A stretch of 64,000 bases of DNA from Squalus acanthias. Taxonomy: Eukaryota. This document shows positions 1-64,000 of the stretch, in pieces. The stretch is from positions 107,260,001 to 107,324,000 of the forward strand of contig CM059434.1 of the NCBI GenBank assembly GCA_030390025.1, given 5' to 3'. Every line of letters starts with the position of its first letter. The first letter of the stretch is position 1. The translations under genes and the position numbers were made by a program. The notes beneath the pieces are model-generated. The model saw nothing but the letters and a program-made list of their open reading frames with translations, searched no databases and was not told the origin of the DNA.

Positions 1-190
1 CTTCTCTTATCTACTCTGGTTCCTTTCCCATTACTAGATCCAGCAGTGATTCCTCTCTTGTTGGGTTATTATGTACCGGGTAAGGAAGGAGTCCTGAACA
101 TACTGCAAAAATTCCATTGCCTTTCCCAACCTCCTCTTGCCAGTTTATTTGGGGGTAGTTGAAATCTCCCATGATTATTATTCAATTTTT
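1..190 (-). mobile_element. CR1-type LINE fragment (APE endonuclease region)
   Basis: The minus strand around 150-185 reads IIMGDFNYP, the GDFN motif of LINE APE endonucleases. Confidence 0.6.
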
Positions 191-244
191 TTAACTCTGT
201 CGGTGAATGTGATTAGGAACTATTTGCTTGTTTGGTGGGTAAAA

Positions 245-310
245 GCCAACATGGACTGGTTGGGCCGAATGGCCTGTTTTCATGTTGTAGCTTCTATGTA
301 GTTCTATGTA
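245..310 (+). mobile_element. CR1/HE1-type 3' tail fragment
   Basis: TGGGCCGAATGGCCTG followed by (TTCTATGTA)2 resembles the 3' ends of the other CR1 copies in the window. Confidence 0.55.
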
Positions 311-1557
311 ATTTACAAGCACTGTAGAATCACATTTTCTTTGTGCTAAGACCACAGTATTGACCAGGGTTTTACGATCACTGTGCGGAGGAGATGGAAC
401 AATGATCTTAATGAGTGGTACTGACCTTCAGCTTTTTTACTTCTATTAAACAGTGTGATGTGGTAAAGGATGGTAGGATGGCACAGCATAATCGAGCTCC
501 AACGTTGGGGTTTGTGCCCACGATCACCTCTAGGTTGAGTTCCTAATCTTAGCTGTGCTTCCTGGGGAGGTGTTGGGCAGAGATACTTCCTCATCGTGAG
601 AGTGGGGAAATTATAAACTGGAATTACAACAAGTCATGTACTTCCCTGCAGCTGATTTCAGAGCAGCAGTGGCAGAGGCCAAGCAGAAGATTAACTGCCC
701 AATCCCCGTTGGTGATACCTGGCACAGGTACACCCGAGAAAAAGGAAGGAGAGGAAACATCTTAAAAAAGAAGTTGCATTCTCAAAACACACACATACAC
801 AAAGAAAGAAAGAAATGGCATGTACTGATTGAAGTAGTTAACAATATCTCGTGTGGCGTCCATTGTCCATTTGATTAAAACTATCTACGTACCAGGAAGT
901 ACAGCTCACATTTGATATTTATGTTGCTTTTTTGAATTTTCTTTCCCCTGTCCTGACTCATGGTGATATATGATGTATTGACATCAGAGTTCTCCAGCAT
1001 CTCACGCAAGTGAGCATTCTTCATGTAGGAGCCTGGACAGTAAGTGCTTGCAGCCTATTCGATCGTGGCAGGCATCACAGGCAAACTCGATCATTGTCCC
1101 ACCTGCATTTCCCAGCAGGGATTACTGCATAGCCCAGCGTTGATTTTGTCACTCCGGCTGTCCTTGAAGGAATTTTGTTTAAATTAATTGTCGCGCCACA
1201 TAGTATGGTGTGACAGTCCTAATTCTTCGGCTCCCGTATTAATATTCATGAAGTGCAGACTAGTTGGAACAGATTTACCCTTCATCAGTGTAATTCAATG
1301 AACACAATGGAAATGAAAGGGATGTGATACAGTCCATGATACTTTATAGTGCTTGAATACTTGAATGATGTATGTCTTCTTCCAGATGAGCAGCAATCTT
1401 TGGAATTTGAGTTGTTTTGTTCACTTGTGCCTGATTAATGTTTTAATTGAATTATTTCTATAAATATTCTAACCTGTTGCTGTTTCTATGTGCATCTGTG
1501 TGTGTGTCTTGTATTCCTGTCTGTCTATATGTGCCTGTCACTTTACCGTTACAATAG

Positions 1558-1626
1558 GAACTCGGTCTTGTTATCACAGGAACACTGCCAGTCTTCAACC
1601 TGACTAAAGATGCTAGTGGAAACCAG
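1558..1626 (+). CDS. CACNA2D1: alpha2delta subunit exon (human CACNA2D1 exon 16 equivalent)
   Basis: ag|GAA...CAG|gtatgt, 69 nt, encoding ELGLVITGTLPVFNLTKDASGNQ; matches alpha2delta-1 ELGLVITGTLPVFNIT. Confidence 0.93.
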
Positions 1627-2926
1627 GTATGTTGTCTAGCAGGAGAGTTTAGTACAGGCTGTCATTATTCTATATACAGATATTGTACTTACTGTGTATG
1701 AAATTTCAATTGAGTCTCCTTCTAAAATACTTGTAGGAACGACATCATATCAAAGCTATAGTACTCTGCTGCAAATAATATTTAGCACTGCACTGAGATA
1801 GCAATTCTATGAAAAATAAATAGGAATTCTCACAAACATTCAGAGCAGATTTCTTCTGTTTGCTATTTGTAGCAAAAATCTTAAACATGTGTGTTGATCA
1901 GTACTTCTTGAGGGACCAGCTTGGAGCCAATGCAGAGTCTTAATATTACAGATTTTATTATGGGAAATGATACTCACAGACAACACGCACGCTAATGCAA
2001 GGGCTGCGGGAGACGTCGCGTTACAGATGCTGAGTTCGGTCGCAGGGTGATTTGCCCTCTGGGTCTTTCTTAACTTCCTTACAATGGTCTCACTTTTTAC
2101 CCTCAGCTAAAAAGCCATCACATCATACCTATGACCTTCAGAGACAAAATGTCATGTCCGTGCTGTTCCCTTTGTAAGGGGACTCTTTATAAATATTTTT
2201 TTTTCAATTCGCATCCTCCTCATGTTACATCATGACTTGACTGAGAGTCAGGACACAGGAATGTTGTCCTTCTAAACTCCACACCCCAGCCCTCCCGCCT
2301 TCCCCGCAGCCCCACTCCCTGGCATTGATGGAGTATCCGTGTACTGGCAGAGTATGCGGCCATTCCAGTTGACTCCTAATGGAGTAACAGTGAGACGCTA
2401 CCAGAATGGCTCCAGATTTTCAGGGCTCATGTCTCCAATCTCTGCGGTATTTAATCGAGGTGGGGGCACTTAACTCTTGGAGCAATTATAATGCCGTGCA
2501 TCATCCAGATGCACATCTAGGTCCCTGGGCCACCAATAAGATAATTGGTTCAACCAATGTTTATACATCGGTGCTCTGATTGGCTGAAAAACTGGCTTAT
2601 GAAGTTGTTTCATCAGCTAATTGATGGTGGAAGTTGGGAGGCAGGGGAAAAAAAAAACAGGCCATGGAAGAGCTATAAGTGAGATATTTAAGTAAAGAGA
2701 GCTTGGAAAAAGTTAGAGTAGGTTATATTAATTAGAAATTGAGCAAAAATAATGCTAACATAAAAATAGAATGGAAAGAGAATGGGGAAGTAGAATGCAG
2801 AGAGTAACAACAACTTGCATTTATATAGCGCCTTTAACGTGGTAAAATGTCCCAAGGCACTTCAATAGGACAAGAAAAATTGAAGTATAAAATGTTTTAT
2901 TTTTATTTTGGTTTTTATGGGATAAT

Positions 2927-3688
2927 GGGCCAGAAATTCGGCTATCCGGCTTCCTGTGGGTGCAAGCATCGCGCGCGTACTTGCCTACCGCGCCTGCTGT
3001 TGTGCTTTGGGCCCATGAGGACTTCGGCTCCTGGGCCTCCTCCAGCTGCCGGTGTGCAGTGCTTGCGTATCCCAGGGGCGCAGTTAGTTCGAAGCGTCCC
3101 CTGGGATCACGTGGGCCATGGAGAGCCAATCCTAGCAGTGCATTTTCATTCATAGATTTGACAGGAAGACCTGTCAAATCTATGAATAGAGATCGGCCCC
3201 AAAACCACACTTAAACTTCAAATACATTTTTTAAAAAACATCACATTTTTAAAATAACTATAAGTTACATAAATTAACTACTTCAAACAAAAATTTAAAT
3301 TTTTACAAAATTAATTAAACTTTTTAACAGTGCTAAAAATAAACTTACCTTTAAAGTATCTAAAAAAAGATAAACCTGTTGAAAAAATGTTTAAATTGTA
3401 ATTAATTAACCACTTACCTTGTTAAAAACAGGCCTTGCGCCTCCTTTTTAAAAGTGCAGCTTCTCCATACTTACCCTCCCGGAGAAACCTGAAAAAAAAA
3501 ACCGAAGTTCGCTGCGTGCGCGCTGCCTCTCCCGCGCATGCGTTCGACTTCTGAACCCCTTCCTTCAGGGGAACGGAAGTTCCGGTTTCCCGCGCATGCG
3601 CAGTGCATGCAGGAAACCGGCACTTCAGGTGGCCTTACGGGTGAGTACACAGCGCGTACTCACCCGACAAGAGCCGAATTTCTGGCCC
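2927..3688. mobile_element. Non-autonomous TIR DNA transposon (PIF/Harbinger-like MITE), 762 bp
   Basis: Perfect 17-bp TIR GGGCCAGAAATTCGGCT / AGCCGAATTTCTGGCCC, AAT on both flanks, GC-rich arms and an AT-rich centre. Confidence 0.85.
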
Positions 3689-3962
3689 AATATGACAGTA
3701 ATAAAGCTCCTCCTGATATCAGCATAACAGTGCGGCACCAGAAAGGTTTTAATAAAAGTCAGTCTACAATTCCCAGCACCTACCACACTCTACTGGGTTA
3801 ACCTGGTGAAAAAGCACTGCCCGGCTCCACCTCACTCAGTACAAAAGTTGCCCAATAGTTTGATACAAAGATAAGTTTAAGATGGAAAGAAAATATAATG
3901 GGGGAACAAAACGTACATTTTTGAAAGATATTGATCATTATTTTGTTTATTTTACTTCTCAG

Positions 3963-4037
3963 AACCAATTGATTCTTGGAGTGATGGGCATTGATGTGTC
4001 TCTTGCGGATGTAAAGAGACTCACACCTCGTTACACT
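3963..4037 (+). CDS. CACNA2D1: alpha2delta exon (exon 17 equivalent)
   Basis: ag|AAC...ACT|gtaagt, 75 nt, encoding [25 protein letters not shown]. Confidence 0.95.
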
Positions 4038-4738
4038 GTAAGTATAGTTCAGAAATCCTATATGCTCATTTATTTTCACTTTGTGTACACCATTCAGCCC
4101 TACTTCTGAATTACAATATGCAGTTTTCCACATGGCATATTGTAGAGTTTTCTCCCTATGTCCATTATCTTGCGCACTCTATCTTGTGTGTGTTATCTGT
4201 ACTCTTCAGCTCTATATACAGGTTAATGTTGTCCAAAGTTTGCAATGTCCAATGGGTTATGTGGTTGATGCTCATGAAGAAAATATCACTGCTTTATCTT
4301 CAATGTTGGTTTACATCATTAAATTGCTTAATTAACAAATGAAATTGGAAGTTAACACAAAAATTAAAGTAGACTTAAGTTGAAAATTATACAAGGCGTT
4401 TAATGGATTTACTGTTGAGATTCAGTGTTGGCTCCCCTCAGACTCTGAATGTGTTCTGATTACTTTGCCTTTAAAATGTAATTGTACATAGTTACAGTTA
4501 TGAAGTGATAGCATAAAGACGATCTAATCTCTAAGGAATGCAGCTGTAACCTTTTGAAAATGTAAAATTGTTCAATGTTTATACATTAGAAAATCATACA
4601 TTAATGTTACCACATTCTTTGAATTAAATGGAGACCATACACATTATATTGAATATTATTGAAGTAATTTAAATGTTTTCTTTTATTTTGGATGTAAACT
4701 ATATTGTTGCATTATTAAAGTCCTTTTTTGTATTATAA

Positions 4739-4882
<144 letters not shown>

Positions 4883-7800
4883 TAAAAAGAGAGTCAGTAA
4901 CTTGTGTTGAAATTATTAAAACTGGGTATCCTAGGAATTGCCAAAATGCAGCATCCCAGTTATTTATTGATTTTATTTCTTCGTCTCCTAGTACAATGAG
5001 GCAATTCACCACTCATCGTTTATAATAAATTAATAATGTAATGGTACTATTGTGTGACTGTGATGGAGATGCTTTGCCTGAGTCATTAAATGCTATTGTT
5101 GTAACACTAGAACTGTCCAAATTACAGTCATCAATTTTAACAGAACCACAAAAACTGAAATCTTTGTTACACTTTATGTAAGTCCGTAACATGGAGATTT
5201 GATTCAGTTTTATACCATGTACTCTTAACTGCACAAAGATTAATGTGAGAATCTGGGTCGCTATAGCGTATTTGGATTTAAATAGCTAGCATTTGGATCA
5301 ATTTTTTGAACATGTGTGTAAGTATCTGTTGGTAGGCTGGAAGAAAAGAGTGAGCAAATCTGTACATTCACCTTGAATTGGTTTTTTTATAAGTCGAAAC
5401 ATGTTAATACAGCATCTGTAAGATAGCACATTAAACTGGTTTGGTCCTGGGAGAAATTTTGGAAGCATGGGCAATGATGCACTCATGCTCCATTAAGATG
5501 ACTAGTAGAGCGAGCTAAATTAATTATGAATGTAACTGCCTTATGTATATGCAGCCAATATTAATATGGCACTTCTGTATTGGATATTTTCCATCCCATT
5601 TGGTAAATTCATGCAATACTTGTCTATAACTGATTCTTTTTTCCAATTAACCTGAACAAAATGGAGTGTTTTGCATATATACTGTAGATATTAAAGTAAA
5701 CCTGTCCTGTGTACAATGCTGTATAATAGCAATGTGAATACTGTAAACGATGTATGCAAAATATAGCGGTGTGTGGAAGTTAAGTCAGTTCTGTAGGTTT
5801 CAATTTGGTGTAAATTCACAATAATGAGAGCAAAGGTTATAGCCCTTTTTAAAAAAAACTTTACAAATTAACCTGTATTGGGCAGCGATGAACATCGGTA
5901 AGCCATTGTTTTCTTTCTCTGTTTGAGTCTAACTGCAAAGCGTCCGGAAAATTGAGTTCAAACTTGACGGAAGTGGCATCACATGCCGAAATTTTAACCA
6001 AGCCAGTTTGCACACCTTTAATAAAATCCCCAACAGGAATGCTGATGAGTTTCGACAGTATTGCCAGTTTGCTTGCGATGCTGCATGGCAGAGAGACTGC
6101 TAAAGGAATTCGCTTCTGGGTCTAAGGTACACGGCAAAGGCAGCTGATGCATCGGCTGTCTTTGATGAACTAGCACACTAACGTTAGTTAGCACTAACAG
6201 AAAATATATACTGACTTCAGAACTTCAATCTTTTTTTTTCGCTAGAAACTGCTTCTTAGACCTAAAATTAACGATAACATATCATACAAGGAGGTGAGCA
6301 TGTGCGAGTGTGTTTAAAATATAGTAGAGCTATTCTTTTTCCTAATTGAGTGGTAGCAGTTAGGGATTGAAATTTGCCAGGCCAGGAGGAGATAATTCAC
6401 GTATCATCACATCAGTAACTAATAAAAAAAAAAATTCCCACTGCTTTGATTGAAATCAGACATTGGTACTTGGGTAATAGGAAAAAGTCGATTCCACTTT
6501 CATTAATGATATGCATACCCATGGACTTGCACCAAGAGTTGGCCCTGTCTCTCAGTTGGTATATATAGCTCTACTGCCATTTTTCTATACAGTGAAAAGA
6601 ACACTATCATTATAGTTACCAACAGTGTATTAGGACCCATCTGTGTCAAGAAAATACATAAGCTTTTTCAAGTTTCAGACACGTTTGCCCCTTCACTCAC
6701 CTCCCCCGCAGAAGGAAGAGTTACTTTTTATCCTACATGGATGTAGGCAAGTACTTACTGATGATATTGCATGCCTCTAGCCATCTTATTCTTCAATTCT
6801 GTCTGTGCCTTTCTGTATATGATTAATAATTGATTTCCAAATTTCGTGCACCATTTGCATCCAGAATGAATCTTCATTAACTGATCTTAATATTTCAAAA
6901 AATACTGTCAAAGTCATTCTTATTTGTCAAAAGCCTGTAAACTTTTTTTTTACTGGCAGTGAGACAGGCATCATGGGTTCTCCCCACAACTGTCAGTGAG
7001 GACATATCTCCTCATGAATACAATCGCCAATTATGATGCATCTTGTCAGGACCACAGTTTAATTGAAGGACTGTTGTGCCCTTGAGCGGCATCCATACAA
7101 AGAAAGAGGCAGCACTGAAAAGTACTAAATATTACATTTCAAACTGGTTTTATTAGGGCCGATTAGCACCTCTTGCATCTAACAATACTTTCCCTAGTAT
7201 TTCACTCTATTGTCCATGTATTTTTGTGATTTATTATTTGGCAGTAGCAATAGGTTAGAACTCATCTCCGAGGCCTGCATTCAAATCCACGCAGGCTGCA
7301 AAGGGTTCTTGCAGAAATGAGATTGAGCCACTGCAAAGCAATTCTACTGGGCTTGAGCATGCAGCGTGACACGACCCATAATTCAACAGGAATTGGGATT
7401 CTCAGCACAGGCAGCAAGAGAGACGGGTGTCTGAGATGGGAAGACCAGTAGAGATGCTATTCTGAGATAGTGGTCAAGGTATATTATTAAGAGTAGAGGG
7501 AGCTTTACTCTGCATCCAGAATTTGCAGCAAATTAAGCAGCATGTAGGAAAACTTTCACAGAGAAGCAAAACTTCAAGTCCACAGTCGCTCTTTACTCAG
7601 AGAGGATTTTTTTTTCTCTCAAAGATATTGCAGCTAAGGTATCATAGATCCCACTGATCTGTTACTGCTACTGCTGAGCGAAGGAGAATAAAAAATATAC
7701 AGCTTAGATTGAAAGAGAGCTAAGAAATTTTAAAAAATTTTAGGATCAGTATTAGTCAAAATGTAAAGAATCACTACCTACAAAGAATTAGAAGAAATTT

Positions 7801-7914
7801 CATAATTAGCAGAAAGATCACATTGTGACGAAACTAAACACTGAGGGAAATGTCAGTGACCAAAAGAAAAGGGATGATTCAAAAAAGGAACCAGAAGAAA
7901 AAAAAGTAAGACAT

Positions 7915-8295
7915 AACAACAACAACTTGTATTTATATAGCGCCTTTAACGTAATAAAACGTCCCAAGCCGCTTCACAGGAGTGTTATAAGACAAAAAAT
8001 TTGACACCGAGCCACATTAGAAGAAATTAGGGTAGGTGACCAAAAGCTTGGTCGAAGAGGTAGGTTTTAAGGAGCATCTTAAAGGAGGAAAGAGAGGTAG
8101 CGAGGCGGAGAGGTTTAGGAAGGGAATTCCAGAGCTGAGGGACTAGGCAGCTGAAGGCACGGCCACCGATGGTTGAGCGATTATAATCAGGGATGCTCAA
8201 GAGGCCAGCAGATATCTCAGGGTGGGGGGTGGGGTTGTGGGCTGAAGGAGATTACAGAGATAGGGGTGAGGCCATGGAGGGATTTGAAAACAAGG
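7915..8295 (-). mobile_element. L2-type LINE 3' end
   Basis: (AAC)n then TTGTATTTATATAGCGCCTTT tail, followed by LINE-like coding remnant; the tail is shared with the DeuSINE copies. A shorter copy is at ~2806-2860. Confidence 0.7.
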
Positions 8296-9125
8296 AGAAA
8301 AGATGAAAGAATAGGATACAAAATAGGAAAGAAATTTTGAGAAAGGCGATTCCATAAAAAAGGCAGGAGGAAAACACACCCCGAATTAGAAAATAAACTG
8401 TGCATGTAATTTTTTTACTTTTAAAAGCTGTCTCATTCTGTGCTGTGTTCCCATATTTTCGGATTCTCCGAATAATGGAATCTTTCACAAAAGGTAACAT
8501 TGATTCAAATTGTTCGTGCTGCCAAAGTGATCTATACTTAACATGGTTGCACCCATTTTATGGGCCTAAAACAAGCGCAGCAATAACCACTTTAGGAGTG
8601 TGGAGGCCTGCGCCCAATGTGCACGAGTGTTCAGGCCACTGCTCAATTGGTTGGGGACTCTTTTTTAGCTGGACTGGTGGCCACCTAAAATGAGCGCAGG
8701 CCTTATTTCAATATTGAAATGAGGCTCCTGTGCTCTTTCCAGACCCGGACTCCTAAATTGATTTGCCCTAGTTGGAGCTTGCTATATGCCAGCCCCCCTT
8801 TGCCCACCCACCCCCCCAACCCCTTCACCCCCTCACCCCACCACCCTCCCTCCCCCCACGCCACGGACTTACATCTGGGCCTCGGTGAAGGATAAAATTG
8901 GTAAGGCCCCAACAGGTGATGGAGGAAGGGAAGGACAAGTCCCCTCTATGCCACCGTGCCCCAGATTCATCACCAAGGGATTAATCTTGGGGAGCCCTAC
9001 CTCAAGATCATTGAACGAATTTTAGCTGTGTGCTGAAGAGAATTCTGTCTCTAAATTCTGAGTTTTATTGACTGCCTGACGAGACAGTCCTCTTTGTGGC
9101 TTTTGCAGCCAACAATAATTTCACC

Positions 9126-9366
9126 GAATACAAAAGCAAAATACTGCGGATGCTGGAAATCTGTAATAAAAACGGAAAATGCTGGAAATACTCAGCAGGT
9201 CAGGCAGCATCTGTGGAGAGAGAGAAACAGAGTTAACGTTTCAGGTCAATGACCTTTTCCAATTCTGACGAAAGGTCATCGGCCTGAAACATTAACTCTG
9301 TTTCTCGCACCACGGATGCTGCCTGACCTGCTGAGTATCTCGAGCATTTTCTGTTTTTATTCTATT
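9126..9366. mobile_element. Palindromic Penelope-like (inverted pseudo-LTR) unit with degenerate hammerhead core
   Basis: ~90-bp inverted arms; CTGACGA-AAGGTCATCGGCCT-GAAAC from 9265; flanking direct repeat AATAATTTCACC at 9114-9125 and 9367-9378. Confidence 0.75.
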
Positions 9367-12300
9367 AATAATTTCACCTGGTTGTCTGGCTTTGTTTTGC
9401 TCACCTCAGCTAGCCGATAAATCTTACATAGTTGCAATTTATAATACTTGTGTGGCCTCTAAAGTGTGGAATTGTTTTTCATCAGTCCACACTTTAGTCA
9501 TCACGGGCCGATCAGTATTGCAGTATTGCATTGGTAACTGTTACCAAAGCAACAGAACCCCTCTCAATCTCAACAAAAATTAAACTGTCAAGGCCACTTC
9601 TACTGCCACATTTATCCCAAACAGTGCCAATTGTAATACAACTCTCTCCTCCAAACCTCCCCTCTCAAGGCTGTTGTAGATTTCTCATACATTTTAATAC
9701 GGCATACAAACTAAAATGTACCAAGCTAAACCCGAGATCGGCTGACGATAACCTTTAATTTTTTGACAAAATGCTTCCGATTTCAGGCTGTGCCTCTTCT
9801 AATCACGTCTGTGGTTTTTTTTGTATCTTCTCACATCCCCGTTTTCACCCTTCTATATCAAGAGCACAAATGAGGTGTTACAGAAGAACTGTCTCAGATG
9901 ACCTTGTAATAAAAACTTTCCACAATCAAAGTTCCTTCAAACAACCACTGCAAAATACATTCCATTGGAACATTATAAATGGAATACACTGTGAGGATCC
10001 ATGATTTATGGTGATTCTATTGATGAGTAAACTGAGCACAGATTACCTTGGCAGTTGCACAAATATATACCGTAGGCCCCCATAACCTTTTCTCTATTTG
10101 TAATCTTTTGACAAGATTCATAATAATTAGTTTGGTTTGTTGTAAATACATTTTTGTATATAAATGCTCGTCATTGTTTTGCAATAAGCCCATTGCTCTT
10201 CCCACTTGTGTAGTCATTAAACAATTTGCACTATGTCAGTGGAGACTAATTAATTATTACATTGTAATTAGATGTTCGTCAAATGTTTAGTAATTAGGAA
10301 ATTGCCAAGTGTTTATTCATGTTCTCTTAAAGTAAAAGAGATTTTTATTTAGCTTTTATTTTTACTATTTAAGTTGAATCTGATTTGTAATGAGTTAATG
10401 AGCAGTTCAATTCGGGTTCAATGAGTACTGCGTTTAGATATATTTAACATTCAATTTGAGCTGTTTCTGTCAGTATAAACAAGACCTGTGGCATCTTGCC
10501 AGGACAGCACATCCTTTGAATATATTTATACTAAATTTTAAAAGTTTGTACAAGCAGCAAATCTCAATCGACTGCACCATGGCAGGATTTAAGACGCAGC
10601 CTCATTGTTGATGACCACAGTTAACAAACACCCCTATTTAAAATTATATTCAACCATTTCAGATAATACAGCCTTCAGACAATCCCAGAAATGCATTTAT
10701 ATGCTATATTCAAATAACTTACATGGCAGTTTTTCAATTTTTAAAGATGTTTGGAAATGTGAAAATGTGCTAATTAGCATTGGCAGTAGATGTTCAGTCA
10801 ACATAAAGACCCAGCAATGCAGATTGAAATACCAGTGACCCCACAGGAACGACAGTGCATCAAGCTGTTCTTAGACCTGCAGATAATAAGTATCAATGTC
10901 TGAGCATGGCAAAATGCTTAATGTACAGACTCATTTGATTAATATGAACAGACTGTTGTTCAAAAAGCCAACAATATCTTCTAAAGAAATGATTTGTTAC
11001 AATTAAGTGCATTTTATAGATGTCTGATTCATAAAATCTACCAAGTTTCATTTTTCCAACAATGCGAAGCTACATTTTCCAGGCAAATTTCAAACCCTAT
11101 TATTAGCTGATCGTTTCTACACTGCCTTCAAGGTGTAGATTCAAGTATATTTTAGGTCTCTAAAGAGTTTATTTACACATTGGTAAATGAATTCTTGGCT
11201 TCGACACCCCACCTCATCAAATTGCATGAAGTGGCGAGAGTACTAACACAGCTCACCCAGGCTCAGGTTCCATTATTTCCAGCATTAAACCAATTACATT
11301 TGATACTGAGGATCAGGCCAAAGGGGGGCAGGCGAGAACATTATATGACTGGAGTAGTGTCACAGCAGAATTTATTTTTTCCTCTCCCCCAACATATTAC
11401 TTTGCCATGCCAACCTTGACAGACAGAATTAGTTTTCCTGATTTTTGTATTTTTAAAAAGTCGTAAGTATTTTATATATATATATTGTGTGTGTATGTGT
11501 ATTTGTGTGTTTATATATGCATTTTACACACAGCTGATTGTTATAAAAGGGCAAATAAAATAGATGGCATTTAATATAGAGCATAACTTTGTTTTAAAAA
11601 GCCAATGCTCAATGTTCGACTAATTGACAACGAGAACAAATTAAAATGTTAATGTGGCGATGCAGATCCTTTTTAGTCATCACATCACTCTGTAGTCAGT
11701 TCCTTGTTTCATCATTTTAGATGTTTCAGTATAAAGATTGATATTGCCATAAAAATAGCACTAACTGCATATCAAATACATAGTACAAATACAGAGCAAA
11801 ACCAATATTTACTAGCCTTTCCCCCATCCAATCCCATTCAGCACCAGTTAGAGTTACTAACTCAGTCAAATAGCATGGTTGCGCAAAAGCTTGTGCTTTG
11901 ACGCTCATATTTGAACTAAAGCTTGGGATGTGATTGCACAAAAAAAAGGTTAGTGCCTGGGTATCTTGCTGAAAGTGTCTGATAAAACAAAAGGTGCACC
12001 TGAACTTGTGATGAGCTGGGGATGAGGATCTGCTTTTCTTTAAAGTTACCTTTTGTAGCCATTGCTTTGCAAAGTTATTGCTACTCATGTTTGAAGAGAA
12101 TATTTGAAGGGAAACTCAAGAAAATGAAGGGGTATGAACTCCTCCTCCTTGCACAGTGCCGAGGAAGTGAAAACATGGTTACTAACAACACTGGGGAAGG
12201 CCTATGGTGCAGATATGGCCTGAAAATAGGTGTATGCTGGCTTGTCAACAATTCAGTTTTAAATCTCTGAATTGTGTTTTTTTACTGTATCTTTTACTCT

Positions 12301-13510
12301 CAATCTAAACCTGAAAGAAGAACTTTCTTCAAACCTATTGAGAATTTAATTCCGAAGTAGTCATATTTCTCTATAGCATTGATGTTCACTGATAGAATTA
12401 GAAAATAGGTATTTTGAAAAACTATTTCCAAGAACGTTATAGATATATAAATAATAAATTCAAGTTTGCGTGTGTGTGTTAATTTATTAAAGATAATGGC
12501 AACTTGAGAATAAGGACAAATGACTAGCGTGGAGATTGCTGCAAAAGGTGGATTATGGTCTAGAACTACAAGCAAACAGTTCAGTTACTCTGAGAATGTT
12601 GATTTCCAGATTTATCCTTTTTTTAGTTCACTTTTCTAACTCGAGCCTGCTAATTGTTATAATGCTGCTGAAACTGTTTTTCATTCTAATTTATTAACAG
12701 TCAACACCTTCCTTCCCCATTTTTAGTTTTGAAAAGATGTAGAATTCACTGCATTGGTGTTAACAGAAGATCCCCTGACTGTTAAATATTCTTACAGCTA
12801 CCACAGGACAGCCACTCCCAGTTAATGTATTGACTAATAGCCTATTGGGATAATCAGCGATTTAATAGGAACCTCCTACATAGACCCTGCATACAAACTG
12901 TCCTCATTCAACAGGGTGGAATCCAATTCATGGGTATATTCATGGAAAGTGTGTTTAAACAATACAGGAAAGGAAGAACGCTTCTTTCTCTCAGTAACGA
13001 TCAAGACCTAAAGCTGATAACCTTGCCAACTGGGATCAAATGCCAGTTAAAATTAACATGGTTAAAATCCATTTGGGCCTTGGATGAGTGCAGCACTTGC
13101 CTCAACGAGGAGGCCCAAGGCCGGCCCGAAATTGGGCCTCAGGCCTCATTTCAATAATTTGGGGGAGTTGTTAGTGCTTGTTGGGCCTCCACAGGCAGCC
13201 CACCTATCGCTAACAATGAATTTCGGGCCGATTGCCTCACTGGTAACGGTCCTCAAGTAAGTGCCAGGCCGGGGGGGCGGGGAATTAGGCAGTAAAACAG
13301 CGGGATAGGGGTTGATTGTGGCCGGCATTGACTATCAAAAGTGCCGTTGAGCTGGGAGGAGCTCCTCCTGGCTCCTCATGATTTAAAAAAATATAATTCA
13401 TTTACTTAACTTTTTAGTGTTGCCTGGAAAACATTAGGTCCCTCATTAGCATATGCTGGAGGCCTAAAGCCTGTTTTAGGTAGTTGCCCACGGCACCTGA
13501 AAAATGGCCC

Positions 13511-14817
13511 GACCAGTGGCAGATGAAATTTAACGCAGAAAAGTGCGAAGTGGTACATTTTGGTAGGAAGAACAAGGAGAGGCAATATAAACTAAAGGGT
13601 AAAATTCTAAATTGAACAGGCAGGAACAGAGAGACCTGGGGGTATGTGTGCACAAATCGTTGAAGGTGGCAGGTTGAGAAAGTGGTTAAAAAAGCACACG
13701 GGATCCTGGGCTTCATAAATAGAGGCATAGGGCTGGATTTTGTCTTGGGGTCGGGTTGGGGTCGTGTCATCCGCATTTCGTGTTATCCACCCGCCTGAAA
13801 TTGGATGTGGGAGATTGATGCAATTTTCACTTCATTGGGCAATTGAGTTCCAGCATGTGGGAACCCATGAACCAATGAGTGGTTCCAGTCTGAAAGTCGC
13901 CTCTGATGATGTCATCATTGTAGGTCAGAGACTGCCTGCCTGGTCTCAGAGACTGCCTGGCTTTTGGTGTGAGAGGACCTGGATGCAAAATGAGCAGCAG
14001 CTCTAAGGAGAGAGAGAGAGAGAGAGAGAGAGTTAATGGCCTCTCGCGCCTCTTGGAGGCGGGACGGAGTCGGGAACCCCGCGACCCATTTTGTCAAAAT
14101 TGCGTGGAGGCGTGTTGGAGTCGGGATGGGGTCGGGACCCCCGAATCTGCTACTTTAACCCCCCACACGCCTCCAAACCCTGACTCCACGGGTCATTCAA
14201 AATCCAGCCCATAGAGTACAAAAGCAAGGAAGTTATGATGAACCTTTATAAAACACTGGTTCGGCCTCAACTGGAGTATTGTGTCCAATTCTGGGCACCG
14301 CACTTTAGGAAGGGTGTGAAGGCCTTAGAGAGGGTGCAGAAAAGATTTACAAGAATCCATCGAGGGATGAGGAACTTCAGTTACGTGGATAGACTAGAGA
14401 AGCTGAGGTTGTTCTCCTTCGAGCAGAGAAGGTTGAGAGGAGATTTGATAGAGGTGTTCAAAATCATGAGGGATCTAGACACAGTAGATAGAGAGAAACT
14501 GTTCCCATTGGCGGAAGAGTCGAGAACCAGAGGACATAGATTTAAGGTGATTGGCAGAAGAACCAAAGGCGACATGAGGAAAAACCTTTTTACACAGCGA
14601 GTGGTTAGGATCTGGAATGCACTGCCTGAAAGGGTGGTGGAGGCAGACTCAATCACGGCTTTCAAAAGGGAATTGGATAAGTACCTGAAGGAAAAGAATT
14701 TGCGGGGCTATGAGGAAAGGGTGGGGGAGTGGGACTAGCTGAAGTGCTCTTGCAGAGAGATGGCACGGACTCGATGGGCCAAATGGCGGCCTCCTGTGCT
14801 GTAACCATTCTATGATC
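13511..14817 (+). mobile_element. CR1 LINE 3' fragment (RT C-terminus + 3' UTR), interrupted by a MITE
   Basis: WQMKFNAEKCEVVHFG at ~13517; ORF 14235-14738 contains YKTLVRPQLEYCVQFW...RTRGH; TTCTATG tail. Confidence 0.92.
13730..14210. mobile_element. PIF/Harbinger-like MITE, 481 bp, inserted in CR1
   Basis: TIR GGGCTGGATTTTG / CAAAATCCAGCCC with an ATA TSD. Removing it restores CR1 AGAGGCATAGAGTACAAA (RGIEYK). Confidence 0.9.
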
Positions 14818-15211
14818 CAATTTTGGGTCAGATATTTTTCAGGCGGTCTTGGGGCGTAGCACGTTGGTCCCTGAAATTGGGCCTCATTACGCCCGTTTTT
14901 TGCCCACAAAATGCGTGCAACGAGGACCAATTTCTACCTCTGTGATTTTACAAGAAATAACAGATTTATTTTAAAATGCACTATGAGCTCTGGGGAACTT
15001 ACACCTTCAAGAGTGTTGGATTCTGATGAATTTGTCAGTAACTTTCACACATGTTATTGATAACAAGACCATTGCCGTATATATTGATTCATTTCATACC
15101 TGAAATACACGATTTGATATCCATTCCATCAATGTAGCATTTTAGCCATAATACATTTCATACTGATCATTGTCATGTTAACCTAAAAACCTTGCTTTCT
15201 TATTACCTCAG

Positions 15212-15268
15212 TCAATTGGTGTAGAGATCCCAAAGATTAATTTAAGAAAGAGGCACCCTAACACGCAG
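15212..15268 (+). CDS. CACNA2D1: Cassette exon 18a (alpha2delta-1 splice region A)
   Basis: cag|TCA...CAG|gtaatg, 57 nt, encoding SIGVEIPKINLRKRHPNTQ versus mammalian PIGVGIPTINLRKRRPNIQ. Confidence 0.9.
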
Positions 15269-16418
15269 GTAATGTAGTTGGAAGTAGCGTTGGCGCTACA
15301 AAGCTGCCAGTGTTAAAGTTTTTGGAAAGAGCTTTGGCAAGATTATATTGCCTACCTGTGGGTCTGGCTACCAAAACTATCCTGAAGCATGACTTTCAAC
15401 TTGCTTAGACGATAACTAATCCACTGCCAAAGGAGCATTGGTGCATGACTAGTTTAGCGCTAACTTTTTGTATGGTGCTCTTGTCTTCCAATGCAGACTG
15501 CTATATTTGAAAATAATATCAGCTTAAAGAGAAATGTAACATTTAGGATTACTGTGGCTGATTTGAAGATCAATGTAGCAAAATGGTTAGTTTTGTATAT
15601 ATTACAGATACTGCATGCAGTCCATGCATTTCTTTGGTGACTAGGGTACACATTATATACGGTGATGTAACTGTGGATAGTAAGTTTTCTGCTGTAGGCC
15701 ATTCCTTCAGAGATTTGACTGGCCAGTCCATCATAACCAATTTTTAGAACAAGGAGTTTTTAGTCATAAATATAATCACCATATCTCAAGTAGAAGTCAA
15801 TCTGAATGTACCTTCAAATTTAAGCTGTTTTCACTACAATAGATCTGGATAAAACAGAGTACAGTTGTTCAGGGAATTCACAATGCCGACTAATGAAAGT
15901 CCCCTTCTAAAAGCCAATACAATTAATCCATTTTAGTTCAGTGTTTGATACACAACTAATGATTATATAAATGGGTTTATCACTTGGTGAAGTATATGGC
16001 CTTTAGGTTCATGTCAGGATTTTTTGTACTGAATCTAACTCTTGTTTGGTTAATACTGCAAATAAAGTCTTAATACCCAATAACCGATCACATCTGTTGA
16101 TTTACAAATGGTAGCTATTCAGGGATGAGCAATTGCTGAAATCCAAAATAATCTAGATTCAGCAGATTCAGATTTTGTTTTGCAATTGGGTTTTAATTGG
16201 TATTTGATATGATAATAGATCTAAATTTGATTCCTGGTAAAATCTTGCTTTAATAAAAAAAATCACAGTTGCTTTTAACTTTTATATGATATTCAGTACT
16301 GAAATAGTTCATCGCTGTTTTCAGAGGCTAATAACACTTTAACCCGACACTTAGATTTGAATTTTTCTCCACAAATAATTGTGAAAGTAGCAAACATAAG
16401 GTGAGCTGTAGAAATATT

Positions 16419-16915
16419 GGCCTGTAATTTGCGGTGGGTAATAACAGCAAACGAACAGCGTTTGCTACTATTACTCTTTTGAAACTGACCGCAACTTCAG
16501 GATTTAGCGCATGCGCATCCTAACGCGGAAATCCTTAAGTTGAGGTCAGTCATTCACTGCTCCGACACTGGCTGCGCTGTGGACCCCCACCACACAAATA
16601 AAAGATTTTTTTTTTTTTTAAGTTTGTTCATATTTATTTCAGGTTTATCTTTTCCCCATGTGAGAGCCCCAATCTTTGTTTTGCTCACAGTACATTTTTA
16701 AAAAGTCAGAATAAAAGGAACTTCTTCACTTTCTGGTTCCCTGTCTGTGAGAATTCGATATTGTGATTGGCTGCTCAGACAGCTTGTTGACGTCACAGCA
16801 GCTCGCGCGATGGAATTCCCACTAAACTGCAATGATCTCAACTGCACGTCGAAAAAGCCAAACTTCTGGCCACAGAGATCGTGAGATCTTTGTGGGCAGC
16901 TTTCTTCAGGGCCAA
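16419..16915. mobile_element. Partial MITE related to the 30690-31452 element
   Basis: Starts ATT|GGCCTGTAATTTGCGGT and shares AATAACAG / GCAACTTC / CATGCGCA blocks with it; no right TIR found. Confidence 0.55.
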
Positions 16916-18689
16916 TGCATTAAGCAGTTCTCGTTTTTCATCTGTACCATCTTGAGTCATTTATTTCCCCACTTTACGTACCTCTGATCCATGAACCCTC
17001 CCCCAACGAAAAGGCTTGTTAGAGAACCTGTGCTACATTTCTGCCAGTGCCACATTTTAAGCTGCCTATAGACAGTGTGTAACCTACCTTCCCTCCCTGT
17101 TGACAAGCACTTGAACAACATTTCCCAACTCCTCTAATGGCCTAGTTACATAAGGTGCTCCTAGTGTAGGAACTGTGAGCAAGAACTTGTAACACAGCAT
17201 GCTCCTTCATGACCACACAGGGCCAAAGAGATTGCCCCAAGGACATAGATAATTTAAAGTAAACTGGTGACAGATGGTAAAATTAGAACAGCACAAATGA
17301 TAACTTCCCAGAAGTTTTGCAGTGCATATTGGTAAAATATAAGCCAGATTTGGGCTCAGGAATCTGAATTGAACAGATTTGCTCATCCCTAATAGCTATT
17401 AAGGATTCTTATCTGCAAACTGGTCTTACTTTCAATCTGAATATTATTTAATACATTCTCCGTAAAGTTCACATATATTACATGCAGATTGTTCATTAAA
17501 ATGAATAGCCTCAGTGTCAGTATGACTTAACATTTCTTCTGTTCTGTGAATATGAAAGAAAGGAATTCAGGATTCTGCACACTGCCTATTCAGGCCAAAT
17601 TTAAGAACTTATTTACAATTATATGTTCTTTGAAATATAAGAAATTCAGCTGTGAAAAATTAGCCTTTTTTAGGTCCTGTATAAATGTCATTGTCAGATA
17701 TTCATCACTATGTCGCTGCCATTTTCCCTCAAAGTATTTGCATGAAACTAATGCAAACTACATTTGAAAGAACAAAATGTATGTGGAAAAAGTTACCCCT
17801 TTTCCCAGGCTTCATGCGGAACTCTCTGAAATACTTTGAATTCTTTTGCTCCTTCCATTTAAAGTGACAGCCCTTTGGAGGCTATTGATTTTATTTGTGT
17901 TTGATGTGCTGCTTTTATAGACTTGTTGTAGGAGTTCCTTTGAAGTTCTTGCATGCGTGCATTGTGGGAAACAACCATTGTAAGCTTGCTGCCTGTAGTA
18001 ACATTTTTGGTAAGTTGTCATTGATTAATTGAAGTACAGTGGAAGAGACTGAGGAATTTGTAATACATTGGTAATATTGCACCACAGAATACTGCCACTT
18101 AACTCATGAATCACACCACTCGGGAATCTTGAACAAGCACTCGCATTAACTAAAAGATATAGTTTTCCACATTTGATTTTAATGCTATTTCCCTGCCATT
18201 TCTGCTCCAATATTCGCCGGTATTGAGGGTTTCACTGGAACCAACTCTAGACTCCAGTTCCGAACAAGATTTATGTCTGGGCTCAAAACAATCAAAAAAG
18301 TAAATCATCTCAGCTGCCAGAAGTCATTTAGGAAACATCATAGAAACATAGAATTCTACCTTAGGTCCATCTCATCTGCTGTCCTACTGTCCTCGCAGTT
18401 GTATCTCATAATGTGTTTCTCTTCAAAATACTCATCCAAATTTTCCCTGAAGATGCCTAAGCTGCTTGCCTGCTGCAATAAACAACCACCATCTCGATAA
18501 TGTTTCCTTACATGCTGCCCGAATCTACTTCTCAACTTAAAGCTCACGAGCCCTCGTTCTGCCATCACGTACTAAAACAATTAGCCCCGACTGATCCGTC
18601 ACATTTACAAAAGGTGCACCTATATTTTTGGATAGGTAGATAATATTGTATGGTTCTTTTACTGGATTGTTGCTATGGATACATCCTGC

Positions 18690-19460
18690 TAGGGGGATAG
18701 AATATAAAAATAGGGAGGCATTGCTTCAGTTGTACAAGGTATTGGTGAGACCACACCTGGAATACTGCATACAGTTTTGGTGTCCTTACTTAAGGAAAGA
18801 CATCCTTGCTCTCGAGGCAGTGCAAAAAAGGTTCACTCGGTTAATCCCGGGGATGAGGGGGTGGTCATATGAGGAGAGGTTGTGTAGATTGGGACTCTAC
18901 TCATTGGAGTTCAGAAGAATGAGAGGCGATCTTATTGAAACATATAAGATTGTGAAGGGGTTGGATCGGGTGGATGCGGGGAGGATGTTCCCGATGACGG
19001 GTGAGACTAGAACTAGGGGACATAGTCTTAGAATAAGGGGCTGCTCTTTCAAAACTGAGATGAGGAGGAACTACTTCACTCAGAGGGTGGTAGGTCCATG
19101 GAATATGCTGCCACAAAAAGCTGTAGAAGCTACATCATTAAATAAATTTAAAACAGAAATAGACAGTTTCCTAGAAGTAAAGGGCATTAAGGGTTACGGG
19201 GAGCGGGCAGGAATTTGGACATGAGTCTAGGTTCGGATCGGTCATGGCCCTGTGGGTAGTGGAGCGGGCCCAGGGACCGTGTAGCCTGATTCTGCTCCTA
19301 TTTCGTGTGTGCAATTCTGTTAGATGCAGGAGATGGTTCTGTGATAGTAGATAGTAGATTGGCGGTTAGGATCAGATCAGCCATGATCTTATTGAATGGC
19401 GGAGCAGGCTCGAGGGGCCGATTGGCCTACTCCTGCTCCTATTCTTATGTCTTATGTTCT
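18690..19460 (+). mobile_element. CR1 LINE 3' fragment plus a second CR1 tail
   Basis: ORF 18646-19224 contains RGIEYKN...YKVLVRPHLEYCIQFW...RTRGH; a TTCTTATG-type tail lies at ~19440. Confidence 0.9.
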
Positions 19461-21565
19461 TAAGACTGAGGTTTTGTTCTGTAAGATTGTTGATTAATTT
19501 TTTGTGCCCGTCAAGGGATGTCAATAATAAAACCAGCGAATGCTGGAAAGGCACAACAGATCAGGCAGGATCTGAGAAACGGGTTAATGTTTAAAGTGTA
19601 ACCCTTCATCAGAATGCCTGTCATAAACTGTGGTAACCATGGTACCTTAATCCACAATGTTTGAAAATGCAGTCTGAGAGAAAACTTTTGAAAGGGGGTT
19701 CTCTTGAATATATTAGTTTCAAAGATTAGCAGAGAATCCATCAAATCGTCACCAGACATGACATGCTATACAGTTCACTACAATAAGACGTAAAATAACC
19801 AAGGGGTTAGTGTAGATCTAACATACTGAGGTGGCTCTGGTTGCTGTGGGGAAAAATAATTCAGCCTAGTATGTTTCATATCCTGGCAACAAGGATTTCT
19901 GTTACCATGGTTGCAGCTCTGGATCCATAAAATTCAAAGACGTGTGTTTTTTTTAATTATCTGGCGATAGAATCCATTTTATGCATAGGGACCGTAAGTC
20001 TATGGGTGTGCGACTGTTATAATCCAGAACGCTGAGAGGGGGAGGGGTGGGGGGGCTCTTGTCCCAGAAAATAGAGGGGAAATTGTCTTGAATCACTCTA
20101 TGACACTCTCACACCAGAGACCAGTAATAAAATAGTGGTGGAAATAGAGTAGAAGCATTGTTAGAAGCTTAGGAGCTGGTTGTAGGCCTCTCTTATCAAT
20201 AGGCCTGTGGCACACAGCATGCGGGCCAGCAAAAAAGGGGGAACGTGTCCAACAGAATGAGGTATTTTTTCTTTTTGAAATACATAGGAAAAAAAACCTG
20301 AAATCCAAGACGGTAGGTTTATCAGGTTCCAACCAATGGAATTTCATCTGCATGTTTAACAGTGATGTGAGCAGGCAGCCACAGTTGCACTGCCCACTCT
20401 CATTGCTGTTGGATGGGAGAAGGCAAGAGTTCTACACGTTTGTACTCAAACACGTGCTTGGAGTACTGATCACTGGCCTCAAACTGCTGCTGAGATTTCC
20501 CATCATAGAATAGAGCTGACAGGACAGGACAGTCAGCTCTATTCCATCCTGTGGCACACTGAGCCTGCTGAATGATCTAAACTTAAAACATGGCTGTATG
20601 CTGTCGATGTGCAATACCAATGATGTGCAGTCTTGCAATCAGCCCCGAACTGCTTATTTCTGCAAAATTGGCACCATTATGTTGTGCATTTGGTGTCAGT
20701 GTGGTGCAAAAGATGGTGATGCACTGATTCCAAATGAGACCTAAGAATGTCATTCTGAACACAATGCAATCAGGTTTCTTTCTTGGATTAACCCTACCTG
20801 TATCTGGACCCAATCCAAATTAAAGGTGCAACAAGGCATGACCACTTATCATCTCTTACATAACATAATATTCACATTGCTGCTTAACATCTTTTACTAA
20901 AATAATTTGACCAGATTTGTATTATCCTGCACACAAATGCTTTCATTTTATAAATGACTAGCCCAGTGGGTTTTTCTTTTTAAAAGTCATCGTAAAGTGG
21001 CCAGTTTCTTCCTCTGTAATTCGCCATTTTTATTTTGTTGTTGTGTAAGCTGTTTTGTATAATTGCTTCTGACTCTTATTTTTCTTTCCATGGCCACATG
21101 TATCGGAATGCGACGTGACCTGCTTACCTCATCCCATCAATGTCTTGATGCATGCTGCATGCTTGGTAATGTCATGGGGTCTTCTGTGCATGTAAACTAC
21201 TGTCATTTAATTCGGTGCGATGTGTTGTTTAATGAGGGGTGATCCCTGTGTCTGTATTGTACAATATAACAAAACCCATTATCTACTCCTGTTGTGTCAA
21301 GAGAAAGTATTCTGTTGACATGCAGCCGGCGCCTGCGGTCTGTCTGCAGGAACAGGATGTTGCTGCATTAAGCAGCTGCAGTAAGGCGCTCCTTGGTCCA
21401 TAGATAAAAGCTGCACTGGTCACCAATCCACTTTTATGAGTGAATATCAGTTTTGCAGATGCTATATGAAGCCAATATATGATAGGCATGTTGTAATAGA
21501 AATTACTGATATTTGGTAAGTGTTAAAACAGTTCAGTTAGACGAAAAGAGACTGATTTGATACAA

Positions 21566-21746
21566 AAAGAAAATACTGCAGATGCAGCATCTGTGAAGAG
21601 AGAAACAGAGTTAACGTTTCAGGTCGATGACCTTTCGTCAGAACAGTTCTGACAAAAGGTCATCGACCTGAAACGTTAACTCTGTTTCTCTCTTCACAGA
21701 TGCTGCCTGACCTGCTGAGTTTCTCCAGCATTTTCTGTTTTTATTT
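21566..21746. mobile_element. Palindromic Penelope-like unit with two opposed hammerhead cores
   Basis: Near-perfect hairpin centred at ~21645; direct repeat CTGATTTGATACAA at 21552-21565 and 21747-21760. Confidence 0.78.
21609..21644 (-). ncRNA. Minimal type I hammerhead ribozyme motif (PLE type)
   Basis: Minus strand reads GTT-CTGACGA-A-AGGTC-ATC-GACCT-GAAA-CGTT-AAC: intact core, 5-bp stem II, palindromic ACGT stem III and a GTT/AAC stem I. Confidence 0.65.
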
Positions 21747-23207
21747 CTGATTTGATACAATCTTGTGTTTCTTTCCTGACCTTGGATCAATGATGGGGCT
21801 GAAATCTACTTTTTTTTTTTAACATCCCGATTAAATGTGCGCTGAGAAACTGGATCAGTTTGATTCCTGTGTCCACTGGTGAGTGGATCATCATTGGATC
21901 CCAATGCTTGGCAACTTTCTAAAATCCCTCACCTGATTTCAATATTGACACGTTGAAAAAAAAATCCCATTTCTAACCGCTTCAAAATAAGCGCTTTGAC
22001 CCCAATCAGAATAGCTGCAGTAGTAAGCCCGTCAGACTACATAAAAGGGAGCTCACATTTTCATGACCAATTTGAATGATAGTTGCGTTTGCAAAAAAAA
22101 ATCTGCCTGCTACTCAGAACACAGCTTGCAGTCAAATTGTAAGATTCCAATTGTAATTCATTCTCTCATTCTCCAACCAAAACCCTAGTGCTCAGGAAAG
22201 AGGATTTGAATCCTCAGTTCATTGGTAATTGAGAGTGGCATTCATTCGCCATTGCCTGTGCCATGTGATGCTACAGCTCCATGTAGTTCCTGTGTAAAAC
22301 AATTCTTCATGTAAAATCCACATCAAATTGTTAAATAGTGCATAGCATCAGCAGAATGTACAATCGGTATTAGGAGGAGATGCCACTTGTCTCAAACATT
22401 CCCTATGATCCCAGTAGGGTAATTAAAATGGATTATCTGACCTTACTATTCCTTGTAGTTAGTAGAGATTAATTTTGTGGAGCTTTGCTCTTAATGGGCC
22501 GTAAATTAAATAAAACATACCAACAAAATGTGTTGATGTATCTCTTGCAAGTTGAAAAAATTGATGCAGAGAAAAGCTGAACCTTGCTGAGGAGCGTGAT
22601 CACGTAAAGTATTGACTATTGCCAACAGGGCTGAATGACAGACTGTAACATTTACATTGGGCTCATTGAACCAGACAGAGTTGCTCTATTCTGTTCCCGC
22701 GAGTGCGCAGTCCTTATTGTACTGGATAATATAACTAAATTCATCCAGTTTCACCTTTGGAGATGCAGGAGAAAGCCATTGCTGCTATAATTCAATAGCT
22801 CTACGTGTTAAATAAAGGTTAAACCACAGAACAGTTAATTGCGATGGTGTAATGCTGACGGGTGTTAATACGGGCCAAATGTCAACAAGCATCCGTACAA
22901 TAAGAAGGTTAAAACAATTGCCGTAGAAGAAATATTATACAGCAAATGCATTCAGTTCAATAATCTCCCACCAACACTTCTGAAATGTAACATATTATGC
23001 CTGAATATTACATAGGATGAGATGTTGGAGAAATAGTTTCCTGAACAACCTTTTTGTTTTATCTACGGCTAACCTTTTGTTTAACCATCCTTACTGAGAA
23101 GGGCACAAAAAATAAATCTAGGCTGTACTGGTTCGGGCTCAAATGTTGAACTTTATGTCACATAGTATTTTCCATTTATTGTTTGATGATTATTCCTTTT
23201 GGTTTAG

Positions 23208-23279
23208 AATCCTAAATCTCAGGAGCCCGTCACTTTGGATTTTCTAGATGCTGAACTGGAGAATGAAATTAAAGTGGAG
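23208..23279 (+). CDS. CACNA2D1: alpha2delta exon 19 equivalent (begins with region B, NPKSQ)
   Basis: tag|AAT...GAG|gtaaga, 72 nt, encoding NPKSQEPVTLDFLDAELENEIKVE; an internal CAG at 23220-23222 could act as an alternative acceptor. Confidence 0.95.
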
Positions 23280-24079
23280 GTAAGATGATCTTAGTTGGCC
23301 AGCGGCTACCGACAGTGGCATGTCAAAGCCTTTTAACTCCATAATGTCTGGATTCACTTTAAAAATAATAATAATGTGAACTGGTTCATATGTAAATTGC
23401 CTGTATTTTTTTCCGTGGCTTTTTGTGTAGTGCAGGTCATGTGCTTACTTGAAGAAACTTTGCCTTCTCCTAATTGAACTTGACAGCCTGTCTGTGTAAT
23501 CATGAACAGACTCTGGCTGGCAAACTTTCAGTGCCAATTGGCCTGACCACGGGAGATTATTTCAGTTTAGCGGTTAGGTAGCTTGTATGTGCTGCGATGT
23601 GTGCCTCATTTTTAAATAAAAAACTTTTTTTTATTTTAGTGAAATTGTATCTTTTTTGGCAACCATTCAGGTCTTCGAACTGCTGAACAGTGTTGTCATT
23701 CCTGGAAAATCTAAGCACTGATTGCTGGTTAATGGGATGCCACTGGAATATAATGACTGGATTGTCTGTCTATTCTTAAAAGTGCATGTATCCAGGTCTA
23801 ACACTATGCCAAAAACTCAAAACCAAATTGATGCGCTTTCTACAAATAATCTAACTGCTGTGCTCTACACTATGAAGGAACAAGTTTGGTTGCAACTCTG
23901 TAAAATACAGAAGAAAGGGAGTTTCAACACACTATTTCACCTATGACCTATGGCATTGCCCACGGTCAGTTGATAAATATAAAGATGGCAGCCAATTTGG
24001 AAGAGAGACTTCAGAAACTCTCCAGAGAGCCATCCAGGGCTCAAGCCTACAACAAGATTGTGACATTTGACCTAGAGTT

Positions 24080-24258
24080 TTTTTTAATTCATTCATGGGA
24101 TGTGGGCGTCGCTGGCAAGGCCGGCATTTATTGCCCATCCCTAATTGCCCTTGAGAAGGTGGTGGTGAGCCGCCTTCTTGAACCACTGCAGTCCGTGTAG
24201 TGAAGGTACTCCCACAGTGCTGTTAGGGAGGGAGTTTCAGGATTTTGACCCAGCGAAT
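24080..24258 (-). mobile_element. 3' end of a CR1/L2-group LINE (second family)
   Basis: Reverse complement of the 43170-43340 3' end (TGGGATGTGGGCGTCGCTGGCAAGGCC). Confidence 0.8.
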
Positions 24259-24931
24259 TGAATGGGAAATGTTGGCAGAAAAGCATGAATTAAAATCATG
24301 ACAACAGGAAGTAAGGTTTGTGAACAGGAAGTAGGTGCCCTACATGAAATTTTTAATAATCTATAGATTAGAATTGTGATGACACTCCTCAAATGTTACT
24401 AATTCGAACTGCCATTACCTATATTTTTCTTGTGTGTATAGACATAGATATGTAGAATTAAATGTTTGTGGTAATTGAAGAGCTGATGAATGAAACTGAA
24501 AAAAGTCCACAACATTTGGTAGCAGCTAATCTTGAGTTTTATAAACATGTGTGTGTTTCCAGAACATGGCAATGTTCTTAATTTCCGAAGGCAATATTGA
24601 TTTTAAACCGTGTCTTTGAGCCATTCATGTATCCATCATGATGCACTTTGATTCCTGTAATTCATGATGTTGCACTTACAAATTCATCTATACATTTCTT
24701 CTAGAGGGTACATTCGTACTACTTCTTTGTACTTTGTCATGACTCTACTACTGTGCCCTTGGCCCCTTTCTTTATAGAGTTGCATGTTAAACTAGCTTTG
24801 GAAATGGCTTCATTGAGCTCTGCTTGAGGTAGGGCTGCAGAGCAGTTTGGAGGCATCGTCCCATATTAGTCACTGGATCAAACTGTTGCACAAAACAGAA
24901 TAGCTGCAAGTTATTAATTGATGTCTTCTAG

Positions 24932-25003
24932 ATTCGACACAGCATGATAGAAGGACAAAATGGTGAGAGGACTCTCGACACACTAATCAAATCCTACGAT
25001 GAG
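24932..25003 (+). CDS. CACNA2D1: alpha2delta exon 20 equivalent
   Basis: tag|ATT...GAG|gtacag, 72 nt, encoding IRHSMIEGQNGERTLDTLIKSYDE. Confidence 0.9.
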
Positions 25004-25989
25004 GTACAGTCTATAGCTAATTGCTTATCTAATTGGTCTCTGTGTTGAGAATTTTTTTAAAGACAGAAATGAATTGCTTCAAGGAAGGGATAAGCAGTGT
25101 ACTTTGTTTTTCAATATTTACTGAGTCTCAGATGTGACAATCAACAGGAATAAAGAGTCAGCCTTCACTACAATCACCCAGGACAAGGTTATATTACTAG
25201 AGTGTTGGTGTTAAATAGATGTTGTGCTAAGACATGTTTTGCTAATCCTCTCTAACGATGCAAACATAGTTCATTTGATTGCCTCCCTGCAGTTAGCGTT
25301 GCTGGGATTCTTTCGTCCCCTCTCTTCTGAAGGATTGATTCTTCCTGAGATGTGGTTCCACCTGCACCACTAACCCTTCAGTAGCTCACTGATTGCCCAT
25401 TCTACATCACTGAACCCAGATCGTAAGTGCTGAGGGGGGAGGCAAGGCATCACATACAAGCCATCACAGTGCAAGGAAAGGCAAATCAAATCAAATGTGC
25501 AACAAGCACTCTGATCATTTTGATATTTTTTATAACATTTAATAATAATTCATCTTTTTTCAAGTAATGTACAGAATAAAACTGGTAGTCTTCCTTGATG
25601 CAGGCACTTTGGAACAATTTTCCATGTTCAACTGTTTGCAATTTTAATATTTAAGGATCCCTGCCCCTGACAGGGTTACAAATTTTGCTGGTTGCTGGTG
25701 TCATGTGCTGCCATTCCTCCACAGCACAAGCACAAAAGCAGCAGCAACATTCTAAATATGCAGTATTTTTAACACTTAGACTGCCGGTGGGTCCAGCGAA
25801 TCCCCAGTCTCTCTCTGCTGGACCAACCAGTTTTCAGTTCTTGTAAAGTGATGATGAAAATATTAATATTACAATAATAAAAGCTGTTCAAATGTCAGGA
25901 ATAGCACTTTTACTACAAATTAAATACTAAAAGTATAATTTTAACACCAAGTATTAGTTCTAGTCACAGTTATTGCCCTTATTCCCTCG

Positions 25990-26285
25990 GAGGTGCCGTC
26001 TTTCGGACAAGACGTTAAACCGAGGCCCCGCCTGCCCTCTCAGGTGGACATAAAGATCTGTCAAGTTATCCCTGGTGTCCTGCACAACATCTATCCCTCA
26101 ACCAACATCACTGAAAACAGATTACCTGGTCATTATCACATTGTTGTTTGTGGGAGCTTGCTGTGCGCCAATTGGCTGCCATGTTTCCCACATTACAACA
26201 GTGACTACACTTCAAAAGTACTTAATTGGCTGTAAAGCGCTTTGGGACGTCCAGAGGTTGTGAAAGGCGCTATATAAATGCAATA
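25990..26285 (+). mobile_element. DeuSINE (SacSINE1-like), 5'-truncated
   Basis: Deu-domain block GGAGGTGCCGTCTTTCGG...GTTAAACCGAGGCCCC and the GGCGCTATATAAATGCAA tail. Confidence 0.8.
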
Positions 26286-26384
26286 TACTACTGCAAATCA
26301 CAGTACACAGATATTTAATGATGTAAAGGATACTGAAAGTAATTTTGAATTGCGTTATTAAACAACCTTCTCTTGTCTTCACAG

Positions 26385-26446
26385 AGGTATATTGACAAAG
26401 GGACTCGAACATACACATGGACTCTAGTAAATAGTACAGATTACAG
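26385..26446 (+). CDS. CACNA2D1: alpha2delta exon 21 equivalent
   Basis: cag|AGG...AG|gtaatg, 62 nt, encoding RYIDKGTRTYTWTLVNSTDY(S). Confidence 0.93.
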
Positions 26447-27756
26447 GTAATGAAATATTACATTAGAAGAGGTCCCATTTCCTTTCCAATCACCTTTTGA
26501 GACTAAGTTTTATCCAAACTATTCATTTTTGGAAGGAGCACGGTTGGTTTAACTTTGAGTACTGCCCTGTCATCTCTGGGACCTGGTTTCAAATCTGCCT
26601 CAGTCAAGTTGCCATTATACTATCAATTTTGCATGATGCTAAGTGGCTTCAAATGTGCCTCACTGCAAAAGCAACACAATTGTGGAGTCAATCTGTGATC
26701 TGACTTCTGAATGCACTGAAGTAGGTCATCTGAAACTGCTTGAACTTCAATCCAAGTTCAAAAAGTGCTCATGCAGTCCATTAATCCTCCTTGGACCTTT
26801 ATAAACATAGCATGGGATCTTTTCAATGTTAGGAGAAAGCAGGTGTTCCTGCCTATATTCTTTAATTGAAAATTAGCCACCCAGGGAAAGAGAACTCTCT
26901 GCAGAAGTGCACCTATTTCTCAGTGATTGAGCAGATGGCTGGTGAGGAAAATAAAAATGCCTCACTTGTGCAGTAGGGATACCTTTCTGAGGTTGTGGTT
27001 AAAGTATATTGTTGAGACAATGTAGAGGGAGCTTTATTCTGCATTTTACCCATGCCTGACTTGGATTTGCTTGATGCTGACACGAAAGCCCTGATTTTGG
27101 AGACACTTCCTGCAACATGGAGGCTTGCTGATGGCAGGTGGGGCTCAGAAAATCTGTCCCTGAACCTCAAGCTTCCGATTTGTGTCTGATGGGCAATTTG
27201 GGACCAAAGAATACTACTGGCCTCATTTAAATGATTTAAGACGGGTCCCATGCTTTATCTTCTAACTCCGGGCAAGGCTCCATCTACTGCGTACACCTCT
27301 CCCATCTAAACTGGGCATGCAGGAGTCCTGGGACTTGGTGTTTTAAAGGGGAATAACAATTATCGTTCCTGGTAGATGACGTTGTGCTGCTTTGACTCCG
27401 TGTATTCTTTGTTTTTTCTGTGTAGAATCACCTCAGCCTGTTTGCCTCAGCATCTGTTTGCTGTTTCTCAGCTGCTGCATCCATCTTCAAAATAAATGCA
27501 CTGTGCACTTTGGCACAATGAAAATATGTGTGTAAAAGGACAATGGTTATGCACAGTGCTTCAAATGGTACCTCCCGGAGGATGTGGTAGTTATCAACTT
27601 AGGTTTGTGCTATGGATGATGGGCCTGACAAGAAATATGAGGAGTATGGTTATCTTTGCCTTCTTCCTGATACTAGTAAACTTCCTGCTCACTTGGAGCC
27701 AGGTGTTAAGGATCTAGATGACTGTATTGACTCTGTCAGCAACCTCCCTGTACGCT

Positions 27757-27972
27757 TGCGCCCGGGTGGTCCTGGAGATGGAGCACGCGGTGTCCACCGG
27801 CACGCTCAAGGCCTACCGCGACCGGTGGGCACCGCAGGAACTGGAGTGCATCATCACCCCGGGGAATAGAATTTTAATTTGATTTGTTAAGGTTCCTTTT
27901 TATTTGTTTTAAGTTACAGTCCTTATTGTTTGTGTCCCTTTAAAAAGGGGGCATCTGGTTGACTTTTAATAA
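27757..27972 (+). mobile_element. Tx1/L1-like retrotransposon 3' end
   Basis: GC-rich frame ARVVLEMEHAVSTGTLKAYRDRWAPQELECIITPGNRILI* followed by a T-rich 3' UTR; family call is from memory. Confidence 0.55.
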
Positions 27973-30171
27973 GCAATCGCCTATGATCAAGAAAGAGTCG
28001 GCAACCTCCATGAATGCAGCTTACACCTGTTCATTTATCGAGGCCCCCCCAAAAGAATTGCCTTTTTTTAGTTCACTTCCTGCAAAAAGACCTCTTAGCA
28101 TCAAAAGTAGGTGGCACTTCTGCTCACACTTCTCTACAGTGCCTTTGTGAGCAAACAGTCAACTTTTCTATCATCCCTTCAACTTCCCCTTTAATGAGCT
28201 ACTGCCCTTTAAGAGCTGCTGCATTGCCAGATTTTCTGCTCCCAACCATGTGTGCTGCAGGCCAAGCTCTCTAAGCATTCTGATCATGTGCCAGTACCTT
28301 ATTAGGTAAATTAGAGAGAGGAACTTGCATCAGAAGATTTGATGCAGCTCATCCTCTGAGCTACCGACAAAGGCAAGCTTGTGCACGAGCTAGCTCAGGC
28401 CATTATCAGATGGCCGAGGATCAAGTGAACATTGTCGAAAGTATTCCCACTCTGCAAAATCTTTCAAGTGGACAAACATGAAAAAACCTCCACCCACAAA
28501 AGACATATCCTTGCTGTTTACACAATACATGGATTAAGCAAAAAGATCATTATTCTTTACTAGTTGTTCAACATAACTTAATATAGTCCATGCCAGGATG
28601 ATGGAGATAATTTTTTTCCCTCTCCCATTTTTCTTCCTTACCGTGCCTCTTCTAAAGGTGGTGTTCCCATGCTTTGGTATGGTTGCATGGATACTGGTCA
28701 TGTTTTGGTACCTGGTTCCTTGACAGTCATTGTTCGCAGGCCATTCAACCATATGAGTCATCACAACCATTCTCTCCTCACCTGATGTTCACAAACACAC
28801 ACTTCCAGGATGGATTGCTGGATAACAATCACGAGCGGGAACCCAGGTCACTTTTCCTGTACCGTTGCCCTAGCTGGGATCAACTACTTAGGCACAGAAT
28901 GAGGATCGAAACTGGAACTTTTCTGGTGCATATATGACTTAGCTATTCATGGAACAAGCTTTGTTGAACAAGCCAAGAACCTTTTCATGCCTTAAAATAA
29001 ATTTTCTTCACACTGTTGGGGAACTTGGACTGGAGAATTCCACAAACACTGCCGCCTTTCCCCCCTTTCAAAACAAAAGTCCTGTGTGATTATTTTCAGA
29101 AGAAAACATTCCACCATTTATGTTTCTTCAGCTCTGTTCTGCTGGGTGAAAATTTGAGTATGTTGCTTTACCTCTGTGCAGTCTCACAACAAATGAGGTT
29201 GAAGACAGTTCTGTGAGAAGACATCTTTTATCTGCAGTCAAGTGTACAAATAGTTCTCCTGAGAAAGCAGAGGAACATTCTCATCAGATCCCCCCTTATA
29301 AAGTCAGCTATGTAGAAAGTATTATATTTAAACTTTGATTAAACAATTTTGACATTGTTCTGATCCATTCAATATGTTTAACTAAATAGGATTCTCTGTG
29401 ACATGATTGATAAAGGGGAACAGCTGGAAAGATTAGCGTTGTAGCAATCCGAGAGCGCAGAATAGACACCCGTACCAAAGGTATTAGGTCAGAGTGATTT
29501 ACCAGTCTCATGGCTTCAGTTATTTCAGATTTTGTATGATTTTAGGCAGGGAATTTCAGGATATTGACTTGGCAATGAGAAAGGAATGGCCTTGTATGTC
29601 CAGTTATCTACTAGACTGTCTGACTCAGTAACTCCGCCAAGCCAGCTCACTAGAAGATGTCATCAGCACTCTTAATTGAAACAAAATATTTATCTCTTCC
29701 TCCTGGCTTCCACCTGGCGTCAGCTAAATAAAAACACTTTCCACTTGATGCTCACATTGGCCTGTTGGCCTCCTATATAAGCAGAACACTGGAATCAAGG
29801 ACAGATTAGGAAATTTGATTTTGTTTGTTGTACTTCAGAAAGCAGACAAGAGAGTTTAGTTGAGGGGGAAATCCACTTATCACCATAACAAAAATGTGCT
29901 GTCATTTTCTGCTAGATTGCATCATCCCTATTCCCTTTCCACCAGGGATTCCCCACTTTGCATGTTGAAACCATTTGGCAGCAAAGGAAAATTGACCTTT
30001 AAAATCACCGGCTGACTGTTGGCAGTGAGAAGGAACTGCAATGGGAGCATTAATGGCAGCGAGTTTACCATAGTACCAATGACATCTTTTATTTATGCTG
30101 TTTCCTGTATGGTTGCTTCTTGCTCACCAGAATCAATAAGTTATGTGATAATATCTGTCTATTTTCCCCAG

Positions 30172-30248
30172 TTTGGCATTGGTTCTGCCACCGTACGGTT
30201 CCTACTACATCAAAGCCAAACTAGACGAGGTTATCACCCAGGCGAAAC
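30172..30248 (+). CDS. CACNA2D1: alpha2delta exon 22 equivalent
   Basis: cag|T...C|gtaagt, 77 nt, encoding (S)LALVLPPYGSYYIKAKLDEVITQAK; phases agree with the neighbouring exons. Confidence 0.93.
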
Positions 30249-30689
30249 GTAAGTATTAGGAAGGGCGCAAGCTAACCTGCTACTGCATGCCAAAGTATTG
30301 ATTCTGTAAAGTAATAAAAGATCTTAAGCTAATATTTTGAAAGTTTCTGAAACAGTAAGAAGTAGGTTATCAGATAGATGTCCTTCATAGTGTGAAGCAA
30401 TGATTCTAAAGCATCGGAGAAACAAACATGCAAGGATGTAACCGACTGCATGGTTTGAATCTGTAAGAGTGCTCATTTTCTTTCTGTGTCAAAGTTCCGT
30501 TACTGAATATGCACAATTTCCCTTGTCATGTAATTTTTAGAATCATTGTACAGCTGTACCTTCTGGTTCTATGCATCCATTAAAAGGTCTGTTTATTCCT
30601 TCTGATTAATGGATTTTTTGCATGATTGTATAAATAATTTAATAGTATTGGATAGAAACAAAACCCTGCCTTTGATTCATTGAAGTATT

Positions 30690-31452
30690 GGCCCGGATTT
30701 TGCGGTAAGAATAACAGTGAGGCTATCGGCGCTCACTGTTATTAGGGAGTAAATCGGACAGCAACTTCCAGCGACCGCACATGCGCAGTTAAACGTGAAA
30801 ATCAGGAAGTTGCTGTCCAATTTGCCCTGCTCCTCCACAAGCTTCGCTACACCAGTACCTCGCTGAGAGATTCGGCATTCAAACACATGAAGGGCATGAA
30901 GTTGCGATACTTACCCACTAGATACCCACTAAACACACCAGAACAAGTTAGGGCTTGTTCATTCAAGTGTAAGTGAATTTTAATGGTGTGCTGAGTCTTA
31001 ATTACTACCAAACAACCTCTCTGGCACAGAAAATTTACTTTTACAAGTGCGGAGTCTCATTTCTTCAGATTTTAATTAATGTTGGAGAATTTTTAAAAAT
31101 TAAAAAGTTTAAATACTTTTTTATACATTTTCTTTCAGCCTCTTACCTCTCTTTCTTAAACCTACATTTCTTTCCCTCTCTTTATTTTGCTTTCTGTGCC
31201 TGAGTTGACATTGAATTCAACATTCTAACTTATACTTCCTGGTTTGGACTCTGTGTGCCTCAGGAAGGATTCTTTTGAAGAGACACAGGTCAGGTTCGCA
31301 CAGGTCCCAGATCCCCTGTAGAGGGCGCCTCGCTGTTTTGACTGTTGATAACAGCAAATCGCGGTGTAAAAGCCACAGAAAGTCTGTGGGCAAGTGTAAG
31401 CATAATGAACGGCGAGCGCCATTTGTTCACGGCTGACCGCAAAATCCGGGCC
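30690..31452. mobile_element. PIF/Harbinger-like MITE, 763 bp
   Basis: Perfect 17-bp TIR GGCCCGGATTTTGCGGT / ACCGCAAAATCCGGGCC with an ATT TSD. Confidence 0.85.
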
Positions 31453-32524
31453 ATTGTATTTAAAAAAATAAGTTTGCCCCTCAATTGACTTTCTTTGCAA
31501 GTTTAATTTGACTTGTATCTGAATGAATTTCACAGAAGTAATACAAGTCTCATCCACCCACTTTCCTTGTGCTAGTTTTTTCTTGTTGTTTTATCTTGCA
31601 ACATAAATCTTTATTGCACTTTAACATTTTAAAAAGAGTTGCAAAGAAATAAAATAAAATGACAATTCCCCACTTGCATGTGTGATAGTTCAAGCCTGTT
31701 AGCAGCCTGGATGGCATAGTTTTAAGCATGCGCTAATTGTCCAACCCTTTTATACCCAGCATATTCATTTGCCATTTAGCCTTGTGTTCCAAAGGCCCCT
31801 TTACATCATGCTTGGCTAAACAAAGACCCTGGCACCTACAGCACGTGAGCAGCAAAACATTATAATTATAGGGCATCCTAAGGTCAGCTTAGAAAGATTT
31901 GGGTAAAATAATTCACCTGTTAACCTTTGACCCATACATTTTCCGAGCCTGTGACTATAAATACAAATTTAGTAATGGTTTGTCATGCAGGTAAGGCATG
32001 ATGGAAAACTAAACCACCTATCCTTAATATACAGGAAGCTTATAAAATGATAATCATAGATGTTCTAAATTTCCTGACCACTCGGTTTTGTGCTAGGTGA
32101 CTAATGCGACATCCCTCTTTTTAAATGTATCCCCAGCATCCTTTCATACCAGACGTGCACAGGCAAAGATTGGCTATACACAACCCAAGAAATTAATGCC
32201 ATTTCATTGCTGACCACAAAAAATATTTACTAAAAGGGAAAAAGAAAGCTGTTTTAAAATTACACTGAAACCATTTGCGCCCTTATTCCTAGGACCTGCA
32301 AGTATATTTGTGGCATTATATTAAGTGATGGTATAACTCCATAAAGATGTCTTCACCAGAGTGATGCTTTAGTGGGGCTGGGCTGAGGATGGCTGTTTGC
32401 CACAAAATTCTTGAAATTCCATCTGTTGTCCATGTTGTCATTAGTCGAGATTTCTGTGGGGCTGCTCGTTGCATAGCAACAGAATTCTCCCACTGTCATT
32501 GATGGGAAGGATTAAAATACATTT

Positions 32525-33196
32525 GGGGAGAAATTCAACTTCTGGCTGCCCATTTGGTGCCTGTAAAATTGGGCGTTCGGCCTCCTAATTTCGTGTTGCG
32601 ATCTGGAAGTGCGCTGGATGACATGTTGGCTCAGGTGACTTAAATACGCCATTTTTAGGACCACAAATGCAAAATTCAGTTACAAATGAATGGAGCTTCT
32701 GCCGCGCTTGCTGCACTTAGCTGTAATAGGTCTTGAGCGGCTAACCAGTGGTCCTTAAAGAAGGCCAGAGGCTGCTTAAAAAGGGGCACCAAACATTTTC
32801 AGTTTTTATTGGTGTGGGCCCAAGAGAAGTCGGTGAGTTGCTCCTGGGCCTAAAAATAAACTCCAGCCCACTGCCAGCGTATTTGAGCCATGCTTCACCA
32901 CCCCCCACCCCAACACAGAATAGTCTATTCTCCCCCCTCCTCCCCTCCCCCACCCCACCCCCCCAACCCAACCCAACCCGCTGGCCAGCTCCATGTAACA
33001 GCCAGCTGATTTTGCGCCCTCCCCAACTGCTGAGCTGCATCTTTGCCCCCATTTTGTGCTCACGGCTCATTGGCAGCATTTAACTGAGGCCTCAAAACCA
33101 AATTTGGCTCGGGCCTTGAGCCGACACCGTCTGGCATGCGGAACATTCGCTCCGCCAACTTCGTGCCTGTTTTAGCCGCAAGTTGAACTTCTCCCT
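32525..33196. mobile_element. PIF/Harbinger-like MITE, ~670 bp
   Basis: Imperfect TIR GGGGAGAAATTCAACTT / AAGTTGAACTTCTCCC with T-rich flanks. Confidence 0.7.
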
Positions 33197-34672
33197 TTCT
33201 GTAATTTTAAGGTGCCACTTATTAGTTAATGCTATTTAATGGCAGTATTGTAATAATGTTTAGCCCATGGCTAGATTTAATTTGTATCAAGTTAACTCAT
33301 TTTCTCTCCAGCCGTTTTTGGTCTCTCTGGGCTGTGCACTTTTTTGGTCAAAAAGACAGCCAATCTGCTCTAAGGCCTCGACAATTGCTGCTATAACTAG
33401 GCCTGGGAACTACTCTGCTTTGCATTATTATTTCCTCTACTTGGTGCCTCCCTACAGCACTATGGATGAGATCAGGAGCTGAATAGAGTAGCTGTGAAAG
33501 TCCAGTGTGTGACATGGCCCTGACTATTGGTGCTCCAACATACTGCCCCACAACAGCATGTCATTGTCATATGACTGTTTATAAACTGATGAAGAATATC
33601 AATTTTTATTCAGAGATTTATCATAACTTCCTGCTATTATTGTGAAACGGACTCAGTCATAAGGAGCTTATTGGGCTAGATTTACAGACCTTTCCAGTCT
33701 AGAGGAACAACAGAGATGTTATAAATTATGGAGGGATACCAAAAAGCAATTGGATAGGGATAAGGTGAGAAGAAAATCACTAAACAATATGATACGTGGT
33801 GTACTTATGTTGTCTATTACATTTTGCTGCTCTGGGTTGCATTCAAAAGATGATCTTGCTATTGGAAACAGCCTTGGGTTGTCCAGGCTGTTCAGTAGAA
33901 ATGTAAATACTACAGACACATGCAGGTCAACAACCGCTTTAGAATTTAAAAATACCATTTACAGAGCACGTTTAAGTTCAGAAGAATAATCAGATATAAT
34001 TCAAACTACAACTCCCCTGGAGACTTGTGTTTCTATGCATTCCTTTCTTTCTTGAGTAGGCCCGAATCCTTGATTGTGCATTTTTAAAGGACTGTTGGTC
34101 TTTAAGACCTGCAGGAAGATTATTGACCACTATCTAAGAAAACAAAGTTTTAAAAACAAGTTAGTATCTAAAAATAATAAAAAGTAATGATTTGTAATGA
34201 CAAGGAGAGACGTGCACCATATGTTCTGCACCTCATCTTACTGCATCCATTTTGCAAACCACTACTTCTATATTTTATTGAAGAACATTATTTGAGGGAA
34301 GCTAAAGGCCCTTCACTTCTCAAAGGGTTGCAATGCTTCTCGTTATATTTAATACTGTGCATGATATTGCCCCAGCCTAGGGCCTTGGGTATAACCAGAC
34401 TTGTATTACCTTTGTGTTGAGATACATTTGTTGCTCAGTAAACAGACCTTTAAATGATACAGCTTCTTGAAGGTAACGTTAATGGTGATCACATACAGTT
34501 TTTCAGTCTGCAAGCGAGTGTGTCTTTTTTCAGACTTCTACTGTGCATTAAGTCTCCCAGTATAGCACAATATTTTTATTCAAGCACTCGTTGAATAAAA
34601 TATTGTTTATAATCCCTTCTACTTGACCCTTTTTCCTGTTCCCTGCTTTCTCTTTCTGATGGATTCTGACAG

Positions 34673-34684
34673 CCAAAAGCAAGG
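34673..34684 (+). CDS. CACNA2D1: Candidate 12-nt microexon (alpha2delta-1 splice region C equivalent) with GC donor
   Basis: Long pyrimidine tract then cag|CCAAAAGCAAGG|gcaagt; phase 1-1; gives QAK-PKSKD-LES versus human QAR-SKKGKMKD-SET. Confidence 0.6.
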
Positions 34685-35057
34685 GCAAGTATCTTTTTGT
34701 TGGTCAATTTCCTCATTGTATTGTCTTTATAGAGTATACTGTAATGCACTAGTGCTCCTATCCCTGTTGGATATTTTCCTGTGTTTATCGTATCTGATCT
34801 TTATCTATTAGCTCTTGGTGTCCATTATCATTACATTAATAGCTTTAGCTTACTTCTTTGATATGAATTACTGCTTGCTGTCTGTTTATTTTCTATAATG
34901 CTGCACTATGCAAAAAAAAAAAAATTGGTTGGTGAATAATTATTTTTGCTGTTTTGGTAAGAGGAATTCTGTTCAAACTGTTCCATGTCAAGGTCTGGCT
35001 ACCTAAAGGGTACAAATGGAAGCAATAATGAGCATCTTAACAATTGTTTCTTTTCAG

Positions 35058-35118
35058 ACTTAGAATCAATAATGCCCGATAACTTCGACACTACAGGATA
35101 TGTGTATCTCGCACCAAG
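35058..35118 (+). CDS. CACNA2D1: alpha2delta exon 24 equivalent
   Basis: cag|AC...AG|gtagct, 61 nt, encoding (H/D)LESIMPDNFDTTGYVYLAP(R). Confidence 0.9.
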
Positions 35119-36834
35119 GTAGCTCAGTTTAATGCTTTGTTGTGAGAGCGCATGTAAAGCATGACTGTTTGGGGAAGAAGGGGCTTGATTTGCTGTGACT
35201 TGGGAGCTCCTGGCACTGGAATAACTGCTTTTAAAGTTGTCCGGACTGGTGCCAACTTCGGGAGATCTCTGGATTTTGGACAGGAGTTAAAAATGTTGGC
35301 CTTTGGCCTGTGGTGGAGGAGTTCTGTTTTCGGCATGCTTCTCATCCGTCCTGTTTCAGCTACATCCAACAGGTTTAAATCCTAAAGAAAGAAAATGCAT
35401 TTTTCACAAGCAAGGAATATTTTCAAAGTAATCATTCATTGAGTCCTCAATGTACTTAGCATGTCCACACTTCCTAATTTTTGGTAAAAATGAGGTCTTG
35501 AGGACCTGGGGACTAACCAAAACATGCAGCGTTTTTGAATATACCAAATTTGAATTAACCCATAAGTGTTGATTTAAATAAAAATGGCCTCTGACAATCT
35601 ATTAATACATTGAGATCATTTGTTCACTCCAACCGTTCTTCTTTAGGCATTCATATACCAACACAAAAAAGCCTGTGGTCGTGAATTAAAGTCCTGACAT
35701 CATTATTAGTTTGTCCCGATAATTCTCTAACTAGGAGGGGAAAAAGTGCAGAAATAAAAAAGGCAAAAAACACAGGAAGATTCAGATGGGAAGAAATTTA
35801 AAAAAATGAAAGGATATAAAATAGAGGAAAAATCAAAGCACAAAAGCAGTAAACTAGATCAAGAAGGAAATGTAAAAATACTTTTGAACGACATTCATGG
35901 CATCATTTTTTTAAAAACCCAGCCGTTTGGTTGTCTAGAGTGGTCGCTCACAGTCTGGATCTTGACAGCAATCAGTGAATCGTGTTCCTGGACCAATCAC
36001 TTAAGAATGACACAAAGGTCACCTGAAACCGCGAGAGGTTAACATTTTAGATGGGACCTATGCCACAATGATATAGCATCAGCAGTGCACATATAGCATG
36101 TAAAAGTGGCAATTCAGCTTTTCTGAAGTAATCTAAACTGAAAGCACGACAACACAATGGAGGTTCTTTCATAACAGAACGAGCACCAAATTATAAATAT
36201 GAATAAGAAATTGATCTGTTGCAAGAGACATATTAACTAGTTTCCACAACTATTTACAGTTAAACTGAAGAATTGTTGAAATGAAATATTTAAATTGACC
36301 GCACATGTATCCCGGTGTGTATCATGCACACAGGGAAATCTGTGAATTCTATTCACAAACGTCCTTATTGAATAAGCAATAAGCTGCAACAGAAGCCTTT
36401 CATCATTTCATTTAAATGTTTTCCAGTTCTAGCCTTCAGAGCAGCAGAAACTACACACGAGAGCAAGACGAGCGTTACACTACTCAACAGAGCTCTGCAG
36501 ACTAAAGAGAGGAGTAGAAACATGAGAACTTTGTGAAAAAACCTGCTTTCAATAGCTATTGCCTCAGGCTCCTGCTTTGCAGCCCTCAAAAAAATACGAT
36601 TTAATTTCTCTTTATACTTTTGGACTACACAATAAATAGGATAGAATGTTTTCTGTTGGAACATGCCCTAATACAGTAGCAGTAATGTTGGCAGATTTTA
36701 GATATTGGCTTCAATACTGGAAAAATGCTTTGTCTGTTATTCAGTGATTGCTGAGTGAAATGTTAAGGGGAAAACCTCACTTAAGTTAACTTTTCACTCA
36801 CAAAAACCACATGGATTTTTGACAGAGATAATTA

Positions 36835-37190
36835 GGGCTCCTCTGTTAGCCAAATGGGTGAATGTGCAGCTTGACCAAGATGATCCCAGTTTTAATCCCT
36901 GCTCTGTGCCGAGTCAACTGATCTTAGCTGGGGCAGCCGTGAGAAGCTAGGACATTACCCTGGACTCAGGATAGTGAAAATGAGCCAGGTTTCCAGCTCC
37001 TGTGCATTATCCAGTGCCCTCTGTTAGAAAGTGTGGCAAGTGAGGACAGGGGTTGACTTGGCTGTGCTACCCGCCACAAATAGCATGTTGACTGTCTAGG
37101 TTCAAACATGGAATAGTCACTTGGATAAGGTACTGGAGTGCTATTGATGCCCATGGACCTGCACCTCAACATGAGCCATTACCTTCAGGA
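36835..37190 (+). mobile_element. Old tRNA-derived SINE-like remnant
   Basis: Degenerate A/B-box-like head. Related degraded copies appear on the minus strand at ~940-1140, ~25300-25460 and ~28700-28940. Confidence 0.45.
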
Positions 37191-37638
37191 AAGGAAGGGA
37201 AATAAAGTAATTAGAGAATATGAATTTTGACAATAAAGAAACACCATCTTTGTTACAGTCGGTGAGTAGTGATGGCCCTTGCGACAGACCACACTTAATC
37301 AGATTGCAATTTGATGAAAAATACACCCTGATGCTATATTGAAGATTGGGAGTAGATTTGGTTTTTAGATTGCATACCTACGGCTGGTTGGCAAGTGGAA
37401 TTTTCTAACTATGGTTGGCACCTTTTGAACCCAGCACTGACAGTGTTGTTCCGTAATCAATGTCTTTTGTGTGTTTTAGAGATTGCTGTGTTCTGTGTGC
37501 TGTGATGTGTACAGCCGAGTCCTCTTCACGTGTCTTGTTGCCACCGTCTGGTTGTATGTGTTTTCTTCTCATAGTGGCGATGTTTGTTTACATGTGGGAA
37601 GGCTGTTATAGTGTGTATGTGTTAACAATGCCTTTCAG

Positions 37639-37736
37639 GGAATACTGCAATGGATTGACTCCTTCAAACAACAATACAGCATTCCTGGAGAACTTTATTC
37701 ATCTTATTGACCGCCAAACTCCAAATTCTCCAAATT
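37639..37736 (+). CDS. CACNA2D1: alpha2delta exon 25 equivalent
   Basis: cag|G...T|gtaagt, 98 nt, encoding (R)EYCNGLTPSNNNTAFLENFIHLIDRQTPNSPN(C). Confidence 0.93.
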
Positions 37737-38359
37737 GTAAGTACCATTCGTCATTGTCTGTGGTGTAGCACGCCAAATATTCAAAGTGCTTTTGTTGAGT
37801 TTGAGAAGAACATGCCAAAGGATCAAGGCCCACATTGCAAGACCACAAAGAATAAAAACACTAGGGGAGAAGATGATTAATCAAGCAGTGGTTAGAAAAA
37901 AAACGAGACTTGGTTTAAGAGCCTGTGGAGGAAAGGAAGAGAAAGAGCTGTGGAATCCCCTATACACCCTCATAGACAGTTTGCTGTAGTTAGCAGAATT
38001 CCAAACAATGCGGGATCATTTTATTGATGATTTTGTGCACAGCAGTATTGTAGTGGATTATTCACACACGTTTCAGAGCATCGGGGTAGGAATTGTAGCC
38101 TTCGCCTTTACGGAGCAGAGCTCAGGCATGTATGGATATTTGCACCTTGCTGCAACAGCACAAAAAGGTACAAAAGAATGGACGAGCTGATGAAGAGCAA
38201 TCAAGGTAACTACATGCTACATATGAACTGACAGGTACCTGAATAACATTAGGCAATCTTGGCCAAAACTCAGACAGGAGAGAACAAATTCTTGTGAATC
38301 ACAATGCTCAGTTGCAATGGGAGCATCAGTTCTGAATCCCCAGAAAAAAAATCACAGTA

Positions 38360-38745
38360 CAGGAAACTTTTGTTTATCCGGCACCCAAATATCCGGAATT
38401 CTCGCTTAACCGGCAAAAATTATCCTCCGAAAACTCCTCTCAAATAACCGGCAATGTTGCCGAGTCGCAGTCGAGTCTCCGCGAACGCCGAGTACTCCGA
38501 AAACTCCTCTCAAATAACCGGCAATGTTGCCGATCCCGAGTCCGAGTCCGAGTCCGCGAACGCCAATTTAGTCAGTAGGGGTAGTTTTCAAAAGTACCCA
38601 AATACTGTATACTGCACATTTCTTGATTTATTTATTTTTCTTTGTTAAAAATAGCCTCGGTAGATATAACTCTCCGTTATCCGGTACTTTCGATAAACCG
38701 GCACCACGCCGGTCCCGTCGGTGCCGGTTAATAAAGAGTTTCCTG
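38360..38745. mobile_element. Tc1/mariner (pogo/Tigger-like) MITE, 386 bp
   Basis: TA|CAGGAAACTTTTGTTTATCCGGCAC...GTGCCGGTTAATAAAGAGTTTCCTG|TA. Confidence 0.85.
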
Positions 38746-39349
38746 TAATTCCCTGACAAGCAGGTTCAATTCTGCCTCCTGAATATGTGCTTGGCATTCT
38801 AAAGAAATCTTCCAAGCCTGCAGTCCTAACATGGTGGAAAGGGGAGACAATGTTGCTAGTCATTTAAAAAAAAAAATGCTCCTCTCAAAAATGGCATTCA
38901 GTAAAGCAATTTGCACAACCGATTGATAGAGAACATGAGGTACCACTTCAGAAAATTATGCTGTATTTATCATTCAGTTAAGGAATGGTTGTATCTTTGC
39001 ACAAAATATATTAGGCCTCTTTTTATTCAAGTGAGTGAACATTACTGATTGGCTGAATTTTGAATGAACTTTATCAGAACAGACAGATATTCAGGATGGC
39101 ACTCGCACAAGGGAACCTCGGATAAGTTAATATGATCATTGCAGACAGGTATGCAGAAATGCACCTGTAGTTTAGTCATCTGGCTATTTCCCATTGCTAA
39201 GAAATAGATTTCTTTTCCCAAAAGTTCTGCATTTAATTCTGGCCTTAAACAGCCAAGATTGCAGGCTATGATGGAGGGGATAATGAGGGGTAATTGCCAC
39301 TGGAAGAAGAAATTTAGAGTACAAAATTTTCCAGACTTTGTCTTCATTT

Positions 39350-40055
39350 TTTAAAATTCATTCTTGGGATATGAGCGTTGCTAGCAAGGCCAACATTTAT
39401 TGTCCACCACTAGTTGCCCTTGAGAAGGTAATGGTGGGCCTTCTTCTTGAACCACCGCAGTCCATGTGATGAAAGGACTCCCACAGTGCTGTTAGGACTG
39501 AGATGAGGAGAAATTTCTTCACTCAAAGGGTTGTGAATCTTTGGAATTCTCTACCCCAGAGGGCTGTGGAGGCTCAGTCGATGAGTATATTCAAGACTGA
39601 GATCGCAGATGTTTGGGCACTAAGGGAATCAAGGGATATGGGGATAGGGCAGGAAAGTGGAGATGATGTTGAAGTTCAGCCATGATCTTATTGAATGGCG
39701 GAGCGGGCTCAATGGGCCATATGGCCTACTCCTGCTCCTATTTCTTTTGTTCTTATGTTAGATAGGGAATCCCAGGATTTTGACCCAGCAATGATGAAGG
39801 AACGGCAATATATGTCCAATTCGGGATGGTGTGCGACTTAGAGGTGAACTTGGAGGTGATGGTCTTCCCATGCACCTGCTGCCCTTGTCTTTCAAGGTGG
39901 TGGAGGTCACGGGTGTGGATTCTGCTGTTGAAGAAGCCTTACTGAGTTGCTGCATCCTGTGAATAGTACACACGGTAGTGGATATTTAAGATGGTGGATG
40001 GGCTGCCAATCAAGCAGACTATTTGTCCTGGATAGTATCGAGCTTCTTGAGTGTA
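39350..40055 (-). mobile_element. CR1/L2-group LINE 3' fragment interrupted by a + strand CR1 3' end (~39497-39757)
   Basis: The minus-strand LINE resumes at TTAGATAGGGAATCCCAGG after a CR1 piece encoding MRRNFFTQRVVNLWNSLP with a TTCTTATG tail. Confidence 0.8.
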
Positions 40056-41579
40056 ATTGCTTGGGTTAGATGCTGACTAGATTATGAGATTATGGTTCAT
40101 GATACCGAATATGTTACTGTGCCCGCGTCAATTTAAAACCCAGTCAAAGTGGATCACCCCTTGAATCCACCTGGGAGTATTGTGCGTTAACCTGTCAGGA
40201 TTGGTATTCTGGGAGGATGAGATCAAATATGTTGTAGGGCCTTCTTCATCCAAACTGATGTGATATTTATAAGCCTTATTAAAAATTGTTCGAAATTCTG
40301 TGTATGTTGGACTGTTAACTTGTATAAGTTAAGCATCCTGTGTGGTCTGTGGTCACAGTCCCTACTTAGAAAACAGAGCCTACACCATGTTCCAAACTGT
40401 CAAGTCTCTTTCAGTAGTCAGTTGGATGGGGCCTAATGTTTACTCGTCCTATTTAGGGCTAACAGTAAAGGTCAGTTCCGTCCGTAATGCAGACAAATAA
40501 ACGCTGCTAAAGGACAAGTGAAGAGTTTGTGATTATGATGGGACGGCAGATGAAACCACAAGTGAATTTTAATAAATATTCCATTTCGCAGATATCAGAA
40601 AGGACTCTATAATTGCTGGTCGTGTCTGTCTGCTGTAGTGTTAGTGTGGTTTTAAAAAAAAAATACTGGGATAGGATTTGAAATAATTTGTAAACTGGGG
40701 AATTCTATAAGGACAAATATAAAATAATTGGAAACACAGGCTTTGTCTTATTGGTTCTTTAGCTATCCCCACGATTAGGGATGCAGGAAAAGCCATCACT
40801 TTTATTGAGTCTTCACCGAGCTGGTTAATGTGTGACTCACTGGAGTGACTGGGCTGGAAAAGGAAGAGAGATAATTCAGGAAAGTGAAAGGAAGAGAGAC
40901 TGGACTGGCCAAAGAAAATGACTGGACTGGGATAGAATAGGAAAAGGAACTCAGCTGGGAACAACAATGCTAAGCCAGGTAAAACAGAGGTCAGGACACT
41001 AACTTTTCCAATCAGAAAACTTGCTCATCATGCTTTCCTCGAGTGTGTAATTTCTAACATCACTTGCCATCTGCTATATGGCCATCCGTTGAGCTGTTAA
41101 TCCTAATGTTAGCTCTCCTTCTGACCACTGCTTTTAGGCCTTTCCTCTGCACAAGTGAAAATAGCATGAGTGACACCTTCCTTCACAAAGCCATTTCACA
41201 CTTTTCCTCTTCATTGAGATCATGCGATGGTACTTTCACACTCGATAATAAGAAACATATTTCTCTTTACTCAGTGTGCTAACAAATGGCTGGCCTCCAA
41301 AGAGAAAAACAAATTGGACACAATGAAGGAAATGCACTCAGCTATGGATGACCCAGTTCACGTAACCCAGTGAGAATGTGGCCCTACTTGGGTGTGATTG
41401 CCTTGATCAGCGTAGGAACGATCTGGAAGGACCTCACGCCTACAAACACATCACGATAGCATGTTGCATATAGTTCAAAAAAATGTAGGATTTAAGTTTG
41501 CAGTGAGTGGCAGTGAGCTGGCAGAGGGAGACGTGGAAGATGTGCCAAAGCATTTAAAAATGCTAATAGAATGCCAAGA

Positions 41580-42150
41580 GATAGTGCCAGAATAGTAGAT
41601 TACAAGCCTACAGAAGTGATGTTGAGGCTTCACACTGCACTGGTCAGACTACACGTAGAGCATGGTGTTCTCTTTGGTGATTACAAAAGATATACTTGGA
41701 TTAGAAGTTAGAAAAGAGCATCAAGATATATCTCAAATACAAAAGGGAATATTAGAAAGAAAGCAATTAAGGGGTAGGGCTAATCAAACCGTATAAAATA
41801 TGAGCCAATATAGATAAAGTAAACTTTGATTATTGCATCAAAATATGCAAACAATATAGGATCAGAAGACATAAATGGAAATTAGTGAAATGTAAATTTG
41901 AAACAGATATCTGGGAAAGTTCTTTAGCCAGATTAGTGTTGGGAAATAATGTGCCAGGGATAGTTGTAGGGGTAGAGCGCCTTTCACAATCTCAGGATGT
42001 CCTAAAGCACTTTACAGCCAATACTGATTAAGTGTAGTCACTGTTGAAATGTAAGGAAACTCTAAAGTAGAGTTGAATGCTGTGAGGGGAGAGTTAATGT
42101 ATTGGAAGGATGGGCTCTGATGAGTCAAATGACCTTTACATATTTCTAAA
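41580..42150 (+). mobile_element. Highly degraded CR1 3' fragment with a DeuSINE piece (~41975-42060)
   Basis: Remnant ALVRLHVEH...RIRRHKWKL motifs with stops and frameshifts. Confidence 0.55.
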
Positions 42151-42449
42151 TATGCAGTAAGCTTTAAATCACTAGGATTCAAACTTTACCAGATAAGGAT
42201 TTGTTATTTTAAAAACAAAGCAAGGCCATCTCACATCAGTTTGAATTCAAAATGGATGCAATATCACTCCCGCCTGGTAGGAAGCCTTGTTTTATAAGTG
42301 CCAGATGGTTTACTCAGCCTCCTGAGAATTTAAAATAAACTTTGTGTGAGAGAGATCTTAATAATAGGAGGAAATGTTTTCTTAATGTGAAAACGTTCCC
42401 ATTTGGGGAGAAGAGCTCTTTTGTAGCTGAATTCAGTACAACCTACCGT

Positions 42450-43340
42450 GACTGCACAGTGTTCAGTGCCATTCGCAACTCCTCAGATAATGAAGCAGTC
42501 CATGCCCACATGCAACAAGACCTGGACAACATTTAGTCTTGGGCTGCTAAGTGGCAGGTAACATTCGCGCCACACAAGTGCCAGGCAATGACTATCTCCA
42601 ACAAGCGAGAGTCTAACCACCTCCCCTTGACAGTCAACAGCATTACCACTGCCGAATCCCTCACTATCAACATCCTGGGGGTCACCATTGACCAGAAACT
42701 TAACTGAACCAGCCACATAAATACTGTGGCTACAAGAGCAGGTCAGAGGCTGGGTATTCTGCGGCGAGTGCCTCACCTCCTGATTCCCCAAAGCCTTTCC
42801 ACCATCTACAAGGCACAAGTAAGGAGTGTGATGGAATACTCTCCACTTGCTTGGATGAGTGCAGCTCCCAACAACACTCGAGAAGCTCGACACCATCCAG
42901 GACAAAGCAGCTCGCTTGATTGGCACCCCATCCACCACCTTAAACATTCACTCCCTCCACCACCGGCGTACAGTGGCTGCAGTGTGTACCATCTCCAAGA
43001 TGCACAGCAGCAACTCGCCAAGGCTTCTTTCCAAACCCGCGACCTCTACTACCTAGAAGGACAAGGGCAGCAGGTGCATGGGAACACCACCGCCTCCAAG
43101 TTCCCTTCCAAGTCACACACTATCCTGACTTAGAAGTATGTCGCCGATCCTTCATCATCGCTGGGTCAAAATCCTGGAACACCCTCCCTAACAGCACCGT
43201 GGGAGTACCTTCACCACACAGACTGCAGCGGTTCAAGAAGGCGGCTCACCAGCACCTTCTCAAGGGCAATTCGGGATGGGCAATAAATGCTGGCCTTGCC
43301 AGCGATGCCCACATCCCATGAACGAATAATTAAAAAAAAG
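42450..43340 (+). mobile_element. CR1/L2-group LINE 3' fragment (RT C-terminus)
   Basis: QQDLDNI*SWAAKWQVTFAPHKC and YKAQVRSVMEYSPLAW motifs, frameshifted; A-rich end. Confidence 0.88.
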
Positions 43341-44549
43341 ATGTGCAGTGAGCAGTGCAGCAGCTCCAATCTACTGATTGTGTATCACTCGCCACACTCT
43401 GAGACTGGGCGCTGCAGTGTAACTGGCTTTAAGCAAGTGTAAAGGAAACAAATAGTTCTACCATTGGAGTTTGGAGCCACTTTAATCTTCATAAATGAAA
43501 ATAAAATTCTGGAAAGAAAGCAAAACAGAATTAAAATATATTTACTGATGATTGGATTTCAAGGCTGTTTCCTTTCAGTCAAAAAACAAAATGTCCCTTT
43601 TTACAATTAATTCATAACAAATGGTATCTAGTCTGACATTAGCAGAATAAGAGCTAGAATACGCAAGCAAACAACAATATGTTCAAGACATTTAATAGAT
43701 TCTGTACAATTGTTTTAATTCTTCTGAGCCCAACAAAGCTATTTTAAACATCAAAGAAATTACAGTTCGCCTGTAAGATAAATACCATGGTTTATGGGAA
43801 GTACATAATCATGCATTGAAAAGATCACTGTTCCGACAGTAATATTTAAAATATATGAATTTTACAACTAAATATCATTATTCCAAGCATAATGCAAAGC
43901 AATTGGCATGCCATATCTAACTTTAAATATTATGTGCCCCAATAACACTATAATTAAGGGTGCAGTCACACTACAACGGTGGTGTTGGTGTGAATTGGTT
44001 TTGCTTTGCTCTGAGACAGCAGTTAAAGTGTAAATGTAGCCAGAATCCAGAGTCAGGCTTGACCTGACATCAGAGTGAGGAGAGTGAGACTGCCTGAATG
44101 GGATAGTCTCACTCCATTTTGTTTCAGAGTCATGTGGATTTTAGCACCCGATTTACACTGCACAGTGTAGATTTTAACTATTGGACGGTGGCCAGTGGAG
44201 AAGCCGGTCACCCACCCGTTGTGGCCATGAAGAGGCCAGAGCCATTTTGATGCCCACCCGAAACGTGTGACCCGAAGCAGCTCGCCGGATTTGGGCTGAT
44301 GCAATATGGGGCAGTCTCCGGGCAGTAGGATAAGTCCTGGAGGGGAGGAGTCATGATTGCGGGAGGGGTACGTGCCTGGGGTGACAACAGCCCAGATTAT
44401 TTTTCTGGGGCTCAGATGAGCACTAATAATTTAAAACTTAGCTTTCAAGAGCCTACGTTACAACAGTGACTACACTTCAAAAGTACTTCATTGGCTGTAA
44501 AGCTCTTTGGAATGTCCTGAGGTCGCCAAAGGTGCTATATAAATACGTT

Positions 44550-44796
44550 CTTTCTATCTAGCTATCTATCTCTATCTCTATCTATCTCTCTATCTCTATC
44601 CCTATCTCTATCTAGCTATCTATCTATCTCTATCTATATTTATCTATCTGTCTCTATCCCTATCTCTATCTAGCTATCTATCTATATCTATCTATCTCTA
44701 TCTATATCTATCTATCTATCTCTATCTTTATCTATCTATCTCTATCGCTATCTCTATCTAGCTATCTATCTAATTATCTATCTAGCTATCTATCTA
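44550..44796 (+). repeat. (TCTA)n/(TCTCTA)n microsatellite grown from a SINE tail
   Basis: Imperfect TCTA array immediately after a DeuSINE tail (44455-44550), inside a degraded MITE-like region (~44160-45060). Confidence 0.9.
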
Positions 44797-46636
44797 GTCG
44801 GAGAGTGCATGGCACATGCTTTGACCAGTTCTGTCCTAAAATGCCAATTGACGTCCTATGGACGTCAAAGGAACCCTATTTGCATAATGCCTGGAACCTA
44901 CTGCCTGGAACAAGCTTCCACTTTTGACGCCCAGCAGGAGGCCCCTGTAAAATAGGAGGCCAGAGTGTCAGTGTTAATGGGGCAGTAAATCTACCGACCC
45001 CATTATAAGGCCCCCACATGCTTAGCTTTGGTGCAAGGCTGAACCACACCCCACCGACAAAGTGCGAATGAACCGCTAATCCTTAGTGTGCACATCAGTA
45101 AATTTAAATGTATCCTGTCCTGTGTAACCATATAAGCAGCAGCCCTTTGTCGAATGTTATTTTGGTTACAGTATTTAGAGGAGCCAGGAGCAAACTATTA
45201 AGCTTCCTGTCGCTGAAAGAAGGGAACATTTTCAGCGGTGTTGTTCCAGGATAAATGTATGCAACAGATTCCCTACATCGAGTTAATAGTTATGATGAGG
45301 TTGTTTACTGTTTCTGCTGGAAATGAAATACTCTTCTAACATTTTATCAAAAAGAAATTATCATTTTGGGGAGCTTGAAAGGACCGCTGGGAAATACGGA
45401 CTCCTGGAAACCTGCCTGAGAGCTGACAATTTGTGTGCGCGTGTCGGGTGGGGACATTGGGCAGGAGAAGGGGGGATATCTAGGGAGCTCTGTATGTTTA
45501 GTTCCACCATTTGGACATTAGGGTAATTTCAACAACCACTCGGCAAAACAAATCGAAACTAGGGGCTCCTTTCAGAAAAGGAGACTGCTGGTTAACTGTT
45601 GTAGATTCCACCATTTAAGTTGCTGCAATTTAACCTTGAAGTAGAAATGATAAGTCATTATGGTTTTCATTTTGCCAGATTTATCTTTCTGCTTTTCCTT
45701 CATGAAATTCTGCTTCCATAGTAAGATTGATACATGGCAGCATCCATAGAGTTTCCATCTTTAGCTTGTTGCATTGTAAAGTTGTAGATTGCTGGTTGTG
45801 TCTCGGAGAGTATGGAAAGAAGTCAAAATAGCAAATCAGTCTTTCGGGTGAATGAGGTAATAGAAACAAGAGAAGCCCAATGTAAAAAATGTGGGCTGGT
45901 TGCCCTAAGGAGCCATGATGCAATTTCAGGAACTGTGTGAAATCTGAGCCCGGTCAGAAACTGCCTGCAGTGGTCTGGTTGTGTTTAGGTTTCTCGCTTC
46001 CCAAATAACATTGGGGAAACACTGTGGTCCCTCCGTGCGCACAAATGCCTCATTTGTGTTTACAAGAGACCTGCATTTTCTCAGGAGTTTCATTCGAAGC
46101 AGATGAAAGGAGAATTTCTTCCGCTACACGAACATAAATAGCTGCTGATTCATCTCCGTTGTCAGAAAATTAATCAAAGCAATCTCCACATGGCATTTAC
46201 TTATTTAATTATAGTTCTATACCGTGTTTTGCACTATGCAGCTCACTTCACATTTCAGCCCTCATGACGCATGACGTTTCCATTCCTACATTTCACTGAG
46301 ACTAGACTGAGTTCAGATTCAATTGCCTTGGAAGATATTATTAAACATTTATTATTGGACTTAATTTGCTCGTGAATTATTGTGACCGTCATAATAAGCA
46401 TTAATTATCTATCCATAAATTAAAATTCTTCCTGTAACGCTTTTTCTGTCATGATTTTCTGTCACACGATTTCCACTATAATGTTGCTGTCACACTTTTC
46501 TGTAATGCTGAAGTATTTCTATTGATTTTACTTACCTCTGGTTCAGTCCTCCATGTTTGGTCTTCAAGGGAGGTAGTGCTGCTCCTTAACTTTGAGACCC
46601 CTAGGTGGCAGTGTAGAGACCAACTTCAGGCATTTA

Positions 46637-47028
46637 CAGTCTCACTCCAGAGACTAGGCTGACACTCCAGTGCAGGGCTGAGGGAGTTCTGCACTGTTGG
46701 AGGTGCCGTCTTCCAGATGTGATGTTAAACCGAGGCCCCATCTGCTCTCTCAGATGGACGTAAAACATCCCACGGCACTATTTCGAAGAAGAGCAGGGGA
46801 GTTATCCCCGGTGTCCTGGCCAATATTTATCCCTCAATCAACATCATTAAAACAGATGATCTGATCATTATCACATTGCTGTTTGTGGGAACTTGCTGTG
46901 TGCAAATTGGCTGCTGCGTTTCCTACATTACAACAGTGGCTACACTTCTAAAGTATTTCATTGGCTGTAAAGCACTTTGGGACGTCCTGAAGTTGCAAAA
47001 GGCGTTATATAAATGCAAGTCTTTCTTT
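46637..47028 (+). mobile_element. DeuSINE (SacSINE1-like)
   Basis: Colinear with 58076-58537 but lacks the tRNA head. Confidence 0.85.
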
Positions 47029-47029
47029 A

Positions 47030-47745
47030 AGAGGGGCGACAGGAGAGAGATAGCAAAGCAGAAATGAAGAGAACTGAAGCAAACTAGAAATGGACACAAA
47101 GCAAAGTAAGTTACTAATCAAGAGAACTAGAGAAAGAGAAAGTGAACCAGATAGAGAGAGAACCAGATTAGAAGATGAGCCAGAAAAAGACAGAAAGTGA
47201 AGCAGATAATGAGATATAAGTATGAAACTAGAAGAGGAGAGAGAACACAAACCAGAGGAGAGAGGGAGCATCAACCAGAAAAGGTAAAAGGGAGAGCATC
47301 AACCAGAAAATGTGGGCGAGGAATAGAGAGCGCGTAAACCTGAAAAGTGAAGAGAGACATCACAAACCAGAAAAGGGGGGCGGGGAGTGATAGAGCACAA
47401 ACAAAAAGGGATGGCAAACTAGAGGGGGGAAGGAAGAGATAGAACTATAAGGAGAGGCAGAGAGAAATAGACAAGGGTGAGAAAGGAAGGGGAAGATCTA
47501 GGCAGAAGGAGGAGAGAGAAACTCAGAATGCAAGCCGGGGAGAGAGAGACACAGCAGGGAAGAGACAGAAGGAAGGAGCAGAGAAAGAAACAGAAAAGGC
47601 AGAATTGAGAGAAACACGGGAACAAGACGAGATTAAAAATGGATGGTGAGAGATACCGAGAGTGAAAGAGGACAGAAACGCAGAAGGGAAGAAGACAGAT
47701 GTACGCAGGGAAAGTAAGAGAAATACAGAAGGGAAGAACTCAGCC
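47030..47745 (+). repeat. Purine (GA)-rich low-complexity tract
   Basis: Strong A/G bias with recurring AACCAGA/AACTAGA units. Confidence 0.7.
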
Positions 47746-49804
47746 GCCACTACTTCGATGCCGAAAGACCCCCCCCGCCACCACACTTTTTCTTCAATAC
47801 TCCCACACACCTCTTCTCCTCCTAAAGTCCACCAGCCCTTTCCACTGCTCCCACTCCCCTGGACCTCCATTTCAGCACTACTGAAATCATTTTCCTGCTC
47901 ATCACCATGAGCAGTATCATGGCAGATCCACTAATATGTTTAAAGTTTTGAGGATTATTACCTAATTCAAAGAGAGACTGCACTGGAAAAGCATTAACTG
48001 TTCGAAGGTTACAAACTGTTTCAAAAAGAAAATAAGCAAAAGCAATTTCCTGTACAAATCACAATAGGTTTGCGTCCATTTTGAGTGAAATGGGTTGCTG
48101 TCCTGTTATTCTGCAAATAAATTGAAGACTGAATTCCTTTTGAATGCTAAATGATGTAAAGTGAATAAAATTGAATTTGATTGCAGAATTTATTCATAAA
48201 CCATTGCAGCACAGAATCTACTTTACAGCTTTCAAAATACTGGGGTTTTTTGTTAACCTAAGACTTGCTTAAATAAGGTGTAAATGTTCACTGCAAACAA
48301 TGAATGAAACAGTAAGTGATCCAGAAGTCAGATTGACTCCTCTTCTTGCCATAAGGTCCCTGGCATGTAATTGCACAGTCCGTCCTCATTGCTTCCAAAT
48401 TATGCACGCACATTCCATGGAGGTACTTCTTAATTGGAATTGTAGATTCATGGAAATTGCATCTAATTGGAATAACAAATCATCCTGGACTATGGGGAAA
48501 TAGAAGGGATTCTTAATTTCAGTTGGTAGCCTTGAAAGTATTAATAGTTTAAAAAAATCAAAATTAATTGAGTCAGTGCAGGTTGGGAATTTTTATAGTA
48601 TTTACTCTAGAGGATGAAGCTAATATTTCCAATCTGGTGACTGCTGCACAGATACATTCAAGTTTGCGGCGAAGAATTTGGAGCAGAAAGTAATTGGACA
48701 TGAACTTTGTAGCAGAATACTCGCTAGATAGCCAGCATTCAGTTTTATGGATAAAGGGCCTTGAATGATGGTACACAAGAAATGCATTTTTAAAGATGTT
48801 AATATTTTGTAAAATAGGTAACACCTCAGTCTAGTGGTTGTTTGTGTGTGGGGGGGGTGGGGGGAACATATCTGTGTTCCAGCGTGATTCACTGGATGAA
48901 CATGTTGCCTTTAAATCTTTGTGTGGACATATCTAAATTTCCAAGTAATCCAGCCAGATAAGTATGTCTATTTTCCCTTGCAGCATAGGATAGTCTGTGT
49001 ATTGGGGAAACCTGCTTCTCAGTTTTACGTTTTTCAAATGATGCTTGAGTATAAAATTAATGAGCTTTAAGAAAGACTAGAACGTAGAACAGCAAAATAA
49101 TAGGAAGGAAAAATTAAGTATTATCCGTGCAGGCAAACTTACAAGCAGAGAACTACTTGGCAATGCATTGTTTTCACCTCAGTGGAGATCTGTTCAGTGA
49201 CATAACCCATCAGGCCTGGAATCAATCTTTTTGATGCTCATTGCATTACCTATATCTGTGAAGCTGCTGCAGCTTCTTCTGTTATCTAGTGTCTACTGTG
49301 TGCGCCTGTACATGTGAAGTCACGATGCACTAGTAATCGGGCACAACACAATTGTCGTAAGAATGAGCCTTACGCGTGGTGAACTTAAAGTAAGCTTTAA
49401 TCAACTAAAAAAGGTGCTACATACAAAAGAGGTCTTACTCTATGCCTCTCCAGAATCCAACTGATCAGTCCAGTATTTATCCTGGACTAATCACAGGAAG
49501 TGATGCAATAAAGTTACCACAACATTTATTTCAGGGAGACTTCTTATGTTGTTCCAAACATTTCTGTTCTGTGGTTTGAACCGTCTCCACCTGTCATCTT
49601 CCTGGCCGAGACCTCCGCTACTTCAACTAATTATTTAAAATATATTTCATTTGTTGGCTGAACTTAGGAACACTTGTTAATTTCCATAGAAAAAAGTTGG
49701 AAGTGTCAGATCTTGGGTTAGTCTGTAATAACCAATCAGCTACAATTGGCTGTGATGCACTTGGGGATGTCCTGAAGTTATGAAGAGCGCATATTCAATC
49801 AGCT

Positions 49805-50095
49805 TTCATAGAATCATAGAAGATAGGAGCAGGAGTAGTCCATTCGGCCCCTCTAGCCTGCTCCGCCATTCAATGCGATCATGGCTGATCATCCAAATTC
49901 AGTACCATGTCCCTGCTTTCTCCCCATATCCCTTGATCCCTTTAGCTTTAAGAAATATATCCAACTCCTTCTTGAATCTATATAATGAATTGGCCTCTAC
50001 TGCCTTCTGTGGCAGAGAATTTCACAGGTTCACCACTCTCTGGGTGAAGAAATTCCTCCTCATTTCTGTCCTAAATGGCTTACCCCTTATCCTTA
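49805..50095 (-). mobile_element. CR1 LINE 3' end
   Basis: CATAGAATCATAGAA tail, with the antisense of MRRNFFTQRVVNL. Confidence 0.85.
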
Positions 50096-50494
50096 TTTAT
50101 GACTGAAGCATTTTAGGTTATCCCGATAAGCATTCAATATGCTGACACACTCTATTCAGTCCTCTGCCTCTATGCTTCACTGCCATGTGCCAAACGGCCC
50201 GAGGCACTGTTATCTATTCAGTTGATTTACTGGATACAGGGTTCCTGTTTCTGAATGATCTGCTGTGCCCTTTCATAATGTGACAGAATGCAAAAAGACA
50301 AAGCAAAGAACCATAAAAAAGGAGAAAGGGCAGAGACAGCTCCATTTATCTTGGCTTTATTCATATGTGTTAACCAGTTAAGGGAATGACAAGCCAAGAT
50401 AATAGGAAACAATAGATATGGCCAGCCTGAAAGGAAAAGAACTGCTGTGTCGCGCCAAACAAAGTCAAAGTAGTCATTTGTAGTTAACTTTCTC

Positions 50495-51620
50495 CAATAA
50501 AAACGGAAGGTCAGGCAGCATCTATGGAGAGAGAAACAGAGTTCACGTTTCAGGTCTTTCATCATTTTTAAAAATTCGTTTATGAGATGTGGGCGTCGCT
50601 GGCAAGGCCAGCATTTATTGCCCATCCCTTGAGTAGGTGGTGGTGAGCCGCCTTCTTGAACCGCTGCAGTCCGTGTGGTGAAGGTACTCCCACAGTGCTG
50701 TTAGGTAGGGAGTTCCAGGATTTTGACCCAGCGACGATGAAGGATCGGTGATATACTTCTAAGTCAGGATGATGTGTGACTTGGAAAGGAACTTGGAGGT
50801 GCTGGTGTTCCCATGCGCCTGCTGCCCTTGTCTTACTAGGTGGAAGAGGTCGCGGGTTTGGGAGGTGCTGCCGAAAAAGCATTAGCGAGATGCTGCAGTG
50901 CATCTTGTAGATGGTACACACTGCAGCCACGGTACGCCGGTGGTGGAGGGAGTGAATGTTTAAGGTGGTGGATGGGGTGCCAATCAAGCGGGTTGCTTTG
51001 TCCTGGATGGTGTCGAGCTTCTTGAGTGTTGTTGGAGCTGCACTCATCCAGGCAAGTGGAGAGTAAGTGCAGAACTGCAAGATGTTAGAGATGGTCTGGA
51101 CCCATCTTTTGTTTCTTTACTTGTCCCATTACCAACCCCTTTTGCCTTGCACCATCATCATCTTTGTAATTTAATCATTCCTGCCCTCCACCCTATCACA
51201 GACCTTCTCCTTTGTAGAAAGAAAGAAAGACTTGCATTTCTATAGCGCCTTTCACAACCACCGGATGTCTCAAAGCGCTTTACAGCCAATGAAGTACTGT
51301 TGAAGTGGAGTCACTGTTGTAATGTAGGAAATGCGGAATGCAATTTGTGCACAGCAAGCTCCCACAAACAGCAATGTGATAACGACCAGATAATCTGTTT
51401 TTGTTATGTTGGTTGAGGGATAAATATTGGCCAGGACACCGGGGATAACTCCCCTGCTCTTCTTCGAAAATAGTGCCATGGGATCTTTTACGTCCACCTG
51501 AGAGAGCAGACGGGGCCTCTCCTTTCCTGTACTTTCCTGCCCCCTCCCCCCGACTCTGTATTTGCTTAAATGCTATTCATCTCTAACACCTTCCAGTTCT
51601 GATGAAGGGGCATCGAGTTA
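50495..51620. mobile_element. Penelope-like remnant carrying a nested LINE (50567-51065, -) and DeuSINE (51215-51520, -)
   Basis: The left arm matches the 9.1 kb and 21.6 kb palindromes; the right end has CAGTTCTGATGAAGGGGCATCGA, a truncated hammerhead core. Confidence 0.65.
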
Positions 51621-52724
51621 TATTAGCCATGATAAGGGGTAAGAATTCCTCTCTTTGCTATTTCTAGCAAAATCATATACATATTGTTTTGTAAATGTAT
51701 TTATAATTTTGTTACGTAATACACAAAGGAAATGTACCCCTCCCACACAGGCACCCCTTCTGAATCTTAACGTGTTGGTTATAAATGTATGTTTTCCTTC
51801 CAGTATTTTGAAAACTTTTTTGTTGCACAAGCCTAATGTATAATTAGGTATTTTGTCTCTCGGGCATATTCACCATTGTGGAAGTCGATATCGAGCGGTG
51901 CCCAATATCAGGTGATTAAGTTTAATTGTTTCCAGCAGTGGCGAGTGCTTATCTTGAGACACCGCCAGCAACAACAGTTCTATATCTTCCAATAGGAGTT
52001 GTGGCTGATCCATGGCAAGGTGGTCACAATGGTTACTGAGGTAAAGTAATGTTTCCCCATAACTATCACACTCTCCATGAGGAGTATTTCAGTATGTCTA
52101 GGGCAGTGCGTACATATATAGAGTGTTGAATAAATATCTTTTTTTCTAAGAGCATCTCCACTAAAAAAAGTGTAATCAAATAATGATTTTTGATTTATTC
52201 AGAAAATACTGCAAACTTTGCAATGTTGTTTACATCATGAAGTATTTGCTGCCTGTAAGTTGCATAGGTATTATATAACTTCAGTGATCCCATCCTCATT
52301 TTGTGTTTTTTATGGAACTCAATGTGCAGGGCCTCAGAATATTTTACCCTTTCAGTCAGCCAGCTGGGATGATCTTTGAGAATACTTAACTGCCTTTCAC
52401 TCATCTGACTACTGCTTTCATTCTTCTATCTGTCCCAGTGAATTAATGTTTTTCTATCGGGCATAGAAGGTTACATACCTCACTATTCCTCGTTTGTCAG
52501 TTGTACGACTATATTTAGTTCAATCGGACCTGCCATTCTGCACTCTCTGGTAAAAAAAAATCCTGACTATCATACCTGATGTCTTGATCAGTCTGAAGCA
52601 CCTGAGTCAACTTTATCTCTGCTTGTAGCTTCTGTAAATCCATTACTAGAGCTGCTAATTGCAATTTTATTGAAAGAAGCATCAACTGCTGCTATCATCC
52701 TGCTTCTATCTCTTTTGAAACTTA

Positions 52725-53378
52725 GGGGGGAAAATTGGCTCGCCCCAGAAAAGTTAGCACCCCCACGCCTAAAATTCAATGGTAGCGCCCCAAGCAGGAG
52801 GCGGGGCGCTACTGAAAGCGCTTCCCCTCCTTCTTGGGGCACTCCCGGAAGCGCTTCCCCTCCTTCTTGGGGCACTCCATTGAATAGAGCGGCGCTACGT
52901 GCAGCAGCACCACGTGCGTCGGCATGTAGCAACATGGTACTATAGGCCTCCCTCCCCTCATTAAAGGGGAGGGGCCTAGCGCAGCACGAACCGGGGCCCT
53001 GCTGGACCACCGGGGAGCGGGGTGTCGGCAAAAGAACCCGGCACTCAAGAGGGGTGCCGGGCTGAGCGATCATGGCTGGCATCCCACAGGAGGTGGTCAG
53101 AGAGGGCAGGCACTGGAAGGCGGCCAAAAAAAATGGCTGCCCAGCACCTGCCCTTTAATTACTGCCGCCCCGGCCACAAAAACGCCCCCCTTACCCTGTC
53201 GGACATAGCGTCCAGCAGTAGGTCAGGGGGCGCGAGCCAAGTTTGCGGCTCGGGTGCGAGCGGGGCGCTGCGCATGGTGATGAATTTCGCGGGAGGCGTT
53301 AGCGGCGCCGCATCCGGGCACTCGTTGCTTTGCACCCAGGGGCTAACGGCAGGCGCAAAGCAACCAAATTTTTCCCCC
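52725..53378. mobile_element. PIF/Harbinger-like MITE, 654 bp, GC-rich
   Basis: TTA|GGGGGGAAAATTGG...CCAAATTTTTCCCCC|TTA, with an internal tandem duplication of AAGCGCTTCCCCTCCTTCTTGGGGCACTCC. Confidence 0.85.
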
Positions 53379-53379
53379 T

Positions 53380-54165
53380 TATTATTTTGGTGAGTCTTCC
53401 TTTCCACCTCTCTCATAGCCTTAACGTACAGTTGCTAGCCCTCCTAAATAGAAAGGTGATTACTGTTTTGCTCCAACTCTAATTTTGATGATCTTGTTAT
53501 AGATTACCCTTAAGTTGTCCACACCATTGTGACCATAATTTATCCTTGTCCGGTCTGTTGGGGCCTCTGCTCTCTAAGCTCCAGTAAGATTTATGATCCT
53601 GGTGCCATGCATTCCATCACCTTCAAGATTTGTGCATCCAAACATATCAGCATACTATGCCTTCTCTTTAATCTCTTTCATTGCCAGTCCACATTTCTTT
53701 CTCCTTGGAAATGTTGTTCTGTTTATCTTGTTCCGAAGAGAGATGATCCCTTTTAACTACTGCTCTATTGCCCTTACATCAGTATTTTCTAAAGTTACAG
53801 AAGCTACTGTTCACTCTCGAATTAGTTCGACCTTGAACATTATGACCGAATCCTTGATCTCTAGAGTGCTCTTTGGCTTGGCCATGGCACTAATGATTTT
53901 ATAGCCTATGATTTTCTCAGCTGTGGAACTCTGTTCTTGAACATTTTGGTCCAAAGTTATTGCTTTGGGCATCTCCAAAGCCTTTGACAAAGTCTGGCCC
54001 ATGCACCATGAAACAATTTAGCATCATATGCATTCCTAACAAAGCTATGTTCAAGGCTATCTAGTTTCTTTACTTACTTTATCTGCATTGTAATTGATGG
54101 CTCTTCCTCTATCTCTTTTTCCTTTCAGTCAGGGGTTTTCCAGAGCTCTGATCTCCCTCCAGTTA
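53380..54165 (+). mobile_element. Ancient non-LTR retrotransposon RT relic
   Basis: Degenerate RT motifs in order: VYLVPKRDDP, FNYCSIALTSVFSKVTE, GISKAFDKVW (~53970) and SGVFQSS (~54128). Confidence 0.7.
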
Positions 54166-55265
54166 GAGCAGATTGTGTTAAATTGTGCATTGAGGTGATC
54201 AAAGACGTTTCTTCATTGTTATGTCAGTTTCTACAGTGTCTGTAACCATTGGGATGTTCTCCAGGAGTGCAAGAAGAACAAAGAGAATGTGTCCTTGGTC
54301 CTTAAAATAACCTAAATTAAAATTAGTAAGAATAATCATCATGGATAACAATTCAAGCGACTAAATAAGTTTCCAATGTTATCCAGAAAAATGTCATCAT
54401 TTGGAAGTATCTGAACACAGCCACAAATCATGGTTTTCTTTTGAGATGATGGACACAGATGTAACTGGTATGCTTTGTGGAGATCTTGCCATTCTAGGTT
54501 TGTTTTGTATGGGTTTTCTCTCCAGTTAAACTGATGGAGGAATACATGAGGTAGAAGTAATCTGTACATGATCCTCAAGAGAGCTGAATCCCTCCAATTT
54601 ACATGTACACATGTGCACACATAGTCAGGATCCAAACAATTAAGCATTATCTTGCAGTAGTTTCTTATACAATACTGGATAAATATTCCTCAAGAATAAT
54701 ACAGTTCTTCATTTTAACATTTAGGAAGTCTTAAATTTAATCTCCAAATAATTCCATCCTCGAACAAACTGCAAAAACAGCCATTAGGTTTAAATAATTT
54801 CAATCTCTGCAATCATAATACAACACCTTGTTCTTGCATTCACATAATTTTCAGTTGGGTGCTAGTTGTGTATTGTTATAATTGAGTTGTTTCATAATGC
54901 ACACATCCTGTCAGCAAGCAAAAACAATCTTATCTGCAAGGAAGACATAGGACATTGGCTGAATCATCCCGCCAACTCATGCATCTGCTTATACTCATCT
55001 ATTTTAGATAACACGCTGCAGATGTTGAAGTGTTCAAAAGCTTGTTTATGTGCAATATATAAAAGTTGTATTGATATGACTGGTATGTCCTTCCATCCAT
55101 GGTATTATTTACTTTTAACAGTGCATCTAGTTTTAGTCTTAATATTGGAGAATTAAAAAAATGAAACTAAGTTAAAAGAGCAGCTTATGACCTCACTTAA
55201 AAATTCAGATCAGTCATTCAATTGGAAAATGTCATTCCCTTCCAAATTGGATATATGCTTTTTTA

Positions 55266-55578
55266 GGGCAACACGGTGGCATAGTGGTTAGCACTGTTGC
55301 CTCACAGCGCAAGGGACCTGGGTTCGAATCCGGCCTCGGGTGACTGTCTGTGTGGAGTTTGCACATTCTCCCCGTGTCTGCGTGGGTTTCCTCCAGGTGC
55401 TTCGGTTTCCTCCCACAGTCCAAAGATGTGCGGGTTAGGTTGATTTGGCTATGATAAAATTGACCCTTAGTGTTAGGGGGATTAAATACGTGGGGTTACG
55501 GGGATAGGGTGGGATATGTGTCGGTGCAGGCTCGATGGGCCGAAATGGCCTCTATCTGCACTGTGGGGATTCTGTGAT
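55266..55578 (+). mobile_element. HE1-like V-SINE
   Basis: tRNA-like head (TGGCATAGTGG...GGTTCGAATCC), V-domain GTGTGGAGTTTGCACATTCTCCCCGTGTCTGCGTGGGTTTCCTCC, and a CR1-like tail. Confidence 0.88.
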
Positions 55579-55585
55579 AATGCCT

Positions 55586-55848
55586 AGAAAAAAGAAAGCA
55601 CTTGCATTTATATAGCGCCTTTCATGATCTCAGGACGTCCCAACGCGCTTTACAGCCAATGAAGTGCTTTTGAAGTGTAGTCAATTGTTGTAATGTTGGG
55701 AAACAGGCAGCCAATTTGTGCACAGTGAGATCCCATAAACAGCAATGAGCTAATGACCAGATAATCTGTTTTAGTGATGCTGGTTGAGGGATAAATATTG
55801 GCCAGGACATTGGGGAGAATTCCCCTCCTCATCTTTGAATAGTGTCAT
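55586..55848 (-). mobile_element. DeuSINE 3' half
   Basis: Reverse complement of the DeuSINE body and tail. Confidence 0.8.
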
Positions 55849-55959
55849 GAGAATAGTGTCCTAGGCCCAACCATCTTCAGCTGCTTCATCAATGACCTTC
55901 CCTCCAACATAAAGTCAAAAATGGGGATGTTCAGTGCCATTCGCAACTCCTCAGATAAT

Positions 55960-56718
55960 GGGCCGGATTTTCCGATCAGAGGCTTCCTGCATGCGGATGC
56001 CTCCGATCGAGAAAAATCTACGCACTTACCTGCTGGCTCCGGAGGTCCCGACACTTCCATTCCTGGGCCTCTCCGGGTCCGCGCGCGCAGAGGCCCAGGT
56101 ATCCCGGGGTGCATGCGGTTCGCAAGCGTCCCTGGGATCACGTGGGCCATGGGGAACCAATCAAAGAAGGGAATCCCCCTTCACACTTTTGACAGGTCTC
56201 TCCGCACAGATCTGTCAAAAGTATGAATGGGGATCACATTTAAAAACACAGTAAAACATTAAATACATTTTTTTTTAAAATCATGTATTTAAAATTAGTT
56301 CAAATTACATTAAATTAAATATTTTAAACATAAATTTAATTTAAAAAAAAATAATTAAAGTTTTTTACGGATCTAAAAATAAACTTACCTTTTTAAATTA
56401 TAAATGAGTGGGAAAAAAATGTATTTTTTCATTTTTTAAAAACTCTGATGCAGGTAAAAGCAGGCCTTACACATGCTTTTACCAGGCGTAAGATTTTTAA
56501 AGGTTTTCAGCGGGCGGAGGTTGTGCAGAAAGCGGAACTCTCTGCCCGAGGAGGCCCATCTCCCGGGCAGGCATCCGATCTGTCAAGAGAATTCTTGACA
56601 GATCGGAAGTGCCAGGTTTTAGTGCATGCGCTTCGCATGCCTGAAACCGGCACTTGCGAGGCCCCTACGGGTGGATACACACCTCCTACGCACCCGTGGG
56701 GGTCGGAATATCCAGCCC
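55960..56718. mobile_element. PIF/Harbinger-like MITE, 759 bp, inserted in a LINE RT fragment (55850-56790)
   Basis: TIR GGGCCGGATTTTCCGA / TCGGAATATCCAGCCC. The AAT TSD is confirmed by the empty site CCTCAGATAATGAAGCAG at 42481-42498. Related to 2927-3688. Confidence 0.9.
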
Positions 56719-57057
56719 AATGAAGCAGTCCATGCCCGCATGCAACAAGACCTAGATGACGTTCAGGCTTGGGCTGATAAGTGGCAGTCTTATCAACAGC
56801 CAGTGTCATCAATCATAAGACTTTCTTTTAACCAAGGCCCAAGGTTACTTGACACAGAAATAAGTTCTCCTTTGTTTAGTCAACACCACCTGCTTCTATA
56901 TACAGTGAGCTGTCTTTCTGACTGAATGTAGAAATCATGTTGGAAATTAACTCTTGTTGGGCTCACGACAGTTTTCCTACATAATACTGTCATTATAAAA
57001 ATGCAAGTTGTCTGACTCGCTGAGAGCAATGCTACAGGAAACCTGCTGGTATGGGTA

Positions 57058-57503
57058 ATCATAGAATCATATAAACTTACAGCACAGAAGGAGGCCATTT
57101 GGTCCGTCGTGCCTGTGCTGGCTCTTTGAAAGAGCAGCTGTGCTTAGTCCCACATCCCTGCTTTTTGTCCATATCCCTGTAAGTTCCTCATCCTCAAGTA
57201 TCTGTCCAACTCCCTTTTAAAATTATTCATGGAATCAGCTTCCACCACCTTTTCAGGTCGAGCGCTCCAGGTCCCGACAACTCTCCGAGTGAAAAAAAAT
57301 TCTCCTCATCTCCCGTCTAGATCGTTTGGCAATGATTTTAAATCTATGACCTCTGGTTATTGACTCACTCACCAGAGCGAATATTTTTTCCCTCTCTACT
57401 CTATCAAAACCTCTCATCATCTTGAAAACCTCTATTCGGTCACCTCTAACCTTCTCTGTTCCAAGGAGAACAGTCCAAACTTTTCCAACCTCTCCTCATA
57501 ACT
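57058..57503 (-). mobile_element. CR1 LINE 3' end
   Basis: ATCATAGAATCAT tail with antisense TRGHRFKII and CR1 C-terminal motifs. Confidence 0.85.
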
Positions 57504-58075
57504 GGGCAATATTGAGATAAGCAGAATAAACAAACATGCACAGAAGCTTTGGTGTCCAGATTCACATTTTTCATATGCCTATAATTTTTGAAGTAGAGGT
57601 ATTTCTGGCAAGTTTCAAATCATAATCTCCATGTAGCATTCTTCAAACAGAGATATCCAGTTTATGGACATTCCTCGAAGGTGCAAATTGAAAATAGGTC
57701 CTGATAGTTGTCATGTGTTTGTATTTTTAAAAATATAATTTAATCAAGTCAATATATGTCTTCTCTCTAAGATGTAGGCAGCTCCAATCTAATTAGAATT
57801 TCTGTGTGGGAATTGGATTTTGGTTTGAGATATTAATTGAGCTATCTAATGTCGGCAGCTGTGTTTGTTAAGTGACATAGCTGTGGTGATATTTCTGTTC
57901 CTGCAAACACAAAGGTGTATAATTGATGATGCATATTAAAAATGACTAACTGTTATGTTGGTAACTTTTGAGGGTGTAAGATTTTCACTAAGATCAGTTA
58001 TGTCTGTTTCTAGCAGTAGCAACTGTGCAAATGTATACATTATATGCATTTCAATATGTGTTGCTTTGCCCTTGG

Positions 58076-58537
58076 TGTCAGCCATAGCTCAGTGGGTAGC
58101 ACTCTCGCCTCTGAGTCAGAAGGTTGTGGGTTCAAGTCCCGCTCCAGAGACTTGAGCACAGAAATCTAGGCTGACATTCCAGTGCAGTGCTGAGGGAGTG
58201 CTGCACTGTTGGAGGTGCCATCTTTCGGATGAAACGTTAAACCGAGGCCCCATCTGCTCTCTTAGGTGGAAGTAAAAGATCCCATGACGCTATTTCGAAG
58301 AAGAGCAGGGGAGTTGTTCCCCATGTCCTGGCCAGTATTTATCCCTCAATCCACATCACTTAAAACAGATTATCTGGTCATTATCATGTTGCTGTTTGTG
58401 GGAGTTTGCTGTGTGCTAAATTGGCTGCCGCATTTCCTACATTACAACAGTGACTACACTTCAAAAGTACTTCATTGGCTGTAAAGGGACATCCTGAGGT
58501 CATGAGAGGCTCTATCTAAATGCAAGACTTTCTTTCA
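58076..58537 (+). mobile_element. Near full-length DeuSINE (SacSINE1-like)
   Basis: tRNA-derived head (TAGCTCAGTGG...GGTTCAAGTCC), Deu domain and L2-like tail. Confidence 0.85.
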
Positions 58538-60209
58538 AAGGGTGTTCCAGTATCCATTGTTAGTGACTCCTTGGAATTAATAGTCATATTTCAGCCCATC
58601 ACACAAAATCATTCTTAATTCTGTTTATCAATGTTGAGAGTGTCGGAAAGTGTAAAATCAAAGGAATACATTGAAGAGTGAAAGCTGATCTTTCGTCAGA
58701 ACTTCACCTCTGAACCCTGACTTAGAGGGAAGTGATCATTAAGGAGGCAATGGTCAAGAGAGCTTGAGAAAAAAGGAGTTCTTGGCTGCAGTATTTTATC
58801 CTGTAACTTGGTGGAGCAAAACAGAAATGTTTGTTCTCGTTTCTTATTCGGATTCAAAAAGGTAATTAACTTCTGCGGACATTGCAAAGGATTTTTATGA
58901 TATTGTGCTGTGCTAGAAATGCCTAATCCTAATAAAACTGGAAACACACAGGTCAACCAACATCTGTGGCGAGCACGGACAATTGGCATGATGGGTGTGT
59001 ACCACCTTCTGTTTTGAAGAAGGTACCCAACCAAACCATGGACCGTCTGTCCTCTCCACAGAAGCTGGTTGACTGCTATGTCTTTCTAGCATTTTCTGCT
59101 TTTGTTTACGCTCTCAGGTATATATGGTATTTTGCTTTTTACTAATCTGAACTCTGGTACTTTCTCAGGTGCTTTATTTTGTAAATAAATGCTTTTAGTT
59201 AATTTTGCCTGTAAATATTCTGAAATGCTGAATTAATTGAAAATGTCGTGCAATTATAATTAGCGCTCACTCCAGATACCTTTTGTTCTCAAAAAGTTTG
59301 CTTACATAGACAAGTCTTTATTCCCTATGATCAAAAATAGTAATCTGGAATATCGTGTTCTGAGCAAACAATGAACACTTTTATTTTTACTCGATAGCAC
59401 ACAAGAATTCCATTATATTTCATGATACTTCTGAAGACAGATAATCTGAGCCTCATTAGATACTTTTTGGAACAATGGGTTTATTTACAATAGCAAGCCA
59501 TAACTGCAAGATATTGAAAGCTGTCCAAAAACAGAAGTCTAGAATCAGTTCACAAAAGGTTAAAGAGACGAACCAACCAAATGCAATCCTTCGTAAACTT
59601 CCTTGCAGACCTTAATACTTGTCAGGAAAAGATAGCAGATTTGTTTCTTAGCAAACAAATTGAATACAGTCTTTGCGGGAATTATATAGGTGTATGCCAG
59701 AAAATCCACTTTTTGAATCCATGCATCATAGCCTGACAGATCTAAACTGCTGATGCAGGAAATGTTACCAGAGTTTTATACTCGTAAGTCTTTGAAAAAC
59801 AGGCCCTGTTCGGAAGATCACTTATGAAACAGAGGTAGTCTTCTTGAACAATGTCAACAATCTTTCCAACCAATTAATCACAAAATGTTCGCCATGCCAG
59901 TCTGTGGTTTATGATGTACACTGTCTGCATTTGGGCCATTCCGCCTATCCCATTGGCATCTTGTTTAAAGCACAATTAATTCAATTGACCATCTTTGGAT
60001 CAGGACTTAATTGGATTATAATGATTTTGTGTTAGTGCTTGGAGTGCTCTAGCCAACATGCTTGATTGCTGATGAATGCGTAATCTCCATCTTGAGTGTA
60101 GCATTGTAGAAACCTATTTTAAACTGAGAAACACAGTAAAGGAAAATTAGTAAACCCTTGACAAAATATTATTTTTCTTTTGCATACAAGTCCATGTGAA
60201 GTCAAGTGG

Positions 60210-60410
60210 TGGGAACTGGGTGGTGCAATGGGTTAGAAACTGACCTTTCACCTCTGGGACTAGAGTTCAAATGACAGGATGAAAGTCTCTTCTGCCTGTT
60301 GACTCTCGGGGTCCTATGTGAACTAGGTTTAGGCACTGTTAATTCCTAGGGGGTACGGGCCAACAACACAAACACTACCCTAATTCAACATAATTGGTAA
60401 TATACCTGAC
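60210..60410 (+). mobile_element. LF-SINE-like remnant
   Basis: GGGAACTGGGTGG...CCTTTCACCTCT...GTTCAAAT...CCTATGTGAA...TTCCTAG blocks in LF-SINE order (consensus recalled from memory). Weaker candidates lie at ~7250-7520 and ~26545-26700. Confidence 0.55.
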
Positions 60411-63400
60411 CTAGAAGTGCTTGATACGGACATTAGGAACCTGAAATGGAAAGTGTTGCATTCCCCAGGCATAAAAACTAGAAAAAAGGTCCAGTGCACT
60501 GATTACTACGATTTAGTCATCATTAGCCCAGGTCTCACGCCAACTGCTGGAACAAACTTTGTAAAAGTACAACTTCTGGTTCATGAGGGCAAGGTCCACT
60601 CACAGGAATGCTACGAAAGCATTAAAAGAAAGAATGGTGCTTTAAAACTCACCGCAACGTCATCCTGAGAAGGAATACTCTATTTCCCCGAGGTGGTGGT
60701 TTAGATCTGGCACTCAAGTCTGTGACCATCTGATTGTTCAACAACCACTTTTGGTGTCTGGTATTTGTTACTCCTGAGCTGAGCTGTAACTGTGGGGATG
60801 GGGCTGAATGTGTAGCTGCAAGTTGCCCAGTGGATTACAGTCTTACCCCTAGTTAGCTTTGTGCAGACAACCTGCGGACAAATTTTACCCAGAAACAAGG
60901 ATATATTTTAGAAATCAGATTGATTTGATTATAGTCTGTTCCTATAAACTTAAATTATTAAATGACTAACTAAATGTTCCTGCAAGTTCTGATCCAAGCA
61001 TTGCATTTTCTAGTAAACTCGCCTTGCATTTAAACTGTATTCTCTAATTTTTTTTTGTGTAGTTATTGCATCTTATCACAAAATCTTAACCGTGTATTTA
61101 TTCCTAAAAGAAAACAAAAAAGGCTGGGTTTGGAATAAGTTGTTTATTGTCAGTCATGTGATATCGCATTTGTGTATTACCTGCAAAAAGCAAACTCCTC
61201 AGTTGCTCAGGGTGTATTGTGTAGTGCCAGCAACAGCTACTGCTTGCATACAAACCGTATGGTCTGTAGACCGGTGAGCCATTAGAACCACAGATGGACT
61301 TAAATATGTAAAATGAACAGTAGTTTGTCAATACTCTTGTATTTTTGATAAAAAAAACATCAGATTTCATGGTCCCATAGTGCTGTGAGTTGAGCTCTCA
61401 GCCGAGACACTGCAATTTTAACACCAATAAGAAAAACAACTTTAATAATATAAATTTGAATCTTTGAAGAGGGAATCTGTTTCATATTTTATGTTTGGGA
61501 CCTTTTCTTACCAGGGTTTGCAGACTGTGGGTGGAATTTTAATGTAGTGCTCCACAGGGGAGCATGGAATGGGATATCTCAGTGTCTAGAAACTCCTTCA
61601 ACCACAACCCCTCTCATTTATAGAGCAAAGATTGATATCAGTGAACAGCTAACACAACATGAGAACGGTTTAGCTATATTAATAGTTGCCAACAGTTTGT
61701 GATTATATGCTATGTTTCGAATGCTTCTCTGTTATCTTAGGGCATTTGAACCTTCCAGCTGAGCTAATAATATTGTCCAATCAAAGTGAGAAGCTTTCAG
61801 ATGGTAAAATAGATACAAAGTGGCACAATCAACGTGGGGGGGGGGGGAGAAATTCAAACCATTACAGTGAATTACTGCATCATAGGTCACTGGCATCCTT
61901 CCCTGCAACATCCATGAGTCATTTGGGACCAATTGGTGCCTCCCACAGGTGACTCATTAGACCTCAGGGTCTGCCATTTCATTTGCTGCAGTGGTGTTTG
62001 ATGGAGAAAGCTACGAAACATAGCATTTTAAGTGTCCCTTTGATGAGGTGCCAGAGGTAGAGGGCTGCCGTGGTTATATTGCAGACTGAGGAAAAAGCTG
62101 GTTTCTTGAAGAGAGCTGTGCTCTTCTGTGATTTCATTTTGAAAGCACAGCAACCTGAATGAATTATGGAACCACCAAGGTCAGATTAGATCATATGGTT
62201 GAAATGAAATCACTGTCTGAGTGAAAATAAAAATGTGTTCTTTTTAATGTTAGTGTTACACTGTGGCTTCCAGGAAATGCATGGGTTATGCGCCATGGAG
62301 TTTTTATTTTTGAATCCATAATGATTTAAGGAATTTAATTCTGTACATGTATTTTTTCACCAATTAGTTAAGCTAGCAATAATTGTAATCCAAAAATAGG
62401 TCTTTAAAAATAGCTGAATTATTAGAAATTAAAAATGTTTTCTTAAATTCAAAAACTCCAAAGGGAAAAGTATACAATTGCTGTTACTGTTGACATTGGG
62501 ACTGCCTTTATTTTGAGTGATAGACTGTTCAGTGGGGTGTCACAGTCTATAACACTAGAATCTGAACATATTAGTGTTAATTTTCTCCGAGGTCCTGTAT
62601 ACATCTGTATACAGTGCTAATGTATCCTGGCCAATCCTTCCTCATATTCAGTGTAAACTCAATTTTATTTAAAGGAGCAACAAACAGTCCAAATACCTGT
62701 CTGGACCCTTGATCTCACTCTCCACCCCCACCCCTATGGGAATGTGTCTCTTAGTAGTCCTTTTTCAAAAGTGTTTTGGTGGCGTTATGCTTTCACAGTG
62801 CCACCTCCTAGGTACTTTTAGTAGAGTTGTTTGTGCAATAACAATTTAAGAACAAAATGTTATTTATCTTTCTTGAACCACAAACATGTTCGCTATAATT
62901 TCCCTGCCACCTGCCATGGCAGAGTACTAAATTCCATTGTTGCTGTATAACAAGTGGACTATATAATGTAGGTAACCACATATGGTATGTATGAACATCC
63001 AACTTTGATTACATTGGTACTTCTCAAATATGAATTCAGGAATGGAGAGCTCTTTATAAACCCAATGTTTTAAGAAGCCTCCAGGTTACTTTGAAATATT
63101 GTAATAAACTTGAGACTTTATACCCCAGAGGCGAGAGAGGGAAAGAGAAGCTTAACTGAACTATTGAACTTGATGGGGAACTTGTAGTGTCTTGCAATGT
63201 TGTGATGCTGAGCTGCAAAGCCTTCCAAATAAGTCACAATGCAAATTCTGTGTACGTCTAATTCAAGTGCACTGCTGAGCTCCTCAGAGAGAATGTATTC
63301 TGAACTTACCTAGTGCACCATCAGTTTAAAGTCTATTCCACCTAGCAACTCAGTGAGACTGCTGATATAAAATGTGGACATAACTGCGAGAAAGCGAACT

Positions 63401-63419
63401 GTAAAAAACGCCTTAGAAA

Positions 63420-63865
63420 GACTGAACTTGCACTTATATACAACATAGTGCTTTATTACATCCTCAGGACATTCCAATGTGTTTTACAATCAGTGGATTA
63501 CTTTTGAAATGCAGTCACTGTTGTTCTATAGGCACTTGTGGCAGCCAGTTTGCACACAGCATGATCCTACAAACAGCGACTGAATGACCAGCTAATCTAT
63601 TTTTGGTGGTGTGGGTTGAGGAAGGAAAGCTCTTTTTTTTAAATTCAATCTTGGGATGTGGGCGTCGCTGGCAAGGCCAGCATTTATTGCCCATCCCTAA
63701 TTGCCCTTGAGAAGGTAGTGGTGAGCCACCTTCTTGAACCGCTGCAGTCCTTGTGGTGAAGGTACTCCCACAGTGCTGTTCGGTAAGGAATTCCAAGATT
63801 TTGACCCAGCGACGATGATAGAACGGCGATATATGTCCAAGTCGGTATGGTGTGTGACTTGGATG
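63420..63865 (-). mobile_element. DeuSINE (63420-63628) interrupted by a CR1/L2-group LINE 3' end (63632-63865)
   Basis: Both parts are reverse complements of families seen elsewhere in the window. Confidence 0.75.
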
Positions 63866-64000
63866 GTCTTTGAATACTGCTACAGGATCATTTAGCTGGC
63901 CGTACCTTCAGCACTGCAGCAGTCCCCTCAGTACAGTACTACATTGAAGTGTCAGTTCAGATTGAGTTTAAGTCTGTAGTGGAGTTTCTGACTCAGATGA

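What the first reader, a model, noticed from the sequence alone, without database searches (positions are those of the whole stretch)
21552..21760. Short palindromic element with back-to-back minimal hammerhead ribozymes and a 14-bp TSD
Seen: a ~180-bp hairpin. Its minus strand reads GTT-CUGACGA-A-AGGUC(AUC)GACCU-GAAA-CGUU-AAC, a complete hammerhead core with a loopless, self-complementary ACGU stem III. The plus-strand mirror copy (21645-21681) has CUGACAA, a G8-to-A change. The unit is flanked by the direct repeat CTGATTTGATACAA. Known: Penelope-like elements (PLEs) carry minimal type I hammerheads with palindromic stem III that are thought to cleave as dimers. Inference: this is a non-coding, ribozyme-bearing retro-unit (retrozyme-like) mobilised by PLE machinery, even though it looks like a MITE.
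Basis: partly seen in the sequence, partly recalled or inferred. Interest (0 to 1): 0.75.

Follow-up and report, generated by a model that had tools for sequence, protein, structure and literature searches.

The report
Truncated Penelope insertion with mirrored hammerheads
This is a 181-base insertion in an intron of a cartilaginous-fish calcium-channel gene, missing at the same spot in a related species, and is likely the clipped, mirror-duplicated end of a Penelope-type jumping gene whose ribozyme motif is predicted to be inactive here, a layout already described for this class.

Summary
There are two back-to-back minimal hammerhead (HHR) motifs, one with G8A, in 61-bp mirror arms. The 14-bp repeat is a true target-site duplication (TSD): a related organism has the clean empty site with one copy.

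It is not a fixed unit. Three other head-to-head copies in the window invert at other points, one carrying about 200 nt more upstream sequence. In 3 of 3 copies with both outer ends, the ~39-nt 'tail' lies on one arm only. That is the published layout of Penelope-like element (PLE) insertions: truncated end, inverted copy, tail, TSD.

'Retrozyme-like' is not supported. There are no head-to-tail units, the motifs lie on opposite strands, and the hairpin is predicted to bury the ribozyme (stem II pairing ~1e-17). The element sits in a CACNA2D1 intron, with the intact core antisense.

No PLE reading frame could be linked (no genome held), so class membership rests on structure. Likely mechanism: reverse transcription primed from both nicks of a staggered cut, with the two cDNAs joined head-to-head. 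This scan noted the same family before in two other shark genomes. Mostly ordinary.

The parts
21552..21565 (+). left copy of the 14-bp target-site duplication
   Evidence: single copy at the empty site in organism B (X6 record 18)
21566..21644 (-). left arm: pLTR-like end in sense on the minus strand, running to the end of the tail, with a 52-nt internal deletion near 21585 that removes the interior of a predicted 7-bp stem
   Evidence: alignment to copy 2 left arm; fold of copy 2 arm
21610..21644 (-). minimal type I hammerhead motif with intact core (C3 21641, G8 21636, H17 21613; predicted cut between 21613 and 21612); antisense to the host pre-mRNA
21645..21681 (+). mirror hammerhead motif with G8A at 21654 (a CpG-type transition); on the host pre-mRNA strand
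21645..21746 (+). right arm: pLTR-like end without tail, stopping at the inner T-rich end site
   Evidence: many family contigs leave the reference at 21744-21747 (table 7)
21747..21760 (+). right copy of the 14-bp target-site duplication
9114..9378 (.). second head-to-head copy, same subfamily: 12-bp direct repeats (9114-9125, 9367-9378), tail on left arm only, asymmetric junction (right arm holds upstream bases that the left arm lacks)
50498..51616 (.). older head-to-head copy split by two later repeat insertions; left arm reaches about 20 nt upstream of the core, right arm carries about 200 nt of upstream parent sequence
   Evidence: 21 of 24 identity between the two upstream pieces; joining of the pieces read by eye
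58929..59141 (.). diverged head-to-head relative, tail on right arm only; 6-bp direct repeat at the boundaries (weak)
19524..19616 (-). single diverged arm, truncated about 4 nt upstream of the core, without tail
15200..15268 (+). CACNA2D1 exon match upstream of the intron that holds the element
   Evidence: tblastn with P0145 and P0156
23208..23285 (+). CACNA2D1 exon match downstream of that intron

Best explanation
This is a 181-bp insertion with a 14-bp target-site duplication, likely a severely 5'-truncated copy of the hammerhead-bearing end (pLTR) of a Penelope-like retrotransposon joined head-to-head to a second truncated copy, with ribozyme motifs predicted to be inactive passengers at this locus. 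Steps: (1, shown) the insert is absent at the orthologous site of a related organism, which has one copy of the 14-mer. (2, shown) Both arms are pieces of a longer, very abundant repeat and end at two preferred sites about 39 nt apart. (3, inferred) A PLE RT/GIY-YIG protein nicked both strands 14 nt apart in AT-rich DNA. (4, inferred, about even odds) Each 3'-OH primed reverse transcription on uncleaved PLE RNA, one at the inner start site and one at the tail end; both cDNAs stopped after about 100-135 nt and were joined at their truncated ends, which gives the palindrome, the one-sided tail and the TSD in one event. (5, inferred) The 52-nt deletion and G8A arose by skipping across a stem and by CpG decay. 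(6, predicted) Any read-through RNA forms a 61-bp hairpin instead of a hammerhead.
For: Empty site: X6 record 18 has pieces 21449-21551 (record 2408-2513) and 21747-22200 (record 1947-2407) directly adjacent; X5, another sample of the window's organism, carries the left junction (table 8). Summed contig depth is 3-9 million on the element against 6-16 on the flanks in X5 and X6 (not a copy count). 132, 244, 9 and 19 contigs run on upstream of 21644 into a shared sequence that matches window 51565-51594 at about 23 of 30 letters by eye; 301 (X6) and 19 (X9) run on behind 21753 into the tail (table 7). Four head-to-head copies have four different junctions; the tail is on one arm in 3 of 3 copies that keep both outer ends. 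The motif fits the published min-HHR consensus, with the same C-G-U-U stem III as pufferfish PLEs. The layout is published for PLEs. A lizard PLE protein nicks and extends both strands, starts at two sites that bound the tail, and does not need HHR cleavage. Both TSD ends match the template at the two end sites (6 of 6, 6 of 7); 49 of 62988 window 14-mers do so (post hoc). Stem II pairing probability is 5e-18 to 1e-16 in whole-element RNA.
Against: No RT or GIY-YIG frame was linked to the family. The motif scan of the window gave none convincing; 0 of 17 window ORFs had a relevant Pfam hit; none of 43 scanned protein hits to the arm's open frame carried a PLE domain. First stem II pair is A-U, not G-C. 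TSDs of 12-14 bp are longer than the 8-10 bp in the rotifer paper. Copy 2 shows no primer-template match, and the lizard study reports starts without homology to the cut DNA. Both arms share a minor variant (T at 21694 and its mirror 21596; C in 77-96% of depth in four runs), which self-priming explains more simply. The empty site is seen in one organism only; precise loss between the repeats would look the same.
Confidence: 0.75

Rival explanations
1. Same PLE origin, but the inverted arm is made by self-priming or fold-back on one nucleic-acid strand (proposed on an antisense template), and the endonuclease then trims one end so that the tail is left on one side only.
For: Proposed in print for head-to-head PLE junctions (PMC3846280); tail ascribed to endonuclease resolution (PMC8557442). 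The focal junction is almost perfectly symmetric (1 nt between arms) and both arms share a minor variant.
Against: In copy 2 neither arm is a subset of the other: one has the tail, the other has upstream bases, so an extra trimming step is needed. The tailless arm stops at the same inner site in several copies, which two RT start sites explain directly.
Confidence: 0.3
2. A dedicated non-autonomous, retrozyme-like unit that is transcribed, self-cleaves as a dimer and is re-inserted as a palindrome.
For: Intact core on one arm; extreme abundance of the arm sequence; non-LTR retrozymes are reported to derive from pLTRs and to occur in one chondrichthyan genome. A swapped two-molecule hammerhead can be drawn, at -8.9 kcal/mol.
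Against: No tandem array within 20500-23000; junctions differ between copies; motifs on opposite strands; hairpin predicted to dominate; the drawn dimer is 14 kcal/mol above the co-fold minimum. Only 1 motif in the window passes the strict descriptor. None of the 15 displayed joints (of 225) starts at the predicted cut, 21678.
Confidence: 0.07
3. A MITE or fold-back DNA transposon whose hammerhead look is incidental.
For: Small, non-coding, palindromic, abundant, with a TSD.
Against: The inverted repeat is central, the two ends are unlike, ends and junctions vary, TSD length differs (14 and 12), single arms and upstream-extended copies exist, and the motif is not a chance match (0 in 500 shuffles).
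Confidence: 0.03

Closest known systems
EN+ Penelope-like element insertions with inverted pLTR, tail and TSD (Arkhipova et al. 2013, PMC3846280, passages; Craig et al. 2021, PMC8557442, passages)
   Same: Head-to-head inverted 5'-truncated copy, palindrome at the junction, 30-40-bp tail at one end only, TSD, solo pLTRs.
   Different: Here nothing but the two pLTR stumps is left (181 bp); TSD 12-14 bp against 8-10 bp; parent ORF and clade not identified.
Minimal type I hammerheads of metazoan PLEs (Cervera and De la Pena 2014, PMC4209133; parts 1-2 of 4 and supplement file 2 part 2 of 3)
   Same: CUGANGA plus one extra base, 5-bp helix II, loopless palindromic C-G, helix I of 3-4 bp; pairs of motifs 100-700 bp apart on opposite strands were already noted in Schistosoma.
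   Different: A-U instead of G-C at 10.1-11.1 (also in one coelacanth row of their table); the two motifs here are only 8 nt apart (C3 to C3); no cartilaginous fish in the part of the table read.
Poseidon element of Anolis, PAc (Frangieh et al. 2024, PMC11167929; parts 1-2 of 4)
   Same: Two RT start sites bounding the tail, AT-rich targets, both strands nicked and extended, uncleaved RNA as template.
   Different: PAc starts without primer homology, while the focal copy matches the template at both ends; the parts read do not treat inverted junctions.
Non-LTR retrozymes (Cervera and De la Pena 2020, PMC7229834, passages; Li et al. 2026 preprint 10.64898/2026.07.22.740005, part 1 of 5 and passages)
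   Same: Non-coding, type I HHR, pLTR-related, dependent on an outside RT.
   Different: Retrozymes are head-to-tail tandem units with HHRs in one orientation that yield circular RNA; this is an inverted pair with a variable junction.

Membership tests
EN+ Penelope-like element | parent with RT + GIY-YIG reading frame | tested here: inconclusive
   None found in window or protein searches; no genome held; collection scans gave no true family member
EN+ Penelope-like element | minimal hammerhead in the terminal repeat | tested here: met
EN+ Penelope-like element | 5'-truncated pieces of a longer repeat | tested here: met
   loose ends upstream of 21644 in 4 of 4 runs; longer copy 50498-51616
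EN+ Penelope-like element | inverted head-to-head copy at the 5' end | tested here: met
   4 copies in the window; joints
EN+ Penelope-like element | 30-40-bp tail at one end only | tested here: met
   about 39 nt; on one arm in 3 of 3 copies with both outer ends
EN+ Penelope-like element | variable-length TSD | tested here: met
   14 bp with empty site; 12 bp at copy 2 (no empty site examined); none of 6 nt or more at 2 of 5 copies examined
PLE minimal hammerhead | CUGANGAH ... GAAA-palindrome-UH core with helix I and II | tested here: met
   minus arm met; plus arm fails at G8
PLE minimal hammerhead | G10.1-C11.1 pair | tested here: not met
   A-U in both arms; consensus and one A-U exception
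PLE minimal hammerhead | core better conserved than flanks across the family | tested here: inconclusive
   one search shows 40 of 74 difference rows and arms map to two places; C3 reads T in 36% of depth in X6 but in 0-2% in the other three runs; window copies too few and decayed
PLE minimal hammerhead | self-cleavage as a dimer | not testable with these tools
   needs an in vitro assay; only contigs, no raw RNA reads, were on offer
Non-LTR retrozyme | head-to-tail tandem units, each with an HHR in the same orientation | tested here: not met
Non-LTR retrozyme | expression as circular RNA | not testable with these tools
   no RNA holder on record
MITE (definition recalled) | terminal inverted repeats at fixed ends and a family-specific TSD length | tested here: not met
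   unlike ends, variable junctions, TSD 14 vs 12

The most novel reading that the evidence does not exclude
The hammerhead works in integration as a structural tether, not a knife: two uncleaved PLE RNAs pair through their palindromic ACGU stem III, a dimeric RT-endonuclease primes one from each nick of a 12-14-nt staggered cut, and both cDNAs stall at the hammerhead's 5' edge, where they are joined. That would explain why 3 of 4 inverted junctions in the window, and 13 of the 15 displayed family joints, fall within about a dozen bases of the core's start. It would also make these stumps a huge natural record of the unsolved second-strand step of PLE insertion. The joint table cannot show junctions further upstream, so the clustering may be an artefact of the reference.
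Probability: 0.12. Interest if true: 0.65.

Novelty: new member of a known kind. Interest (0 to 1): 0.22.

Why it matters
As a locus it matters little: one intronic stump among a very large number. As a family it is useful. How PLEs make inverted junctions and tails is still open in the papers read. Young stumps with orthologous empty sites give exact nick positions, start sites and junctions, so twin priming and self-priming can be told apart by counting. Such copies are also easy to mislabel as MITEs, microRNA hairpins or active ribozymes.

Tried and rejected
No genome held, so no genome-wide consensus. Rfam: 0 matches at gathering; the 11 weak matches are hairpin-shape or chance matches, none a hammerhead. 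Exact-pattern scans: 0 in viral contigs, 0 in prokaryote genomes, 0 then 12 in metagenomes. None of the 12 extends beyond 21-33 nt; the 2 read in full lie in bacterial-looking coding DNA. An open frame through the hammerhead and tail (34-42 aa) was searched in case it began a PLE ORF. It gave 3 and 46 hits; the 16 read are mostly stray translations of family copies or unrelated repeats, and none of 43 scanned had a PLE domain. A six-frame Pfam scan did not run, so only 17 of the 50 long ORFs were scanned. No RNA holder is on record. Run X23, a guessed RNA run, covers the element but not the flanks, which says nothing on expression of this locus. 4 of 24 listed runs were laid. X9 does not cover the insertion site's flanks. 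The multiple alignment misplaced the upstream pieces and was not used. The 18-nt piece at 58686-58703 (E 0.13) was left out of all counts. Lunse et al. on dimeric PLE hammerheads is not held and is known only through a review's passages. PMC6155905 (passages) says nothing on sharks. No paper describing this family was found in searches; most subscription papers and repeat libraries such as Repbase and Dfam are not covered, so it may well be catalogued. Supplement file 1 of PMC4209133 was not searchable, and no supplements of the preprint were seen; either may list a chondrichthyan motif.

Full report
OBSERVATION. Arms 21584-21644 and 21646-21706 are 61 nt and 98% complementary, and a 14-bp direct repeat lies at 21552-21565 and 21747-21760. 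The whole stretch folds at -122.8 kcal/mol, z -18.8. The minus strand holds a minimal type I hammerhead: C3 at 21641, one extra A, 5-bp stem II, loopless ACGU, H17 = U at 21613, 3-bp stem I. The plus-strand mirror has a 4-bp stem I but A at G8 (21654). A strict descriptor finds that one motif in the window and none in 500 shuffles. Rfam finds no hammerhead; its models probably expect a closed stem III (my inference). The '180-bp hairpin' is really a 123-nt hairpin inside a 181-bp insert with unlike ends.

THE TSD IS REAL. I laid 4 of 24 listed runs. In X6 (organism B) one contig of 2543 nt, depth 9.65, has window 21449-21551 at record 2408-2513 and window 21747-22200 at record 1947-2407. So it lacks 21552-21746 and keeps one copy of the repeat. 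All 3 differences on the left piece and 14 of 15 on the right piece are listed outside the repeat, so at least 13 of its 14 letters match. X5, another sample of the window's organism, has a contig over 21100-21611 that includes the left junction and the deletion. Gain is the simpler reading; precise loss in organism B is not excluded.

CONTEXT. Ten exon matches on the plus strand, from 1558 to 37741, belong to CACNA2D1. Seven align cleanly at 91-100% identity to a shark orthologue (P0145); three alignments run into intron and score lower. Several exons match the holocephalan protein (P0156) less well. A horn-shark protein model carries stray translations of this repeat at both ends (P0002). 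The window is therefore from a cartilaginous fish (inference). The element lies between exon matches 15200-15268 and 23208-23285, about 1.45 kb before the next exon. The pre-mRNA strand carries the G8A arm; the intact core is antisense. Other repeats in the window look like CR1-type LINE ends and a tRNA-derived SINE (labels recalled, not from a call).

THE FAMILY. Summed contig depth is 3-9 million over the element and 6-16 over the flanks in X5 and X6. The tool warns that this is no copy number; it shows only great abundance. Of 792 loose-end rows 24 are shown. In all four runs contigs run on upstream of 21644 into a shared sequence (132, 244, 9, 19 contigs), which matches window 51565-51594 at about 23 of 30 letters by eye. 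Others leave at 21744-21747 with low agreement (0.37-0.43 in the large groups), and 301 (X6) and 19 (X9) continue behind 21753 into a common extension. In the window, copy 2 (9114-9378) has the same layout with its own 12-bp repeat, a ~39-nt extension on the left arm only, and a lopsided junction: the right arm holds about 11 nt upstream of C3, while the left arm breaks inside the core. A diverged copy (58929-59141) has the extension on the right arm only. An older copy (50498-51616), split by two later insertions, inverts about 20 nt upstream of the core on one arm and carries about 200 nt of upstream sequence on the other (pieces joined by eye). A single arm lies at 19524-19616. So the unit has two preferred 3' ends and no fixed centre. 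The focal left arm lacks 52 nt, the interior of a 7-bp stem predicted in copy 2's arm.

WHAT IS KNOWN. Rotifer PLEs have a direct plus an inverted pLTR, a 31-bp tail on one of them, 8-10-bp TSDs, palindromes at the junction and mostly head-to-head arrangement, which the authors ascribe to self-priming (PMC3846280, passages). Craig et al. give the same layout as typical (PMC8557442, passages). Cervera and De la Pena define the minimal hammerhead, report weak cleavage of dimers and none of monomers, and mention motif pairs on opposite strands (PMC4209133, parts 1-2 of 4). Their table has the same C-G-U-U stem III in Tetraodon, a consensus G10.1-C11.1 that this element lacks, and one A-U coelacanth row (supplement file 2, part 2 of 3). 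The Anolis PLE protein is predicted to be a dimer, nicks and extends both strands, starts at two sites that bound the tail, and inserts equally well with a dead ribozyme (PMC11167929, parts 1-2 of 4). Non-LTR retrozymes are tandem units (PMC7229834, passages; preprint 10.64898/2026.07.22.740005, part 1 of 5 and passages).

MECHANISM. Shown: insertion site, TSD, truncation from a longer repeat, two end sites, variable junctions. Inferred: a staggered double nick 14 nt apart, priming from both nicks at the two start sites, early termination, and head-to-head joining. In favour: the tail is on one arm in 3 of 3 complete copies, and neither arm of copy 2 is a subset of the other. At the focal locus both ends of the target match the template at the two end sites (6 of 6 and 6 of 7), which 49 of 62988 window 14-mers do (a post hoc test). 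Against: copy 2 shows no such match, and both focal arms share a T (21694 and mirror 21596) where 77-96% of depth has C. That needs one source locus, copying of one arm from the other, or later conversion. I put twin priming at about even odds against self-priming with trimming. Both arms contain sequence upstream of the cut site, so their templates were uncleaved there. None of the 15 displayed joints (of 225) begins at 21678.

IS THE RIBOZYME ALIVE HERE? Probably not. In whole-element RNA of either strand the stem II pairs have probabilities of 5e-18 to 1e-16. Even for the isolated arm the double-hammerhead form (-8.9 kcal/mol) lies well above the co-fold minimum (-22.9); nearest-neighbour energies omit tertiary contacts and protein help. 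The two motifs face away from each other on opposite strands, and there is no tandem array. G8A is a CpG-type change, as is the stem III change in copy 2's right arm, so decay is enough to explain them. Both plus-strand motifs inside mapped introns are broken, but two cases cannot show selection. Family-wide conservation of the core was inconclusive: 40 of 74 difference rows are shown, and C3 reads T in 36% of depth in X6.

WHAT IS MISSING. No PLE reading frame was tied to the family (pattern scans 20, 26, 31, 37, 38, 41). It works like a PLE stump and meets five of six listed features; the defining ORF is untested in practice.

NOVELTY. Eight paper searches found no description of this family, but repeat libraries were not searchable. 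Two earlier notes of this scan reach the same reading in other shark genomes; they are unchecked AI notes, seen after I had formed my reading, and are not counted as support. Verdict: new member of a known kind, interest 0.22. The boldest open reading is that hammerhead pairing tethers two templates and sets the junction (probability 0.12). 13 of 15 displayed joints start at 21635-21644, but the reference cannot reveal junctions further upstream, and hundreds of contigs do run further.

Noticed in passing
window 1558-37741 (+): Ten exon matches to CACNA2D1 (calcium channel alpha2/delta-1), including a short exon near 15209-15268 that is more diverged from the holocephalan protein.
   Followed up: partly
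window 21680-21698 and 21728-21749 (+): Each arm holds two pyrimidine-rich tracts ending in a CAG-like triplet that resemble 3' splice acceptors; on the pre-mRNA strand they could act as cryptic acceptors. Stray translations of the family occur in gene models (P0002, P0020).
   Followed up: no
window 21646-21747 (+), 9124-9240 (-), 9253-9378 (+): An open frame runs through hammerhead and tail in three arms, as the ORF start does in some PLE pLTRs; no full-length protein beginning with it was found.
   Followed up: yes
window 50498-51616: Nested insertions give an order of events: a head-to-head copy of this family was later hit by a LINE-like piece (about 50569-51069) and a SINE-like piece (about 51217-51517); labels recalled.
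   Followed up: partly
position 21649: In organism B, 36% of depth reads T at hammerhead C3, against 0-2% in the other three runs; may be a subfamily with a U3 core variant or a mapping effect.
   Followed up: no
window 3228-3691 and 56268-56721; 14436-14591 and 57292-57447: Other dispersed repeat pairs at about 71% identity, not examined.
   Followed up: no
window 44525-44822: Low-complexity tandem array of 8-14-nt units.
   Followed up: no
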